Positions 1-64,000 of a DNA stretch of 64,000 nt are shown in pieces (position 1 is the first letter of the stretch; the number at the start of each line of letters is the position of its first letter). The position numbers and the translations under genes were made by a program. The notes under the pieces were generated by a model. The model was not told where the DNA came from. It saw nothing but the letters and a program-made list of their open reading frames with translations, and searched no databases. The DNA is from an uncultured Gammaproteobacteria bacterium (GTDB lineage: Bacteria; Pseudomonadota; Gammaproteobacteria; Xanthomonadales; Rhodanobacteraceae): assembly GCA_963804695.1 (NCBI GenBank), contig CAWDRH010000001.1, positions 425,944-489,943 of the forward strand, in the 5' to 3' direction.

Positions 1-1338
<1,338 letters not shown>

Positions 1339-1389
1339 ATCAGCCGTCGTCTCGGTCCGCACCGGGATGACGCTTTGTGCTGCGGTTTC

Positions 1390-4359
1390 CTACAAGCTGC
1401 ATCCTTCCGGCGTGGGTCCGGTCCGAACCAGATTGATGGTGCCGTGCTGGCCTTGATTGGTTCCACCGGTGAACGTGTAGGTCAGGGTCATCGCGTTGCA
1501 GCTCTGGAAGGCGATATTGGCACTGCCGACCTGCACTGTCGTTGCCGTCGCCGGGTTGTTGAAGATGCCCCCGGTCGTCTCTCCGATCGGAATGTTGTTC
1601 AAGCTCGTCAGGCCGGCCGTGAACGGACCCGCGCCGGTCACGATCGTGTACCAGCTCTGGCTGGCCCCGCCTCCGGTCTGCTGTCCGTCCGGCAGGAACG
1701 TGTACCAGGCAGCGAAGAGCAGCGATTGAGCTGGATTGATATCGAAAATCAGTCCCTGACCGCTGGTGCTGGGGTCGTACCAGTCGCCGGACAGCAAATA
1801 ATCCGAGGGCGCAGTACCGTTGTTCGTGCCGCTGGCCCCGCAGGTGATGTTCGTGGTCAGACGCGCAAGCGGTATCGTGCCGCTGCGGCCGCTGCCATCG
1901 GTAAACGTGTAGGTCAAGCTGGCATCGTTGCAATCGCTGAACTGGAGCGTGGCCTGGCCGACCGCGGTCGCACCCACCGCCGGCAACGCATTGAAGTTGC
2001 CGCCATCCACCGCACCGATCGTCAGTTGGGCCGACGAACTGGTATTGCTGACATTGCCGCTCAAGGCATACCAGCGCTTGCCGCCCGCCGCTGTCACGTC
2101 AAAGGTGAACCAACCCGCAAACAGCAGTCCCTGTCCCGGAGCGACCAGATCCGGATACACCTCCATCTCGATACCCTGGCCACTCGTCGCCGGGTTGTAC
2201 CAGGATCCCGTCAGACCGTGTTGGTCGAGGTTGACCGGAACCGAACCTGTGCCGGCACTGCTCCATTGCGCCAGCAGGTTGGCCACATTGATCGAACCGA
2301 GACCCGTGACCTCATCGTAACCGGTGCCGACGGCATAGCCTGCGAGGCCTCCGCTCAAGCCGCTGGCTCCCGGCGTCGAATTGTTGCAAAGGCTGGGCGT
2401 CGACAGCGCGCAATTGGAAACACTGCTCGATGCCGCGGTCACATCGTGGAATACACCGTTGGCGGAATTGGTGGCAAGCGAGTACAGCCGCGGATTCAGA
2501 TTGCCCTGCGCACTGCCGATCTTCTGATTGAGCAGCGCAGTAATGCCGGCCATGCTCGGCGTCGATGCGGACGTGCCGCCGGCCGCGATGAAGTTGAATT
2601 CATCGTTCGATCCGACGACGCACGATCCACCGCCTGCCGCGAAGCAGGCGAAATAGGGCACGTTGATCGATGCGGCAAACGACACATCCGGCGTGTAGCG
2701 GCCCTGGGTACCGGGAACGCCGGTGCCGGTTTGCCATGAAGGTGTGGGTATATAGACACTGACGCCGCCGCCGCTGGCGGAGAATTGGGGGCTGCCATTG
2801 GCGTCAAGCGGATCGTTCCAGGCGCCTTCGGGGATGTAACCGAGCGCGGATAGATAATTCGTACTGTCGGAAGCCGCCCAATACGCACTGGGGTCAGCAC
2901 TGTCCGCAAATTCGGTGCCGCCGACACAGGTCACGGAGCCGGACGAACATATCGCGTTGATGCTCAGCGTCTGGTTTGCGCCCGGTGTCGACGTTCCGCC
3001 TTCGCAACCGGCCGCGCCGGCATCACCCGAAGCAACGAACACGGAAATGCCTTCGGCAGCGGCTTGCTGGAACAGTTGATTCTCGGCTTCGGTGCCGGCG
3101 CTGCCGTTTGCCGACTCGCACGAGCCGAAGCTGATGCTGAGAATCCTGGCCGGTACGGGATTGGTGTCAATGGCGTAGTTGGTGGCGAGTGCGCTGCCGT
3201 CAGCCAGCAGGGTGCCACTGGACGAGTTGATGTCCGCACTGACGATCAGGGTAATGGCCGCGCCTGGGGCTACGCTGCCGGCGCGCTCGACATCGAGTGT
3301 AGCCTCGGACTGATTGCCCACCGCATCGGTGGGATTGTCGCAAGTATCCGGGTTTGCCATCGAACAAGTTGTCGCGGGAGCGCCCGGGTCGCTGCCGCCG
3401 GGCGGCACGATCACCGTCGGCGCGGCGAACGTCACTCCGGCAAATTGCTCGAAGTTCGTCAGATCGGTGTTGTAGACGCGCGCCTTGCCCACGATCGCGA
3501 TGGTCTGTCCGCTACCGGTGATGCCTTGAGCCGTGAGTGAACTCGCGCCATAGATTTTTGCAAAATCGGCAGGGAAGATCGTGTACTGGCAGGTTCCGCC
3601 CGATGGGCAGTAGGTTTCTTCGGGCCGCTCCGAACTCGCCTTCAACGCAGATTGCGGGCGCGGGACCATCAGGTTTTGCGGACGCTGCCTGCTGACGTAC
3701 AGGCCGTGGACCGATTGCACGATGTTGGCCAATGCTGCGGGAATCTGCGGGTCGCCTGCATTCGCGATACGGGTTTCGCCGCCGACCTGGTAATAGTGCA
3801 TTGACGTGGCCAACGCGTTTGCGACTGTGGCGGCAGCGCCGCTGAATACGATGCGGGTACGGCTGTTGGCAACGCTGTCGACATGCAGACCCTGCGTGCT
3901 CAGCCAGTCCGAAACCGCATCGATATCCGGCTGCGAAGCGCCGAATTGTTCGCCGACCTCGACCGGCGTGAGCCAGTGATGATAGTCCGGCGATGCCGGA
4001 TCCTGCTGATCCTTAAGCAACTGCTGGAAGGCCTGTTCGCGTTCGGGCGTGCGCTTGAGTTCGATGGTCAACTGCGGCAGCGGCAGATCGTTCGCTACTG
4101 CGCCGGCGTCATTCTGCGACGTGGCCCAGAGCGCATGCTGTCCGGCGAGGACATGGCGCTGGTTAGTGTCGACCGATGCAGTGACAAGATTACGCGCTGG
4201 CACAGCCGATGCCGCGTCCGCGGATATGGCGAAGACGCTCGACAACACCGCGCTTGAGAAAATCAGGCCTGACAGAATCAGGCTCGTCAACGAACCCGGT
4301 CTTGCCCACGCGGCAACGTCGGAAAGAGTTGAAGAGAAGAAACGGTTCCCTGTTTTCAT
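1390..4359 (-). CDS. secreted sedolisin-family (S53) serine-carboxyl peptidase with pro-domain and a C-terminal tandem pair of ~125-aa WY(N/D)PxTSGQG domains
   Basis: 989-aa ORF with a signal-like N-terminus (LILSGLIFSSAVLSSVFAISADA). S53 hallmarks are present: E-x3-D (SEATLDVE), the oxyanion Asp (FVASGDAGA) and the nucleophile motif GGTSASTPSMAGI. The last ~279 aa are an internal duplication. Confidence 0.85.
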   Translation of the reverse strand: MKTGNRFFSSTLSDVAAWARPGSLTSLILSGLIFSSAVLSSVFAISADAASAVPARNLVTASVDTNQRHVLAGQHALWATSQNDAGAVANDLPLPQLTIELKRTPEREQAFQQLLKDQQDPASPDYHHWLTPVEVGEQFGASQPDIDAVSDWLSTQGLHVDSVANSRTRIVFSGAAATVANALATSMHYYQVGGETRIANAGDPQIPAALANIVQSVHGLYVSRQRPQNLMVPRPQSALKASSERPEETYCPSGGTCQYTIFPADFAKIYGASSLTAQGITGSGQTIAIVGKARVYNTDLTNFEQFAGVTFAAPTVIVPPGGSDPGAPATTCSMANPDTCDNPTDAVGNQSEATLDVERAGSVAPGAAITLIVSADINSSSGTLLADGSALATNYAIDTNPVPARILSISFGSCESANGSAGTEAENQLFQQAAAEGISVFVASGDAGAAGCEGGTSTPGANQTLSINAICSSGSVTCVGGTEFADSADPSAYWAASDSTNYLSALGYIPEGAWNDPLDANGSPQFSASGGGVSVYIPTPSWQTGTGVPGTQGRYTPDVSFAASINVPYFACFAAGGGSCVVGSNDEFNFIAAGGTSASTPSMAGITALLNQKIGSAQGNLNPRLYSLATNSANGVFHDVTAASSSVSNCALSTPSLCNNSTPGASGLSGGLAGYAVGTGYDEVTGLGSINVANLLAQWSSAGTGSVPVNLDQHGLTGSWYNPATSGQGIEMEVYPDLVAPGQGLLFAGWFTFDVTAAGGKRWYALSGNVSNTSSSAQLTIGAVDGGNFNALPAVGATAVGQATLQFSDCNDASLTYTFTDGSGRSGTIPLARLTTNITCGASGTNNGTAPSDYLLSGDWYDPSTSGQGLIFDINPAQSLLFAAWYTFLPDGQQTGGGASQSWYTIVTGAGPFTAGLTSLNNIPIGETTGGIFNNPATATTVQVGSANIAFQSCNAMTLTYTFTGGTNQGQHGTINLVRTGPTPEGCSL

Positions 4360-4476
4360 TGGGGCCTCGGTTGGCTGGCTTCAGGGCGGCTCCTCACCGA
4401 CCTTGGCTAGAATGCAGGTCAGCGCTGACGCCCACCTGAATAAAGGATTCGTTTACGTTGATTAACCGATCGTGCT

Positions 4477-5433
4477 TCAGGTCGCGGCCGTGGATGCCGG
4501 GTTGCTTACCTGCGTGTATTGCGGCGGCGAGCGATCGAGGAATCCGAGCGCGTGGCAATAGCCCATGACGTGCACGCCGGCGGCCTGCTGCTGGGCGCGG
4601 ATCTGATCGCGCAATGCAATCATCTGCGTCCAGTGCACCTTGGGCCGGTAGTGGTGCTCGGCATGGAAACCGTTGTACAGCCAAGTCCAATTGTATACTT
4701 TGTTGTACGTACTCACGCCCCAGGCGATCGGCGCATCCGGATTGCCCTTGAAATGCTCGTAGTAGCCGTTCAGCGACGACAGGGAATGGCCGAAATAATA
4801 GAATGGCACCAGCGCCAGAAACGCACGCCAGTCCCAGGCGAGGCAGGCCAGATACAGGCCGACAACGATATAGATCTCGCGCCAGATCCAGCGGGCCTTG
4901 TCCGGAAATTTCTCCTTCACGCGCTTGTACACCTCTCCGATATCGTCGCGGAAGTAACTGTAAAAAGTATACGTCCACGGGCTTTCCGGCTTGCCGTCCT
5001 TGCCATGACGCCAGATCGACAGCGGATCGATCGTGGTGCCGTTGGCGCCGATGCGATCCATATTGCCGACGTGATGGCGCAAATGGACATGGTGGTAGAA
5101 CTCCTGTGAAAAACCGTCGGTGACCGAGAGGATCACGCTGTAAATGCGGTTCAGCAGCGGCGAGCGGAAAAACGGGTTGTGGATGAAATTGTGGCTGGTG
5201 GAGTTGATGCTCCAGGAAATACTGATGGAATACACCAGCGCCAGCGGAATCCACAGCGCCCACGACATCGCATGGAAGCCAAAGAAAAGGGTAGCGACAA
5301 AGACAAGGTGGCCCAGCCCCATCAGGACGGGCAAGAGATCCCACGGCGTATAGGCGAAAAATGTGGTGCGGCTCGACATGCGAATACTGATCGGTGAAAA
5401 TGTACCGATATTTTGCCAGAAAGCGCTTGTCAC
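4477..5433 (-). CDS. membrane fatty-acid desaturase/hydroxylase family protein
   Basis: 318-aa ORF with hydrophobic segments and three His boxes: HNFIH, HHVHLRHH and HAEHH. Confidence 0.8.
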   Translation of the reverse strand: MTSAFWQNIGTFSPISIRMSSRTTFFAYTPWDLLPVLMGLGHLVFVATLFFGFHAMSWALWIPLALVYSISISWSINSTSHNFIHNPFFRSPLLNRIYSVILSVTDGFSQEFYHHVHLRHHVGNMDRIGANGTTIDPLSIWRHGKDGKPESPWTYTFYSYFRDDIGEVYKRVKEKFPDKARWIWREIYIVVGLYLACLAWDWRAFLALVPFYYFGHSLSSLNGYYEHFKGNPDAPIAWGVSTYNKVYNWTWLYNGFHAEHHYRPKVHWTQMIALRDQIRAQQQAAGVHVMGYCHALGFLDRSPPQYTQVSNPASTAAT

Positions 5434-5522
5434 CGCGTTAAGACGCCCCTAAATTCCCCGCAGCAGTGCTGCGCGGGTCAGGTTTCTTTAATCAATTATT
5501 GCGACAATGACGCGCTTGAGGC

Positions 5523-6248
5523 ATGACCTTGCAGGAAAACACCGTGTCCGACTGGACCATACTTTGCGATTTCGACGGCACTGTTGCCGTTGACGATACT
5601 ACCGATACCCTGCTCGAGCGCTTTGGCCGTCCCGGCTGGGAAGTGCTGGAAAGCGGCTGGCGCGCCGGTCGTATCAATTCGCACGATTGCATGGCCGGCC
5701 AAGTGGCCCTGCTCGATATGGATCATGCGGAGTTCGATGCGCATCTGGCCGAACGAGCGCTCGATCCGGCATTCGCGGATTTCGTCACTGCTGCGCAAAA
5801 CCTCGGTGTACCCATCGAAATACTGAGCGATGGTCTCGATTACGCGATCCACAACATCCTGCGACGCGCGGGCCTGGATTTCCTGCCGGTCACGTCGAAT
5901 CGTCTGCAACAGGTTGCGGACCGCGAATGGAGCTTGGAATTTCCGAACGCGAGCGCGGCCTGTCGTGTCGCCAGCGGCACCTGCAAATGCCTGCGTGCCG
6001 CGCTGGCGCAGGACGCGCGCAAACGCAGCTTGCTGATCGGCGACGGCGCATCGGATTTCTGCGTCGCCGAAACGGCGGACTTCGTTTTCGCCAAGGGCAA
6101 ACTCATCGCGCACTGCATCGCGAAGAATATTCCGCATGCGGCAATCGACGGTTTCGCCGACGCGCTTGCGCTGTTGCCGGCACTCGTTTCCGGGAAGCTT
6201 GTCGCCACGCCGCGTGCGGTGCCTATGCAGAACGTAGTCACAGCGTAA
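5523..6248 (+). CDS. HAD-superfamily subfamily-IB phosphatase (MtnX / phosphoserine-phosphatase-like)
   Basis: 241-aa ORF with HAD motif I ILCDFDGTVAV and motif IV GDGASD. Confidence 0.7.
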   Translation: MTLQENTVSDWTILCDFDGTVAVDDTTDTLLERFGRPGWEVLESGWRAGRINSHDCMAGQVALLDMDHAEFDAHLAERALDPAFADFVTAAQNLGVPIEILSDGLDYAIHNILRRAGLDFLPVTSNRLQQVADREWSLEFPNASAACRVASGTCKCLRAALAQDARKRSLLIGDGASDFCVAETADFVFAKGKLIAHCIAKNIPHAAIDGFADALALLPALVSGKLVATPRAVPMQNVVTA

Positions 6249-6267
6249 ACTTCCTATCCACTCCAGT

Positions 6268-6406
6268 GTCATCCCGGCATGGATTGCCGGGATCCAGACT
6301 CCAGGGAGGACAATCGAGCGTGCGTCTGCTTCTTGCAGCGGCATCCATGCAGCCTGGATGACCAGCTCCGCTGTTAGGAGCGACCGGCAATCCATGTCGG
6401 AATGAC
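6268..6406. repeat. MITE/REP-like element copy 1 (139 bp) with terminal hairpin-containing inverted repeats
   Basis: The left end is GTCATCCCGGCATGGATTGCCGGGATCCAGAC and the right end is CCGGCAATCCATGTCGGAATGAC. The element is intergenic between the HAD and aminotransferase genes and belongs to the same family as 8764, 29479, 40798 and 56804. Confidence 0.85.
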
Positions 6407-6437
6407 GAGCAAAGACATTTCACTTCGAGGTCAATCC

Positions 6438-7787
6438 ATGTCCAACACCCAACTCATCGCCGGCATCAACACGGCCGGCAGCGCCAATTTGTTCGAGGCC
6501 GCATGCAAGGTCATTCCAGGCGGTGTCAATAGCACGGCGCGTGCGACATGGTCGGGCTGGACCCCGTATCCGTTGTTCGTGAAGAGCGGACAAGGCTCGC
6601 GCCTTACCGACGTGGATGGCAACGAATACATTGATTATTTGCTCGGTCTGGGCCCAATGATTTTCGGTCACCGCCCACCGCGCGTGACCCAGGCCGTGGT
6701 CGATTTCATCCAGCAGCGCGGCACCGTGTTCGCGCTGCCGACTGCCGACGAGGCGCGTCTCGCGGAAAAGATCATCGCCGCCGTGCCCAGTGTGGATCAG
6801 GTACGTCTGTGCAACACCGGCACCGAAGCGGTGCTGTATGCCACGCGCCTGGCGCGCGCCTTCACCAAGCGCAGCAAGATCATCCGCTTCGAGGGCATGT
6901 ACCACGGCTTCTCGGATGGTGTGTACTGGAGCAAGCACCCCGCTATCGACAAGGCTGGTCCAGATAATCGCCCCGTTCCCGTGCCGCAGGGCCCGGGTAT
7001 GCCGAAGGGTGTGGAAGAGAATCTGATCATCCTGCCGTGGAACGATGCGGATGTGCTTGCCGACGTGATCAAGCGCGAGGGCGACAATATTGCCGCCGTG
7101 CTTACCGAGCCGGTGATGTGCAACACGGGCTGCATTCTGCCGAAGCCGGGTTATCTGGAAGTCATGCGCGAGCTGACGCAGAAACACGGCATCGTGCTGA
7201 TTTTCGACGAAGTCATCACCGGCTTTCGCCTCGGCCTGGCAGGCGCGCAGGGACGCTTGGGCATCAAGCCTGACTTGTCCGTGTTTGCGAAAGGCATCGG
7301 CGGCGGTTTTCCGGTCGCGGCGATGGGTGGACGCGCCGACATCATGGCGCTGGTCGCGAACGGCATGGTGTCGATGGCGGGCACCTACAGCGCCAACGGC
7401 ATTGCAATCTCGGCGGCAAATGCCGCACTTGACGAACTGAACACACCGGGCTTGTACCAGAAGCTCGATGCGGTTTCCGACGAGTTGCGCATTGGACTCG
7501 GCAAGCTGCTGCGCGACGCGGGTTTGCCCGCCTACGTGGTCGGTTTGGGGCCGCTGATGCAGGTGTGGTTCGCCAAGGATGAAATCCACAACTACCGCGA
7601 CGCCGAGCGTCACGCCGATCAAAAAATATTCCGGAGCTGGTGGGAAGGAATGCTCGCACGCGGGGTGTTGTTCCATCCGGGCGCGTACGAGAACCTGTTC
7701 GTCTCCACAGCGCACACGCACGCCGACGTGGCAGCGACGCTTGGTGCGGCAAAACAGGTGGCTGCGGCGCTTGCGCGTAACCTCTGA
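6438..7787 (+). CDS. class-III PLP aminotransferase, glutamate-1-semialdehyde 2,1-aminomutase-like
   Basis: The ORF spans 6402-7787, but the 6402 ATG lies inside repeat copy 1, so MSNTQLIAG (6438) is the likelier start. Class-III pattern: GGVNS, NTGTEA, FDEVITGFR and FAKGIGGGFP (PLP Lys). Confidence 0.8.
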   Translation: MSNTQLIAGINTAGSANLFEAACKVIPGGVNSTARATWSGWTPYPLFVKSGQGSRLTDVDGNEYIDYLLGLGPMIFGHRPPRVTQAVVDFIQQRGTVFALPTADEARLAEKIIAAVPSVDQVRLCNTGTEAVLYATRLARAFTKRSKIIRFEGMYHGFSDGVYWSKHPAIDKAGPDNRPVPVPQGPGMPKGVEENLIILPWNDADVLADVIKREGDNIAAVLTEPVMCNTGCILPKPGYLEVMRELTQKHGIVLIFDEVITGFRLGLAGAQGRLGIKPDLSVFAKGIGGGFPVAAMGGRADIMALVANGMVSMAGTYSANGIAISAANAALDELNTPGLYQKLDAVSDELRIGLGKLLRDAGLPAYVVGLGPLMQVWFAKDEIHNYRDAERHADQKIFRSWWEGMLARGVLFHPGAYENLFVSTAHTHADVAATLGAAKQVAAALARNL

Positions 7788-7830
7788 GCACCGAATCCTC
7801 TCCGCACCGGTTTGGCGGAAGGATGCTTGC

Positions 7831-8710
7831 TTATTCCCAGATCAACGTGCCGTCGATGACGGTACGTGTTTGCCCACCAACCCAGACAGCGCCATCGGCG
7901 TCGATCCGGATCGCGATGGCGGCATCGTGGTCCCATCTCACGGCCCTGACTGACACGATAACCGCGCGCGAGTTTGCCTAGCGGTTCGCTCTGCGCGATA
8001 TAGGCAGCGATCAAACCGTTCGCAGCACCCGAGGCCGGATCTTCGACAATGCCGACGCCAGCGGGAAACGCACGCACGACCAGATCGCAGTCGTCGGCCA
8101 CGCAACGTGCGAACACACACAGTCCCAGACAGCCATCGGCCTTCGCCAGCGCTCCGATCGCAGCGTGATCGGGATGCCATGTGCGCACCGCATTTTCGTC
8201 GGCGAGTTCGGCGAGCCACCAACGACGACCACCTTCGACAAAGGCAGGCGGCAGCAGACCGAGAGTACGATCGCCTAGCGCGCTGCACAGGCTCGGCGAA
8301 GCGTCGATCCCCTCGCGCAGCACGCGCGCGCGCGGCGCCTGCACGAACAGTTTTCGCGATGCGCCGCTGCCATCGATGCGGATCGGCAACAAGCCCGCAT
8401 TGCATTCTTGGATCAACAGCCCATCGCGAGCCTGCGCGAAGCCGGTATCGAGCAGGGCGTGCGCGCTGCCGATGCTCGGGTGCCCGGCGAAGGCGATTTC
8501 GGCAGTCGGTGTAAAAATGCGCAAACGGTAACTTGCGGCTGCATCACGCGGCGATAGCAGAAATGTGGTTTCGACCAGATTCGTCCAGGCCGCGAAACGC
8601 TGCATCTCCGTATCGCTCCAGCCACGCGCGTCGATCACCACGCCAAGTGGGTTGCCACCGCCGGGTCGCGCGGGGAAAACGTCGAGTTGCAGATAGCGGA
8701 ATGTCGGCAT
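7831..8710 (-). pseudogene. PhzF-family isomerase-like protein with an apparent frameshift near 7930
   Basis: The N-terminus MPTFRYLQLDVF..GGNPLGVV is typical of PhzF. After ..SQGREMG the listed ORF runs in a non-homologous frame to 7619 and overlaps the aminotransferase 3' end. The adjacent frame gives the expected end ..IAIRIDADGAVWVGGQTRTVIDGTLIWE with its stop at 7831-7833. 7831-8710 is 880 nt, which is not a multiple of 3. Confidence 0.75.
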
Positions 8711-8763
8711 GCGATCAGGTCGTAGAGAAGGTCGCGGATGATAGCGGATGCAGCGGACTCTCC

Positions 8764-8882
8764 GTCATCCCGGCAGGGAGTGCCGGGATCCAGACTGCAT
8801 GGATGCTGATCGTGCGAACAATCCAGCATCGACTCAGACCCATCCTTGGCAACTGGATTCCGGCACTCCCTGCCGGAATGAC
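8764..8882. repeat. MITE/REP-like element copy 2 (119 bp)
   Basis: GTCATCCCGGCAGGGAGTGCCGGGATCCAGAC ... CTGGATTCCGGCACTCCCTGCCGGAATGAC. The terminal inverted repeats are near-perfect over ~30 nt. The element is intergenic between the PhzF-like and KAS genes. Confidence 0.9.
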
Positions 8883-8884
8883 GG

Positions 8885-10099
8885 CTACTCAGCGCGTTTC
8901 AGCGCAACGACCGCGTTCAAGCCGCCGAACGCAAACGAATTCGACAGCGCTGCACGCACATTCTTTTCTCGCGCCGTGTTCGGTACGTAATCCAGATCAC
9001 ATTCGGGATCGGCGTCGAGAAAATTCGCAGTCGGCGGGATCACGCCTTCGCACAATGCACCGATCGCGGCGACGAGTTCGATCGCACCGGCGGCACCTAG
9101 CGCGTGTCCGTGCATGGATTTGGTCGAGGACACCGCGAGCGCGTCCGCGTGCGCGCCGAACACGCGGCGGATCGCCTTGGATTCGGTGGGATCATTGGCT
9201 GGCGTACCTGTGCCGTGCGCGTTGATGTAGTCAACGTCCTGCGGTGCGAGTTGCGCATCCGCAAGTGCACTGGCAAGTGCCTTGGCCGCGCCATCGACGG
9301 ATGGCAACACGATATCGCCGGCATCGGCAGACATGCCTGCGCCGGCGAATTCGGCGAGGATGGCCGCTCCACGCTTGCGCGCGTGTTCGTATTCCTCGAG
9401 CACAAAAATCCCGGCGCCTTCGCCGAGCACCATGCCGCGACGCTGCTTGCAGAATGGCCGGCAAGTGTCGTCCGCAGTTACACGTACAGCTTCCCACGCC
9501 TTGACCGTTGGCACTGTGATGCAGGCTTCGCTGCCGCCGGTGACGGCAAAATCCACTTTTCCACTTCTCACCATCTCGAACGCCTGGGCCATCGCGTGAT
9601 TGGCCGAGGCACAAGCGCTGACCACGGCGAACGACGGGCCGGTGATGCCGTATTCCATCGTGACCTGGCAGGCCGGTGCATTCGCCATCAGACGCACGAT
9701 GGTGAGTGGATGCACGCGCGGATTCTTGTCGCCGTAGAAGCGGCGCGATTGTTCGTCGTGCGTATTCTCGCCGCCGATGCCGGTACCGATGATGCAGGCC
9801 GTGCGTTCGCCGTCACCGTTGTCGCGGAAGTTCAGCCCGGATTGTGCCACCGCTTCGCGCGCGGCGATCAGCGCGAACTGCGAAACGCGGTCGAGAAACA
9901 CCAGTTTCTTCGAATCGAAATGTGCGGCCGGATCGTAGCCGCGCACTTCTGCAGCGATCTTGACGTTGAGCAGATCGGTCGGAATATTGGCGATCGGGCC
10001 GATGCCCGAACGTCCTTCGCGCATGGCTTGCCAGGTGGTGCTGGCTGTATGCCCGAGCGCGCTGATTGCGCCCATTCCGGTGATGACTACGCGCCGCAT
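8885..10099 (-). CDS. beta-ketoacyl-ACP synthase (KAS I/II, FabF/NodE-like)
   Basis: Start chosen at MRRVVITGMG. The active-site Cys lies in VSACASANHA, and the His motifs INAHGTGT and SSTKSMHGHALGAAG are present. Confidence 0.9.
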   Translation of the reverse strand: MRRVVITGMGAISALGHTASTTWQAMREGRSGIGPIANIPTDLLNVKIAAEVRGYDPAAHFDSKKLVFLDRVSQFALIAAREAVAQSGLNFRDNGDGERTACIIGTGIGGENTHDEQSRRFYGDKNPRVHPLTIVRLMANAPACQVTMEYGITGPSFAVVSACASANHAMAQAFEMVRSGKVDFAVTGGSEACITVPTVKAWEAVRVTADDTCRPFCKQRRGMVLGEGAGIFVLEEYEHARKRGAAILAEFAGAGMSADAGDIVLPSVDGAAKALASALADAQLAPQDVDYINAHGTGTPANDPTESKAIRRVFGAHADALAVSSTKSMHGHALGAAGAIELVAAIGALCEGVIPPTANFLDADPECDLDYVPNTAREKNVRAALSNSFAFGGLNAVVALKRAE

Positions 10100-10133
10100 G
10101 AGATGACTGGGATGCAAGTGGTCGGTATCGGAA

Positions 10134-10400
10134 TCAGCCCTGCGCGGCGGGAGCCGCAGCCTTTTCTGCCAGCAGTTTGTCGACTGCATCCACCAGACCT
10201 TTGACCGACTCGGTATCGAAATTCGGATCGCGGTCGGGCAGGGTAATCTTGTAGTGATCCTCGATCTCGAAAATGATCTGCACCGCGTCGAGCGACTGGA
10301 TTTCCAGTTCTTTCAGGGTGGAATCGGGAGTGATCTTGGCGATATCGATGCCGGCTTCCTTGGAGATGATGTCAAAAATCGTTTCCTGCACGCTGCTCAT
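10134..10400 (-). CDS. acyl carrier protein
   Basis: 88 aa starting at MSSVQETIFD. The phosphopantetheine attachment Ser lies in LEIQSLDAVQI. The gene sits immediately upstream of the KAS gene. Confidence 0.85.
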   Translation of the reverse strand: MSSVQETIFDIISKEAGIDIAKITPDSTLKELEIQSLDAVQIIFEIEDHYKITLPDRDPNFDTESVKGLVDAVDKLLAEKAAAPAAQG

Positions 10401-10451
10401 TGAGTCTCTCCGCGGTGGGGGTGTCGAAGGCATGGTCATCGGGGCGCTAGA

Positions 10452-10850
10452 TTAACCCGAGCCGGGCGTGCGGTCGATGGCATCATCGTCACCGATGGCC
10501 AGAATGCCGGCGACGATGATCGCGGCGCCGAGCAATTGCAGCCAGCTCAAGTGTTCGCCGAAGACCAGATACGACGCGAACATCACGGCGACGAACACGA
10601 TCGCACTCATGGTGAATGCTGCCGCAAGAGTGGTCTTGCGCAGGATCGTCATCCACGCCAGAAAAGCGCCGACATAGCAGCCGATGGCGACCCACAGCCA
10701 GGGCGTGGACAGGGCATGGCGAAACGCGGCGATGGAAAAATCGAACGCACCGGTTTCGCGCCCGGCGAACTTGAGCGAGATCTGGCACAGGGTCTCGAAG
10801 CCGAGCAGCAAACTCCAGGCGAACCAGGCTCTGGCTGGGCGTCGCGTCAC
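10452..10850 (-). CDS. small EamA/SMR-like (ArnE/ArnF-like) membrane protein
   Basis: The GTG at 10850 overlaps the stop of the upstream gene (GTGA). About 132 aa, with about 4 hydrophobic helices (WSLLLGFETLCQISL.., WLWVAIGCYVGAFLAW.., IVFVAVMFASYLVF.., LLGAAIIVAGILAI). Confidence 0.6.
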   Translation of the reverse strand: MTRRPARAWFAWSLLLGFETLCQISLKFAGRETGAFDFSIAAFRHALSTPWLWVAIGCYVGAFLAWMTILRKTTLAAAFTMSAIVFVAVMFASYLVFGEHLSWLQLLGAAIIVAGILAIGDDDAIDRTPGSG

Positions 10851-11983
10851 GCTTGTGTATCCTTGATCAGCGCGGCCAATTCCGGATCGTGACGATCCAG
10901 CCGAGCCAGGCGTTCGATCATGGCCAGCAGCGCGTCGAGCACGCGATTGCGGTGGCGATACCAAAGCCAGTTCGCGCTCAAGCGGCTGCCGAGGCGCAAT
11001 TTCTCGCGGTGCAAACCCTGTCCGCTTTGGTACAGCGGCAGGCCGTGCTCGATGCAATAGCGCACGTTTTCCATCCACGAGAAGAAGTATAAATTGTAGT
11101 CCCGGGCGACTGCGTAATCCATGCCGAGAAATTTGTCGAGCAGGCGACTGCCGTCGTGCAGCACCAGGTTGAACGCCAGCAGCCGTTCGCCCTTCCAATA
11201 AGTCACGCAACTTGCACGGCCGTCCAGTTCGCGTAACACGCCGACGAAATATTGCGGCGTGAGTTCCTCGAAATTCAATTCGGCATTGGCGTAGGTTGCG
11301 CGGTACAGGCGCATCACTTCGTCGCCGATGCCGTCGATGCCATCGCGCCACTCCACCCGCAACCCGGCACTGGCTTTGAGCTTGCGCCGCAGGTCCTTGC
11401 GTGTGGCCTTGCTCAGCGAACCGAGGTAGTCGTCGAGGTTCGCAAAACGCATGTCCAGATATGCAGTCGGCAGGCCTGGCTGCCGGCGGAGCCCATGGCC
11501 GCGTGCGGCCGCGGCCCAGATGGCATCCTGCGCGGCGGCAGTATCCTTTGCCGCGATCATGCCGATACGCTGTTGTTTTGCACTGGCTTCGAGCTGATCC
11601 AGGATCGCATCGAGCAAACGCCGCTGCGTGTCGGTATCGAGTCCTGGTTCGAAACCGAGATGACATATTTCCGCAACCGGCGATCCAAGCGACAAAAGGC
11701 GCATGCGCAGCAGACGCGGAAACACGCGCTTGATCGCGTTGGTAACGTGACGCAACGGGCCGGTGATCGTGGTGTCGAGGCAGTATTCGGTGACGAAGGC
11801 AGGCACGGCGGCGCGCAGACGGCCATCCTCGCGCACGCCGAAATAGAGCCAGCTGAATTCCGGCAGGTCAGCATTTTCGACCGCGCGGTAGTACGCCCAG
11901 TCTTCCGGTTCATGGGGAAACAATCGGTTCCATTCATCGCGGCCGAAGCCTTCGATGGAACTCGCAACGATGATTTCCATCAA
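10847..11983 (-). CDS. FemAB-like / BioF2-like GNAT-fold acyltransferase family protein
   Basis: 378-aa ORF. Its overall pattern (W..LF....., DYNLYFFSWMENVRYCIEHGLPLYQSGQG) resembles FemAB-like GNAT proteins. The start overlaps the stop of the hydrolase gene. Confidence 0.55.
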   Translation of the reverse strand: MMEIIVASSIEGFGRDEWNRLFPHEPEDWAYYRAVENADLPEFSWLYFGVREDGRLRAAVPAFVTEYCLDTTITGPLRHVTNAIKRVFPRLLRMRLLSLGSPVAEICHLGFEPGLDTDTQRRLLDAILDQLEASAKQQRIGMIAAKDTAAAQDAIWAAAARGHGLRRQPGLPTAYLDMRFANLDDYLGSLSKATRKDLRRKLKASAGLRVEWRDGIDGIGDEVMRLYRATYANAELNFEELTPQYFVGVLRELDGRASCVTYWKGERLLAFNLVLHDGSRLLDKFLGMDYAVARDYNLYFFSWMENVRYCIEHGLPLYQSGQGLHREKLRLGSRLSANWLWYRHRNRVLDALLAMIERLARLDRHDPELAALIKDTQA

Positions 11984-12855
11984 TCGATGGCGGCCGTGAC
12001 CTGTGCCTGTTCAGTCGTCGGCATGGCCGGCATGTGCACGAAGCGCGTCGCGGCGACGCCGTTGAAGAACCGCACCGAACGGTCGATGACATGGGCGCGT
12101 TCCTGGTCTACCGTGATCATGTGATAGCTGTTTTCCAGCAACACGGTTTCGACCGGACCGCTGACGCCACGTACGACTGTGCGCACATTGCGCAGACTGG
12201 CGACGTCGTCTTCGGTGGCATGCACGACCAGGCACGGTGTGCGGATGCTGGCCAGCTGCTGGCGCACGCGGAACGACAGTCGATAGAACTCGGCCAGCGA
12301 CGGCCACGGATTGCCCGGCAAACCAGCGGCTGCGCTGTCGCCGCTGAGCATGCTGTTGGCGATGCGCTGGCGGATGCGCTCATCCTTGATGCCGTAGGGG
12401 AAACATTCGTGGAATTTGCGTTTCCGGCCGAAACCCAGGCTCACCACCAGCGGCAGCAGAAACGACAGTTTGCCGATCCAGGGAATGGTCCAGCCGTCGT
12501 AGACAAAAGTGGTGCCGTACAGACCCACGCCGTCGACCTGTTCCGGGCGGTCAGCGGCGAGCTTGAGCGCAAGCAACGCACCCATCGACAGGCCGGCGAC
12601 GAACATGTGATCGACGTCCTTGCGCAACCGGTCGGCGGCCTCGCCAACGCTGCGATACCAGTCGTGCCAGCCGGTTTTGAGCAGGTCTTCCTCGTCGCCG
12701 CAGTGTCCAGCCAGCTGCATGCCATAGACGGTAAAACCGGCGCGGTTCAGACCCTTGGCGACGAAGCGCATCTCCGTCGGCGTGCCGGTCAGGCCGTGAA
12801 TCAACAGGACTCCGGAACGGCCGCCCGGAAGGTAGTAATCGGTAGGTTTGATCAT
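11980..12855 (-). CDS. alpha/beta-hydrolase (esterase/lipase-like)
   Basis: 291 aa with the oxyanion HG (VLLIHGLTG), the nucleophile elbow GLSMGA and a C-terminal His (NSYHMIT). An AT-rich promoter-like gap lies upstream (12856-12944). Confidence 0.8.
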   Translation of the reverse strand: MIKPTDYYLPGGRSGVLLIHGLTGTPTEMRFVAKGLNRAGFTVYGMQLAGHCGDEEDLLKTGWHDWYRSVGEAADRLRKDVDHMFVAGLSMGALLALKLAADRPEQVDGVGLYGTTFVYDGWTIPWIGKLSFLLPLVVSLGFGRKRKFHECFPYGIKDERIRQRIANSMLSGDSAAAGLPGNPWPSLAEFYRLSFRVRQQLASIRTPCLVVHATEDDVASLRNVRTVVRGVSGPVETVLLENSYHMITVDQERAHVIDRSVRFFNGVAATRFVHMPAMPTTEQAQVTAAID

Positions 12856-12944
12856 TGTGGTTGCTTGAACTTCGATTTCTTCAGGGGACTATTGTACTTA
12901 ACAAAAGTTTACGAATACCTAAAAAAGGCTCTGGCGCAGGCGGC

Positions 12945-13322
12945 TTACGGCCAGCAGACCATGGTCACGCCCACGACCACGGCGAAGGTTCCCAGCCAGC
13001 GTCGCCTGGATACACGCTCGCCGAGGATGCAGCGGCTGGCGACTACGACGCCGCAATATGACAGCGCCATGAACGGAAATGCCACGCTCAATGGTGTCAG
13101 GCTCAGCGCCGCGAACCACAGCGTGAACTCGACCACGTACACCAGCACTCCGGTCACGATCCAGCGCGAGCGCGCCAGGCCGAGCAAGAATCCGCGAATT
13201 CCAACAAAGGGCTCGGGGCCGGTTTCGTGGCCGACGCCCAGCTTGAAGCTCACTTGGCCGCAGACGTCGCACAGTACCGTGCCCATCAGCAGCGCAAATA
13301 CAATCCAGGATTGATTCGACAT
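12945..13322 (-). CDS. small EamA/SMR-like membrane protein (second copy)
   Basis: 125 aa with 4 hydrophobic helices. It is paralogous in style to the 10452-10850 product. Confidence 0.6.
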   Translation of the reverse strand: MSNQSWIVFALLMGTVLCDVCGQVSFKLGVGHETGPEPFVGIRGFLLGLARSRWIVTGVLVYVVEFTLWFAALSLTPLSVAFPFMALSYCGVVVASRCILGERVSRRRWLGTFAVVVGVTMVCWP

Positions 13323-13328
13323 GCCGGA

Positions 13329-14246
13329 TCAACCCGTCCGCGACGCTTGTTCGATCGCCACCAGCAACTCCCGGTTCGTGCCTTCGTTGCGCGCCAGCAA
13401 GGTGGCATCCGGCGCCTCGTGTTGCGGCTGATCCTTGCGTGCTTCCCAGCGCTTGAACAGGTTGCGGTGTTGCGGTGGGGAAAACTCGCCGCAGATATCC
13501 GCCCCCACGATGCGCTTGTGCGTGCCCAGAACCCGGATAGTTTCCAGCACCGCCGCCAAGGGCATTTGGCCCTGATCCCAGTTGGTCAGCGCTTCAGTGG
13601 CTGGCAGCACGTCCTTGTCGATGCTGAACCAGATGGCTTCAGTAGTAATCAGCGAAATTATAGCATCCAGACCCTGTCCGATGCCGGACTCCGCCAGATT
13701 ACGCCAGACCAGATGGCCGTTTTCGTAGCGATGGCCGGGGCCGTCGGCGATCCGGCGCCAGACGCGCGACGGCGCATGTTGCCAGGGAAACAGGGCGATC
13801 CTGCCGCTGGCGAGGGCGCGCAAGTTGCCGCCTTTGCGGTCTGGATGAACCAGATCGTCGCTGCATACGCCCAGCGTGATTACCTTCGCCACCTGCGGCA
13901 GTTTCAGCGCCTGATTTACCCACGATCCGCAATGCCAGCGTGGCGCCAGCCACACCCAATCCGGGTGGTTGTCGATGTGGATCACCGTGATTGGCTCTGA
14001 CGCCTGCTCCATCAGCAGCACAGCCAGATGGTGGAAATCGCCCGATCCGAGCAGGGAAATCGTCGAGCCCGCGCGCGCAGGCAGGCGTTCGCGCGCCGCC
14101 CGGATGCTGCGGTCGCGACTCCACAGGCGCAACCGCGGACCGAGGTCGCGTAGCGGCAGTGTGCGGATCGATGTCCACGGCGCCACCGTGGACAGGGAGG
14201 TTTGCGTTTGCAGCGAACCATCCAGATCGAGGATTTGCAGATGCAT
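13329..14246 (-). CDS. arginase-fold (ureohydrolase/deacetylase-like) protein
   Basis: Start chosen at MHLQILDLDGS. The motifs GSGDFHH, IHIDNHPD, SIDKDVL and GADICGEFS are collinear with arginase/agmatinase GGDHS, DAHxD, SxDxDxxDP and DxxE. Confidence 0.5.
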   Translation of the reverse strand: MHLQILDLDGSLQTQTSLSTVAPWTSIRTLPLRDLGPRLRLWSRDRSIRAARERLPARAGSTISLLGSGDFHHLAVLLMEQASEPITVIHIDNHPDWVWLAPRWHCGSWVNQALKLPQVAKVITLGVCSDDLVHPDRKGGNLRALASGRIALFPWQHAPSRVWRRIADGPGHRYENGHLVWRNLAESGIGQGLDAIISLITTEAIWFSIDKDVLPATEALTNWDQGQMPLAAVLETIRVLGTHKRIVGADICGEFSPPQHRNLFKRWEARKDQPQHEAPDATLLARNEGTNRELLVAIEQASRTG

Positions 14247-14439
14247 GGCAATATTATGCGGCCGGAACGGACCAGAACCATGGCGCCTGGAGTCCGCAGT
14301 CTGCCGTGGTTCATGACACGACAACGCGCACGCGCCGGTTCAGGCGACTGCCGCGCGGGCCAGTCATCATGCTGTCACATCGCGCTCATCGGCACGCAAT
14401 ACAGCGCCGGTACCGTGGCGTCGCCGCCCGGAGTCGCTC

Positions 14440-15597
14440 ATGCGTGTGAGTATTGTCACCGAGACCTATCCACCAGAAATCAACGGTGTGGCGCTCACCG
14501 TGCGCGGGCTGGCGCATGGGCTGGCGGAGCGTGGGCACGCGGTGCAGGTTGTGCGTCCACGTCAGCACGCCGACGTGCACGAGCCCGGCATCGCCACGCT
14601 GGAAGTGCGTGGTATCGGTCTGCCACGCTATCCGGGACTGCGCCTTGGGCTGCCTGCCGGTGGGCGCCTGCGGCGCGAGTGGGCCGAATTGCGTCCCGAC
14701 GTCTTGTACATCGCCACTGAGGGTCCGCTGGGCAGTTCCGCAATGACCGCGGCACGCCGACACGGAATTCCCGTTTGCACCGGCTTTCATACCCGTTTCG
14801 ACGATTACGCCTGGCATTACGGTCTGGGTTTTGCGACACCGCTGGTCCGTGCTTATCTGCGCCGCTTCCACTGTCGTGCCGCGGCCACGCTGGTACCGAC
14901 ACGCGAGCTTGCCGACGAGTTGCAGGCCATGGGTATCGACAACGCCCGGTTGCTGCGGCGCGCTGTCGATACCGCGCTGTTCCATCCCAGCCGCCGCGAT
15001 CATGCGCTACGAACGGCGTGGGGTGTGGGTGAGAACGATCCGGTCGTGCTGTATGTCGGCCGCATCGCCGCGGAAAAAAACCTCGACCTTGCCGTGCGTG
15101 CGTTCCGCGAACTCCAGGTGCGCGTTCCGGCCGCACGCTATGTCTGGGTGGGCGACGGTCCGGCGCGGGCGGGCCTTGCCGCGGCGAATCCGGATTTCAT
15201 CTTCGTCGGAATGCGGCAGGGCGAGAATCTGGCACGGCACTACGCCAGCGCCGATTTGTTTCTTTTCCCGAGCCTCACCGAAACCTTCGGCAATGTGACG
15301 CTCGAAGCGATGGCCAGCGGTCTGGCGGTCGTCGCTTTCGATCGCGGCGCCGCACGCGAGCATCTGGCGGACGGAATTTGCGGCATGCGCGTACCGGCAC
15401 GCGACGCGCAAGGGTTCGCATCGGCCGCGTTCGCGCTGGCCACGGATGCAGTCCTGCGCGACATGATGCGTGCCAATGCGCGCACCGCGGTCGCGACGCT
15501 TGCGCCGGATGTGGTCATCACCGAATTCGAAAGCTTGCTGACAAATCTTGCTGCGGAGTGGCGCCATGGCCGACACGTACTCGCTGCCCAGGTTTGA
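14440..15597 (+). CDS. GT-B family-4 glycosyltransferase
   Basis: 385 aa with MRVSIVTETYPPEINGVA at the N-terminus and the E-x7-E region FPSLTETFGNVTLEAMASG. Confidence 0.85.
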   Translation: MRVSIVTETYPPEINGVALTVRGLAHGLAERGHAVQVVRPRQHADVHEPGIATLEVRGIGLPRYPGLRLGLPAGGRLRREWAELRPDVLYIATEGPLGSSAMTAARRHGIPVCTGFHTRFDDYAWHYGLGFATPLVRAYLRRFHCRAAATLVPTRELADELQAMGIDNARLLRRAVDTALFHPSRRDHALRTAWGVGENDPVVLYVGRIAAEKNLDLAVRAFRELQVRVPAARYVWVGDGPARAGLAAANPDFIFVGMRQGENLARHYASADLFLFPSLTETFGNVTLEAMASGLAVVAFDRGAAREHLADGICGMRVPARDAQGFASAAFALATDAVLRDMMRANARTAVATLAPDVVITEFESLLTNLAAEWRHGRHVLAAQV

Positions 15598-16108
15598 TCG
15601 TTTCCTGTGCATTGCCGCCAATCGCTGGGGCGCACGCCGCGCAGCCTTGTTGATCTTCGGAACAGTCAGCCGGCTCGGCGACGGCATGTTCTGGTATGCA
15701 CTGATGGCCGCGCTCGTCGCCTTCGGCGGGCTGCGCGGTGTGCTGGCGGCGTTGCATATGGCCGCGACGGGGATTGTCGCGCTGACGCTCTACCGCAGCC
15801 TTAAAAGCTGGACGCGCCGGCCACGGCCATTCCGTGCCTGCAACGGCGTCGTCGCGCACGTCGCACCGCTCGACGAATTCAGTTTTCCTTCCGGTCACAC
15901 GCTTCACGCCGTCAGTTTCAGCGTGGTCGCATTGACCTACTTCCCCGTACTCGCTGCCTTGGTATTGCCCTTCACCGCCCTGGTCGCGGTTTCGCGAGTC
16001 GTTCTGGGTCTGCATTATCCCAGCGACGTACTCGCCGCCGTGGCGATAGGCGTCGGCCTTGGCGGCACGTCGATATGGCTGGCAGCGGACATCATGCGGT
16101 TCATTTGA
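15566..16108 (+). CDS. PAP2-family phosphatase
   Basis: The start at MADTYS overlaps the GT4 3' end. Motifs present: KSWTRRPRP (Kx6RP), FPSGH and SRVVLGLHYPSD (SRx5Hx3D). Confidence 0.85.
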   Translation: MADTYSLPRFDRFLCIAANRWGARRAALLIFGTVSRLGDGMFWYALMAALVAFGGLRGVLAALHMAATGIVALTLYRSLKSWTRRPRPFRACNGVVAHVAPLDEFSFPSGHTLHAVSFSVVALTYFPVLAALVLPFTALVAVSRVVLGLHYPSDVLAAVAIGVGLGGTSIWLAADIMRFI

Positions 16109-16636
16109 TGCAGGGCGAAGTGCCGAAGCAAGCCACCGGCAGCAAACAGGATGAAGCGGGGCCAGGGATGGCTTTGGCGCGTATGGATTGGAATGTGTAT
16201 GAACAGCGAAGCTGGTTCTGAGCGCAGCGAAACCTGTGCCGCTGGATAGGCGAGTCAGAGAAACATCAGCACGCGCGCTGATTGAGCGCATACTGGTCAA
16301 TCTTTCCGCTGGCGAATTCAAACGTGTCCCACCATATCGTGATGTTCCGATTTCGCCTGAGCAACAACCAGACAATCGGCCCGGTCCTGTTGCGCAAATT
16401 ATGGTCGGCGGCCTGCCATAGCGATAATGTCCAGGTAAGTCGAGTGCCCTCAGGCGCCGGCTACGGCGACCGGGGGTATGTCTATTCGCTCTGGGCCGCG
16501 CCAAATACTCCCAACCTTCACGCAGTAGAAGTGCAGTTGCAGCGACTGCTCACTGAGACGATACCGGCAGCCACGATCCAGTTGACGTATCTGCGCTGAT
16601 CTGTGGAACAGCGGTGTGTCTCAAGGTGCGCAAACA

Positions 16637-17724
16637 TCAAAACAGCTTGCCTTGATCCTTTTTCCCCAAATCCACTTTTGCCTTTTTGAACGTGTGGCCG
16701 CCACGTGAAAGGTCGGGGTAACGCGCGCTTTGGCTACCATCGAGCAAACCCGCAATCGTAAGAATCTGGATGCGCGGGAACTCTGTGCCCGTGTCGGGTG
16801 AGCTGTAGAAACCTTCCTTCACCGCCTCGGTCGTCATTGGCTTGCTCGGATCAGCCAGCGTCACGAACAAGCCGATCTCAGCTTTCTCGCGCGCGACCAC
16901 GTGCGCGAGGTCGCGCACCATCGCCACGTTGACGTTGTCGCCGCCCTTCACCGACACCACGATCTTTTTCGCCGCGCCCTTGTCGTCCTGGAAAAAAATC
17001 AGGCCGTCGATGCCGCCGTCGGCGCCTTTCTTCTTGCCCTGATACGGCTGCGCGTTGACCAGCGAACACGCCCACCACTGGAACTGGTACTTGTCGCGCT
17101 CGGCCAGGTTGCGTGCGCCGTCGAGATCTTCCGGCGTGCCGACCACCTCGAACGTCTGCAAGTACCCGGCGCCGCATCGGCAACGCCGACCGTCGCCGTC
17201 TCGTTTTTTCCGCCTTGCTGCGATTCAGATACGGAAAGGCGATCTTTCAAACGCTTCTCGATCAGCGACACCGCCAGATGCGTGATGTCGATACCGATCC
17301 AGCGCCGCCCGAGCTTCTGCGCCGCATCCAATGACTCGCCGTCGGATCGCAGTGCAGATGCAGACTGCCGGTCGGCTTGAGCACGCGATGCAGTTCCAGC
17401 AGACGGTTCGCCATCATCACGAGATACGCCATCATGTCGTTCTCGCCGAGGAACGTGCGCAGCGCGGGCATCAGCTCGGCGACGTCGGTATTCGGCTGGT
17501 GCAGGATTTCGTTGAACTCGCGCTCGGCCTGCTCGCCCCAATGCCAGGAATCCTCGAACGCGGTGATCTGCGCGTCGCGACTCGTGGCCCTTCGGCGTCT
17601 TGAAGAGCAGGTAGTAGTCGCGCTTGGAATTGAACGGCGGATCGAGATAGATCAGGTCGACCGACGCATCCGCGATGTGTTCGTGCAGAATATCGAGGTT
17701 GTCGCCGAAGTAGAGCCGGTTCAC
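16637..17724 (-). pseudogene. degraded DNA methyltransferase (N4/N6, DPPF type) fused to a Mrr-like restriction-endonuclease domain
   Basis: The N-terminus is MNRLYFGDNLDIL..VDLIYLDPPFNS. ..MMAYLVMMANRLLELHRVLKPTGSLHLHCDPTASH then follows in a second frame. An abrupt junction at about 17330 leads to ..AAQKLGRRWIGIDITH, so the middle of the MTase domain is missing. The C-terminal 174-aa part (16637-17161) sits in a third frame and looks like a restriction-endonuclease domain (GGIDGLIFF....KKIVVSVKGG). Overall there are at least 3 frame changes plus an internal deletion. Confidence 0.75.
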
Positions 17725-17878
17725 GACGTCCCCTGGATGCCGATTCGAGAGTTGGTTGAATATCGTGCCCGGCGCTGCTTGTCAACGAGCTTGGGCGTAA
17801 GTGGAGTGGCGGGGACGCTACCACATTTATGCTATAACATATTGTTATTGTTAGTTTTTTATTCGTAGAATTTGGAGT

Positions 17879-17901
17879 GATACCCCCAAAGTTACCCCCG
17901 A
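17879..17901 (+). repeat. GATACCCCC/GTTACCCCC motif pair at the distal island end (possible integrase arm-type sites)
   Basis: GATACCCCCAAAGTTACCCCCGA here compares with GTTACCCCAAACGTTACCCCCGA at 24552-24574, in the same orientation. Confidence 0.5.
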
Positions 17902-17932
17902 CGCAATCACTATCGGCAGCGGAACGAAGGGG

Positions 17933-18343
17933 TTAAACGTCAGCTGGCGAGCTTTCGGGCGGAGGTATCTGAACTTGCGCTATGGGCACTATCCAGATTC
18001 CAACGGAATCATCCATCACAAATTCAAATTTCAAATCGCCAGCGCTAACGATTGGCATTCCGCCAAATCGAGCCGTGAACTTAGTTCTCATTTTGCCTTC
18101 AAAATCGACACTCACCGCTTGGGTGGCCACTTCCAATTCCCCCAAAGTGACTCTGAGTCTTGCGACGACGAGAACAGGGTCGTCTTCGGCACGCTCCAAG
18201 AAGACTATGAATGCAAACGCGGGAATAAATACAGGAAAAGAAACTACGCTCCATCCTTCCACGATTTGAATCAAAGAAACCGTTCGCCGCTCGAAGTCAT
18301 GAATGGCCTGCTCGCAACAAGTGGCAAACAGAACTCTAATCAT
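17933..18343 (-). CDS. hypothetical protein (island cargo ORF D, 136 aa)
   Basis: The ATG lies 4 nt after the stop of ORF C. No motif was recognised. The N-terminal pattern is MIRVLFATCCEQAIHDF....VSLIQIVEG......FP. Confidence 0.55.
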   Translation of the reverse strand: MIRVLFATCCEQAIHDFERRTVSLIQIVEGWSVVSFPVFIPAFAFIVFLERAEDDPVLVVARLRVTLGELEVATQAVSVDFEGKMRTKFTARFGGMPIVSAGDLKFEFVMDDSVGIWIVPIAQVQIPPPESSPADV

Positions 18344-18347
18344 AGTC

Positions 18348-18824
18348 TCATCTGCCGATTTCGATGGTCACACTATTTCGTGCCGATGGGAATGGTGCCT
18401 CCGCGACATTGCTCGGAAGTGCAGACCCCTTTTGCTCGAACGTAAAAATCGTGGGGGAAGCATTTTTGGTTGCAGCAAAGCCAAGCGCGATGAGCGGCCT
18501 AAACCAGGCGAGATTCTCAATCTTCTTTCCCGAGAGAGCCTCAACTACCTCAGATTGTGGACGGAATGATAGGGCAGTCGTATAGGCATAAGCCAACGCT
18601 ACTCCGGTAGGGGTCTTTCGGCTCGAATCAATCTCTTCGACGAGACGAACAAGCTCATCGCTATTTGATCGCTCGGCCAAACCGCGGACAGCTGGGAGTG
18701 CCCTCATCCTGTCGAACAAGTAAGCCGGTGTATTGGCGAACATGTATTCAGGCAGTAATGTGGCCGGGTCCAGTTGGCCGCTACTCTGGCTTGACACGGT
18801 AGTAGACTGCGCGTTGGAAATCAT
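18348..18824 (-). CDS. hypothetical protein (island cargo ORF C)
   Basis: The ORF is open from 18947 but overlaps ORF B. Internal ATGs at 18824 (MISNAQ) and 18743 (MFANTPAY) are plausible starts. No family was recognised. Confidence 0.45.
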   Translation of the reverse strand: MISNAQSTTVSSQSSGQLDPATLLPEYMFANTPAYLFDRMRALPAVRGLAERSNSDELVRLVEEIDSSRKTPTGVALAYAYTTALSFRPQSEVVEALSGKKIENLAWFRPLIALGFAATKNASPTIFTFEQKGSALPSNVAEAPFPSARNSVTIEIGR

Positions 18825-19269
18825 AAGGACACATGGTAGCTCGGTGGGTGGCTTCAAAGTGCAGGCCCCATTTGCTGAGAACAAGCGGAACATTGAGGGA
18901 CTTTGGATCAGGGGGGGCGAGCACAATCGCGGAATGAGAAGGGTCACCGCTCTCTGCCCAATAGATTACTACGTCCCCCGCTTGTACCGTCTCTTGGGGA
19001 ATGATGTCGTATTCATCTTCTTTGAGAATGCGTTTGATCACGTCCGCGTCATATATTGTCGTCCGACGACCGGCAAAGGTCATTCCATGACAGTTGTAGC
19101 GTGCGCAGGATTTGGACCGAAGTCTGAAGTCAATGTGTTTGGTGTACTTGTCGTAGTCGCCACAAATCGCCACGCTTTGCGCCAGCTCAAACTCCGATGC
19201 CCAATCATCGTTTTGCCAATTTGTCAGGTGAACGCCAGTCGAACTGTCTAGCTTGAGTTCTCGCGGCAT
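18781..19269 (-). CDS. putative cytoplasmic papain-fold (NlpC/P60- or CHAP-like) cysteine hydrolase (island cargo ORF B)
   Basis: The motifs appear in order as a Cys motif YNCHGMTF, then GDVVIYW, then a His motif PSHSAIVL about 45-50 aa after the Cys. There is no signal peptide. The start is uncertain (ATG 19269 or GTG 19326). Confidence 0.45.
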   Translation of the reverse strand: MPRELKLDSSTGVHLTNWQNDDWASEFELAQSVAICGDYDKYTKHIDFRLRSKSCARYNCHGMTFAGRRTTIYDADVIKRILKEDEYDIIPQETVQAGDVVIYWAESGDPSHSAIVLAPPDPKSLNVPLVLSKWGLHFEATHRATMCPYDFQRAVYYRVKPE

Positions 19270-19459
19270 CGACTTGGGTTCCGCACGGTTTGGGTTAGGC
19301 TCCACCCTATCTTGGCAGGATAGCACTGAGCTGTTTCTTGCGCGAGCGGGTGGTGCGGTAACGCGGATTGGATCACCCTTTTGGCCGCGGTTCGGACAGC
19401 CAGCAAACCTAAATCCATTGGCTAACTGCTTGTTTGCGCGGCGCGGCCCCGCCGTCCCG

Positions 19460-20605
19460 CTAGAGCCCGATTGTGGCGGGAAGAAACCCGAACTCCGTCA
19501 ACTTAGGCCGCAACTTGTCCCTCAAAGCGTCATGCGCGTCTTTAACTGCCACCAACTCCGTTTTACCAAGGTCGCGCTCTTTCAAGGCGCTTCGTACCTG
19601 CCACCAGCCGGCATCCCAAGTGTCGATCTTGAATTTGCCGGTGCGAAGCTGGTGCAACTCGGCGAAATACGTCCGATATGCAACCTCGCCTGCTTGGAAC
19701 AGCGTAAGGGCTTCGGCTGAAAGTGATCGCGCCATAACCCACACAGCCACGAAGCGTTCTTGAGCTGTGGACAATTGCATCGTGATGTCGCCGTCGCTAA
19801 TGGGTAAACCTCGTATGGCGCGCAGCGGCAGCGGGAAAAAGTGATTCGGCACTTGATAAGTCACGCCCTCGTAGACGACATCCTTCATCGCAACGGTGTG
19901 ATTGCTCTTGTGAAACAGATTCCACACCGTGCAGTCCGTGATGAATTCTTCCGGCAAAGGCGCATTTGGCCGCATGAATTGGTCGCGGTCGTTGTGCCAC
20001 TCGGCTTTGGGTAGTCGCCGAACCGCGTGCACCACCATTGCACGCTCAAAGTTGTCAGGCGTGATGCTGTGACCTCCGGCGCTTGCGTAGGGGCCGGAAT
20101 ACAGGGCAGTAGAATTCGAATGTTGAATATCATTACCAGCACACATAAGCGAACCCAAGAAATTCGCGCTGATGCGATCGCGAATGTCCGGGCCGCTTGT
20201 CTTTATCGAAATCGCCGATGAAAACGGCGGAAAGATCGCTACGCCATCCGGGCGGTCAATCCACTTTGAAAGGAATTGGTCACGATGCACGCTCACCAAG
20301 CGTTTGCGTGCAATCTTTTGCACGCTTGTATCGAAAACGTCCACTTCGATAGCTTGATCTTCTAAGGGTTCGTCATGCGCCAGGTTCCACAGAAGGTGGC
20401 CGACAGGAAAGGGGCTGGCTGCGGACGTACCGTCAAAATTGACGGACGAAAATATGAAGCCGCGTTCAAAGCCGAAGCGAAATACGTTGCCGAGTAGCAA
20501 ATTGAAGCGATCCACTCGCCGTCGCGTGTCCATTGCCATATGCCGGACGTGGATGAGTTCAGGCGCAGCGCGCGATCCCGAATCAGTGCGACAAGATCGA
20601 GACAT
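19460..20605 (-). CDS. hypothetical protein (island cargo ORF A, ~381-395 aa)
   Basis: Long ORF with no recognisable catalytic motif. A second frame (20362-20646, MSRDGWRPHIEG...) overlaps its 5' end and has a better RBS (GGAG 11 nt upstream), so the true start may be 20646 with a frame change. Confidence 0.55.
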   Translation of the reverse strand: MSRSCRTDSGSRAAPELIHVRHMAMDTRRRVDRFNLLLGNVFRFGFERGFIFSSVNFDGTSAASPFPVGHLLWNLAHDEPLEDQAIEVDVFDTSVQKIARKRLVSVHRDQFLSKWIDRPDGVAIFPPFSSAISIKTSGPDIRDRISANFLGSLMCAGNDIQHSNSTALYSGPYASAGGHSITPDNFERAMVVHAVRRLPKAEWHNDRDQFMRPNAPLPEEFITDCTVWNLFHKSNHTVAMKDVVYEGVTYQVPNHFFPLPLRAIRGLPISDGDITMQLSTAQERFVAVWVMARSLSAEALTLFQAGEVAYRTYFAELHQLRTGKFKIDTWDAGWWQVRSALKERDLGKTELVAVKDAHDALRDKLRPKLTEFGFLPATIGL

Positions 20606-20748
20606 CGTGCCCCTTCAATATGTGGACGCCAGCCGTCGCGGCTCATAGTTTATTCGGCTCCAGTCCGCGTCTGCCGTTTTGAATTGCAGCAGAATGCGGT
20701 AAATTTTGTATGAAAAAGAGGGATGACGGATTCCGAGCGGACACGGGT

Positions 20749-20979
20749 TCAGGGCGCGAAAGCCCGCCCCCGTTCGCGCCAATAGGCGGCGGTTGCCAGT
20801 TCCTGTCGGCGATACGCCCAGCGGCGAAAGGGCACTACGTACAGCGTGCAGGCTTGCCCGAAGTTTCCCGCCACGTCGAAACGGCGCACGTCAGGGCTGC
20901 GATTATTCCAGCCCGGTGTGCGGTCAGCGGCGTCCAACGCCCGCAATACGTCATCCGACAATTTCGGTTTCATGGTCAT
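20749..20979 (-). CDS. hypothetical small protein (76 aa)
   Basis: The start overlaps the primase stop (ATGA), which suggests translational coupling. No family was recognised. Confidence 0.4.
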   Translation of the reverse strand: MTMKPKLSDDVLRALDAADRTPGWNNRSPDVRRFDVAGNFGQACTLYVVPFRRWAYRRQELATAAYWRERGRAFAP

Positions 20980-22185
20980 GCGGCCTTTCGTGTTTTCCTG
21001 CGACTGCGGACAAGGGGAACAGCAACAGCGTCTAAAGACTGTATATCTATATAAGGCTGCCGGTTTGTGCAGGTTGCGCTAGCTGCGGATTGTGCAAGTT
21101 GCGACTGGTGCCGGAACCGTTCGGCGATGGTGTATAGCGTGGGAGTGATGCCCTGTTGTGTGTGCATGCCCTTGCGGACAACAATCAAGATTCCAGCCTG
21201 CACAGCGGCGGCGCGGTGACGTAAGAACACGCCTTCATTCCGGAAACCATCGCGAGTATTAAAGTCATCCCAAGTCAGCGCGAACGTGGGGCTATTCCTT
21301 TCGTCGAATCGACGATACGCAACAACGATAATGCATTGCGTCGGCGGCGGTAGCGCCTTCCATTCTGCCGAATCCTGCAGCTTGTGCGGCAGAATCGTGA
21401 ACCCGTCCGAACCATAGCCGCTAGCACTCGCCGAGATGGTATCTACTTCGGTTGCGCACAACGGCGGCTTGCAGCGCTCAGCGTTAATGCGCTGCAGACG
21501 ATCAATCACCGCAGGCGCGTCGAAGCCCTTGCGCACCAGTCCCGCAGCGAGACTAAACAGCGTCGAATTGCGCTCGCCTTCGGGTATCACGTCCGGCAGT
21601 GCGCGTTTCGTCTTGGGTTGCGCGGTTGCGGGTCGCAGGTTGAAACCCTGCACTAGCTCGGCGACGGTGTACGGCACGCGTTCACACAGTGCGACAACGT
21701 GCGACAGGAACGGCTCGCGCTCTTCGGTGCTCGAATCCCGGCAGGCGCATGACGCGGGAAAGGTCTTTCACCACGCCGTCACCATTGAAGCGTGCGGCGA
21801 GTGCCGATTGCAGCGGCGTGAATTGATCTAGCCGACAATCGGAAACAAGCCAGTACACATGCCAGCGGCCCGGCGATGATTCCACGATGCAATGCGCCGG
21901 CAGCGGCGCGGTTTGCACGGGTTCCAGCGGTGCGCCGTCAAGGTCAATGAAGAGTGCTCGCACGCGCTGCACGTTCGTTGCCTTGCGGCCCTTGCCGTCG
22001 CCTTCGTTGACCATGACAAACACGCCCGCGCCGCGCGCGTTCAATCCTGCAAGCGTTTCGGCGTGTTCGGCCAGTGTTCCGTGCAGGGTGCGCGTCAATC
22101 GCGGTTTGCCCTTCGCGCCGCCCTCTCCGAAGGTCAGGAACGTGTGCCGCATGCCCAGCAGCGTCAGGAATCGCGCCGCACTCAT
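20976..22185 (-). pseudogene. Prim-Pol type DNA primase with PriCT-1 domain, split by a frameshift near 21726
   Basis: The N-terminal part (21682-22185) reads ..VFVMVNEGDGKGRKATNVQRVRALFIDLDG..HCIVESSPGRWHVYWLV..RVMRLPGFEH. The next frame continues EEREPFLSHVVALCERVPYTVAEL.. and contains IPEGERNSTLFSLAAGLVRKG (PriCT-1-like). Confidence 0.75.
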
Positions 22186-22246
22186 GCGATGGCAGCACTG
22201 ATATGATCGGTGGTTTCCGCGAGCCGGTGGCGGTAGGCGTCGGGGT

Positions 22247-22456
22247 TCATGCCGCATCCTTTCCAGCATCGCCTGAAATGAATGCTGCTAAGTCGGCGCG
22301 GTGATAACGCACGAGGCGTAGACCAATCTTGCGATAGCGCGGGCCTTCGCCACGCCAGCGCCAGTTGCGCAGCGTTTGAACGCATGCACCAAGGATTGCG
22401 GCCGCTTCGTTTTCGTCAACGAGGTCGCCTGGGAGAAGCGGGGTGTCAAAGTTCAT
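22247..22456 (-). CDS. alpA: AlpA-family helix-turn-helix regulator/excisionase-like protein
   Basis: 69 aa. The segment LVDENEAAAILGACVQTLRNWRWRGEGPRYRKIGLRLVRYHRADLAAFI fits the AlpA/MerR-like HTH pattern. The gene lies between the integrase and the primase. Confidence 0.75.
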   Translation of the reverse strand: MNFDTPLLPGDLVDENEAAAILGACVQTLRNWRWRGEGPRYRKIGLRLVRYHRADLAAFISGDAGKDAA

Positions 22457-22538
22457 CGCAAGTCTCTCGCGGAAATTGAGGGATGCTGCGACGAAAAATA
22501 ATCTCTGTCTTTGCTATTTACGAGGAATAAAAAGGCCG

Positions 22539-23033
22539 TTATTTTTCCGGCGTTACCAAGGGCAAAAACTTTCGGCTTCGGAAGATTCGCAGAATGCTTT
22601 CAGGTTCCAGCTTGCCTCCAAACTGTGCCGACACCGCTTCGGCTGCTTGGGTTCGGCTAACTCCTTTGCTTATCAGACCGTCGAAAATCCATCGCATAGC
22701 CATGCGCTCAAACCGCGCGCCATTCCGCTTGGCGTAGTTACCTGACTTTTGCCGACTGTTCCCAAAAAAAGCTTGCTCCAAACTTATATGTCCGTAGCCT
22801 GCTTGATAGGTGTCCCAGCAGTCGTGAAGTGCCAGTAGGAGTTCCGGCGGAGGGTAAAACCCCATATCGATGAAATAGAAAAGCGTCGAAAGGGGTGAAT
22901 TGGAGACGTGCCTTAGTTTCTCACCGCGCTCAATAGTCTTCTTGCCGTAGAGATCGTAGATCGGCTCAAGCGTATTCCACGCCGCATTCATCCCTTCTAA
23001 GACAGGGGTACTCTCTAACTTGATCGTCATCAA
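22539..23033 (-). CDS. hypothetical protein (164 aa), island-borne
   Basis: ORF with lower GC than the backbone, located between alpA and int. No motif was recognised. Confidence 0.5.
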   Translation of the reverse strand: MMTIKLESTPVLEGMNAAWNTLEPIYDLYGKKTIERGEKLRHVSNSPLSTLFYFIDMGFYPPPELLLALHDCWDTYQAGYGHISLEQAFFGNSRQKSGNYAKRNGARFERMAMRWIFDGLISKGVSRTQAAEAVSAQFGGKLEPESILRIFRSRKFLPLVTPEK

Positions 23034-23255
23034 GAAATGCGTGCCAATCTACGACTTGTTTCCATTGTTCAGCGACGGAAAAAGGTCGGGGCAATCCATT
23101 TTTTCCAATCCTGTCCATCCGGACAGTAGCTGGATGGCGTTGTTTCTGATTGTTGAGCATGCGCGCACCTTCCAGCGCCCTTCAAAGAATCGCCACGGCA
23201 ACGCGGTGAAGGAGTCCGTGCGTTCGGCTGGCCGGCCTAGCCGTGGCGGTTTCGA

Positions 23256-24499
23256 TTATCCAGCTCTGCGCTTGATAGCGACTACTTTTCCGGGTGATTC
23301 GCGCAGGCTATCCAGATAGTCAGCCCAAGCCTGCATCATCTTGCGCCGTTCCGGCAGGTGTTCGGCGTAGTTGTAGGCAGCACGTACCGCGTCGCGCTCG
23401 GCGTGCGCGCAAGCCGCCGCTCGATGGCATCACGGTGCCATCCCTGTTCGTTTAGCAGCGTGCTCGCCATGCTGCGGAAGCCGTGGCCTGTCATGTCGTC
23501 GCTCATGTATGCCCAAGACGCCGCAGCGCCGCAGTTGACGGTGTTCTCGCTCATTGGCCGTTCGCGTGTGCGCACGCTCGGGAACAACAATCTGCCTTTG
23601 CCGCTCAGCGTGAGCGAACTCTTGCAAGACCGCCAATAGCTTGACGCGACAGCGGCACGATATGCAAGGCGTGCGCATCTTCATGCGCTCGGCGGGTATC
23701 CGCCACTCGGCCTTGTCCAGATTGAACTCAGCCGATTGAGCCGTGCGCAGTTCGCCCGGTCGCACGAATGCCAGTGGTGTCGAGCTTCAACGCGGCTGCG
23801 GGTCGACGAAGTATACCTGTGTATCCCTCAATCGCACGCAACAGTTCACCTATGCGGTCCGGATCAGTGATTGATACGCGAAGAATGTTCGCTTTTCGAC
23901 TGGCGGAATCGCGCCGCGCAGGTCGCCGCATGGGTCACGCTCAGCGCAGCCTGTTGCGACGGCATAGCGGAACACTTGGCTCCGCAGTTCTGGTGTGCAC
24001 GATGCGCGGTTTCTAACCGCGCCGCGTGATTCGATTCGGCGAAGCATTGTCAAGATTTCCGGTGCCGTCAGTTCCCCCGATCGCGCGCGAACCGATCCAC
24101 GGTGAATACATCGCGTTCCAGTCGGCGGATGATCTTGTCGGCATGCCCCTTCGCCCACTTTGGGGGAGAATTTTGCAAACCATTCCACGCGCCATCAGCT
24201 TCAAACGTGTCGGCTGTCCGCGGCCCGCTCAGCCTTGCAGCTTAGTGCCGGGGTCTATACCATCCGCCAGCAGCTTACGCGCCTCGTCGCGGCGCTCACG
24301 CGCTTGTCGGAGCGATACATCGGGGAACGTGCCGAGTGATAGCAAGTTTTCCTTGCGCGTGTCGGGGCGGCGATATTTCATTCGCGAATACTTGGCGCCG
24401 GTCGGTTGTACCAGCACGAACATGCCGCGTTCGTCAGTCAGCTTTGTACGGCTTCGCTTTTGGCTTCGCGTTTTGAACTGCGGAAGGGGTTAGGGACAT
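23256..24499 (-). pseudogene. int: P4-type tyrosine integrase, heavily frameshifted
   Basis: Fragments lie in all three minus frames: MSLTPSAVQNAKPKAKPYK; MFVLVQPTGAKY..SLRQARERRDEARKLLADGIDP; ELTAPEILTMLRRIESRGAV; QVFRYAVATGCAERDP; RPGELRTAQ..EFNLDKAEWRIPAERMKMR; FPSVRTRERPMSENTVN; MTGHGFRSMASTLLNEQGWHRDAIE; and the end ..MMQAWADYLDSLRESPGKVVAIKRRAG. By eye there are at least 6 frame changes. Confidence 0.85.
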
Positions 24500-24501
24500 T
24501 T

Positions 24502-24587
24502 GGGGGTAAACTCTCGTCAACCGTGGGGGTATCGACTTCGAGCGATGGTGCGTTACCCCAAACGTTACCCCCGAAATTGGGGGTAAC
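24502..24587. repeat. cluster of five GGGGGTA(A/T)C motifs between int and tRNA-Phe, including the palindrome GTTACCCCC-GAAATT-GGGGGTAAC (24564-24587)
   Basis: Motifs occur at 24502, 24525 (GGGGGTATC), 24552 (reverse orientation, 4 C), 24564 (reverse orientation) and 24579. Confidence 0.6.
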
Positions 24588-24686
24588 GCAAGTGAATCGA
24601 GAGACATTGCAGGTATGGGGTTACCACGGGAAAGCCCTGTATAGCGTGCTTTCAGGGGTGTCCGGGGATGTAGCGGGAGGGAAATG

Positions 24687-24762
24687 TGGTGGCCGGGGAC
24701 GGAATCGAACCGCCGACACGGGGATTTTCAATCCCCTGCTCTACCAACTGAGCTACCCGGCC
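24687..24762 (-). tRNA. tRNA-Phe (anticodon GAA)
   Basis: The reverse complement GGCCGGGTAGCTCAGTTGGTAGAGCAGGGGATTGAAAATCCCCGTGTCGGCGGTTCGATTCCGTCCCCGGCCACCA folds as a cloverleaf. It has a 7-bp acceptor stem, the loop CT-GAA-AA in a GGGGA/TCCCC stem, a TTCGATT T-loop and an encoded CCA. It is near-identical in pattern to E. coli tRNA-Phe. Confidence 0.97.
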
Positions 24763-24916
24763 TGGAGTCTGGCGATGTCCGGAAGACGGACGTCGCGGAG
24801 GGGCGCGTATTAAATCGGCTTGGACGGGGCGAGTCAAGGAAAAACACCGGGCCGCTTGCGACGAAAGCGGTTGCGTGGCCGTCATTATCGGACAGACACT
24901 GATGAAGGAGCCAGAC

Positions 24917-25342
24917 ATGCGGTCTACAATCTTGTTTGCTGTTTTGGGCCTGTTCGTTGCCGGTTTCGCCCGTGCGGATACCGCGGCCTATCAGGCGCAG
25001 CAGCTGGCGCGCTATCAGAAATACGCCGGCGCGCCGGTGAGCGAATTCACGATGGTGGACATGTATCAGTGGCAGGTCGTCGGGCCGGAAAAACTGGTGG
25101 TTTGGCCAACGATCAACACTGCGTATTTGCTTACCGTGGACAAGCCGTGCGTTCGGTTGCAGTGGACGAATGGCCTGGCGCTGACGCAACAAATGAGAAT
25201 GAAAGTGACGAACAAGTTCGATTTCGTGCAATTCGAGCATCAGGATTGCAAAATCGTCGAAATCCGCCCGATCGACTACAAGGCGATGCTCAAGGACGAC
25301 CGCGAAGGGAAGTCCGAAAAACCCGCTAAGGGCCAGGCCTGA
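24917..25342 (+). CDS. hypothetical exported protein
   Basis: Start chosen at MRSTILFAVLGLFVAGFARA (signal peptide). 141 aa. Confidence 0.6.
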   Translation: MRSTILFAVLGLFVAGFARADTAAYQAQQLARYQKYAGAPVSEFTMVDMYQWQVVGPEKLVVWPTINTAYLLTVDKPCVRLQWTNGLALTQQMRMKVTNKFDFVQFEHQDCKIVEIRPIDYKAMLKDDREGKSEKPAKGQA

Positions 25343-25348
25343 GGTCCA

Positions 25349-25621
25349 TCACTCCTGCGGCGCCACGAAGCCCGGCGGCGCTGCAGAACCTTCCCCGAAC
25401 AGGAATTTTTCCATCTCTGCCTCGAGGAACTTGCGCGCTTTCGGGTCCAGCGGCGAGAGCCTGTTTTCGTTGATCAGCATGGTCTGGTGCGCCAGCCATT
25501 GCGACCACGCCTGTTTGGACACGCCGACGTAAATGCGCTTGCCGAGTTCGCCGGGGTAAGGTGCGAAGGCGAGGCCTTCAGCCTCGCACTGAAGTTTGAC
25601 GCAGAAAACGGTGCGGGCCAT
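25349..25621 (-). CDS. yggX: Fe(2+)-trafficking / oxidative-damage protection protein YggX
   Basis: 90 aa: [13 protein letters not shown]...[29 protein letters not shown]. The start overlaps the mutY stop. Confidence 0.9.
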
Positions 25622-26683
25622 CAGGATTCCTCCGCAAGATGGTTGATGAGCTTGCGCACTGGTGCCGGCAATCCGAGTGCGGCAGCTTCGAGTGGATGCA
25701 GCCAACGCGAATCCGGCGCATCGGCAACGTGCGTGGGCGTGGTGATGTCGAGCATCAGCGGTGTGACCTCGAGCCGGTAATGACTGAACGTGTGCATGAA
25801 GGGCGCGAGTGGGCGAAACGCGATCTCTCCGCTGCGCAAACCATGTCTGCGTGCGACGCCACGCCGCGCAGCTTGCACATCGTCGGCTTCGGGCAGACTC
25901 CACAGTCCCGCCCAGACGCCGGTTGGCGGTCGGCGTTGCAGCAGCAAGCGTCCGCCGCCGTCGCGCAGGATCAGCATGACCGTTTGCCGCGTCGGCAACG
26001 TGCGCGCTGGTTTGCGTTCCGGCAATTGTGCGGTGAGGCCGTCACGATGGGCGATGCAATCGACATGCCAACGGGCACGATGCGCATTGCGGTCGCGTGC
26101 GCCTGCAAACGGTGGCGCCCAGATCCATGATCGCCTGCGAGTAGTCGGCAAGCCGCGACTGCGGTAGATGCAATTGTGCAAATTTCCACAATTGTTTTTC
26201 GACTGCCGCCGATCCCGGCCAGCCGCGCAGTCGGTGGAAGCGCGTCAGCACACGCTTGACGTTGCCGTCGAGGATGGCAAAACGCAGCCCGTGCGCCTGC
26301 GCCAGGATCGCGCCGGCGGTCGAGCGACCGATGCCGGGCAGGGCGGCCAGTTCATCGATATCCTGCGGTAGTTCGCCGCCGTGGCGTTCGACGCAGGCTT
26401 GTGCGGCGCGCTGCAGGTTGCGTGCACGACTGTAGTAGCCGAGTCCGGACCACGCCGCGAGCACGTCGTCCTCTGGCGCCGACGCCAGCGCCAGCAGTGA
26501 GGGAAATTTTTCCACAAAGCGCAAAAAGTATGGAATGACCGTTGCGACCCGGGTCTGTTGCAGCATGACCTCGGACAGCCACGCGCGATAGGGCGTACGC
26601 GGGTCCTGCCAGGGAAGATCGCGGCGCCCGTGACGATCGAACCAGCGCAGCAGGCGTGCGGCGAAGGTGTCAGGTTTGTGCAT
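25621..26683 (-). pseudogene. mutY: A/G-specific adenine DNA glycosylase MutY with an apparent frameshift near 26070
   Basis: The N-terminal part (26042-26683) has the HhH-GPD and Fe-S cluster elements (..LPGIGRSTAGAI.., CRRTRPQCASCPL). The C-terminal NUDIX-like domain (..[20 protein letters not shown]...[15 protein letters not shown]..) continues in another frame (25621-26181). Confidence 0.85.
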
Positions 26684-27732
26684 CGCCGAGACTTGCCGGC
26701 AGCAGGCCGTCGACGAAGGCGGCAGGGTCGAATTCGCGCAAGTCTTCGGCGCTTTCGCCCAAGCCGACGTAACGGATCGGCAGGCCGAATTCCTTCGCCA
26801 GGGCAAACATCACGCCGCCTTTCGCGGTGCCGTCGAGCTTGGTCACGACCAGACCAGTCACGCCGATCGCGGCGCGGAACTGGCGTACCTGATTGATTGC
26901 ATTCTGGCCGGTAGTACCGTCGATCACCAGCAGCACTTCATGTGGTGCGGCGGGATCGATTTTGCCGAGCACACGCCGGATCTTGGTCAACTCATCCATC
27001 AATCCACTCTGGGTGTGCAGACGGCCGGCGGTATCGGCGATCAGGATATCGATCTCGCGCGAGCGCGCCGATTGCAGGGCGTCGAAGATGACACTGGCCG
27101 AATCCGCGCCGGAACCCTGCGCGATCACTGGCACGTTGTTGCGCTCGCCCCAGCTTCTGAGTTGTTCGACCGCGGCGGCGCGAAAGGTATCGCCGGCAGC
27201 GAGTACGACGCTGCTGCCATTTTGCTGAAACCTTCGTGCCAGTTTGCCGATGGTCGTGGTCTTGCCGACTCCATTGACGCCAACCATGAGTATCACAAAG
27301 GGGATTTGTTCACATTGCGGCAAAAGCGGCAGCGCGACCGGTTGCAGCAGCGTCACCAGATCGGCGCGCAGTGCCGCAAGCAGGGCATCGGCGTCGGAGA
27401 ATTCGCGCCTGTGCATGCGTTTGCGCAGCGACTCGACCAGTTCAGTGCTTGCGGCGACGCCGACATCCGCGCCGATCAGCGTGGTTTCGAGTTCATCGAG
27501 CAGGGCTTCGTCGAGCTTGGCATGGCGCGCGAACAGCTCGCGGATATCGCGATTGAGACAGCTGCCGGCCAGGCGCTCGCGCCAATTGCGTTTGGGTCCG
27601 GATGCTGGCGTGGTGGTGGTTTGCGGCACCTCGACGGTTGCTGGTGAAGTGTCGATATCTGCCGGCGCATGCAAACGTTGCGGCCGGCGGTAAAGTTGGT
27701 TCCACCTCTTTCTTTTTCCAGAACTTGAGCAT
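26670..27732 (-). CDS. ftsY: signal-recognition-particle receptor FtsY (N-terminal frame break near 27675)
   Basis: The intact ORF 26670-27674 contains the NG domain (GVNGVGKTTTIGKLA, DTAGRL, TKLDGTAKGG). A plausible native start MLKFWKKKEVEPTLPPAATF (ATG 27732) lies in a different frame. Confidence 0.85.
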
Positions 27733-27761
27733 TGCGGATCGACTTGAACGACAATGCGCGC

Positions 27762-28372
27762 ATGCTATCACTCGCACCGGTAAATATTCGTGGCACGCGC
27801 CTGATTCCGCGCCGGGAAGGCTGCGCATCATCGGCGGCAGCCTGCGCGGATCGCGCCTGGACGTGGCGGATGTTCCGGGCCTGCGGCCAACGCCGGATCG
27901 TGTGCGCGAAACCCTGTTCAACTGGTTAATGCCGGTTATCGCTGGCGCGCAATGCCTGGATCTTTTCGCTGGCACCGGTGCGCTCGGGATCGAGGCCTTG
28001 TCGCGCGGTGCAGTGCAGGTCGATTTCATCGAGGCCGATGCGCGGCTGGCAGATCTGTTGCGCGCGAATCTGCTGCGCCTCAAGCAGGCGCCAAGCGTGC
28101 ATCGTGCGGACGCAATGCGCTATCTGGTCGAAACGGGAACACGCTACGACGTGGTCTTTCTCGATCCGCCGTTCGCTGCCGATGCGTGGACGGCGGCGGC
28201 GCAGGCTCTGGAAAACCATGCGCGGCTCGCGGCGCAGGCGTGGATTTACGTCGAATCGCCGGTCGGCAAAATTCCAGCGCTGCCCGCGAATTGGACTCTG
28301 CACCGCGAGGGCCGTGCCGGCGCAGTCCGCCATGCACTCTACCGCCGCGCGGAGGCATCCGTTAAGCTGTAG
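27762..28372 (+). CDS. rsmD: 16S rRNA (guanine966-N2)-methyltransferase RsmD (start/frame uncertain)
   Basis: The frame open from 27602 reads ..GRLRIIGGSLRGSRL..PGLRPTPDRVRETLFNWL...CLDLFAGTGALGIEALSRGA...VFLDPPF. It has no ATG or GTG upstream of RIIGG. The nearest ATG (27762) is in another frame, which implies a frame break near 27790 or a CTG start at 27821. Confidence 0.8.
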
Positions 28373-28388
28373 CGGGTTTTCTCGATGA

Positions 28389-28907
<519 letters not shown>

Positions 28908-28927
28908 AGTCCAGAAAAGGTGACATT

Positions 28928-29452
28928 ATGAAAAACTTTATTCGTATACTTTCGTTCGCGGCGTTCACTGCGCTTGCGCTTTGCGCCTGTGGTCCGAGTG
29001 AAGAGGAAAAGGCAAAGGCCGCCGCTGCTGCTGCTGCTGCCGAAGCAGCAAAACCCGTACCGCTGCCGGCGCCAAACGCGGACAAGACCGCTTGGCAGAA
29101 GTACCTGGTTTCCGTGGTGACGCACAACATGCAGGGCGTGAAGTCCAGTCATCCGTACATGTATTTCGTGCCCAGCGGCGATGGCGCGGATGTGGTGGAT
29201 GCGCGCAAGCAGCAACTCGACAACGTCGACGTCACCGTGCAGCGCGGCGTGTTGCCGGGCAACATGATGGCGTTCGGCGGGCCGGATTCGACGCTCACAG
29301 CCGATCTCATCAGCGAGGCCTTCAAGGACGCGCAAGACGGCTCGTTCAAGGGCGTGATCGTATTGTTTGTCGGCGCGGCCGCCGATCAGGATCGGGTCAA
29401 GGATGCGGTGGCCAAGAGCGGTGCGGAATTCCGTTTCGTCGAGATGAAGTGA
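28928..29452 (+). CDS. hypothetical lipoprotein with Ala-rich linker
   Basis: MKNFIRILSFAAFTALALCAC has a lipobox-like LALC, followed by EEEKAKAAAAAAAAEAAKP. Confidence 0.6.
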   Translation: MKNFIRILSFAAFTALALCACGPSEEEKAKAAAAAAAAEAAKPVPLPAPNADKTAWQKYLVSVVTHNMQGVKSSHPYMYFVPSGDGADVVDARKQQLDNVDVTVQRGVLPGNMMAFGGPDSTLTADLISEAFKDAQDGSFKGVIVLFVGAAADQDRVKDAVAKSGAEFRFVEMK

Positions 29453-29478
29453 CATTGCCAACGTTTTCGGAGGCAATG

Positions 29479-29575
29479 CCATCTCGGCGTAGATTGCCGG
29501 GATCCAGATGCCAGGGATGGCGGCACGAACCCGCATCCATGCCTCCTGGATTCCGGCAGTCCATGCCGGAATGAC
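29479..29575. repeat. MITE/REP-like element copy 3 (left end degenerate)
   Basis: CCATCTCGGCGTAGATTGCCGGGATCCAGAT ... CTGGATTCCGGCAGTCCATGCCGGAATGAC. Confidence 0.8.
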
Positions 29576-29584
29576 GAGCAGAAG

Positions 29585-29842
29585 ATGGCGCTGAAAATCA
29601 CCGAAGCTTGCGTCAACTGCGACGTCTGCGAGCCGGTGTGCCCGAACAAGGCGATCGCGCAGGGCGCGGTCGTCTACGAGATCGACGCGAATCGCTGCAC
29701 CGAATGCGTTGGCCACTTCGACGCGCCGCAATGCGTCGAAGTGTGTCCGGTCGAATGCATTTTCGTCGATCTGGCGAATGCCGAGACGCCGGAACAACTG
29801 CTGGCGAAATATCGCCAGCTGACAGGCGAGGGTAAAAAGTGA
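29585..29842 (+). CDS. YfhL-type 2x[4Fe-4S] ferredoxin
   Basis: 85 aa with CVNCDVCEPVCP and CTECVGHFDAPQCVEVCP. Confidence 0.9.
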   Translation: MALKITEACVNCDVCEPVCPNKAIAQGAVVYEIDANRCTECVGHFDAPQCVEVCPVECIFVDLANAETPEQLLAKYRQLTGEGKK

Positions 29843-31535
29843 AAAAAAGTATTTTTGCCGCATTGTTTTTTGTTGTTTGCGCATGCGCAGCGCATGCCGA
29901 TGCCGCGCTCAAGCCCGGTCACGCAGCCATCGCCAGCGCGCACAAGCTCGCTACCGCGGCCGGCTTCGAAGTATTGGCCGAAGGCGGCAATGCCTTCGAT
30001 GCGGCGGTCGCGGTCGCGGCGGCTTTGTCCGTGGTCGAACCGCAAAGTTCCGGCATCGGCGGCGGTGGCCTGTTCCTGCTGCATCGGGCAGCGGATGGCA
30101 AGGCGGATTCAGGTAAAGATGTAATGGTCGATGCGCGCGAGACGGCGCCCGCGTCTGTCGACGCGAAGAAATATCTGGATGCAAAAGGTGATCTGGACCA
30201 GGACAAATCGTGGAATGGTCCGCTGGCTGCGGCGATTCCCGGCGAAGCCGCCGGCATGGTCTGGATTTCGCAGCATTATGGAAAATTACCCTTGTCCACA
30301 TCGCTGGCGCCTGCGATCCGCATCGCCCGCGATGGCTTCCAGCCTGACTCGCGCTTTCTCGGTGAACTCGCCCGGCGCGCTGAAGTAATCAAGCGTTATC
30401 CCGCGGCTGCGGCGTTGCTGCTGGAAGACGGCATGGCGCCGAAGGCCGGTTGGACGTTCAAGAATCCCGATCTGGCACACACGCTGGAACTGATTGCGGC
30501 GAAAGGCGACGACGGGTTTTATCGCGGCGAACTCGCGCAGAAAATGGTGGACGGTGTGAACGCAGCCGGTGGTGACTGGTCGCTGGCCGATCTGGATGGC
30601 TATCGTGCCAAGGAACGGACACCCATCGCATTCGATTATCGCGGCTACCGCATCGTCACCGCGTCGCCGCCATCGTCCGGCGGCATCGTTCTGGCCGAGA
30701 TGCTGAATATCCTTTCCGGCTACGATCTGGCCAAGTACGATTCCGTACACCGTATACATTTCATCGTCGAGGCGATGCGTCGTGCCTATCGCGACCGCGC
30801 CGAATATCTGGGCGATCCGGATTACGTGAAGATGCCGATCGCAGCGCCTGACCAGCATGAAATACGCGGACAAGCTGCGCGCTGTCGATCCAGCCGGACA
30901 AGGCAACGCCGAGCAGTTCGCTGCCGGGCTACATGAATCGGCACGAGAGTATGCACACCACGCATTTCTCGATCATCGACGCCGACGGCAACATGGCTGC
31001 GGTGACCCAGACCGTGAACCTGCCGTTCGGCAACGGCATGGTCGTCGCCGGCACCGGCTTCCTGCTCAACAACGAGATGGACGACTTCGCGCTCAAGGCT
31101 GGCACGGCGAATGCGTTCGGCCTGGTCGGCAACGATGCCAACGCGCCCAAGGCCGGGCATCGTCCATTGTCGTCGATGACGCCAAGTTTCGTCATCGGCA
31201 AGGATCGCCTCGCGGTGATTGGCACGCCCGGCGGCAGTCGCGCATCATCACGATGGTGCTCGAAGGCATTCTTGCCTTTGTCGACGGCGAACTGCCGGAG
31301 CAGATCGTCGCCAATCCACGCTATCCACCACCAGTATCTGCCCGACGTGATTTCCGCCGAACCGCACGCATTCAGCCCTGATGAGGTCAGGGCGCTGGAG
31401 AAGATGGGGTACATCGTCAACGAAGGTGAGCGTACCTGGGGATTCATGAACATGGTGAGCTGGGATCGCAAAAGTGGAAAGATGTACGCAGGCTCCGATC
31501 CGCGCGGAACTTCGGGCAGCGGCGAGGTCAAATAG
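29839..31535 (+). pseudogene. ggt: gamma-glutamyltranspeptidase with about 4 frame changes
   Basis: The GTG start overlaps the ferredoxin stop, and a signal peptide is present. The protein reconstructs across frames as ..DYVKMPIAA / LTSMKYADKLR / ALSIQPDKATPSSSLPGYMNRHESMHTTHFSIIDADGN...GTPGGSR / IITMVLEGILAFVDGELPEQIVANPRY / HHQYLPDV...DPRGTSGSGEVK. Breaks lie near 30847, 30880, 31240 and 31337. Confidence 0.85.
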
Positions 31536-31560
31536 TCATGCGTAGCGAATCGCGAACAGC

Positions 31561-32424
31561 ATGAAACTCTGGTCCATCCTGGGTAATTCCCAACGCCTCG
31601 ACGGCGGCGCGATGTTCGGCAACGTGCCGAAAGGCATGTGGGAGAAGTGGATCACGCCGGATGCCGACAACCGCATTCCGCTGGCCTGCCGCGCGCTGCT
31701 GGTCGAAGGTCTCGACGGCAAGACCGTGCTGTTCGAGACCGGCATCGGTGCCTTCTTCGAGCCGAAGCTGAAAGAGCGCTACGGCGTGGTCGAACCCGAG
31801 CATGTGTTGCTGGATTCGCTGGTCAAGGCCGGCTTTCGCGACGAAGATATCGACACGGTCGTGCTGTCGCACCTGCATTTCGACCACGCCGGTGGCCTGC
31901 TTTCGAAATGGGAGGCCGACAAGCCGGCGAGGCTGCTGTTTCCGAATGCGCGCTACATCATCGGCAAGCGCTGCTGGGAGCGCGCGTTGCATCCGCATCC
32001 ACGCGACCGCGCCTCGTTCATTCCGGAATTGCAGCCGTTGCTGGAACAGTCCGGTCGCACGGAACTTGTGGACAATGCGCACTCGTTCACATTGGGCAAA
32101 AGTGTCCGTTTTTCCTTCAGTGATGGCCACACCCCCGGACTGATGCTGGCCGAAGTCGTCGCTCCCGGCGGCGGTGTAGTGTTTTGTGCGGATCTGATTC
32201 CTGGCCGGCCATGGGTGCATCTGCCGGTGACGATGGGCTACGACCGTTATCCTGAACTGCTGATCGAGGAAAAGCGCACTTTCCTCGACGACAAGCTGGC
32301 GCGCGGCGTGCGTCTGTTCTTCACCCACGATGTCGAGTGCGCACTGGCGCGTCCGCTGCGCGATGCCAAAGGGCGTTACGGCACGACGGACGAGATGCCG
32401 GAATTGATCGGCATGGCGGCCTGA
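31561..32424 (+). CDS. MBL-fold metallo-hydrolase
   Basis: 287 aa with the HxHxDH motif [10 protein letters not shown]. Confidence 0.8.
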
Positions 32425-32427
32425 ACC

Positions 32428-33120
32428 ATGGTCCGGCGCAAGCAAGCACCACGAACACGCTATGCAATCTTCATTCTTGCGCTTGCGGTCATTGCTGCGG
32501 CAGCATGGTTCGGCTTTCCGCATCTGAGCAGTCAACTTGATAAAGTTGTCGCTGACGGGATTGCGCCTGTCAACGTTCCCGCTGACCGCATCGATCCGGC
32601 CAACGAGGGCCGCCGGCTGAGCATCACCGGCAATCTGACCGTGGACAAACCGCCGCGCGATCCGCAACTCGGGATCGGTGCGGATACGCCGGTACTTTTC
32701 CGCCTTGTGGAAATGTACCAATGGCGCGAACAGTGCGACGGCGGCGGCTGCCGCTACGCCATGGCTTGGTCGGCGCAACCGATCGATTCAAGCAAATTCC
32801 GTACGCCAATGGGGCACGAAAACCCTGCGGCGCCTTTCGTAGCCGCCCATTTTGCCGCTGGCGAAATCCACCTCGGTGCGTTCAATATCGATTCCGAACT
32901 GACGACCGCGCAACTGCACGCGATCGCTTTTCCGGTGCAGGCGGTTTTACTGCCACCGAATCTGGCCGCGAGCTTTCACGATGTCGACGGCATCCTTTAT
33001 GCCGGCGGCGATCCGGCGCAACCCGTGGTCGGTACCTTGCGCGTGAGTTATCGCGTGCTGCCCATCGGCGCTGTCACCTTGACCGGTGTGCAGCACGGAA
33101 CGAAACTGCAAGTTCACTGA
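32428..33120 (+). CDS. TMEM43/DUF1625-like membrane-anchored protein
   Basis: An N-terminal TM segment (YAIFILALAVIAAAAWF) is followed by the conserved-looking VEMYQWREQC segment. Confidence 0.5.
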   Translation: MVRRKQAPRTRYAIFILALAVIAAAAWFGFPHLSSQLDKVVADGIAPVNVPADRIDPANEGRRLSITGNLTVDKPPRDPQLGIGADTPVLFRLVEMYQWREQCDGGGCRYAMAWSAQPIDSSKFRTPMGHENPAAPFVAAHFAAGEIHLGAFNIDSELTTAQLHAIAFPVQAVLLPPNLAASFHDVDGILYAGGDPAQPVVGTLRVSYRVLPIGAVTLTGVQHGTKLQVH

Positions 33121-33127
33121 AGTTCGG

Positions 33128-33697
33128 TCAATTCGAAGCGAACAATTCCGCGGCGTGATCGAGAAAATACAGGCCCGCGAACAATTTCGGATCGATCGAA
33201 TAACCCTCGTGCAGCTTGTCCAGCAGCCAGCGCGCGGCTTCGGCGCGTGGAACCTCGTGCACGCGGATATCTTCGGTCGCATCGCCGCCACCGGCATGCA
33301 CGCGCACGAGGTCGTAGGCACGCACGAAGGCGATCAGTTCGTTGCTCATCCCCGCCGAAGAGGGGCCGACCATCAGGAATTCGACGCGGCCGGCGCGATA
33401 ACCGGTTTCCTCAGTCAACTCGCGCATGGCTGCAGCCACCGCGGATTCTCCTGCGCTGCCGGCCAGATCGCCGACCAGCCCGGCCGGCATTTCGATCGTC
33501 TTGCTGCGCACTGCCTCGCGCCACTGTTCGACGAACACGATGCGGTCGTCCCGGGTTACAGCGATGATGATCACGCCGCCGCCGGGATTGGTGCGTTCGG
33601 CATATTCCCAGCGGCCGCGCCGCATCAGGCGCAGCCAGCGGCCGGCAAACAGGGTTTCGGTGTCCGTCGTGGCCGCAGTCATGGCAAAGAGTCGCAA
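33128..33697 (-). CDS. NUDIX hydrolase
   Basis: The Nudix box is GESAVAAAMRELTEETGY (Ex7REUxEExGU). Confidence 0.85.
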   Translation of the reverse strand: MRLFAMTAATTDTETLFAGRWLRLMRRGRWEYAERTNPGGGVIIIAVTRDDRIVFVEQWREAVRSKTIEMPAGLVGDLAGSAGESAVAAAMRELTEETGYRAGRVEFLMVGPSSAGMSNELIAFVRAYDLVRVHAGGGDATEDIRVHEVPRAEAARWLLDKLHEGYSIDPKLFAGLYFLDHAAELFASN

Positions 33698-33820
33698 TGG
33701 GAATTGTGAAATAATAACGGTTCTGACCCGGCTGTATCAGCGCCACTTCGTTTGCACATGGCGAAACTTCGCCACCGGCTCGTTGTCTTACCCCGTTCTG
33801 TCACCTTCAAGGTCATCCAC

Positions 33821-35311
33821 ATGAAAATTCAATCCTGGGTTCTGGCCGGTGTGCTGGCGTCGGTTTGCGCCGTGGCCGTCGCGCAGGAAAAGCCCGCTGC
33901 GGGCCCTGCCATTTCGCTGCAGGATGCGCAGGCGCAGAAGGCCGAGGCACTCACCGAGGCGCAGATCAAGCAATCGCACGATATGCCGGCACTCAGCCGG
34001 CTTGCGCAATTGTATAACTCGCGCCATGACATGCAGCGGTTTACCTGGGTATTGGAGCGCGTTAGCGAATTGATGCCGAATTCCGGCGATCTGAAACTGC
34101 AACTGGCGATGGCCTATGCCATGCAGGACGACAAGACCCGCGCTTACGACACGCTGATTCGCATGCAGGTGCAGGGCTTCGGCTACGACATCGCCAAGGA
34201 TCCGCGTTTCGATCCAATCCACGGCAACAAGGTGTGGGATTACATCGTCGCGAATCTTGGCGTCAACTCCAAGCAATTCGGTGAAGGCAAGGTCGCGTTT
34301 GATCTGCCCAAGGGCGATCACCTGTACGACGCGCTGGCCTGGGATGCCAAGCGTGGCGAGCTGCTGGTTGGCAGCATGCGCGACGGCACAATCCAGCTTG
34401 CCGACGAGCATGGCAAGCTCACCGGGTTCATCGCTGCGGACGCCGCCAACGGTTTGTGGGGCGTCAATGCGCTGGCAGTGGATGCGGCCCACGGGAAACT
34501 CTACGTCGCCAGCACGGCGTCGCCGCTGTTCCATGGCTTCGATGCCGACAATGCCGGGGCGTCCGCAATATTCGAATTCGATCTGGCGACCGGCAAGCTG
34601 CTGCATAAGTACACATTTCCTCAAAATAGCGGAAAACATGTGCTGACCAGCATCGTGGCTGGCAAGGATGGCCAGGTTTACGCCGCCGACAGCGCGCGCA
34701 AGCAGGTGGTCAAAATCGACGATGGCAAGCTGCGGATGATCATCGAAAATCCGCACCTGACCAGCATCAGTGCGCTGGCGCTATCCGACGATGGCCGTAC
34801 TCTGTATCTGTCCGATTTTGCCTTGGGAATTTTCGGTTTCGATCTCGGTAAATCCGCGGCGTTCGAGCCGGCCTATGACATGGCCAAACTGGTACTCGGC
34901 GGCATCGTCGGCATGCACTGGTACGACGGCACCTTGATCATCGTCGAGAACGGCATGGTGCCGAAGCGGGTGATGCGGCTGACGCTGTCGGCCGATGGCC
35001 GCAGCATCAAGGGTGCGATGCCGCTGGATGTGGCCCAGCCGGCATTCGCGGCGCTCGGGCCGGGTGCGGTGGCCGGTGACAAATTATACTTTATTGCCAA
35101 TCGTGAAGATGCCTTGTATGACGACAACGGCGTGCTGACCGAAGCCGACAAACTCGCCCCGACGCAAATATTCCGCAGCAGTTTGCGCTTTGCCTGGGGT
35201 CAGAGCGGCGCTGGCAGTGGTCCGGCACCGTTCGACATTGGCAAGGGCTCGGCATCCCCGTCGAAGCCGGCCACCGCCACCGCGCCAGTTTCGGATGGCA
35301 CCAAGCATTGA
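33821..35311 (+). CDS. hypothetical exported protein (TPR-like N-terminal part, beta-propeller-like C-terminal part)
   Basis: Start chosen at the signal peptide MKIQSWVLAGVLASVCAVAVA. The long ORF has repeated ..LY(V/L)(A/S)D.. strands. Confidence 0.6.
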   Translation: MKIQSWVLAGVLASVCAVAVAQEKPAAGPAISLQDAQAQKAEALTEAQIKQSHDMPALSRLAQLYNSRHDMQRFTWVLERVSELMPNSGDLKLQLAMAYAMQDDKTRAYDTLIRMQVQGFGYDIAKDPRFDPIHGNKVWDYIVANLGVNSKQFGEGKVAFDLPKGDHLYDALAWDAKRGELLVGSMRDGTIQLADEHGKLTGFIAADAANGLWGVNALAVDAAHGKLYVASTASPLFHGFDADNAGASAIFEFDLATGKLLHKYTFPQNSGKHVLTSIVAGKDGQVYAADSARKQVVKIDDGKLRMIIENPHLTSISALALSDDGRTLYLSDFALGIFGFDLGKSAAFEPAYDMAKLVLGGIVGMHWYDGTLIIVENGMVPKRVMRLTLSADGRSIKGAMPLDVAQPAFAALGPGAVAGDKLYFIANREDALYDDNGVLTEADKLAPTQIFRSSLRFAWGQSGAGSGPAPFDIGKGSASPSKPATATAPVSDGTKH

Positions 35312-35319
35312 CGCGCGTG

Positions 35320-36213
35320 TCAGCCCGCGCCCGCAAGGGCGCGGCAGCGCGAGCGCGTAAGAGGCCCGAAGCGGAGTTGTTCCAGTAGTGCATCGAGATC
35401 AGCGAAGTCCGGTGCTGACCACACCAGATCGGCTGTCGTCGCCGGCACCGGCGCATCCAGCGCGATGCCAGTCAGCGCCCGCGACAGCATCGCCTGCTCG
35501 CGGTATTGCTTGAGCCGCACATAGGCCTGACCGGCGCCGCGCAGGCGCAGATACGGCACTTCCTCTATACGTTGGTAGAGCGCTTCGAGCCTACTGAAAT
35601 GTGCGAGCAGACTCGCCGCCGTCTTTGCACCGATGCCTGGCACACCGGGGATATTGTCGATGGCGTCACCAGTCAGTGCCAGAAAATCGGCCACCTGATC
35701 CGGACGCACGCCGAGGCGCTTACGCACGCCGTTTTCGTCCCAGCGCAGGTCGCGGGAAAAATCCCATTGCTCGTCGTGCGCGCCGAGCATCTGGCCGAAA
35801 TCCTTGTCGGCCGAGACGATGACCGCGCGGAAACCCTGCGCACGCGAAGTCATCACGGCACTGCCGATCAGGTCGTCGGCTTCGTAATGCGCGTCGGCAA
35901 GCACGCACAGACCGAGTGCACGGGCGACACGCTTGCAGTAATCGAATTGCACTTTCAGTTCCGCCGGCGGCAGTTCGCGATTGGCCTTGTATTCGGGATA
36001 GATCGCGTTGCGGAACGAACTGGTCAGGGATTCGTCGAACGCAGCCAGGGCGTGCGAGGGCCGCACGCGTTCGAGGAAATCGCACAGAAACCGGGTGAAA
36101 CCGTACACGGCATTGACCGGCGCTCCTTCGCGGTCGTGAAATTCCGCCGGCACCGAATGCCAGGCGCGGAATACGTACAGGCTGGAATCGATCAGATGCA
36201 GCGTCGGTTTCAC
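35320..36213 (-). CDS. 5'-3' exonuclease / flap endonuclease family protein (Xni-like)
   Basis: The GTG start overlaps the nitroreductase stop (GTGA). Motifs: LHLIDSSLYVFRAWH, FDES..SFRN..YPEYKANR, EADDLIG, SADKDF.Q and H3TH GVPGIGAKTA. Confidence 0.85.
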   Translation of the reverse strand: MKPTLHLIDSSLYVFRAWHSVPAEFHDREGAPVNAVYGFTRFLCDFLERVRPSHALAAFDESLTSSFRNAIYPEYKANRELPPAELKVQFDYCKRVARALGLCVLADAHYEADDLIGSAVMTSRAQGFRAVIVSADKDFGQMLGAHDEQWDFSRDLRWDENGVRKRLGVRPDQVADFLALTGDAIDNIPGVPGIGAKTAASLLAHFSRLEALYQRIEEVPYLRLRGAGQAYVRLKQYREQAMLSRALTGIALDAPVPATTADLVWSAPDFADLDALLEQLRFGPLTRSRCRALAGAG

Positions 36214-36779
36214 GCGTCCAGCTCGCTCACGATTTGATCGAGTGCCGGACGGGCGCGTTCGGGTACCGATTCCCGCGCCGTGCCAATGTGTACAAAAGCC
36301 ACAATGCGCTCTTGTGGATTCAGGCCCAGCAGAGTCGCGGCGTCGCGGTCGTACGCGGCCCATCCGGTGAGCCATTGCGCAGCAAAGCCGAGCGCGTGCG
36401 CGCCCAGCAACAGGTTGTGGGCAACGCAGCCGGCCGAAAGAATCTGTTCCTGCTCGGGCACCTTGGGATGGTTCGCCTCGACACGAGCGATCACGGCGAC
36501 GATCAGCGGCGCGAAATTGAAACGTTCGCGATCCTTGGTCAACACCGCCGATGGAACCTCTGGTTCGTGACGCAAGTGAATGGCGGCCAGCCGTTCGCCC
36601 AGTCGTGCGCGCGCACTGCCGTGAATCAGCAGCAGTCGCCACGGCTCGAGCTTGCCGTGATCGGGTACCCGGATCGCGGCGGTGAGCAGCCGTTGCAGTT
36701 GTTCGTTGTCAGGTCCGGGTTCGCCGAGCTGGCGTGCCGGGATGGAACGGCGGGTGTTGAGAAAGTCCAGGGAATCCAT
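36210..36779 (-). CDS. nitroreductase-family protein
   Basis: Start chosen at MDSLDFLNTRRSIPA. The pattern ..VPDHGKLEPWR.. is typical of the nitroreductase fold. Confidence 0.8.
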   Translation of the reverse strand: MDSLDFLNTRRSIPARQLGEPGPDNEQLQRLLTAAIRVPDHGKLEPWRLLLIHGSARARLGERLAAIHLRHEPEVPSAVLTKDRERFNFAPLIVAVIARVEANHPKVPEQEQILSAGCVAHNLLLGAHALGFAAQWLTGWAAYDRDAATLLGLNPQERIVAFVHIGTARESVPERARPALDQIVSELDA

Positions 36780-36886
36780 GCGCGACAGAACCGGCGGCAA
36801 TTTGCGGGACAGACAGCATAACAGTAGCGATTGCAACCAAGCTCGGCTAGCATCGCCTTTCCTGTATCGCAGGATCGGAGGGGTTC

Positions 36887-38023
36887 ATGGCGATTACCGT
36901 AGGCGTGGTGCGCGAAACCGTTGCCGGCGAGCGGCGCGTTGCGCTGACGCCCGATGTGGCGAAGAAGCTCAAGGCCAAAGGTGTCGGCCTGTTGATCGAA
37001 CACGGTGCAGGCAATGCCGCAAGTTTCGCCGATGCCACGTACAAGGACACCGAAGTTGCCGCGGACGCGCACAACGTGCTCGGTCGCGTCGACGTACTGC
37101 TCACGGTGCAGCCGCCATCACTGGACGAGATCGCCGCGCTGAAGGAAGGCGCGGTAACGGTCGGTTACCTTTCGCCGCATCTCGCACCCGAGCGTATCAA
37201 GGCGTTGCGTGACCGCAAGATCACGAGTTTTGCGATGGAGCTGCTGCCGCGTACCACGCGTGCACAGGCGATGGACGTCCTGTCTTCGCAGGCTGGCGTC
37301 GCCGGCTACAAGGCGGTGCTGATTGCCGCGGAGGCCTCGCCGAAATTCTTCCCGATGCTCACGACTGCCGCCGGCACGATCCGGCCGAGCAAGGTGCTGG
37401 TCATCGGCGCCGGCGTGGCCGGCCTGCAGGCAATCGCGACTGCGCGCCGTCTTGGCGGCCAGGTCGAAGGCTTCGATGTGCGTCCGGAAACGAAGGAGCA
37501 GATCCAGTCGCTCGGTGCAAAATACGTCGAACTCGGCGTGAGCGCTGCGGGCACCGGCGGCTACGCGCGCGAGTTGACACCCGAAGAACGCGCGCAACAG
37601 CAGGCTGCATTGGCCGAACACATCAAAGGTGTGGATGTCATCATTACCACGGCCGCCGTACCGGGCCGCAAGGCGCCACGTATCATTACCAAGACAATGG
37701 TTGAAGGCATGAAGGCTGGCGCAGTCATCGTCGACATCGCCGCCGAGACCGGCGGCAACTGCGAAGTCACCGAAGCCGGCAAGACGATCGTGACGGCGAA
37801 CGGCGTGACCGTGATCGGTCCGGTGAATCTGGCCGCGACCACGCCGATCCACGCCAGCGAAATGTACGCGAAGAATCTGTACAACTTCCTCGAATTGAGC
37901 ATCAAGGACGGAGCGCTGAACCTGGACTGGGACGACGAGCTGATCGCAAAAACCTGCGTGACCCACGCCGGCCAGATCAAGCACGAGGCGACGAAGGCAC
38001 TGGTCGAAGGAGCACAGCCATGA
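36887..38023 (+). CDS. pntAA: NAD(P) transhydrogenase subunit alpha part 1
   Basis: 378 aa with the AlaDH/PNT domains and the Rossmann motif VLVIGAGVAGLQAI. Confidence 0.95.
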   Translation: MAITVGVVRETVAGERRVALTPDVAKKLKAKGVGLLIEHGAGNAASFADATYKDTEVAADAHNVLGRVDVLLTVQPPSLDEIAALKEGAVTVGYLSPHLAPERIKALRDRKITSFAMELLPRTTRAQAMDVLSSQAGVAGYKAVLIAAEASPKFFPMLTTAAGTIRPSKVLVIGAGVAGLQAIATARRLGGQVEGFDVRPETKEQIQSLGAKYVELGVSAAGTGGYARELTPEERAQQQAALAEHIKGVDVIITTAAVPGRKAPRIITKTMVEGMKAGAVIVDIAAETGGNCEVTEAGKTIVTANGVTVIGPVNLAATTPIHASEMYAKNLYNFLELSIKDGALNLDWDDELIAKTCVTHAGQIKHEATKALVEGAQP

Positions 38024-38430
38024 TCGACGGGTTTCTCGCACTCTACATCTTCATGCTCGCCGCCTTTACCGGGCACGAGATCATTTCGCGCGTGCCGGTG
38101 ATCCTGCACACGCCGCTGATGTCCGGCTCGAACTTCGTGCACGGCATCGTGCTGGTCGGCGCGATGATCGCGCTCGGCGAGGCGACCACGCCGCTGGAGC
38201 AGACGATCGGATTCATCGGCGTATTCCTCGGCGCCGGCAACGCGGCCGGCGGCTATGTCGTCACCGAGCGCATGCTGCAAATGTTCAAGTCCAGCAAGAA
38301 GCCTGATGCCGGTTCACAGGGGGCAAACCATGAACGCCTGCCCACTTCGTCGATCTGGGAATCCAGGCGATCTATTTCGTCGCTGCCGTGTTGCTCATCA
38401 TGGGCATCAAGCGCATGTCTTCGCCGGTGA
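38020..38430 (+). CDS. pntAB: NAD(P) transhydrogenase subunit alpha part 2 (3' end uncertain)
   Basis: ATGA overlap with pntAA. The membrane part reads ..FTGHEIISRVPVILHTPLMSGSNFVHGIVLVGA...TERMLQMFK. The tail after about 38300 overlaps pntB. Confidence 0.8.
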   Translation: MIDGFLALYIFMLAAFTGHEIISRVPVILHTPLMSGSNFVHGIVLVGAMIALGEATTPLEQTIGFIGVFLGAGNAAGGYVVTERMLQMFKSSKKPDAGSQGANHERLPTSSIWESRRSISSLPCCSSWASSACLRR

Positions 38431-39780
38431 CCGCGCGCAGCGGCATCCAGTGGGCCGGCGTCGGCGTGCTGGTTGCAGTCATCGCCACGTTCTTCCATCG
38501 CGGTCCACATAACCCATCGGTGTTGATCGAAAACGCAGCGCTGATTTTCATCGCGATTGCGATCAGTACCGCGCTCGCCTGGTACACCGGGCGCAGGGTG
38601 GCGATGACCGCAATGCCGCAGATGGTTGCTTTGTACAACGGCATGGGCGGCGGTTCCGCGGCGGCCATCGGCGCCAGCGCCTTGCTCGGTTTCGCCAGTC
38701 TCGCCGCGCCGCAGTTCGTCCCGGACATGCCGCATGTGAACCAGTCGCAGGTCATCCTCGCCGTGGTCGGCGCCTTGATCGGCTCGATTTCGTTCACCGG
38801 TTCGCTGATCGCGTTCGCCAAGCTGCAGGGCTGGATGGACAAGACCTTCCGCTTCAAGGGTCAGCAAGCCGTCAACGGCTTGTGCTTTCTCGCCGCGGCC
38901 GCGCTGGGCGCAATGGTCGTGATGCACTCGAGCACGCACGCGATCGTGCTGTTCTTCGCCGCAGCCCTGCTGTTCGGCATCCTGATGACGCTGCCGATCG
39001 GCGGCGCCGACATGCCGGTGGTGATCTCGCTGTTCAACGCTTTCACCGGCCTGGCGGTTGGTTTTGAGGGTTACGTGCAGCACAACCCGCTGCTGATCAT
39101 CGCCGGCATCGTGGTCGGTGCCGCAGGCACCTTGCTCACGCGACTGATGGCCAAGGCAATGAACCGTTCGATCAGCAATGTGCTGTTCTCGAACTTCGGC
39201 AGCGGCGGCGGCACCGCGGCGGAGATCAAGGGGTCGCTGAAACCCATCGAGGCCGACGACGCGGCGTCGCTGCTGTATCTGGCGGACAAGATCATCATCG
39301 TGCCTGGTTACGGCATGGCTGTGGCGCAGGCCCAGCACAAGATCTGGGAGCTTTGCGCAGCAATTGATCAAGCGCGACAAGAGCGTGAAGTTCGCGATCC
39401 ATCCGGTTGCTGGACGCATGCCTGGCCACATGAACGTATTGCTCGCCGAGGCCGGCGTGCCCTACGACCTGATCGCCGACATGGACGAGGTCAATCCGGA
39501 ATTCCCGAACTGCGACGTCGCCATCGTCATCGGCGCGAACGACGTGGTGAATCCGGTCGCCAAGACCGACAAGTCATCGCCGATCTACGGCATGCCGATC
39601 CTCGACGTCGCCAAAGCCAAGCAAGTGATCGTGATCAAGCGCGGCAAGGGAACGGGTTTTGCCGGCATAGAGAACGCGCTGTTCTACCAGGACAACTGCC
39701 GCATGCTATATGCCGACGGACAGGAGGCTGCGAACAAGCTGATCGCGGGGCTGAAGGCGATGGATGGGGGTGGGGATTGA
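38330..39780 (+). pseudogene. pntB: NAD(P) transhydrogenase subunit beta with 2 apparent frameshifts
   Basis: The ATG at 38330 has the RBS AGGGGG. The reading MNA then changes frame (extra T near 38339) to AHFVDLGIQAIYFVAAVLLIMGIKRMSSPVTARSG... (frame of ORF 38388). At about 39353 ..AQHKIWEL changes frame to ..QQLIKRDKSVKFAIHPVAGRMPGHMNVLLAEA... (ORF 39364-39780). Confidence 0.85.
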
Positions 39781-39847
39781 AGTTCAGCGCTATTCTATCC
39801 AGGATCGTTGACGGGTGTGTTGGATTGGCAGCATGGAGGATTGACGA

Positions 39848-40195
39848 ATGTTCTTCCGTCTTACCTTTGCTATAGCCATCTTTTGTGCATGCCCACTCAG
39901 TTCGCTTGCACTGGAAGCATCCGACTTCACAGGTATGGAGGGTTGGCGTATATATGCGGTTACGGAGGTTGATGGCGATTTCGATGGCTGTTCCAGCGGT
40001 CATCACATCGACTACACAAATGGCATGTCAACTGTTTGCGACGAAGAGAACCCATCAGCGTCAGTAAGTCCGGCAGCCGTAATATTCGTAAAACAAATAA
40101 AAGACACAAATGGATATTTATACTATATAAAGGTTCTCATAGATGATGAATTTTATGATATGAGGCCAAAAAAAGTCCGAGCAAAGACACCTTGA
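39848..40195 (+). CDS. hypothetical small exported protein in a very AT-rich islet
   Basis: 115 aa with the signal-like MFFRLTFAIAIFCACPLSSLALEA. Local composition is far below the backbone (one 60-nt line is about 22% GC). Confidence 0.5.
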   Translation: MFFRLTFAIAIFCACPLSSLALEASDFTGMEGWRIYAVTEVDGDFDGCSSGHHIDYTNGMSTVCDEENPSASVSPAAVIFVKQIKDTNGYLYYIKVLIDDEFYDMRPKKVRAKTP

Positions 40196-40214
40196 ATAGA
40201 CTTGTTTCAGCCCG

Positions 40215-40298
40215 GTAGGTTGGGGTGAGCGTGCGAACCCCAACGCCAACGCGCGCAGAGATACCTCATGTTGGGGTTCGTTCCTCACCCCAACCTAC
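40215..40298. repeat. REP-like long palindrome
   Basis: The arms GTAGGTTGGGGTGAGCGTGCGAACCCCAAC and GTTGGGGTTCGTTCCTCACCCCAACCTAC form imperfect 30-nt inverted repeats around a roughly 24-nt spacer. Confidence 0.75.
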
Positions 40299-40747
40299 GA
40301 AATTGCCGCAGCATCACCCACGCCGCAACCAGGCAACCCAGCGCGAGCCAGCCAAAATCCCAGGCGCCGAGATTTGCGCGAACTCACCTGCCAGCCCAGC
40401 GCAAAATCCATCTTGAACAAAACGCTGCGTAGTGGAAATCCAAGCATCTGGGCAACGCGCACGGCGGCGAGCAGATATTGCGCGTAGACGAAGGCGAGCA
40501 GGGTCGCGGCGATGGTGGAGATCGTGCCTTGGCTTCCGCGCAGACCCTGCCAACGCAGGAATGCGCCAAGCCCGGCGGCGAGTGGCACGATCAGGAAGGT
40601 TGTGTCGTAATCCGTCGCCAGCGACAACAGGCACCACACGGCGCCTGCGGCGAGTCCGCCAAGCAGTACACTGGCGAGCATGGTGAGCAAGTTGACGCGG
40701 CCGCAAGGATTGGGCACGACAGAGACTGGCTGGGACAAGATCAGCAC
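40295..40747 (-). CDS. hypothetical membrane protein
   Basis: Hydrophobic helices (LASVLLGGLAAGAVWCLLSL, FLIVPLAAGLGAFL, IAATLLAFVYAQYLL). The start is uncertain (MLASV at 40681 is possible). The stop codon lies in the REP arm. Confidence 0.5.
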   Translation of the reverse strand: MLILSQPVSVVPNPCGRVNLLTMLASVLLGGLAAGAVWCLLSLATDYDTTFLIVPLAAGLGAFLRWQGLRGSQGTISTIAATLLAFVYAQYLLAAVRVAQMLGFPLRSVLFKMDFALGWQVSSRKSRRLGFWLARAGLPGCGVGDAAAIS

Positions 40748-40797
40748 TCCATTGAAGAGCGCAAATCTTACGCTATTGCCCGGATTTCAAAAAAACC

Positions 40798-40925
40798 GTC
40801 ATTCCGGCAGGGATTGCCGGAAACCAGACTGCATGGATGCGACTTTACGAAAGCTCATTCGCCGGCCCTGACACCGGCTCTGCCTTCCTTGGCCACCGGA
40901 CTCCGACAATCCCTACCGGAATGAC
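40798..40925. repeat. MITE/REP-like element copy 4 (128 bp)
   Basis: GTCATTCCGGCAGGGATTGCCGGAAACCAGACTGCATGGATGC ... CCGACAATCCCTACCGGAATGAC. Confidence 0.85.
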
Positions 40926-40962
40926 GGCTTGAGCGATTGCCGCGCGATCCCTCGGCGCTAGC

Positions 40963-41370
40963 TCAGCGCACACATTCATCAGCGCGCAACATCCAGGCCT
41001 GCGGAAAATGCTGAAAGCCGATGTGCGGGTAATATTTTTCCGCAGCTGGCGCTGCGAGTAATAGAAGTTTCGCCTGTGGTGCCGCGGCCTGCGTGCGTCG
41101 GATCAGTTCCCTGCCGATACCGCGGCGCTGGTGCGTAGCGTGTACCGCAAGGTCGGCGAGATAAGTCGTCCAGACGAAGTCGGTTACGCAGCGCGAAATT
41201 CCCACGAGCAAATCGCCATCCCATGCCGTGATGATGAGATTCGCGTGTTCGAGCATTGCGGCGAAACGCGCGCGGTCGTCGATGGGCCGGCGCTCGCCCA
41301 GCGTTGAAGCCCGATACAGCTCCAGCGCTTGCTCGAATTCGGGCCGCACATCATCGCGATAGCCAATCAT
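40963..41370 (-). CDS. GNAT-family N-acetyltransferase
   Basis: Start chosen at MIGYRDD, overlapping the upstream stop. The acetyl-CoA motif is HQRRGIGRELI. Confidence 0.8.
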   Translation of the reverse strand: MIGYRDDVRPEFEQALELYRASTLGERRPIDDRARFAAMLEHANLIITAWDGDLLVGISRCVTDFVWTTYLADLAVHATHQRRGIGRELIRRTQAAAPQAKLLLLAAPAAEKYYPHIGFQHFPQAWMLRADECVR

Positions 41371-42014
41371 GTCGGCGCCCGCTGCAACAGGCGCCGTACC
41401 GATTCTGGCAGTGCAGCGTGACAGTCCGGTTCGGGCTGCGGTGCCGAATAGCCGGATTTTATCGGCACTACACCGGCCCAATACGGCAGGCTCAAGTCGG
41501 CCTTGTCGTCTTTTGCGCCGACGTCGCGGATTTTTGCAGAAATATCCACAATGTTAAAATGCAGCACCGTGGTCGCGGCAAGCTCGTTGCGATCCGGTGC
41601 GCGCGATTCGGCGGTACGGCCGGGCAGCATTGCTTCGACGAAATGTGCCAGCGCGGCAACCTTGCGTTCGGCATCGATGATTGCGGTCGCGTGGCCGAAT
41701 GCGACCACGGAGCGATAATTCACCGCATGATTGAAGTGCGAACGCGCCAGTACCAGGCCATCGACGATGGTCACGTTGACGCAGGTTTCCACACCCTCGC
41801 CGAGTTTCAGCACCAACCGGCTGGCGATCGATCCATGCAGCAGCAGAGTGTCGCCATCGCGTGCGTACATCATCGGAATCACAAACGGCTGGCCATCGAC
41901 GCAGAAACCGACGTGGGCCAGGAAGGCCGCATCGAGGATCGCGTAAGCAATTTCGCGATCGTAGCGGCCGCGATCCTTGATGCGCTGGACTTGATAACGC
42001 GGGCGGGGTTTCAT
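41367..42014 (-). CDS. pyridoxamine-5'-phosphate-oxidase-like FMN-binding protein
   Basis: 215 aa. The pattern ..AILDAAFLAHVGFCVDGQPFVIPMMYARDGDTLLLHGS.. fits the split-barrel fold. The gene is divergent from a MocR regulator. Confidence 0.65.
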   Translation of the reverse strand: MKPRPRYQVQRIKDRGRYDREIAYAILDAAFLAHVGFCVDGQPFVIPMMYARDGDTLLLHGSIASRLVLKLGEGVETCVNVTIVDGLVLARSHFNHAVNYRSVVAFGHATAIIDAERKVAALAHFVEAMLPGRTAESRAPDRNELAATTVLHFNIVDISAKIRDVGAKDDKADLSLPYWAGVVPIKSGYSAPQPEPDCHAALPESVRRLLQRAPT

Positions 42015-42105
42015 TGTTGGCGGACTCCGGCACTTGACGGGTTCAGGTTAAACCCTCAGATTGGCCCTATCGAGAACCAGTTTTCCAACATTCCATAGGG
42101 CCACT

Positions 42106-43548
42106 ATGTTCGTGCAACTGGACGACCACGGGCCGCGCTATCTGCAACTGGCGCGGGCGCTGAAACAGGCGATCCTCGATGGCCGCTGCGCACCGTCCTC
42201 GCGCCTGCCTGCCACACGCGTTTTCGCGCGTGACCTCGGCCTGTCGCGCAACACGGTGCTGGCAGCCTACGAGCAACTCGCTGCCGAAGGTTTCATCGAA
42301 GGCCGCGTCGGGTCGGGCTGCTATGTCGCCGCGTTTGCCGCGACCAAAGCCGCTCCGCCGTCCTCGCCACCCTCGCGTCGGAGTGCGTCGAAACTGCGAC
42401 TTTCGCGCCGCGGCCGGCTCGCAATGGGTCTCCATGATCGCGCCATCCCCGGTCGCCAGTACCGTGGCTTGCGCTACAACCTGCAGTACGGTCTGCCGAT
42501 GACGAATCCGCAACTGGCCAGTGCCTGGCGGCGTGAACTCAACCAGGCCGCCGCGCACGCCGAGATGGACTATCCCGATCCGCAAGGCCTCATTGGCTTG
42601 CGGCACCAGGTGTGCGCGTACCTGGCACGCCGCCGCGGCATCGTCGCCGCGCCCGAGGATGTACTGATCGTCAGCGGTACGCAGCAGGCGTTTGCGCTGG
42701 CGGCCGATGTGCTGCTTGACGAAGGCGATAGCGTCTTGTTCGAAGATCCGCAATACCGTGGTGCACGCCAGTTGCTGCAGGTGCGGGGCGCGGATGTGCG
42801 TGGCTGCCGCGTCGATGGCGATGGCTTGGTCACGGCGGAACTGCCGCGTGGCAAGTCGACGCGGCTGGCCGTGGTTACGCCGTCGCATCAGTTTCCCACC
42901 GGCGCGGTGTTGAGTCTGCCGCGGCGCATGCATTTGCTGGATTGGGCGCAGCGCAGCGATTGCTGGCTGATCGAGGACGATTACGATGGCGAGTTCCGCT
43001 ACGACGCGCGGCCGCTGGCGGCACTGAAGTCGCTGGATCGCACCGACCGCGTTATATACATTGGTACATTTTCCAAAGTTCTCTTTCCCTCATTGCGCCT
43101 GGGCTACATGGTACTGCCGCCAGGATTACGCCAGGCATTTGTCGCCGCGAAGTGGCTGACGGACCGCGGCTGTCCGGCGATCGAGCAGGCGGCGCTGGCG
43201 GGACTGATCGCCAGCGGTGCATTCGAACGCCATCTGCGTCAGGCTGCCAAGGCACTGAAAGCGCGCCGTACCGCACTGCTGGCTGCGCTTGTGCGCTATG
43301 CCGGCGATGCCGTCGAAGTTGCCGATTCGAGTGCAGGCATGCACATCCTGGCGTGGCTGCCACGTCTGAGCCACGCGCAATCACGTGTGCTGGTCGAGCG
43401 TGCACAAAAGCGTGGATTGGGGCTTTATCTGGTCGCGCCGTATTGTTTGAAGCCGCTGCCGCGGCCGGGGCTGTTGCTGGGCTATGCGGATCTTCCGCCA
43501 TCCGATTTGCAAGCGGCGATGCGCATCTTCGGCGAGTGCCTGAAGTAA
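42106..43548 (+). CDS. MocR/GntR-family transcriptional regulator with aminotransferase-like domain (PdxR-like)
   Basis: The N-terminal winged HTH (PRYLQLARALKQAILDGR..LPATRVFARDLGLSRNTV) is followed by a fold-type-I aminotransferase domain (..YIGTFSKVLFPSLRLGY). Confidence 0.85.
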   Translation: MFVQLDDHGPRYLQLARALKQAILDGRCAPSSRLPATRVFARDLGLSRNTVLAAYEQLAAEGFIEGRVGSGCYVAAFAATKAAPPSSPPSRRSASKLRLSRRGRLAMGLHDRAIPGRQYRGLRYNLQYGLPMTNPQLASAWRRELNQAAAHAEMDYPDPQGLIGLRHQVCAYLARRRGIVAAPEDVLIVSGTQQAFALAADVLLDEGDSVLFEDPQYRGARQLLQVRGADVRGCRVDGDGLVTAELPRGKSTRLAVVTPSHQFPTGAVLSLPRRMHLLDWAQRSDCWLIEDDYDGEFRYDARPLAALKSLDRTDRVIYIGTFSKVLFPSLRLGYMVLPPGLRQAFVAAKWLTDRGCPAIEQAALAGLIASGAFERHLRQAAKALKARRTALLAALVRYAGDAVEVADSSAGMHILAWLPRLSHAQSRVLVERAQKRGLGLYLVAPYCLKPLPRPGLLLGYADLPPSDLQAAMRIFGECLK

Positions 43549-43569
43549 AGTGGGGGCGTTGGGCCACGT

Positions 43570-46500
43570 TTATTCGGACGAAGCTCGACGAACCAGACGT
43601 AGATGTGAGGAATCGTTCGGCCGCAACCAACGCAGTGCCGCAGACTCGATCAGAGCATCGATCTGCAGCACGCCCGGCGCGGTGAGGGCCGCCGTCGCAG
43701 CTGGGTTTGCGATCAGTCCGGCGCAACCATTACGACCCCATTGCTTGACCCGGTATAGAGCAGCGTCGGCCAGTTCCATGCTCAGGGTCCAATCGACGCT
43801 GGCACGCAATTCCGGCGTGGGCGGATACATGGCGAAACCGATCGAACCGGTCAGCCGCAGCTCGCGGCCATCGCCGAGGCGGAACGAGTGTGTGGCAAGA
43901 CGCAGACGAATGCGCTCGGCGGTTTCCAGCGCCTGAGCGGGTTGCACGTGCCGCAGCAGAATCAGGAATTCCTCGCCGCCCCAGCGCAGCAGCCGATCAT
44001 CGGTGCGCGCTATGCTTTGCAGCAAATGGGAAAGTTGCACAAGTACACTATCTCCGGCGGCATGGCCGAAGTCGTCGTTGACGCGCTTGAACATGTCCAG
44101 GTCGAGCAGCAGGAACGCGAGCGCACTGCCATCGCCGTTTTCGTCGTCGAGCATTTGCTGGATATGCTCGAGCAGGTAGCGGCGGTTGTGCAAGCCAGTC
44201 AGCGGGTCGGTCCGGCTCTCCTGAGCGAGAGTCAGGTTGGCGTCGCGCAGACGCTCGTTGGCGTGGCTGAGCGCGTGCGTGCGCTCGGCTACGAGCAGTT
44301 CCAGCCGGTGCTGTTGTGTGCGGTACCGGCGCAATCTCAATAGCACCAGAAACGCCACCAGACCGACGCCGCCGCAGGCAAGCACGAGGCGCACCAAGGG
44401 TCGTTCGTACCACCGCGGCGGCAGAACGAAGCCAAGGCTGGAGTCGTGGCTGCTGACGGTCCCGTCGGGCAGAGAAGCTTGTACCCGAAAGCGATAATCG
44501 CCGGGAGGCAGATTTGTATAAAATGCGGCGCGACGCGTGCCGGCGTCGATCCAGTCCTGATCGTAGCCCTCCAGACGATAATGGAAGCGCACGCTCTGCG
44601 GGTCGCGGAAACTCAAACCGGTGTAATCGATTTCGACATCGCGGCCGCGTCCTTCCAGCGTCGGCAACGCATCCGCTGGATACCAGCGCCCGGCGTAATG
44701 CATGCCTTCAACCACCACGTTTGGCGGCAGTTGCGAGTTCACGATCGCGCGCGTATCCAGGCGCAAGGCGCCGGAAATCGTCGGCAGCCACAAACTGTCG
44801 CCATCCACCGCGCTGCGTGCAAGCGCGCCGCCGTTGCAGCAGCGCACGCGCTGACTGCCGGGTTCGCGCCCGCTGGCGCTGAGCACCATCTCCGGAGCGA
44901 CCTTGAACGCTGCGCCCTGTGCCGGCGGCTTCATCTGTGACGGATCCGGCAGTGCATCCACTGGCAGGCGCCACACACCTTCAATGCCGGCGGCGTAGAT
45001 GTGTCCGTCGATTATGCGGAAAGTCCATGCATTGTTGCTGGGCAAGCCTTGCGCTGTGGTGAGCATCAATAAATGGTCGCCCGCCAGCAAGCCGAAACCG
45101 GCGTCGAGTGTCGTGATGCCGAGCAGGCCCGGACTGATCGGTGCGATATCGCTCACGAACCTGCCTTCGAGCGGCTGCGCCCAGACTGGCGTTTCCATCT
45201 GGCCGTTGCGCACCCGGCGCACACCGGCTTCGGTGCCGATCAGCAAATCATCCGCAGCGAGTACATAAATTGAGCGCACTCGCGCACCCGCGCCGCCGGG
45301 GGCAGGGCCAATGCGCTCAAGCACGCCGCCGCGATAGCGATATAGACCACCCGTGGTGCCGATCCAGTAGTCGTCGTCACCGGCTTGGACAATCGCATCG
45401 ATTTGCCAGGGATCGAGGGCGGTCAGTGCCGGCGGTCTTTCCACTTTTCCATTCGTATAAATTGCGATACCACCGCGTGTGCCTATCCACAGGCGTTGCT
45501 GGTGGTCGTAAAACAGTTCGTAGGCCGATGGGTTGGGCAACTGCTTGCCGGACACAAGCTGTTCGGCGCCGTGCGCGCCGATGGTCACCACGTTCGAGTT
45601 GGTGCCGAGCACAATGCGCCCCTGCGGATCGCGCACAACGCTCCACACGAACGGATCGACCAGGCCATCTTGCTCGGAGATGCGCCGCGCCCAGCCGTTC
45701 CATAGCCGAAACAGGCTTTCAGTCTGGCTGCCGATCCATAGATTGCGTTCGCGATCTTCGTAGATCGCCAGCACCCACGAGTCGCGCACGAAATCTGCGG
45801 CGTCGATGCGCTCGGCGTTGTTATCCGGGCGTATCCGGAATAACGCCGGTGGGGTGCCGATCCACAAGTTGCCGTCGCCGTCGCGAAACAGGCTTTCGAT
45901 GCTGACGTGATCCAGTCCGGGTTCGATTCCGGCGTCGGCGATATTCCCGTTGTCCCAGCGATACAGCCCGGCGCTGGTACCGAGCCACAGCCCGTCGGCA
46001 TTTGCAACCAGATGCGCGATGCGCGCGTGCGATAATGCTGCCGGCAAGTCGTAGCGACTGATGCCGCGAGCGTCGATGCGGACCAGCGTGCCGACCGTGC
46101 CGATCCACAACGTATCATCCTTGCGCAGCAGGCTATAGCAGGGTTCGCCATCGAGCAGCGTGGTTTCGAGGCGGCCATCCCGATAGCGCATCACGCCGAG
46201 CGTGGTTGCAAACAACAGATTGCCGTCGGCGCCTTCCTCGATGTCCTGCACGGCGGCATCTTCCTGGCCGGCGCGCAGCAGCGTGAATTTTCCCTTTGCA
46301 TAGTGCAACGCACCGTGCGGGGTACCAAACCAGGGATCGCCGTTGCGATCGGTGAAAGCAACCGTCGCCATCGTCGTGTCGACACCGCTGTTGCTGCGGT
46401 CGAAGACGACGAAACGTGCGCCATCAAAACGGGCAATGGCATTCTGGGTGCCAATCCACAGGTAACCGGTGCGGTCCTGGGTGATACTGAGCACCGAAAT

Positions 46501-46692
46501 CTGCGGCACACCGTTTTCGATATTCCAGTTATCGCGAACGTAGTCGTGGAAACGCGCCTGCGGATCCAGCGCGAACGCGTTCGTACTCCAAAGCAAGCTA
46601 CCTGCGCCCCACAGCGTCAACAGGAGCAACAGGCAATGTGCCAGGCAGGCGAATCGCCTGCATATGGTGTCGGCTTGCAATTGCTCGTTCAC
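43570..46692 (-). CDS. sensor diguanylate cyclase: periplasmic beta-propeller (Reg_prop repeats)/Y_Y_Y domain, TM helix, GGDEF
   Basis: The ORF is open to 46785, and the GTG at 46692 gives the signal-anchor VNEQ..CLAHCLLLLLTLWGAG. Many ..LWIGT.. repeats are present. F(H)YRLEGYDQDW marks the Y_Y_Y region, followed by a TM segment VLACGGVGLVAFLVLL. The catalytic motif is RWGGEEF. Confidence 0.85.
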   Translation of the reverse strand: MNEQLQADTICRRFACLAHCLLLLLTLWGAGSLLWSTNAFALDPQARFHDYVRDNWNIENGVPQISVLSITQDRTGYLWIGTQNAIARFDGARFVVFDRSNSGVDTTMATVAFTDRNGDPWFGTPHGALHYAKGKFTLLRAGQEDAAVQDIEEGADGNLLFATTLGVMRYRDGRLETTLLDGEPCYSLLRKDDTLWIGTVGTLVRIDARGISRYDLPAALSHARIAHLVANADGLWLGTSAGLYRWDNGNIADAGIEPGLDHVSIESLFRDGDGNLWIGTPPALFRIRPDNNAERIDAADFVRDSWVLAIYEDRERNLWIGSQTESLFRLWNGWARRISEQDGLVDPFVWSVVRDPQGRIVLGTNSNVVTIGAHGAEQLVSGKQLPNPSAYELFYDHQQRLWIGTRGGIAIYTNGKVERPPALTALDPWQIDAIVQAGDDDYWIGTTGGLYRYRGGVLERIGPAPGGAGARVRSIYVLAADDLLIGTEAGVRRVRNGQMETPVWAQPLEGRFVSDIAPISPGLLGITTLDAGFGLLAGDHLLMLTTAQGLPSNNAWTFRIIDGHIYAAGIEGVWRLPVDALPDPSQMKPPAQGAAFKVAPEMVLSASGREPGSQRVRCCNGGALARSAVDGDSLWLPTISGALRLDTRAIVNSQLPPNVVVEGMHYAGRWYPADALPTLEGRGRDVEIDYTGLSFRDPQSVRFHYRLEGYDQDWIDAGTRRAAFYTNLPPGDYRFRVQASLPDGTVSSHDSSLGFVLPPRWYERPLVRLVLACGGVGLVAFLVLLRLRRYRTQQHRLELLVAERTHALSHANERLRDANLTLAQESRTDPLTGLHNRRYLLEHIQQMLDDENGDGSALAFLLLDLDMFKRVNDDFGHAAGDSVLVQLSHLLQSIARTDDRLLRWGGEEFLILLRHVQPAQALETAERIRLRLATHSFRLGDGRELRLTGSIGFAMYPPTPELRASVDWTLSMELADAALYRVKQWGRNGCAGLIANPAATAALTAPGVLQIDALIESAALRWLRPNDSSHLRLVRRASSE

Positions 46693-46799
46693 GACTTTAT
46701 TTAGGTTTCCGGGGTTCTGGATACATGCAACTGCTGGCTTAGCTGCAATAATGATACAGATTCGCCCACCTACCGACATGAACAAGCGCAGGAATTCCG

Positions 46800-47357
46800 A
46801 TGGCCGGCTATAGCCAGACCTCCGAACCGATCGTGTTCGCGCGCGATTGCGCCGCGGTGATGGTGCCGCAGGGCCAGCAGGTGACTCTGCCGGCAGGGCA
46901 GAACGGCTACATCACCCAGGCGCTCGGCGGCAGCTTCACCGTGTTCGTGGACGGCAATCTGTTTCGCATTGACGGTGCGGATGCCGATGCCATTGGCAAA
47001 CAGCCACCCGAGCCGCTGACCCTGGACGAACACGCCGACGACGATGAGGTCGAGAAACTGGTCTGGCAGCAATTGCGCACTTGCTTCGATCCGGAAATCC
47101 CGGTGAATATCGTCGAACTCGGGCTGGTATACGAATGCACATTGGAAAAAATGGATGACGCACAGCGACGGGTCAGGATCCGCTTGACGCTGACTGCGCC
47201 TGGTTGCGGCATGGGCGATATCCTGGTCGATGATGTGCGCAGCAAGGTCGAATCCATTCCCACCATTGCCGAGTCCGATATCGAGATCACCTTCGATCCG
47301 CCGTGGAATTACACGATGATGTCGGACGCAGCGAAGCTGGAAACGGGGATGATGTAA
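46800..47357 (+). CDS. sufT: SufT-like Fe-S assembly protein (DUF59/MIP18 C-terminal domain)
   Basis: 185 aa with ..DPEIPVNIVELGLVY....LTLTAPGCGMG. Confidence 0.65.
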   Translation: MAGYSQTSEPIVFARDCAAVMVPQGQQVTLPAGQNGYITQALGGSFTVFVDGNLFRIDGADADAIGKQPPEPLTLDEHADDDEVEKLVWQQLRTCFDPEIPVNIVELGLVYECTLEKMDDAQRRVRIRLTLTAPGCGMGDILVDDVRSKVESIPTIAESDIEITFDPPWNYTMMSDAAKLETGMM

Positions 47358-47401
47358 AAAGATGAAGTCTGTGAGCCGGCATTTTACAAATGGGAGGATT
47401 C

Positions 47402-49450
47402 ATGAAATTTCTGCGCAGTCTTTTCCTCGTGATGTGCTGCATTTTTGGCATTAATTCTGCCGGCGTTTGCTGCCACGTCAGCGCCGATGCTGCAACTGGA
47501 CGACCTGCGCCGATTCACAAGCCTGCACGATGCGCAGATTTCCCCGGATGGCAAACACATCGCCGTGATCGTGTCGACGCCGGACTGGAAAACGGACAAG
47601 CCAAAACAGGAAATCGACCTCGTCGACGTGGCCACCGGTGCGCGCCGCAGCATTACCTGGCACCGCACCGGGATTTCCTCGCCGCGCTGGTCCCCGGATG
47701 GCATGCGGCTGGCCTTCATCGCCAAGGACTCCGCACCAGACGCCGAGGCAGAGTCAGAGTCAGGCAAGGACGACGAGAAAGCGGCGGAGAAACCCGAAGC
47801 GCAGATCTTCGTCATGTCACTGCAGGGCGGCGATCCCGATGCGGATCACCGAAGCCAAGCATGGCGTCAGCGAATTCACCTGGAGTCCCGACGGTCAGCA
47901 CATCGCCTTCCTCACCCAGGACGAGCCAGTCAACGCAAAGGCGATCAAGGCGCACGACGATGCGTTCGAGGTGACCGACAACAATTTCCTGATCCGCGCG
48001 GCGCTGACGCCCTGGCATCTGTGGGTGGTGCCGAGTGCGGGCGGCGCGGCCAAGCGGCTGACACAAGGCGCGTTCAGTCTGCAGACCGACCAGCAGGATC
48101 CGCCGCCGCTGGTCTGGAGCCGCGATGGCCAACGCATCGTCTTCACCCGTTTCCCGAGTCCGTACTGGGGGCCGTCGTTCCGCTCGACGATCGCCGCGGT
48201 GAGTGTGGATGGTGGCGACCCGCAGACACTGGTTTCTGCAGAAGGCGCCAGCAATTTCGCTTACGCACCGGACGGCGATGCCTTTGCATTCGCGCGTTCA
48301 CGCGATGGCGACCAGAACAACGGCAATGCGGTGTATGTCGATGCCAACGGCAATACCCGCGATGCCACGAAGACCTTGGCGCGCAACTTCAACGCCTATG
48401 TCTGGTTGCCGGACGGCAAGGCATTACTGCTGGCGAGCGAAGACGGCACGCATTCGGTGTTGTGGCAACAGCCGTTGACGGGCGCGGCGCACAAGCTCGA
48501 TCTCGGCGGCGTGGAAGCCAGCCCGCAACCGAGCTGTGTCGAACAATGGCGTCGTCGCCTTCATCGGCAGCACGGCGATGCATCCGGATGAACTCTACGT
48601 CATGGATTCCTTGGGCAACGAAACCGCGGCGGCTCACGAACGTGAATGCGTTCGTGGACGGGCTGGCGCTTGGCCGCACGGCAAACAGTAGAGTGGCAAG
48701 GGGCCGGACGGATTCGACGAGGACGGCGTGCTCGATTTACCCGCCGAGCTACGCGGCAGGTGGCAAATATCCTTTGGTGCTGGTGATCCATGGCGGACCC
48801 GAAGCCGCGACCACCGAACGCTTCTCGCCGTTGACGCAATTGCTGGCCGCCGCGGGTTTTCTCGTGTTCGAGCCCAATTATCGCGGCAGCACGAATCTTG
48901 GCGATGACTACCAGCATGCCATCTTCCGCGATACCGGAGACGGCCCGGGCAAGGACGTGATGGCGGGACTGGCAGCGGTGGAGAAGCGCGGGATCGTCGA
49001 CACCGATCGCATCGGCGTCTCCGGCTGGTCCTACGGCGGTTACATGACCGACATGGCTCAGCGGTCATTACCCGGGATGGAAAGCCGCGGTGTCGGGCGC
49101 GGCGCTCACCGATTGGATGATGGACTACACCGTCTCTTACTATCAGGAAGGCGACACCTATTTCTTCGGCGGCTCGCCGTGGATGGCGCAGTACGCGAAA
49201 ATCTGGCGTGAGCAGTCGCCGATCGCCAACGCGCGAACACGTCACCGCGCCGACCCTCATCATGGGCGATGTCGGCGATCCGAACGTGCCCTTGGTGAAC
49301 AGTTACGAGTGGTATCACGCGCTGCGCGATCATGGCGTGACCGTGGAGTTCTACGCCTATCCGGTCGATACGCATTTCCCCGGCGACATCGTGCGTTCCA
49401 CTGACGTGTACCGGCGCTGGGTGGCGTGGATGACGCAGCACCTGAAATAG
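47402..49450 (+). pseudogene. S9-family (prolyl-oligopeptidase/dipeptidyl-peptidase-like) serine peptidase with about 8 frame changes
   Basis: The ATG follows the RBS GGGAGGA, with a signal peptide MKFLRSLFLVMCCIF. The beta-propeller part spans frames 0 and 1. The catalytic part reads YPLVLVIHGGP, GVSGWSYGGYMT (nucleophile Ser), PTLIMGDVGDPNVP (Asp) and ..YPVDTHF (His). Breaks lie near 47445, 47838, 48530, 48620, 48690, 48735, 49053 and 49232. Confidence 0.8.
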
Positions 49451-49470
49451 CGTTTGCGCGCCTGCGGCGG

Positions 49471-52050
49471 CTACCAGAGCGGCCGGTTGAAATCGAAATC
49501 CGGCTGCGGCTGCGGGCGCGAAAATGCCGGACCGACGCCGTAGTCGACGCCGAGACGCAGCAGCAGATGCGCGCGCTGCAGGCTGTCCACCTCGGGCGCA
49601 ATGACGGCGACGCCGGCGCCGTGCGCCTTGCGCACCAGCGCAAGCAGGGTGTCGCTGATCGATTTGGCGTTGCCCAGTTCAGCAACCAGAGCTTCAGACA
49701 GGCGCACAAAATCTACATTGAGATTTTTCAGCGCGTGTACCGCGGCCCAGTCGCGGCCGTAATCGACCAGACAGAAGCGCACGCCGTGCTGATGCAAGGC
49801 CTTGAGTTGATCGATGCCGCGCGCGCCGGCGTCGATCAGCGCCGAGCAGGCCAGTTCGATGGTCAGTCCGGTGCCGGAAAGGTGGCGCGCCTTGAGTTCC
49901 CGTTCCAGCCACCAGGCGAATTCCGGTTCCATCGCGCTGGCGACCGCTTGCGGCACGAACAGACGCAGTTGGCGACCACGGCGGAGTTGATCCTCGCGCA
50001 CTTCGAGTGCGTGTTGCAGCAGCCAGCGATCAAGCGTGCCGATCTGGTTGCTTTCGGCGGCCACGAGTGCGAGATCGGCGTACGCGACGGTCGTCCCGGG
50101 GTGCTGCACGCTGCGCACCTTGAAGCCGAGTTCGTATTGCCCGGAAAGTTTTCCGGACAGGCGCGCAATCGGCTGGAACTCGAATTGGGTCTGCTCCGGC
50201 GTCAGCGGGCGGCTCAGTACCGCGCGCACCGCGAGCAGCGGATCGATCGGCAACAGCGCGGCTTCCTTGGCCTCGAACCAGAGCACGCGGTTGCCTCCCA
50301 TGTGCGCGGCAGCGAGTTGCGCGGCCTGGGCGTTGGTCACGATGGTATCGACGCTGACGTTTTCGCCACCGAGCATGGCCATGCCCAAGCTCGCGCTGAG
50401 CGTGTAGGCACGGCCGTTGAACTGCCAGGGCTGTTCGCCGAGCGCGGCGCGGAGGCGCTCGGCGGTCGCCGTCACTTCGCCGCGGCTGCGACGATGCAGC
50501 AAAGTGAAATAGTGGAAATCCTGGTATTGCGCAGACAAGTCCATTTCGTCGAGCTGGCTGCGCAGCAGGTTGCCGATATGCGCGTCGAGCGCCGCCAGTC
50601 CGGTCAGACCGATCTGCTCGCGCAGTTGTCCGGCGCGATCCAGAGCAACATACATCAGCGCCGCCGAGCGGTCGCCGAGCGCGGCTTCGAGTTTTTCGAT
50701 CAAGGTGGTGCGCGAATACAGGCCGGTGCGCGAATCGCGCCCGCCCGGCGTGCCGATGATTTCGCGCAGCCAATGCGCGCGTTGCGCGCGAGCCAGCACC
50801 GCGCTCAACAAATGCCGGGCTTTCACCGGCTTGAGCAGAAACTCGTCGCCGCCGGCGGCGATCGCGTCGAAGCGCTGGCCGATGTCGGCGCTGTCCGCGG
50901 CATAGATGATCGGCACGGCGGCATGTTCCGGCTGCTGGCGAATCAACTGGATCAATTCGATTCCGCGCAGGTCCGGAAGCTCGCTGTCGAGCACGATGAC
51001 GTCCGGCCGGAAATCGGACAATGCGGCCAATGCAGACTGGCCGTTGCCGGCCAGCCGGGCAGTCATGCCGCGTTCTGCCAGACAACGCGCGGCTTCCGAG
51101 CCCTGGGCACGGTTCGCATCGACGATCAGGACTCGCCATTCGGGTTGTTCGCCCTGGGCCAGCAATTCATCGAGCTTGCCGACAACGCGCAGCGAATCCA
51201 CTGGAGCGTTGAACAGCGCGCTGGCTCCGGCTCGCATCGCCAGCAAGCGATGGCCGAGATCGCCGTCGGGCGAGATGGCGATCATCGTGGGCAGACGCGT
51301 GTCGTTCAGACCGAGCTGGGCATAGAGGACGCTGACGCGCGCCATGACGCGCAACTTGCGCGCGTCCATCAGCAGGGCGCCGGGAATTGCATGACCAAGG
51401 AAATCGAGCAGGGCTTCGCTTTCGGCAAATTCCCGCACGTCGTATCCGCGCTCGTGCAAGCCGGCGACGAGTCCCGGCACGGCGCCGGCTGCCAGACCGA
51501 CCAGGCAGACCGCACGCGGAAGGTGTGTCGGCCGTGCGCTTTGGCTGGGCGTCGCCTCAGCATCTGGTTGTGGTGAAGCAACGCTATCTGCGGGCCCGGC
51601 CACCGGACTGCGCTGAGCAGCAGGCTCCGCTTTAAGTGCGGATGGTTCGGCATGCGCATCCTCTGCGCCCTCTGCGCCGGCGCGCATCCCGGGCAGGGCG
51701 TGTACCTCGGCGGTAGCGGTGGCGGACAGATCGGTGAGCACGTTGCCGAGCCGGTTGACCATGTCGGCAAGCCGCGACAGATCGCGAGTGTTGGGCAATA
51801 GATGATCGTCGACGAAGGAGCACAGGTAGGCTTCGAGCTCCAGCGCGGAACTGTTGACGTCCTCAAGCCCCATGCGTTCGCTGGTGATGGCGATCTGGTC
51901 GACTTCCTCGCCAAGCCGGCGTGCGGCGGCGTGATCCCAGCCGCCCTGTGCCAAGGGTTGCCAGCGCCGCACCAAGGTCAGGCAACGCTCACGCAACTCT
52001 TCGCGCGCGTGCTGCAAGCCGTCGACCGTCGTGGTGTCCTGACCGATCAT
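49471..52050 (-). CDS. Hpt-like/REC(degenerate)/REC/GGDEF(degenerate)/EAL(degenerate) multidomain c-di-GMP-related protein (FimX/LapD-style candidate receptor)
   Basis: Start chosen at MIGQDTT (52050). The REC domain has RVLIVDAN...DVIVLDSELPD...LLKP. The GGDEF position reads YQDFHYF. EAL signature positions read YELGF (for EALxR), LFVPQAV (for the N-containing strand), IELAC (for ExxE), VDYG (for DDFG) and APEVD (for EGVE). Confidence 0.75.
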   Translation of the reverse strand: MIGQDTTTVDGLQHAREELRERCLTLVRRWQPLAQGGWDHAAARRLGEEVDQIAITSERMGLEDVNSSALELEAYLCSFVDDHLLPNTRDLSRLADMVNRLGNVLTDLSATATAEVHALPGMRAGAEGAEDAHAEPSALKAEPAAQRSPVAGPADSVASPQPDAEATPSQSARPTHLPRAVCLVGLAAGAVPGLVAGLHERGYDVREFAESEALLDFLGHAIPGALLMDARKLRVMARVSVLYAQLGLNDTRLPTMIAISPDGDLGHRLLAMRAGASALFNAPVDSLRVVGKLDELLAQGEQPEWRVLIVDANRAQGSEAARCLAERGMTARLAGNGQSALAALSDFRPDVIVLDSELPDLRGIELIQLIRQQPEHAAVPIIYAADSADIGQRFDAIAAGGDEFLLKPVKARHLLSAVLARAQRAHWLREIIGTPGGRDSRTGLYSRTTLIEKLEAALGDRSAALMYVALDRAGQLREQIGLTGLAALDAHIGNLLRSQLDEMDLSAQYQDFHYFTLLHRRSRGEVTATAERLRAALGEQPWQFNGRAYTLSASLGMAMLGGENVSVDTIVTNAQAAQLAAAHMGGNRVLWFEAKEAALLPIDPLLAVRAVLSRPLTPEQTQFEFQPIARLSGKLSGQYELGFKVRSVQHPGTTVAYADLALVAAESNQIGTLDRWLLQHALEVREDQLRRGRQLRLFVPQAVASAMEPEFAWWLERELKARHLSGTGLTIELACSALIDAGARGIDQLKALHQHGVRFCLVDYGRDWAAVHALKNLNVDFVRLSEALVAELGNAKSISDTLLALVRKAHGAGVAVIAPEVDSLQRAHLLLRLGVDYGVGPAFSRPQPQPDFDFNRPLW

Positions 52051-52225
52051 CGTGTTTTCAATCACCTCTGTCAGGCGGCCAGAGTGTAGCGCCACCGGCT
52101 GGAAGAATGCAGGATATTTAGGCATTTGGGCGTGCTTGGGCTCACACTTCCAGCCTTGGCCGTAATGACCTTGCTGTGTTCGGCCCGGATTGGAGTTAGC
52201 ATCGGATGGCTGCCGGAGATAGTCC

Positions 52226-52648
52226 ATGAACAAGCGTTTGCACGTATGGGTCACCCTGTTGTTTGTGATGACCCTGGCCTTTGAAATAATTGTCTGGGGT
52301 GCGGCGGCACGCCTGCCCGATGTGGGTGCGAAATTGCTGGTTTCGGCGCAGCGCGAAGCGCCGCTGGTTTATTTCTACATGCGTGCCGGCGGAATCCTGG
52401 ATGCGGCCGTGCCGGAGCTGGACCGTTGGGGTGCCGATTACGCCAATGGCGCTTTGAGCGAGGGTTTCGAACGTATCAAGAGTGAGCCCTTGGTAGCAAT
52501 GGATCTGATTCTTTCGCAGACCTGGAATGCCCACCACGCCTTGCTCAAGTACTTGCGATGGGGCGCGCCAGTGCTGGGCGTGCTTGCATTGCTGCTGTGG
52601 TCGCGCCGGCCGAAGACGGTTCGCCTCATGGGTACGCGGAGGCGTTGA
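52226..52648 (+). CDS. hypothetical membrane protein
   Basis: 140 aa with N- and C-terminal hydrophobic helices (VWVTLLFVMTLAFEIIVW, APVLGVLALLLW). Confidence 0.45.
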   Translation: MNKRLHVWVTLLFVMTLAFEIIVWGAAARLPDVGAKLLVSAQREAPLVYFYMRAGGILDAAVPELDRWGADYANGALSEGFERIKSEPLVAMDLILSQTWNAHHALLKYLRWGAPVLGVLALLLWSRRPKTVRLMGTRRR

Positions 52649-52981
52649 TCCAGTCGAATTGACCGCACGGAACTCAACTGCGCCGAGGTCGATCGTGCGG
52701 AATTTGTTTATTCCTCCACAATAACAATAAGTATACGAGTGCCGCAATAGCACCCGCGGCCAGCGGCTGCGGCATTTGCAGATTCCGTGCGTAACCGCGC
52801 AGCCCAGTAGTGACGCCGGATTCATGACTTTCGGCACGGTCCGGAATCGTCTCCGGCAATTTCCCTTCTATCCGTCTGGACGTCCAATCGTCCGCAAAAC
52901 GATGCCTTGTTGTTGTCCGGACAACTTTGCTGCTACGCAATAAATAATGTTTGCAGTCAATAGGTTATGTGACGGATTTCA

Positions 52982-53010
52982 TTGACAGCGCCTCGCCATG
53001 ACGTTAACGT
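52982..53010 (+). promoter_or_regulatory. candidate sigma-70 promoter upstream of the second S53 peptidase
   Basis: TTGACA (52982-52987), a 17-nt spacer, then TAACGT (53005-53010). This rests on the sequence pattern only. Confidence 0.25.
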
Positions 53011-53237
53011 CCGCGCGCTCCGCACCGAATCAAAAGGGCGGAGTGCTCGAATCCACGGCATCCAAGTACGTTCAATTCCTTAAAGGGACAAGTGCCTGTC
53101 GCAGGCAATTCTCAGGTCCGCCAGGACCTAGGAGTTGTTGTGGCGATACTTATGGAACGGGAAGGATCGAGACGATGAAATCCCGCGGCCGCGCAAGCGG
53201 CTTCACAATTTCACCAATTCGGTGGGGAGTCACTCTC

Positions 53238-56069
53238 ATGATAGGTTCAAAGCTCACGGCCTGGCGCCGAAAAGCGTCAGGTTTCACTATAGCGTTGCTC
53301 GGATTGATCGTTGTTTGTTCCGTTGCCGTTGCCTCAGGCAGCGTCAGCGGCCCAGCCGCACGCTACAACCTGCAAGCTCTGCACGTGCCCAAGGCGATTA
53401 CGTCAGGCCAAGCAGGATTTGTGGCGGCGTTGCCGGCCAGCCAACACCTCAAACTGGCGATCAATTTGCCAGTGCGCAATCAGGCCGATCTGGATGATCT
53501 CCTGCAACAACTGCAGGATCCCAATAGTCCGAATTTCCACAAGTACTTGAGTGTGGATGAATACACGGAGCGCTTCGGGCCGACCCAGGCCGACTACAAC
53601 GAAGTGGTCAGCTGGGCCCAGGAGAAGGGATTCACAGTGACCAATGTGGCTCCCAACCGGCGCCTCGTGGACGTCGATGGCACGGTGGACGTGATCAATC
53701 ATGCGTTCAACCTGAACATGGGTTCGTATCAGCATCCGACCGAGAACCGTCAGTTCTTTGCGCCGGATCGTGAGCCTACAGTCGACTTGACCGTTCCCAT
53801 GCTTCAGGTCACGGGCCTCGACAACTACACGCTGCCGCACCGGCACCTGCAGCTTGGAAGCATCGCGCAAATCCTGCACGGCATCGCGCACGCTTCTGGT
53901 TCGGGTCCCTCCGGTGAGTATCTGCCGAGCGACATTCGCGCGGCGTACTATGGTTCCGGTTCGCTCAACGGTGCCGGCCAGTCGATCGGCATCTTCTCGT
54001 TCGACGGTTATCTTGCTGCCGACATTTCGGTCTACGAGAGCAACACCGGGATGAGCATCAGCGTGCCGATCACGAATGTGCTCGTAGACAGTTATAACGG
54101 CAAGTGCAGTGCGGATGGCACGGGTTCGGGTACCTGCGACGACGGCGAGCAGATTCTCGATATCGTCAATTCGATCGGCATGGCCCCGGGAATGGCCAAT
54201 CTTTATTTCTACGAAGGCACGAGCGATACTGACGTCCTGAACCAGATGGCGACGGACAACAAGGCCAAGGTACTCAGTTCCTCGTGGGGCTGGAGCCCAG
54301 CCGACGCCAGCAGCGATGATCCGATCTTCCAGGAGTTCCAGACTCAAGGTCAGACTTTCTGCAACGCGACTGGCGACAGTGGCGCGTTCAATAGCAGTAC
54401 CTATGATTTCCCCTCGGTCGATCCCTATATCACCCAGGTCGGCGGTACTGACCTGACGACATCTGGCCCGGGCGGCTCCTGGGTATCCGAGACCGGCTGG
54501 GCGGACAGTGGCGGCGGCTACGTCAGCGGCACGTCGATTCCTGCCTATCAGCAGCTTGCGGGCGTTATCACCAGCACGAACAAGGGCTCGACGACCTTGC
54601 GCAATTCGCCAGACATCGCGGCGGAAGCGAACTTCGACAACCCGACCGTTGTGAATGGCGCTTTCTCCACAGGTTACGGCGGCACCAGCTTTGCCACGCC
54701 GCGCTGGGCCGGCTATTTCGTCCTGGCCAATCAGCAATCGGTAGCCAACGGTCACAGCACGGTAGGCTTCGTCAACACGTCGCTGTACAACTACGGCATC
54801 AGTTCGAGCTACGACACCGATTTCCACGACATCACCAGCGGTACCAACAAGGCTTCGTCGGGTTCCGGCTCGTTCAGCGCCACCACCGGCTACGATCTGG
54901 TCACCGGTTGGGGCAGCCCGAATGGTGCGGCTTTGATCAACGCCTTGGCCGGCGGTTCGACTGCCACGGCCGACTTCTCGCTGTCGGCTTCGCCGACCAG
55001 CCTGAGCGTTGCCCAGGGGTCGAATGGCTCGAGCACGATTTCGGTGAGCGATCTGAATGGCTTCAGCGGCAGTGTTGCGTTGACCGCCTCGGGTCTGCCG
55101 TCCGGTGTGACCGCCGCCTTCAGTCCGGCGAGCACGACCAGCACGAGCACGCTGACCTTGACCGCCAGCAGCACGGCGACCACGGGCACGTCGACCGTGA
55201 CGATCACCGGCACGTCCGGCTCGTTGACGCATACGACGACAGTAAGCTTGACCGTAACCGCCACGGCGACGGCGAACTTCTCGCTTTCCGCCTCACCGAG
55301 CACGCTGAGCATCGTTCAGGGTGCGAGCGGCACCAGCACGCTCACCGTAACGCCGTCGAATGGCTTTACCGGTAGCGTAACCTTGGCGGCGTCTGGCTTG
55401 CCGTCTGGCGTGACCGCCGCGTTCGGCACCAACCCGGCGACCAGCACCAGCGTACTCACGCTGACCGCGAGCAGCACGGCGACTGCCGGCACGGCAACCG
55501 TGACCGTGACAGGTACGTCCGGTTCGTTGAGTCATACGGCGACAGTCAGCTTGACTGTAACGGCTTCGGGCGGCACGCCGACGCAGTTGCTGGTCAACAC
55601 CGGCTTCGAAACAGGCAAGGCCACTCCATGGACCATGAGCTCGGGCACGTTGTGCGACATCAGCAGCTCGTCGTCCAGCTACTGCGGCAGCGGCGAGACC
55701 TCACACGCGGGTTCCTGGTTTGCGTGGCTTGACGGTTATGGCACCTCGCACACCGATACGGTGTCGCAGTCGGTGGCGATCCCGAGCGGCAAGACGGTTG
55801 CGACCTTGCAGTATTACCTGCATATCGACACGACCAAGACCACCGCAGTCGACACCTTGACAGTACAAGTGTTGAATTCGTCGGGCACCGTCTTGGCGAC
55901 GGTTGGTTCATTCACCAATTTGAACAAGAACACCGGGTATGCGGTGGAAACCGCCAATCTGGCCGCGTATATCGGTCAGACGGTCACCATCAAGTTCACC
56001 GGCAAGGAAACTTCGTCTTCGGGCAACACTGATTTCACGCTCGACGACATCACCTTGACCGTGCAGTAA
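53238..56069 (+). CDS. secreted sedolisin-family (S53) peptidase with two tandem 101-aa Ig-like repeats and a further C-terminal domain
   Basis: The ORF is open from 52998. MIGSKLTAWRRKASGFTIALLGLIVVCSVAVASG (53238) is the best signal peptide, and 53175 is an alternative start. S53 motifs: EQILDIV (E-x3-D), NATGDSGA and GGTSFATPRWAGY. Confidence 0.85.
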   Translation: MIGSKLTAWRRKASGFTIALLGLIVVCSVAVASGSVSGPAARYNLQALHVPKAITSGQAGFVAALPASQHLKLAINLPVRNQADLDDLLQQLQDPNSPNFHKYLSVDEYTERFGPTQADYNEVVSWAQEKGFTVTNVAPNRRLVDVDGTVDVINHAFNLNMGSYQHPTENRQFFAPDREPTVDLTVPMLQVTGLDNYTLPHRHLQLGSIAQILHGIAHASGSGPSGEYLPSDIRAAYYGSGSLNGAGQSIGIFSFDGYLAADISVYESNTGMSISVPITNVLVDSYNGKCSADGTGSGTCDDGEQILDIVNSIGMAPGMANLYFYEGTSDTDVLNQMATDNKAKVLSSSWGWSPADASSDDPIFQEFQTQGQTFCNATGDSGAFNSSTYDFPSVDPYITQVGGTDLTTSGPGGSWVSETGWADSGGGYVSGTSIPAYQQLAGVITSTNKGSTTLRNSPDIAAEANFDNPTVVNGAFSTGYGGTSFATPRWAGYFVLANQQSVANGHSTVGFVNTSLYNYGISSSYDTDFHDITSGTNKASSGSGSFSATTGYDLVTGWGSPNGAALINALAGGSTATADFSLSASPTSLSVAQGSNGSSTISVSDLNGFSGSVALTASGLPSGVTAAFSPASTTSTSTLTLTASSTATTGTSTVTITGTSGSLTHTTTVSLTVTATATANFSLSASPSTLSIVQGASGTSTLTVTPSNGFTGSVTLAASGLPSGVTAAFGTNPATSTSVLTLTASSTATAGTATVTVTGTSGSLSHTATVSLTVTASGGTPTQLLVNTGFETGKATPWTMSSGTLCDISSSSSSYCGSGETSHAGSWFAWLDGYGTSHTDTVSQSVAIPSGKTVATLQYYLHIDTTKTTAVDTLTVQVLNSSGTVLATVGSFTNLNKNTGYAVETANLAAYIGQTVTIKFTGKETSSSGNTDFTLDDITLTVQ
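54969..55565 (+). repeat. in-frame tandem duplication (period 303 bp) inside the S53 gene
   Basis: ADFSLSASPTSLSVAQGSNGSSTISVSDLNGFSGSVALTASGLPSGVTAAF... aligns with ANFSLSASPSTLSIVQGASGTSTLTVTPSNGFTGSVTLAASGLPSGVTAAF... Confidence 0.9.
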
Positions 56070-56085
56070 GCGAAATCAAGGGAAT

Positions 56086-56104
56086 GGGGCGCAGGACGCG
56101 CCCC
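56086..56104 (+). terminator. GC hairpin after the S53 gene (weak T-tract)
   Basis: GGGGCGC-AGGAC-GCGCCCC followed by GGTTTCTTC. Confidence 0.4.
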
Positions 56105-56125
56105 GGTTTCTTCGCAAGTCAATCC

Positions 56126-56154
56126 AAGGGCCGCGCAATGCGGCCCTTCTTTTT
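56126..56154 (+). terminator. rho-independent terminator
   Basis: A 9-bp stem AAGGGCCGC / GCGGCCCTT with loop GCAAT is followed by CTTTTT. Confidence 0.7.
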
Positions 56155-56242
56155 GAGGCTATTTTGCCGGGCAATGCAGGCTCTTTTTATGGCGGCTGCC
56201 TCGCGACGCCGATCGCGATGGTTCAACCAATAATCACGAGCC

Positions 56243-56731
56243 CTACAACGCCTCGAACCGGTTGGCTTCACGATTCTTGCGCACGCGTGCGGGATCCCAG
56301 ACGCGTCCATTCATGGCGATGTAGACGCCGTCGGGCAGGGCTTGCATCGCGCCGACCGCGCAGCCAATGTTGAACACCGCGTCGGATCCCTGGAAGCGTG
56401 CCGGGTTGAGCGCGCCAGTCAGTACGATCACCTTGCCCGTCACGCCGGCGAGCACGCGCGCGGTTTCGACCATCGTGTCGGTGCCGTGGGTCACCAGCAC
56501 ATGCCGGTGCGGTTGCGCCTCGATGGTGCGCCGAATCAGATTGCGGTCGGCATCATCCATGTGCAGGCTGTCCTTGCGCATCAACGCGATCACGTCGAAG
56601 GCGAAGGCCACGCCGAGCGCGGTCAGGATATCGCCGATCTGCGGCGCACCGATCTGGAAGGCGGATTTGTCGTCGAAGTATATTTTGTCGATGGTGCCGC
56701 CGGTGGCGACGATGGTCAGGTGCTGAAGCAT
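56243..56731 (-). CDS. short asparaginase-domain protein
   Basis: Start chosen at MLQHLTIVATGGTIDK (asparaginase N-terminal threonine motif), with later VLVTHGTDTM. About 162 aa. Confidence 0.75.
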   Translation of the reverse strand: MLQHLTIVATGGTIDKIYFDDKSAFQIGAPQIGDILTALGVAFAFDVIALMRKDSLHMDDADRNLIRRTIEAQPHRHVLVTHGTDTMVETARVLAGVTGKVIVLTGALNPARFQGSDAVFNIGCAVGAMQALPDGVYIAMNGRVWDPARVRKNREANRFEAL

Positions 56732-56803
56732 GGGTTGACGTCCGCGTAACGTATGCCAGAGTTTAGCAAGGGTTGAATGCCGAGCGCCGAAGTGATGATA
56801 GAC

Positions 56804-56914
56804 GTCATCCCGGCAAGGAATGCCGGGAACCAGACTGCATGGATGCGATGTTGCCGAGGCGTCAGAGATTGGCATCCCTGGCTACTGGATTCCGGCACTC
56901 CTTGCCGGAATGAC
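56804..56914. repeat. MITE/REP-like element copy 5 (111 bp)
   Basis: GTCATCCCGGCAAGGAATGCCGGGAACCAGACTGCATGGATGC ... CTGGATTCCGGCACTCCTTGCCGGAATGAC. Confidence 0.9.
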
Positions 56915-56956
56915 GGGTTGGAATACCAAGCGTATGCAACATTCTCATCCTTACGC

Positions 56957-58627
56957 TCAGTAGCTGTCGCTCGCCAGCATCTGCGAGTCCGCCAGGCCAT
57001 TCGACTTCAGCCGCAAGAGGCCGTGCTCGGCAAAGCGCCGCGCAGCGGCAACGGGGCGTGGATCGTTCTCCGCGCGCAGCGACCATTCGGCGTGGCGTGC
57101 GAGCAGGCTCAGGGCAAGGGTACGCGCCAGGCCGATCGCGATTTCACGAGCTCCAGCTTCGATGCGATCACGTTCTCCTGCGGATGCCTTCTGCAGCCAT
57201 TCGGTGATTTTCGTCGCGCCCTCGCGGGCGACGCGCACACAGGATTCGAGCTCGCTCGCCTGCACCTGTGACAGGATCGCGCGCTGTGCGCTGAGCAAGG
57301 GTTGCAGTCCGCCGGTGCCACGGAACGCACGCAGGAAATCCAGCGCCTGCACGTTGCTGGTGCCTTCCCAGATCGACCACACCTGGGCGTCGCGCAGTAA
57401 TTGTGGGATGCCGGTATCTTCAAGATAACCCATGCCGCCAAAACATTCGCAGGCTTCAGAGGCGATCGCCGTGGCGAGCTTGCCGGTCCACAGTTTCACC
57501 AGCGGCGTGAGCAGACGCAGCAGATTCTGTTGGGCCTCGTCGGCTTGGCCGCTCTGCACGCGGCCGAGCAGTTCGGTGACGTAGAACGTCAAATGGAATG
57601 CGGCCTCGAACTCGGCCTGCATGCCGGCCAGGGTATCCTGATGCAGCGGCTGTTCTGCCAATGGACGGCCGAATACGATACGACGATTGGCGTAGTCACG
57701 CGCCAACGCGATGCCGCGGCGCATGGTGCCGAGCGCGCCGATCGCATTCCAGGTGCGGGTGATATTGAGCATCGGTGCAATCTGGCGCACACCATGCTTG
57801 GCTAGGCCGACGAGTTCGGCCGGGGCGCCATCGAGATGGATTTCCGCGGTCGGCAATTCGCGTGTACCGAGTTTGTCCTTGAGCCGGTCGAGCACGATAT
57901 TGCGCCAGCGGCCATCGGGTTTTTGCGGTTCGAGATAGAACAGGGCCAGACTGTCTGAACCGGGCGCTGACCCAGCCGGTCGCGCCAGGGCCAGCGCGGT
58001 TTGCGCATTGATCGCCGAGGTGAACCATTTGCGTCCGTACAGGCGCCAGCGGCCATTTTCCTCGCGCGCAATGGTTTCCGTGCCGGCGACATCCGAGCCG
58101 CCGGCGTTCTCGGTCATCCATTGCCCGGAAATCCAGAATTGCTCCGGATCGCGGCTTAGATAGTGCGGCAGCGCGCGGCCGATCAACAACTGGTTTCCGG
58201 AGGCCTTCAGGGCGGTCGCCGCGCCGTCGGTCATCGCCAGCGGACAGGTGTAGAACTCGCTGGCACAATGGAACAAGTATACCATTGCAAATTGATGCAC
58301 CCGAGCCGATGCGCCATGAGTGATTTCGTGACCGGCTGCGACCAAGCCATGGCGTGCGGCCAGCGGTTGTGCCGCCTGCCACGCCGGAGTCAGTTCGATC
58401 CGGTCGACACGCTCGCCCCAGGCATTCCAGTGCGTGAGCTTCGGTTCGCAGCGTTCGCGCAGGCGCGCTTGTGCCCAGGCGCTGGAAGCATATTCGCCGA
58501 GATCGGTCAGATCGCCTTCGATGGCCGTCAGCGTCGGCGGTGGCAACACGCGGCGCAGATACGAGCGCAGCACGCGATCGTCGAGATACTGATTGCTCAG
58601 CATCGGTGCGGCTTGCTGGAAGGACAT
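56957..58627 (-). CDS. acyl-CoA dehydrogenase family protein (AidB-like long form)
   Basis: Start chosen at MSFQQAAPMLSNQY. ACAD middle and C-terminal patterns are present (..GQWMTENAGGSDV.., ..FGGMGYLEDTGIPQLLRDAQV..IWEGTSN). Confidence 0.8.
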   Translation of the reverse strand: MSFQQAAPMLSNQYLDDRVLRSYLRRVLPPPTLTAIEGDLTDLGEYASSAWAQARLRERCEPKLTHWNAWGERVDRIELTPAWQAAQPLAARHGLVAAGHEITHGASARVHQFAMVYLFHCASEFYTCPLAMTDGAATALKASGNQLLIGRALPHYLSRDPEQFWISGQWMTENAGGSDVAGTETIAREENGRWRLYGRKWFTSAINAQTALALARPAGSAPGSDSLALFYLEPQKPDGRWRNIVLDRLKDKLGTRELPTAEIHLDGAPAELVGLAKHGVRQIAPMLNITRTWNAIGALGTMRRGIALARDYANRRIVFGRPLAEQPLHQDTLAGMQAEFEAAFHLTFYVTELLGRVQSGQADEAQQNLLRLLTPLVKLWTGKLATAIASEACECFGGMGYLEDTGIPQLLRDAQVWSIWEGTSNVQALDFLRAFRGTGGLQPLLSAQRAILSQVQASELESCVRVAREGATKITEWLQKASAGERDRIEAGAREIAIGLARTLALSLLARHAEWSLRAENDPRPVAAARRFAEHGLLRLKSNGLADSQMLASDSY

Positions 58628-58685
58628 GGGCGAATCCCGGGTGTGACTTTGCGACGTTACACGTATACTAAAAAATCGACAAGCT

Positions 58686-59042
58686 TCACTTTGGCTTGCG
58701 TTTGTAATGCCGCGCATCCCAGCCCAGCGCACCGATCACGATCAAGGTGAGCGCGATTTCGATCAAGGCGGACAAGCGTGCGGCGCGGTCACTCCAGGCA
58801 ATGGCGATCCCGTGACAGAAGTAGAACAGGCAGACGATGCCGCCGACAAGGACGCCGCGCCGCAGGTTGCGTCGGCAGATCCACAGCCCCGGCAGCAAGG
58901 GAAGGATAGTCAGCGCTGGCAACATCCAGCGTTGAGTACCAGGTAGCGGTTGCAGCCAGCCGTTCCAGACGATTTGCAAAAGAGCCAAGGCGGCGAGTGC
59001 GGCGGCGCCGAGATGCAAGATGTTGAATCGCGGCGTTCTCAT
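58686..59042 (-). CDS. small membrane protein (DUF2069-like)
   Basis: Start chosen at MRTPRFNILHLGAAALAALALL. About 118 aa with 4 hydrophobic helices. It lies downstream of the flavodoxin-like quinone reductase, which is a common pairing. Confidence 0.55.
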   Translation of the reverse strand: MRTPRFNILHLGAAALAALALLQIVWNGWLQPLPGTQRWMLPALTILPLLPGLWICRRNLRRGVLVGGIVCLFYFCHGIAIAWSDRAARLSALIEIALTLIVIGALGWDARHYKRKPK

Positions 59043-59052
59043 CGTGCGTGGC

Positions 59053-59664
<612 letters not shown>

Positions 59665-59681
59665 TTAGGTATTATCTTCGC

Positions 59682-60956
59682 ATGCCACACCTCGATCGCC
59701 ACCGTATCATCACCTTTGCGCATTTTTCCTGGCGGAGATTCCTCGAGGAAAATTGTCTGCAAACCGCCGGCGCGCTGGCGTACACCACCTTGTTCGCCCT
59801 GGTGCCGCTGATTGCGGTACTGCTCGGTATCCTCGCTGCGTTTCCGGTGTTCGCGCAATGGCGCGAGCAGATCACGCAATTCGTGTTCTCGAATTTCGTG
59901 CCGGCGACCGGCGATGTCGTGAGTAGTTATCTGACCCAATTTGCCGACAACGCGAGCAAGGCGACCGCGATCGGCATTCTGCTGCTTCTGTTCAGTGCGG
60001 TGATGCTGATGTTGAGCATCGAGGACGCGTTCAATCGTATCTGGCGTGTGCGCAGCGGCCGGCCGACCGCCACGCGCCTGATCGCACACTGGGCGGTGCT
60101 GACCCTGGGCCCGCTGCTGGTCGTCGCTGCCGTGGTGGTCAGTTCGTACCTGCTGGCACTGCCATTGCTCGATGCCGTGGATGCAGAATTTTCGCTCAAG
60201 GCGCATCTGCTCGGCTGGCTGCCATTTCTGATCCAGTGGGTGGTACTCGCGCTCGCCTATACGCTGATTCCGCATCGTCAGGTGCGTGTGCGCGATGCAA
60301 TGATCGGTGCCTTGATCGCGGCGTTGTTGTTCGAGGCAGCCAAGCGTGGATTCGCGGCCTACGTGACGCATGGGACGAATTACCAGCAAGTCTACGGCGC
60401 ACTCGCGATCATTCCGATCTTCATCGCCTGGATTTATTTGTCGTGGGTGCTGGTCCTGCTTGGGGCGTCGCTGACCGCGGCGTTCGCCGCATTCGACTAT
60501 CACCCGCACGCGACGCGTCTGGCGCCGGGCGAGGAATTCCGCGGATTGATCCGGGTACTCGCGCATTTCGCTGTCGCGCATCGTGCGAGCAGCGCAATGG
60601 CGAGCAGCGAATTAAGCGAGCGCGAACCGTTCCTGACCGATGATTTGATCCAGCGCCATCTCGGCGATCTGGAACGCACCGGTTTTATTCAGCGCACCGA
60701 AAAAGGCGATTGGGTGTTGACGCGCGACCTGGCGTCGATCAGCCTGTTCGACCTTTACGCCGCGAGTGGATACCGTTTGCCGCTGGGAGCGCCGTTGCCG
60801 GGCGGCACTGCTCTGGATGCGAAAGCAACGGACTTGCTTGCCGCTGCCGCACAGCAATTGCGTATCGCTTTGCGCAGTCCGCTGACCGAAATTTTTCCGG
60901 CGCCGGTGCGGTCTGACAAAGATGAAGTGTCCGAATCCATCGAGGAGAAACCATGA
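59682..60956 (+). CDS. yihY: YihY/BrkB-family inner-membrane protein with C-terminal cytoplasmic extension
   Basis: 424 aa with ..LQTAGALAYTTLFALVPLI... and ..YGALAIIPIFIAWIYLSWVLVLLGA. Confidence 0.85.
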   Translation: MPHLDRHRIITFAHFSWRRFLEENCLQTAGALAYTTLFALVPLIAVLLGILAAFPVFAQWREQITQFVFSNFVPATGDVVSSYLTQFADNASKATAIGILLLLFSAVMLMLSIEDAFNRIWRVRSGRPTATRLIAHWAVLTLGPLLVVAAVVVSSYLLALPLLDAVDAEFSLKAHLLGWLPFLIQWVVLALAYTLIPHRQVRVRDAMIGALIAALLFEAAKRGFAAYVTHGTNYQQVYGALAIIPIFIAWIYLSWVLVLLGASLTAAFAAFDYHPHATRLAPGEEFRGLIRVLAHFAVAHRASSAMASSELSEREPFLTDDLIQRHLGDLERTGFIQRTEKGDWVLTRDLASISLFDLYAASGYRLPLGAPLPGGTALDAKATDLLAAAAQQLRIALRSPLTEIFPAPVRSDKDEVSESIEEKP

Positions 60957-61420
60957 ACCGCCTGCTGATCTTGTTTTTATTGAGCTTCACAGCATTGGTC
61001 ACGCATGCCGCCACCGCGTCAAAACCCGCGCTGGCCGTGACCACGCTCGACGGCCAGAGCTTCGAGCTATCAAAACAAAGTGGAAAATGGGTCATTGTGA
61101 ACTTTTGGGCAACATGGTGTTCACCGTGCCTGAAGGAGCTGCCGGACATTTCCGCTTTCGTCGGCGCGCACAAGAATACAGTTGCCGCGATCGGGCTCGA
61201 TTTCGAGGACACAGACAAATCCGATGTGGAGAAATTCCTGAAGACGCATCCGCTGAGCTACCCGGTCGCGCAGGTCGATATCGATAACCCGCCGAAAGAT
61301 TTCGACACACCAAAAGGTTTGCCGAACACGTATGTGATCGCACCCGATGGCCATGTAGCCAAGGTCTTCCTCGGTCCGGTGACGACGAAGGATCTGGACG
61401 CGGTGATCACCGGCAAATAA
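60953..61420 (+). CDS. TlpA-like thiol:disulfide oxidoreductase
   Basis: A signal peptide is followed by the thioredoxin motif WATWCSPC. The start overlaps the yihY stop (ATGA). Confidence 0.85.
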
Positions 61421-61433
61421 GTCCGCCGCCGTC

Positions 61434-61700
61434 ATGGCCAACGTGAAGTTCATCGTCAGCGGCAAGGTACAGGGCGTGTTCTTTCGTGCCTCCACCCGCA
61501 ATGAGGCGCTGCGTCTGGGCCTGACCGGCTACGCAAAGAACTTGCTGGATGGCAAGGTCGAAGTTCTGGCCTGCGGCGAGGAGTCCGCAATAGCGGAGCT
61601 TGAACATTGGTTACAGATCGGGCCACCGGCGGCGCAGGTGCAGTTGGTACAACGCATGGCGGTGGATGTTGCGCTGGCCTCGGGATTTCGTGTTGTCTAG
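61434..61700 (+). CDS. acyP: acylphosphatase
   Basis: 88 aa with [15 protein letters not shown] and [13 protein letters not shown]. Confidence 0.9.
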
Positions 61701-61746
61701 GAAACTCTGAACATGTTCAGAGTTTCCGCGAGGCAGGATGCCTCGC
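61700..61746. terminator. two tandem hairpins between convergent acyP and ppk2
   Basis: The first is a perfect 28-nt palindrome GGAAACTCTGAACATGTTCAGAGTTTCC. It is followed by GCGAGGC-AGGAT-GCCTCGC. No clear T-tract is present. Confidence 0.45.
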
Positions 61747-61809
61747 CTGCAAATCGAACACGCATGGGTTTGATTTGTTGAAGCCCAGTCCGGACTTATT
61801 CAGTCCGTT

Positions 61810-62577
61810 CTAGAACCTTTCCTCGACCCACAGCGACTTGTCCGGCAATTCTTCCACACCCGGATCACCCTTCAGCTTCGGCAGCCGGAGAGGTTTGACC
61901 GCGATCTTGCGGTCCGGCAAATGATCGAGCAGATGCCGGATCAGGTTGAGCCGGCCGCGATGCTGATCATTGAAATTGACCACATACCAGGGTGCGTGTT
62001 TGCTGTTCGTGTGTTGCAGCATCACATCGCGCGCTGTGCTATAGGCCTGATATTGGTTGCGTGCGGCCAGATCGACCGGCGACATTTTCCAGCGCTTGAG
62101 CGGGTCGCTGGCGCGATCGGCGAAACGCGCTTCCTGTTCTTCCTGGTCGACCGCCAGCCAGTACTTGAACAGCATGATGCCGTCGTCGACCAGGCCGCGT
62201 TCGAATACCGGGCATTGCGCGAGAAAGCGCTGATATTCGGCATCGCTGCAGAAATCCATTACACGCTCGACGCCGGCGCGGTTGTACCAGCTGCGATCGA
62301 ACAGTGCGATTTCGCCAGCGGACGGCAGATGCTCGACATAACGCTGGAAGTACCATTGTGTACTTTCGCGCGAATCGGGCTTGCCCAGCGCGACGATGCG
62401 GTAGTGCCGCGTATCCAGGTATTCGCTGATTGCCTTGATCACACCCCCCTTGCCGGCGGCATCGCGACCTTCGAACAGCACGACGACGCGCTTGCCGTTC
62501 TGAATCAGCCAGCGCTGAAGCTCGACCAGTTCGACCGCAATTGCTTTCAAGTGATGTTCGTATTTGTGCTTCTTCAT
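61810..62577 (-). CDS. ppk2: polyphosphate kinase 2
   Basis: 255 aa with a Walker A-like FEGRDAAGKGG and ..FDRSWYNRAGVERV. Confidence 0.9.
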   Translation of the reverse strand: MKKHKYEHHLKAIAVELVELQRWLIQNGKRVVVLFEGRDAAGKGGVIKAISEYLDTRHYRIVALGKPDSRESTQWYFQRYVEHLPSAGEIALFDRSWYNRAGVERVMDFCSDAEYQRFLAQCPVFERGLVDDGIMLFKYWLAVDQEEQEARFADRASDPLKRWKMSPVDLAARNQYQAYSTARDVMLQHTNSKHAPWYVVNFNDQHRGRLNLIRHLLDHLPDRKIAVKPLRLPKLKGDPGVEELPDKSLWVEERF

Positions 62578-62590
62578 TGGTTCATTGGTA

Positions 62591-63112
62591 TCAACGCTCG
62601 TGCAGCCGCGGCATCAATCCAGCCAGGTTGCACGGTTTGGTGCGCGCATCGAGCTGGTGACAAATCAGTTTTTCCCAGGCCGTGCGGCAGGCGGAAGTCG
62701 AACCCGGGAGGCAGAAAATGAATTTGTCGTTGGCCAGACCGGCGAACGCGCGCGATTGCAAAGTCGAGGTGCCGATCTCGTCGTAGCTGAGGACGCGGAA
62801 CATTTCGCCGAAACCGGGCATGTCCTTGTCGAGCAAGGGGCGAATGGCTTCGGGTGTGGAATCGCGGCCGGTAAAGCCGGTGCCGCCGGTGACAATGATG
62901 CCGTTAACCAGCGTGTCGGCAATCCAGCCTGAGACGATCGCGCGCATGGCGTAACGATCGTCGCGCACGATCGCGCGCGCGCGCAGACGATGGCCGGCCG
63001 TGGCCAGCGCTGTGCACAGATAATCCCCGGAGCTGTCGTTCGCGGCGGTACGCGTATCCGACACCGTGAGTATACAAAGCGACAAGGCGACAAATTCGTT
63101 GCTGGCCGTCAT
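62591..63112 (-). CDS. moaB: molybdenum cofactor biosynthesis protein B
   Basis: [59 protein letters not shown] and [10 protein letters not shown] are collinear with E. coli MoaB. Confidence 0.9.
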
Positions 63113-64000
63113 CGTGGTACCTCGAAATCTGCTGGCTCGTGACCGCGCTCGAAGTGGCGGAACATCAGCGTCAGTGCGGTTTCGAAATCATGGGAGAAGC
63201 CGGCCATGTCGAACAGGCCAGAGTTGCCGCGGGCATTTTCCACGCGCTCGCGCAGCGTGCGCAGTGCGGCCGGATCCTGCGCCAGGCGCACAGCGACTTC
63301 GACGTAGGCTTGATCCGATGCTGCATTCATGTCGTCCAGACCCAGTTGATGGTTGAGGCTGCCGGCGACGCGCGAGGCAAACGTCGCGCCGGGTTGGGTC
63401 AGCACTGGACAGCCGGCCCACAGCGCATCGCTGGCCGTGGTGTGTGCGTTGTAGGGATTGGTGTCCAGAAACAGATCGACATGGCGATAGCGTGCCAGAT
63501 GTTCGGCGTGCGCCACGTGCAACGCGAACACGATACGCTGCGGATCGATCCCGGCGGCATGCGCGGCGCTGCGCAGATGCGCGTCCGCGTCGCTGCCGGG
63601 CGGACCGGCGAGCAGCCAGAGCACTGCATTCGGCGCCGCATTCAGGATTCTCGCCCAGCGCGCAAAACTGTGCAAAGTATACTTCCACGAATGATTGAAG
63701 CACGCCAGCACGATGCCGTTCGCGGGCAGGCCAAGGCGCGTGCGCGACGGCGCCTCGGCGAGTGTGCGCGTGGTATCGGAAGGTTGATAACAGCGTGGCA
63801 GCAAGACGATGCGCTCGCTGTAGTGAGCACGTTGTTCCGGCGGAATCAGGAAGCGGTCGGCGATCAGATAATCGCACCACGGTGCGCCCAGCGTGCCGGG
63901 ATACGCCAGCCAGTTCACCTGCAGTGGCGCCGGACGCAACGCGAACAATTCCGGATGCGAGCCTTCGCAATAGCCGTCCAGATCGATCAGGATATCGGGC
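63109..64000 (-). CDS. O-GlcNAc-transferase-like (SPINDLY/GT41 C-terminal domain) protein, 5' part outside window
   Basis: The frame is open to the window edge: ..PDILIDLDGYCEGSHPELFALRPAPLQVNWLAYPGTLGAPWCDYLIAD..., then ..FNHSWK.., ..VDLFLDTNPYNAHTTASDALWAGCPVLT. Confidence 0.75.
   Translation of the reverse strand, partial: PDILIDLDGYCEGSHPELFALRPAPLQVNWLAYPGTLGAPWCDYLIADRFLIPPEQRAHYSERIVLLPRCYQPSDTTRTLAEAPSRTRLGLPANGIVLACFNHSWKYTLHSFARWARILNAAPNAVLWLLAGPPGSDADAHLRSAAHAAGIDPQRIVFALHVAHAEHLARYRHVDLFLDTNPYNAHTTASDALWAGCPVLTQPGATFASRVAGSLNHQLGLDDMNAASDQAYVEVAVRLAQDPAALRTLRERVENARGNSGLFDMAGFSHDFETALTLMFRHFERGHEPADFEVPR

Follow-up and report, generated by a model that had tools for sequence, protein, structure and literature searches.

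A mobile three-gene cassette with a predicted NlpC/P60-CHAP-type hydrolase at the distal end of a tRNA-Phe island: a candidate conflict module

Introduction

In minimal int-alpA-prim satellites, a defence hotspot has been reported in the slot that follows the primase; in PICMI it carries RM systems, retrons, DRT, PARIS and a novel single-gene defence (PMC10803314). Accessory/defence hotspots are likewise reported for P4-like satellites (PMC9122126). The window analysed here, a 64-kb stretch of DNA from an uncultured gammaproteobacterium, holds a tRNA-Phe island with cargo genes in this slot. Which of these genes belong together, and do they form a conflict system or something else? A sequence-only reading had proposed a four-ORF operon, A to D, as a candidate defence or toxin module. 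The four minus-strand ORFs that it listed are all present (381, 162, 158 and 136 aa); the grouping has turned out differently.

The tRNA-Phe island

The element is a tRNA-Phe integrative island of 6.9 kb (17.80-24.69 kb), in which int, int-alpA RNA, orf164, alpA, primase and a small ORF are followed by the cargo. Its landmarks are the following:

24687..24762, minus strand: tRNA-Phe (GAA), integration site and right boundary (ARAGORN; Rfam tRNA, 70.7 bits)
23336..24600, minus strand: integrase gene, fragmented over several frames (ORF fragments)
23178..23247, minus strand: int-alpA RNA motif (Rfam RF02996; 48.1 bits against a gathering cutoff of 35.8, E = 1e-7)
22247..22456, minus strand: AlpA-like HTH_17 regulator/excisionase gene (Pfam HTH_17, E = 3.1e-11)
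20976..22269, minus strand: primase with a RepB_primase N-terminal domain plus PriCT_1 (Pfam, PHROGs)
17801..17817, minus strand: distal att-like degenerate repeat of the tRNA-Phe 3' end, CGTCCCCGCCACTCCAC, left island boundary

The distal att-like repeat, located about 115 nt past the stop of D, aligns locally with the tRNA 3' end CGTCCCCGGCCACCAC at 24701-24686. Both boundaries are matched by an independent contig, L092, which spans the island from 24686 (its start) to 17809 (its end). In addition, the motif GTTACCCCC at 17891 occurs elsewhere in the window only at 24564 and 24579 (0.12 expected), and there is an imperfect direct repeat of 29 nt (17873-17901 and 24546-24574). The integrase is fragmented in both assemblies, its counterpart in L092 carrying Arm-DNA-bind_3, and the integrase region differs by 14.9% between them, the remaining island being nearly identical. 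The primase, found here as two ORFs, is a single 361-aa ORF in L092, with 1-nt indel differences between the assemblies. Boundaries, gene order and the Rfam match agree with the placement given in the sequence-only reading, at the integrase-distal end of an int-alpA-primase island; its remark on an AT-rich position is in line with a GC content of 0.52-0.55 over 17.5-20.5 kb, against 0.60-0.65 in the flanks.

The PICMI model comprises co-localised int, alpA and a DUF3987/DUF5906-type primase beside fis (PMC10803314). The island described here is likewise small, with int, a contiguous gene, alpA, primase and accessory genes by the distal att site, and its gene order is the same; the family is different. 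It lies at tRNA-Phe and not at fis, and its primase is of the RepB_primase plus PriCT_1 type, so that it falls outside the PICMI model. In addition, its integrase is fragmented in both assemblies, its host is not one of the Vibrionaceae and no helper phage is known. Unlike P4, it has no psu/sid/delta genes.

The remnant of a separate gene beside the cassette

The first ORF of the cargo is the following:

19460..20605, minus strand: A, 381 aa, 5'-truncated remnant outside the cassette

The 221 homologues of A have a modal length of 550-600 aa. By tblastn, A encodes only residues 258-593 of the 594-aa homologue P0006 (window 20485-19481), and the N-terminal 257 residues of P0006 were found nowhere in the window. 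The truncation is identical in the second assembly. The alternative start of A at 20646 that had been proposed must be discarded, since it belongs to a different frame (1187 nt) and begins another ORF, of 94 aa.

Assignment to the gamma-class N6-adenine DNA methyltransferases takes motif X (FxTP), motif I (DxAxGTGxL) and motif IV (NPPF/Y) in this order, together with a family profile match. In 57 full-length A homologues F49/T51/P52, D81-M-A-A-G-T-G-N-L89 and an invariant N178-P-P180 are conserved, and sequence and profile searches of Pfam, NCBIfam, PADLOC and PDB gave no match for these proteins. The A of the window lacks the whole methyltransferase-like motif region. Elsewhere, A homologues lie among toxin-antitoxin (TA) genes and also adjoin a NERD-domain gene.

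A four-gene operon, as the sequence-only reading had it, would be in keeping with four adjacent, co-directional ORFs in a low-GC cargo region. A gap of 190 nt separates A from B, however, and A keeps only the C-terminal part of a family of ~590 aa. In 92 loci the 10 kb around B-C-D contain no A homologue, nor were B, C or D found beside A homologues in the genomes examined, and homology to the closest relative of the cassette begins at the ATG of B. The expectation that the four genes co-occur in other genomes is thus borne out for B, C and D and fails for A; the four-gene system is refuted by this co-occurrence test, and we regard it as barely credible. By these comparisons A is the dead-end 3' remnant of an unrelated gene, in the same cargo slot as B-C-D, and the unit therefore counts three genes instead of four.

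A three-gene cassette

17933-19269, minus strand: B-C-D cassette, three genes, 1.34 kb, self-contained
18781..19269, minus strand: B, 162 aa from the ATG, first gene; predicted cytoplasmic papain-like Cys-His-His hydrolase of NlpC/P60-CHAP type
18348..18824, minus strand: C, 158 aa, middle gene; helical orphan
17933..18343, minus strand: D, 136 aa, last gene; DUF6941 family, divergent

These genes are the terminal cargo of the tRNA-Phe int-alpA-primase island. The spacing of 4 nt between C and D and the overlap of B with C, both noted in the sequence-only reading, are confirmed, the overlap measuring 44 nt in the ORF map of the window. Independent gene calls give overlaps or gaps of 1-11 nt at the junctions, and again a 44-nt B/C overlap in the closest pair; a public protein collection also has B, C and D called as genes. 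The order B>C>D on one strand was found in 74-83 of 86 B-bearing sources, with C homologues between B and D at 74 loci and D after C at 83. The ordered triad recurs at ~80 independent loci in ~80 unrelated bacterial species of roughly 20 phyla, far above chance expectation, and B-C-D is a functional unit. A neighbour census revealed no fixed fourth partner.

Nucleotide homology between the window and locus L004, the closest relative, begins exactly at the ATG of B (19269) and stops at the end of D (17973), and their flanks show no similarity. The three genes are translationally coupled and are transferred between genomes as a single block. Judged by the substitution rates, the cassette is under strong purifying selection: when the window is compared with L004, dN/dS is about 0.1 (~0.09 for both B and C) and dS is saturated. 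Moreover, B, C and D show no differences between the two assemblies of the island, in which indels are scattered elsewhere.

Distribution and mobility

The distribution of the cassette is extremely patchy (~90 matches among 185,579 species), and its hosts are mostly soil and aquatic Acidobacteriota, Planctomycetota and Verrucomicrobiota. At 13 of 79 loci, B-C-D has a tRNA or tmRNA gene no more than 700 nt away, against 3.6 expected (P = 3e-5). The cassette lies inside att-flanked islands of 5.7-18 kb and is often the last cargo of small tRNA-integrated ones. Long att repeats enclose it at five loci: L027 (26 nt, island of 5.7 kb), L048 (45 nt, 6.35 kb), L050 (50 nt), L033 (46 nt) and L058 (44 nt); at L048 the integrase adjoins the tRNA and B-C-D comes last. 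Disrupted copies were found at ~10 loci, and one MAG holds two copies. B was found in none of 72,556 plasmids.

The neighbours are heterogeneous and include ordinary metabolic genes. Beyond the three genes themselves, the commonest were response regulators (13 loci), Ser/Thr kinases (8), tyrosine integrases (6) and IS1595 transposases (4), and no known defence family recurs among 150 immediate neighbours in 75 genomes.

The three proteins

B is, as predicted from alignments and a structural model, a divergent soluble enzyme of ~160 aa of the NlpC/P60-CHAP papain-like superfamily. Its longest ORF starts at a GTG at 19326. Cys60, His112 and His142 are invariant in homologue alignments of 74 and 115 sequences, in which mean column identity is 26-30%, and N59/H61/G62/T64/F65 and S132-K133-W134-G135 are conserved as well. 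In the AlphaFold2 model (115-sequence MSA, pLDDT 94.6), helix 60-66 begins with Cys60, strand 110-118 contains His112 and strand 139-143 contains His142, which is the non-permuted NlpC/P60-CHAP order of helix-start Cys, strand His and third polar residue. Pfam models found among 74 family members are DUF7689 (16, best 6.2e-10), NLPC_P60 (10, 1.7e-3), CHAP (9, 3.2e-5), DUF1287 (9) and Amidase_6 (4); the B of the window itself matches no Pfam model at E <= 0.1, and both profile and single-sequence searches against PDB sequences were empty. The best Foldseek matches are nearly all CHAP/NlpC-P60 proteins, yet with E no better than 2e-3 (best values 2e-3 to 2e-2) and TM 0.3-0.44. In the PDB they are the phi812 CHAP domain, Ly7917 CHAP, Spr/MepS, S. 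aureus amidase, PlyGRCS and LytE, and in BFVD CHAP/NlpC-P60 proteins with probability up to 1.00. The residue order that the sequence-only reading had recognised in B is corroborated by these data, and so is its observation of a missing signal peptide: B has no signal peptide, TM segment or hydrophobic segment.

With the superfamily (NLPC_P60 PF00877, CHAP PF05257) B shares the helix-start Cys, a strand His ~52 residues further on, a third His and the motif GD(V/I)(V/I)xY ... HS(A/G)IV, the closest model being DUF7689 (PF24738). It differs in a conserved N-terminal extension of 50 residues, in a third catalytic residue 30 residues past the His, in lacking a signal peptide, cell-wall-binding domain or toxin-delivery domain, and in being encoded always with C and D. 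Longer B homologues have spurious N-terminal extensions and no delivery domains.

The closest structural neighbours of B being phage CHAP/NlpC-P60 lysins, B-C-D might be the remnant of a phage lysis or morphogenesis cassette, with an endolysin or tail lysin and accessory proteins. Two copies do lie on predicted viral contigs, and one of the 150 neighbours is a phage portal protein. Nevertheless, tblastn gave no B match in 50,697 phage genomes, and of 2.9 million viral contigs just 2 carry B; B has neither a cell-wall-binding domain nor a secretion signal, C lacks the TM segment expected of a holin or spanin, the neighbours are not phage structural genes and PHROGs gave no match. We consider this origin very improbable.

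C is a fast-evolving, rapidly diverging helical protein with a disordered tail. An N-terminal ANTPxYL motif is conserved, N31, T32, P33 and W107 show little or no variation, and the tail is variable and rich in Ser/Thr/Pro. Its mean column identity (19%) is the lowest of the three, that of D being 23%. At ~10 loci the C profile fails, yet the slot is filled by an ORF of 115-216 aa. C has no Pfam, NCBIfam, PADLOC or meaningful PDB match.

D, which the sequence-only reading had left without a family, can be placed near Pfam DUF6941 (PF22091), a family on which the searched literature holds nothing. For 64 of 67 D homologues the match to this family has E <= 0.01 (best 1.4e-11), and almost the entire profile is spanned. 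The D of the window covers profile positions 2-115 of 125 with 18.4 bits (E = 0.0029), below the gathering cutoff of 27 bits; it is therefore best described, by profile score, as a divergent relative and not as a threshold-passing member. Residues 31-49 of D are hydrophobic, with a Kyte-Doolittle value of 2.18 in the window protein and at least 1.6 in 27/67 homologues, and might form a membrane segment. Many abortive-infection effectors are small membrane proteins, and with this precedent D could itself be a small membrane-inserting effector, activated or processed by B as a protease/amidase, with C as regulator. Against such a role, the stretch includes two conserved Pro residues, one of them the invariant Pro37, as well as charged or Gly residues in many members, so that a buried beta-hairpin fits better; moreover, the family median hydropathy lies below the TM threshold. 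We judge this role of D improbable.

Comparison with known systems

Known anti-phage systems were checked against PADLOC-DB v2.0.0, a check proposed in the sequence-only reading together with its claim that no named system matches. The claim stands: the window genes A-D gave no known or candidate system component, the sole match being BrxHI for D at chance level (E = 0.033). A single match, AbiEi, again at chance level, was found among 74 B homologues, and nothing among additional homologues of C and D or among full-length homologues of A. Over PADLOC, Pfam and NCBIfam, no model names B-C-D as a system or ties B, C or D to a known defence or TA system. DNA-binding domains such as type II antitoxins carry (HTH, RHH, AbrB, Phd/YefM) were not found in C or D with Pfam/NCBIfam, the scan of C covering part of its family.

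Tripartite TA modules include TAC (toxin-antitoxin-SecB-like chaperone), omega-epsilon-zeta and PasABC, and zeta toxins are a precedent for TA toxins acting on a peptidoglycan precursor. Like these modules, B-C-D consists of three translationally coupled, horizontally mobile genes. The first codes for an enzyme, the second for a rapidly diverging partner whose tail is disordered and the third for a conserved protein; TAC has the arrangement proposed here, with the toxin first, the antitoxin next and the third component last. Unlike them, B-C-D resembles no TA family in sequence or profile and has no DNA-binding domain in C or D, and D is not SecB-like by the tests run.

Papain-like or NlpC-P60 toxins of polymorphic-toxin and T6SS systems, such as Tae amidases, also present a papain-fold Cys-His effector beside small fast-evolving partners, and 9l5u_B, from a PDB entry described as a papain-like cysteine protease toxin/immunity pair (9l5u), was among the weak structural matches of the first B model. 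B differs from them in having no N-terminal trafficking domain (PAAR, LXG, RHS, MIX), T6SS, T7SS and CDI genes are absent near the cassette, and B-C-D has three genes instead of a pair.

Proposed function

In our opinion, the most likely reading of B-C-D, held at slightly less than even confidence, is that of a self-contained conflict cassette of toxin type that serves island addiction, phage defence or both. That it is a conflict module of any kind is about an even call; anti-phage defence specifically is rather unlikely. In the proposed mechanism, B would be the effector, as an amidase/peptidase directed at an amide in the cytoplasm that probably bears a carboxylate; speculatively, peptidoglycan-precursor stem peptides are one candidate class of substrate. 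C, the fastest-evolving and sometimes replaced component, would restrain B like an antitoxin or immunity protein, and D would serve as a conserved adaptor, chaperone or sensor. Once released, B would cause arrest or death of the cell, an outcome that would favour retention of the carrier island (addiction) and/or cut phage infection short. A more specific version, a so far undescribed tripartite anti-phage system of abortive-infection type, widespread among soil and aquatic phyla, with a cytoplasmic NlpC/P60-CHAP effector against an intracellular amide (e.g. peptidoglycan-precursor peptides), carried as main cargo of minimal tRNA-integrated int-alpA-primase-type islands, seems to us unlikely.

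Several observations were weighed here. Linkage, tRNA/att mobility, the invariant B residues and the variability of C were counted for the conflict reading, as were the hotspot reports for the slot after the primase, the presence of the A remnant in this same slot and the company of TA genes and a NERD-domain gene around homologues of A. Counted against it were the lack of any matching model, of recurrent defence neighbours and of DNA-binding domains in C/D, and the absence of B from plasmids and phages; likewise the statistically weak fold support for B (Foldseek E 2e-3, no Pfam match in the window) and the hydrophobic stretch of D, which would alter the model if membrane-inserted.

NlpC/P60-CHAP enzymes also include cytoplasmic housekeeping amidases, e.g. 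the CHAP amidase domain of glutathionylspermidine synthetase/amidase. B-C-D could then be a non-toxic accessory enzyme complex, a niche-adaptive island trait in which a cytoplasmic amidase/peptidase recycles or degrades a compound that is peptidic, gamma-glutamyl or derived from the cell wall, while C and D act in substrate binding or scaffolding. The strong purifying selection, the mostly soil and aquatic hosts and the mixed neighbours, with metabolic genes and no known defence genes among them, would suit such a complex. It is harder to reconcile with a transporter, regulator or pathway gene never being linked, with the patchy occurrence of a cassette that is itself the transfer unit, with the enrichment at tRNA/tmRNA sites and the tiny att-flanked islands in which B-C-D is essentially the sole cargo, with the frequent disruption of copies, and with a middle gene that evolves and is replaced much faster than its partners. 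We think that this alternative has a real, although minor, probability.

Conclusions

At only 1.34 kb, the self-contained cassette lends itself readily to cloning and to Cys60Ala tests. Should B-C-D prove to be a conflict system, it would represent a new effector logic, in which a cytoplasmic NlpC/P60-type hydrolase is controlled by two uncharacterised partners, and functions would be given to two orphan families, DUF6941 and that of C; together with that of B, these families comprise thousands of sequence clusters in under-studied phyla. Very small tRNA-integrated islands beyond enterobacteria and vibrios would then share the PICMI/P4-like slot for cargo after the primase. If it is a benign enzyme complex, B-C-D remains a well-defined, widely conserved uncharacterised set of structural-genomics value.

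A three-gene cassette

The ORF scan returned the four minus-strand ORFs proposed by the sequence-only reading, at the coordinates proposed for them:

19460-20605, minus strand, ORF A
18781-19269, minus strand, ORF B
18348-18824, minus strand, ORF C
17933-18343, minus strand, ORF D

As had been described, B and C overlap (by 44 nt) and C and D lie 4 nt apart. The alternative start suggested for A at 20646 was discarded, since it is out of frame with A and its codon opens a separate ORF of 94 aa. The GC content over A-D is 0.52-0.55, compared with 0.60-0.65 outside. A promoter and terminator scan of 17.7-20.9 kb gave signal under the shuffle expectation and was uninformative, and no RNA element adjoining B-C-D was found with Rfam.

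A word-indexed search returned only nine homologues of B. Already on their contigs, B precedes two genes for proteins of about 145 and 135 aa, and the junctions overlap. Scanning one genome per species with the pattern [YF]NCHG[LM]TF yielded 90 confirmed loci, of which 80 were fetched. The B-C-D loci span Acidobacteriota, Planctomycetota, Verrucomicrobiota, Alpha-, Beta- and Gammaproteobacteria, Desulfobacterota, Bacteroidota, Ignavibacteriota, Nitrospirota, Chloroflexota, Armatimonadota, Omnitrophota, Actinomycetota, Saccharibacteria and others. By exhaustive profile search at E <= 1e-3, the family of B comprises 3,076 clusters (50% identity level); at E <= 1e-30 it comprises 303. Starting from three sequences, HMMs for C and D were iterated over every ORF of the loci. 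Among the 86 B-bearing sources they detected D in 83 and C in 74, always in the order B>C>D and on one strand, so co-occurrence in other genomes holds for these three genes. In the loci failing the C profile, the slot between B and D is still filled by a helical ORF of 115-216 aa. A concatenated C+D query had no match in an index of 5.8 billion proteins. No conserved fourth gene was found in the B-C-D loci, and no homologue of A lies within 10 kb of B-C-D among 92 loci. The unit that holds together is thus one of three genes, and the four-gene system first proposed, which the common strand and adjacency of A-D in the window would favor, has become very improbable.

With respect to the closest relative (locus L004), the amino-acid identity of B, C and D is 78, 70 and 67%, and nucleotide similarity begins exactly at the ATG of B (19269) and ends at 17973. 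In this comparison dS is saturated, and dN/dS comes to about 0.09 for B and C. The commonest neighbors within 7 kb of B-C-D are response regulators, Ser/Thr kinases, tyrosine integrases (six loci) and IS1595 transposases (four loci). Copies that are split, truncated or fused occur in about ten loci, and one alphaproteobacterial MAG holds two copies on different contigs (L052 and L088), one of them disrupted. No genuine "Rosetta stone" fusion of B and D was found; the candidate at locus L067 (9815-10549), in which B (up to SKWG..HEV) is joined to the C-terminal half of D, was rejected as a deletion pseudogene without C. Altogether, B-C-D is a three-gene, translationally coupled, horizontally mobile cassette under purifying selection.

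ORF A and its family

A is a remnant and not a partner of B-C-D. Its membership in the system, as first proposed, was ruled out by truncation and by lack of co-occurrence with B, C and D in other genomes; likewise, none of the three was found beside homologues of A. A large protein index contains 221 of these homologues, the alignment to which covers only about 88% of A's own length. In a tblastn search with P0006, a homologue of 594 aa from Methylibium, the window encodes only residues 258-593 (20485-19481, 66% identity), and the N-terminal 257 residues were not found anywhere in the 64 kb. Two other genomes retain the full coding capacity for the family.

The complete homologues (P0006, P0045, P0062 and more than 50 others, including those of loci L001-L003) measure 550-600 aa, come from many phyla and share a large conserved C-terminal domain. 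Their N-terminal part, missing from A in the window, has conserved FxTP and D-M-A-A-G-T-G-N-L and an invariant N-P-P-F. Judged by eye, these could be motifs X, I and IV of gamma-class N6-adenine methyltransferases, which is a lead at motif level only, and the full-length proteins may form an unannotated methyltransferase family. The family had no match in Pfam, NCBIfam, PADLOC or PDB sequence and profile searches. The neighbors of A homologues in L001-L003 include PIN/Phd and ParE/Phd TA pairs, HipA and a NERD-domain gene.

The island in the window

The following features delimit and identify the island:

24687-24762, minus strand, tRNA-Phe(GAA), on the same strand as A-D
24701-24686, 3' end of the tRNA-Phe, CGTCCCCGGCCACCAC, counterpart of the att-like repeat
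17817-17801, degenerate copy of the tRNA-Phe 3' end, CGTCCCCGCCACTCCAC, about 115 nt past the stop of D
17891-17899, 24564-24572 (plus) and 24579-24587 (minus), GTTACCCCC, the last two an inverted pair near the integrase end
23178-23247, minus strand, int-alpA RNA motif (Rfam RF02996, 48.1 bits, E = 1e-7), between the integrase remnant and orf164/alpA
22539-23033, minus strand, ORF of 164 aa (orf164), between int and alpA
20749-20979, minus strand, ORF of 76 aa, overlapping the primase stop by 4 nt (coupled)

The RF02996 match confirms the int-alpA type of the island, whose order is integrase, int-alpA RNA, orf164, AlpA-like HTH_17, a RepB_primase + PriCT_1 primase, the 76-aa ORF, the A remnant and B-C-D. 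The cargo position assigned by the sequence-only reading is correct; the order ends with B-C-D by the distal att. The three copies of GTTACCCCC, against 0.12 expected in the window, occur only at the island ends and are candidate arm-type binding sites of the integrase or excisionase. Neither the 76-aa nor the 164-aa ORF matched any family. In the minimal satellites called PICMIs, the slot after prim is a defense hotspot (PMC10803314; compare the P4-like satellites, PMC9122126). Their gene order is that of the window island, with orf164 at the position of the "iolg/icg" genes, whereas their primase type and integration site are different.

An independent metagenome contig of 6,882 bp (L092) matches the window end to end from 24686 to 17809, that is, from the tRNA-adjacent base to the distal att, so this 6.9-kb stretch behaves as a discrete unit. 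The contig could represent either the island in excised, circular form or a unit of the assembly graph. B, C, D and the tail are identical in both assemblies. Elsewhere there are 23 scattered indels, mostly of 1 nt, that make or remove frameshifts (20000-24300; e.g., 21722, 21258, 20580, 20330 and 20052); the primase is split in the window and intact in L092, whereas A is contiguous in the window and split in L092. Because these indels differ between the assemblies, many of the apparent frameshifts are probably long-read assembly errors, and our first reading of a heavily pseudogenized island was abandoned. The integrase region, with 14.9% mismatch, is the sole strongly divergent part, which suggests integrase-module swapping or collapsed paralogues.

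Outside the island and directly past the distal att, there is a frameshifted N6_N4-MTase/Mrr_cat fusion gene (16637-17724, minus strand), which could be either a type IIG-like RM gene or what is left of an earlier insertion into that site. The chromosomal flank also carries a beta-ketoacyl synthase (8885-10439, minus strand; one source names its cluster "nodulation protein E") and, after it, an acyl-carrier-protein-like ORF, both unrelated to the cassette.

The cassette as island cargo in other genomes

In 13 of 79 loci there is a tRNA or tmRNA gene no farther than 700 nt from the cassette, where local tRNA density would predict 3.6 such loci (P = 3e-5). In 10 of these 13 the tRNA 3' end points toward the cassette. 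Long exact att repeats surround it in five loci:

L027, Chthoniobacter flavus, att of 26 nt, island of 5.7 kb, end of D 172 nt from the distal att
L048, Collimonas, att of 45 nt, 6.35 kb, integrase beside tRNA-Met and B-C-D last
L050, att of 50 nt, 8.5 kb
L033, Mesorhizobium, att of 46 nt, 17.8 kb
L058, att of 44 nt, 13.8 kb

The arrangement of the window, with the cassette by the far att and opposite the integrase, thus recurs elsewhere. The neighbors of the cassette are not fixed; often it makes up the only cargo of a tiny tRNA-integrated island, and occasional copies have decayed. In several unrelated MAGs the nearest tRNA is tRNA-Thr(CGT) (L050, L058, L080, L016, L018 and L019), and the carrier islands may integrate there by preference.

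The proteins of the cassette

Residues Cys60, His112 and His142 of B are invariant in 74 genome-derived and 115 database-derived sequences, and N59, H61, G62, T64, F65, R68, R69, D99 and S132-K133-W134-G135 are invariant or nearly so. A first structural model from nine sequences was poor (pLDDT 68); re-modelling with 115 sequences from a representative search gave pLDDT 94.6 and pTM 0.89. In this model Cys60 starts a helix (60-66), and His112 and His142 lie in strands 110-118 and 139-143, a predicted layout that is the canonical, non-permuted one of NlpC/P60. Foldseek gave no match better than E = 2e-3 (TM 0.3-0.44), although CHAP/NlpC-P60 proteins take up nearly all top places in both lists: the phi812 CHAP domain, Ly7917, Spr/MepS, S. 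aureus amidase, PlyGRCS, LytE and phage CHAP lysins. No Pfam model matched B of the window; among its 74 relatives the matches were DUF7689 (16, 6e-10), CHAP (9, 3e-5), NLPC_P60 (10), DUF1287 (9) and Amidase_6 (4). PDB sequence and profile searches gave nothing meaningful for B. The NlpC/P60-CHAP fold proposed for B is thus supported, with moderate statistics. B has no hydrophobic segment, and the extra length of longer database entries is spurious Arg-rich upstream translation, not a delivery domain. Sequence and model together indicate a soluble papain-like enzyme with its Cys-His-His set intact. Several conserved Arg/Lys residues are close to the catalytic motif, namely R57 among close relatives and R68, R69 and K133 in the wider family, and hint at an acidic amide substrate; as a speculation, peptidoglycan-precursor peptides would be one candidate.

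Phage lysins among these structural neighbors might evoke a lysis remnant. B is absent from the plasmid and phage genome collections searched and nearly absent from viral contigs (two), on which a phage or plasmid origin of B-C-D was rejected; we give a lysis remnant hardly any credit.

C, the least conserved of the three, begins with about 110 residues that form a helical domain and include a conserved ANTPxYL motif; a variable Ser/Thr/Pro tail follows. It had been said to belong to no recognizable family, and indeed no family library matched it; one aminopeptidase helical domain that did match (E = 0.0027) was put down to an artefact of helical repeats. For D the same statement must be qualified, as 64 of 67 relatives match DUF6941 of Pfam (best 1.4e-11), while D of the window itself is sub-threshold (18.4 bits). 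PDB sequence and profile searches gave nothing meaningful for C and D. Residues 31-49 of D (about 18197-18253) are hydrophobic (Kyte-Doolittle 2.18) and conserved as FPxxxP...ER, with an invariant proline. This stretch passes the usual TM threshold in 27 of 67 homologues and may be either a buried hairpin or a membrane segment. A membrane effector centered on D would build on the latter; we consider it improbable.

Interpretation and outlook

PADLOC v2, NCBIfam and PHROGs had no match for B, C or D, in agreement with the earlier failure to recognize a named defense system. A census of immediate cassette neighbors found no recurrent defense family of known type. The literature searched on DUF6941, DUF7689 and NlpC with phage defense does not describe the cassette, nor does it mention either DUF. 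The cassette is therefore named by no curated library or paper searched, even if the superfamily of B is already known and the genomic logic, a small mobile conflict cassette in a satellite or island cargo slot, is of a known kind.

Mobility, coupling, purifying selection, an intact enzyme, no fixed neighbors, the sole-cargo habit and decay are more in keeping with a selfish or defensive toxin-type module than with a metabolic trait. From this we infer that B-C-D could be a conflict module, a tentative reading to which we give nearly an even chance. In such a module B would be the effector, C a fast-evolving inhibitor of antitoxin or immunity type, and D a conserved adaptor, chaperone or sensor, and the outcome would be island addiction and/or abortive phage defense. 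The case for a defense role is circumstantial, and phage defense proper seems to us rather doubtful. A benign enzyme complex, with which purifying selection would also agree, is in our opinion unlikely given the sole-cargo habit and the decay. Whichever its role, we regard the cassette as a clean and compact unknown, of wide distribution and accessible to experiment.
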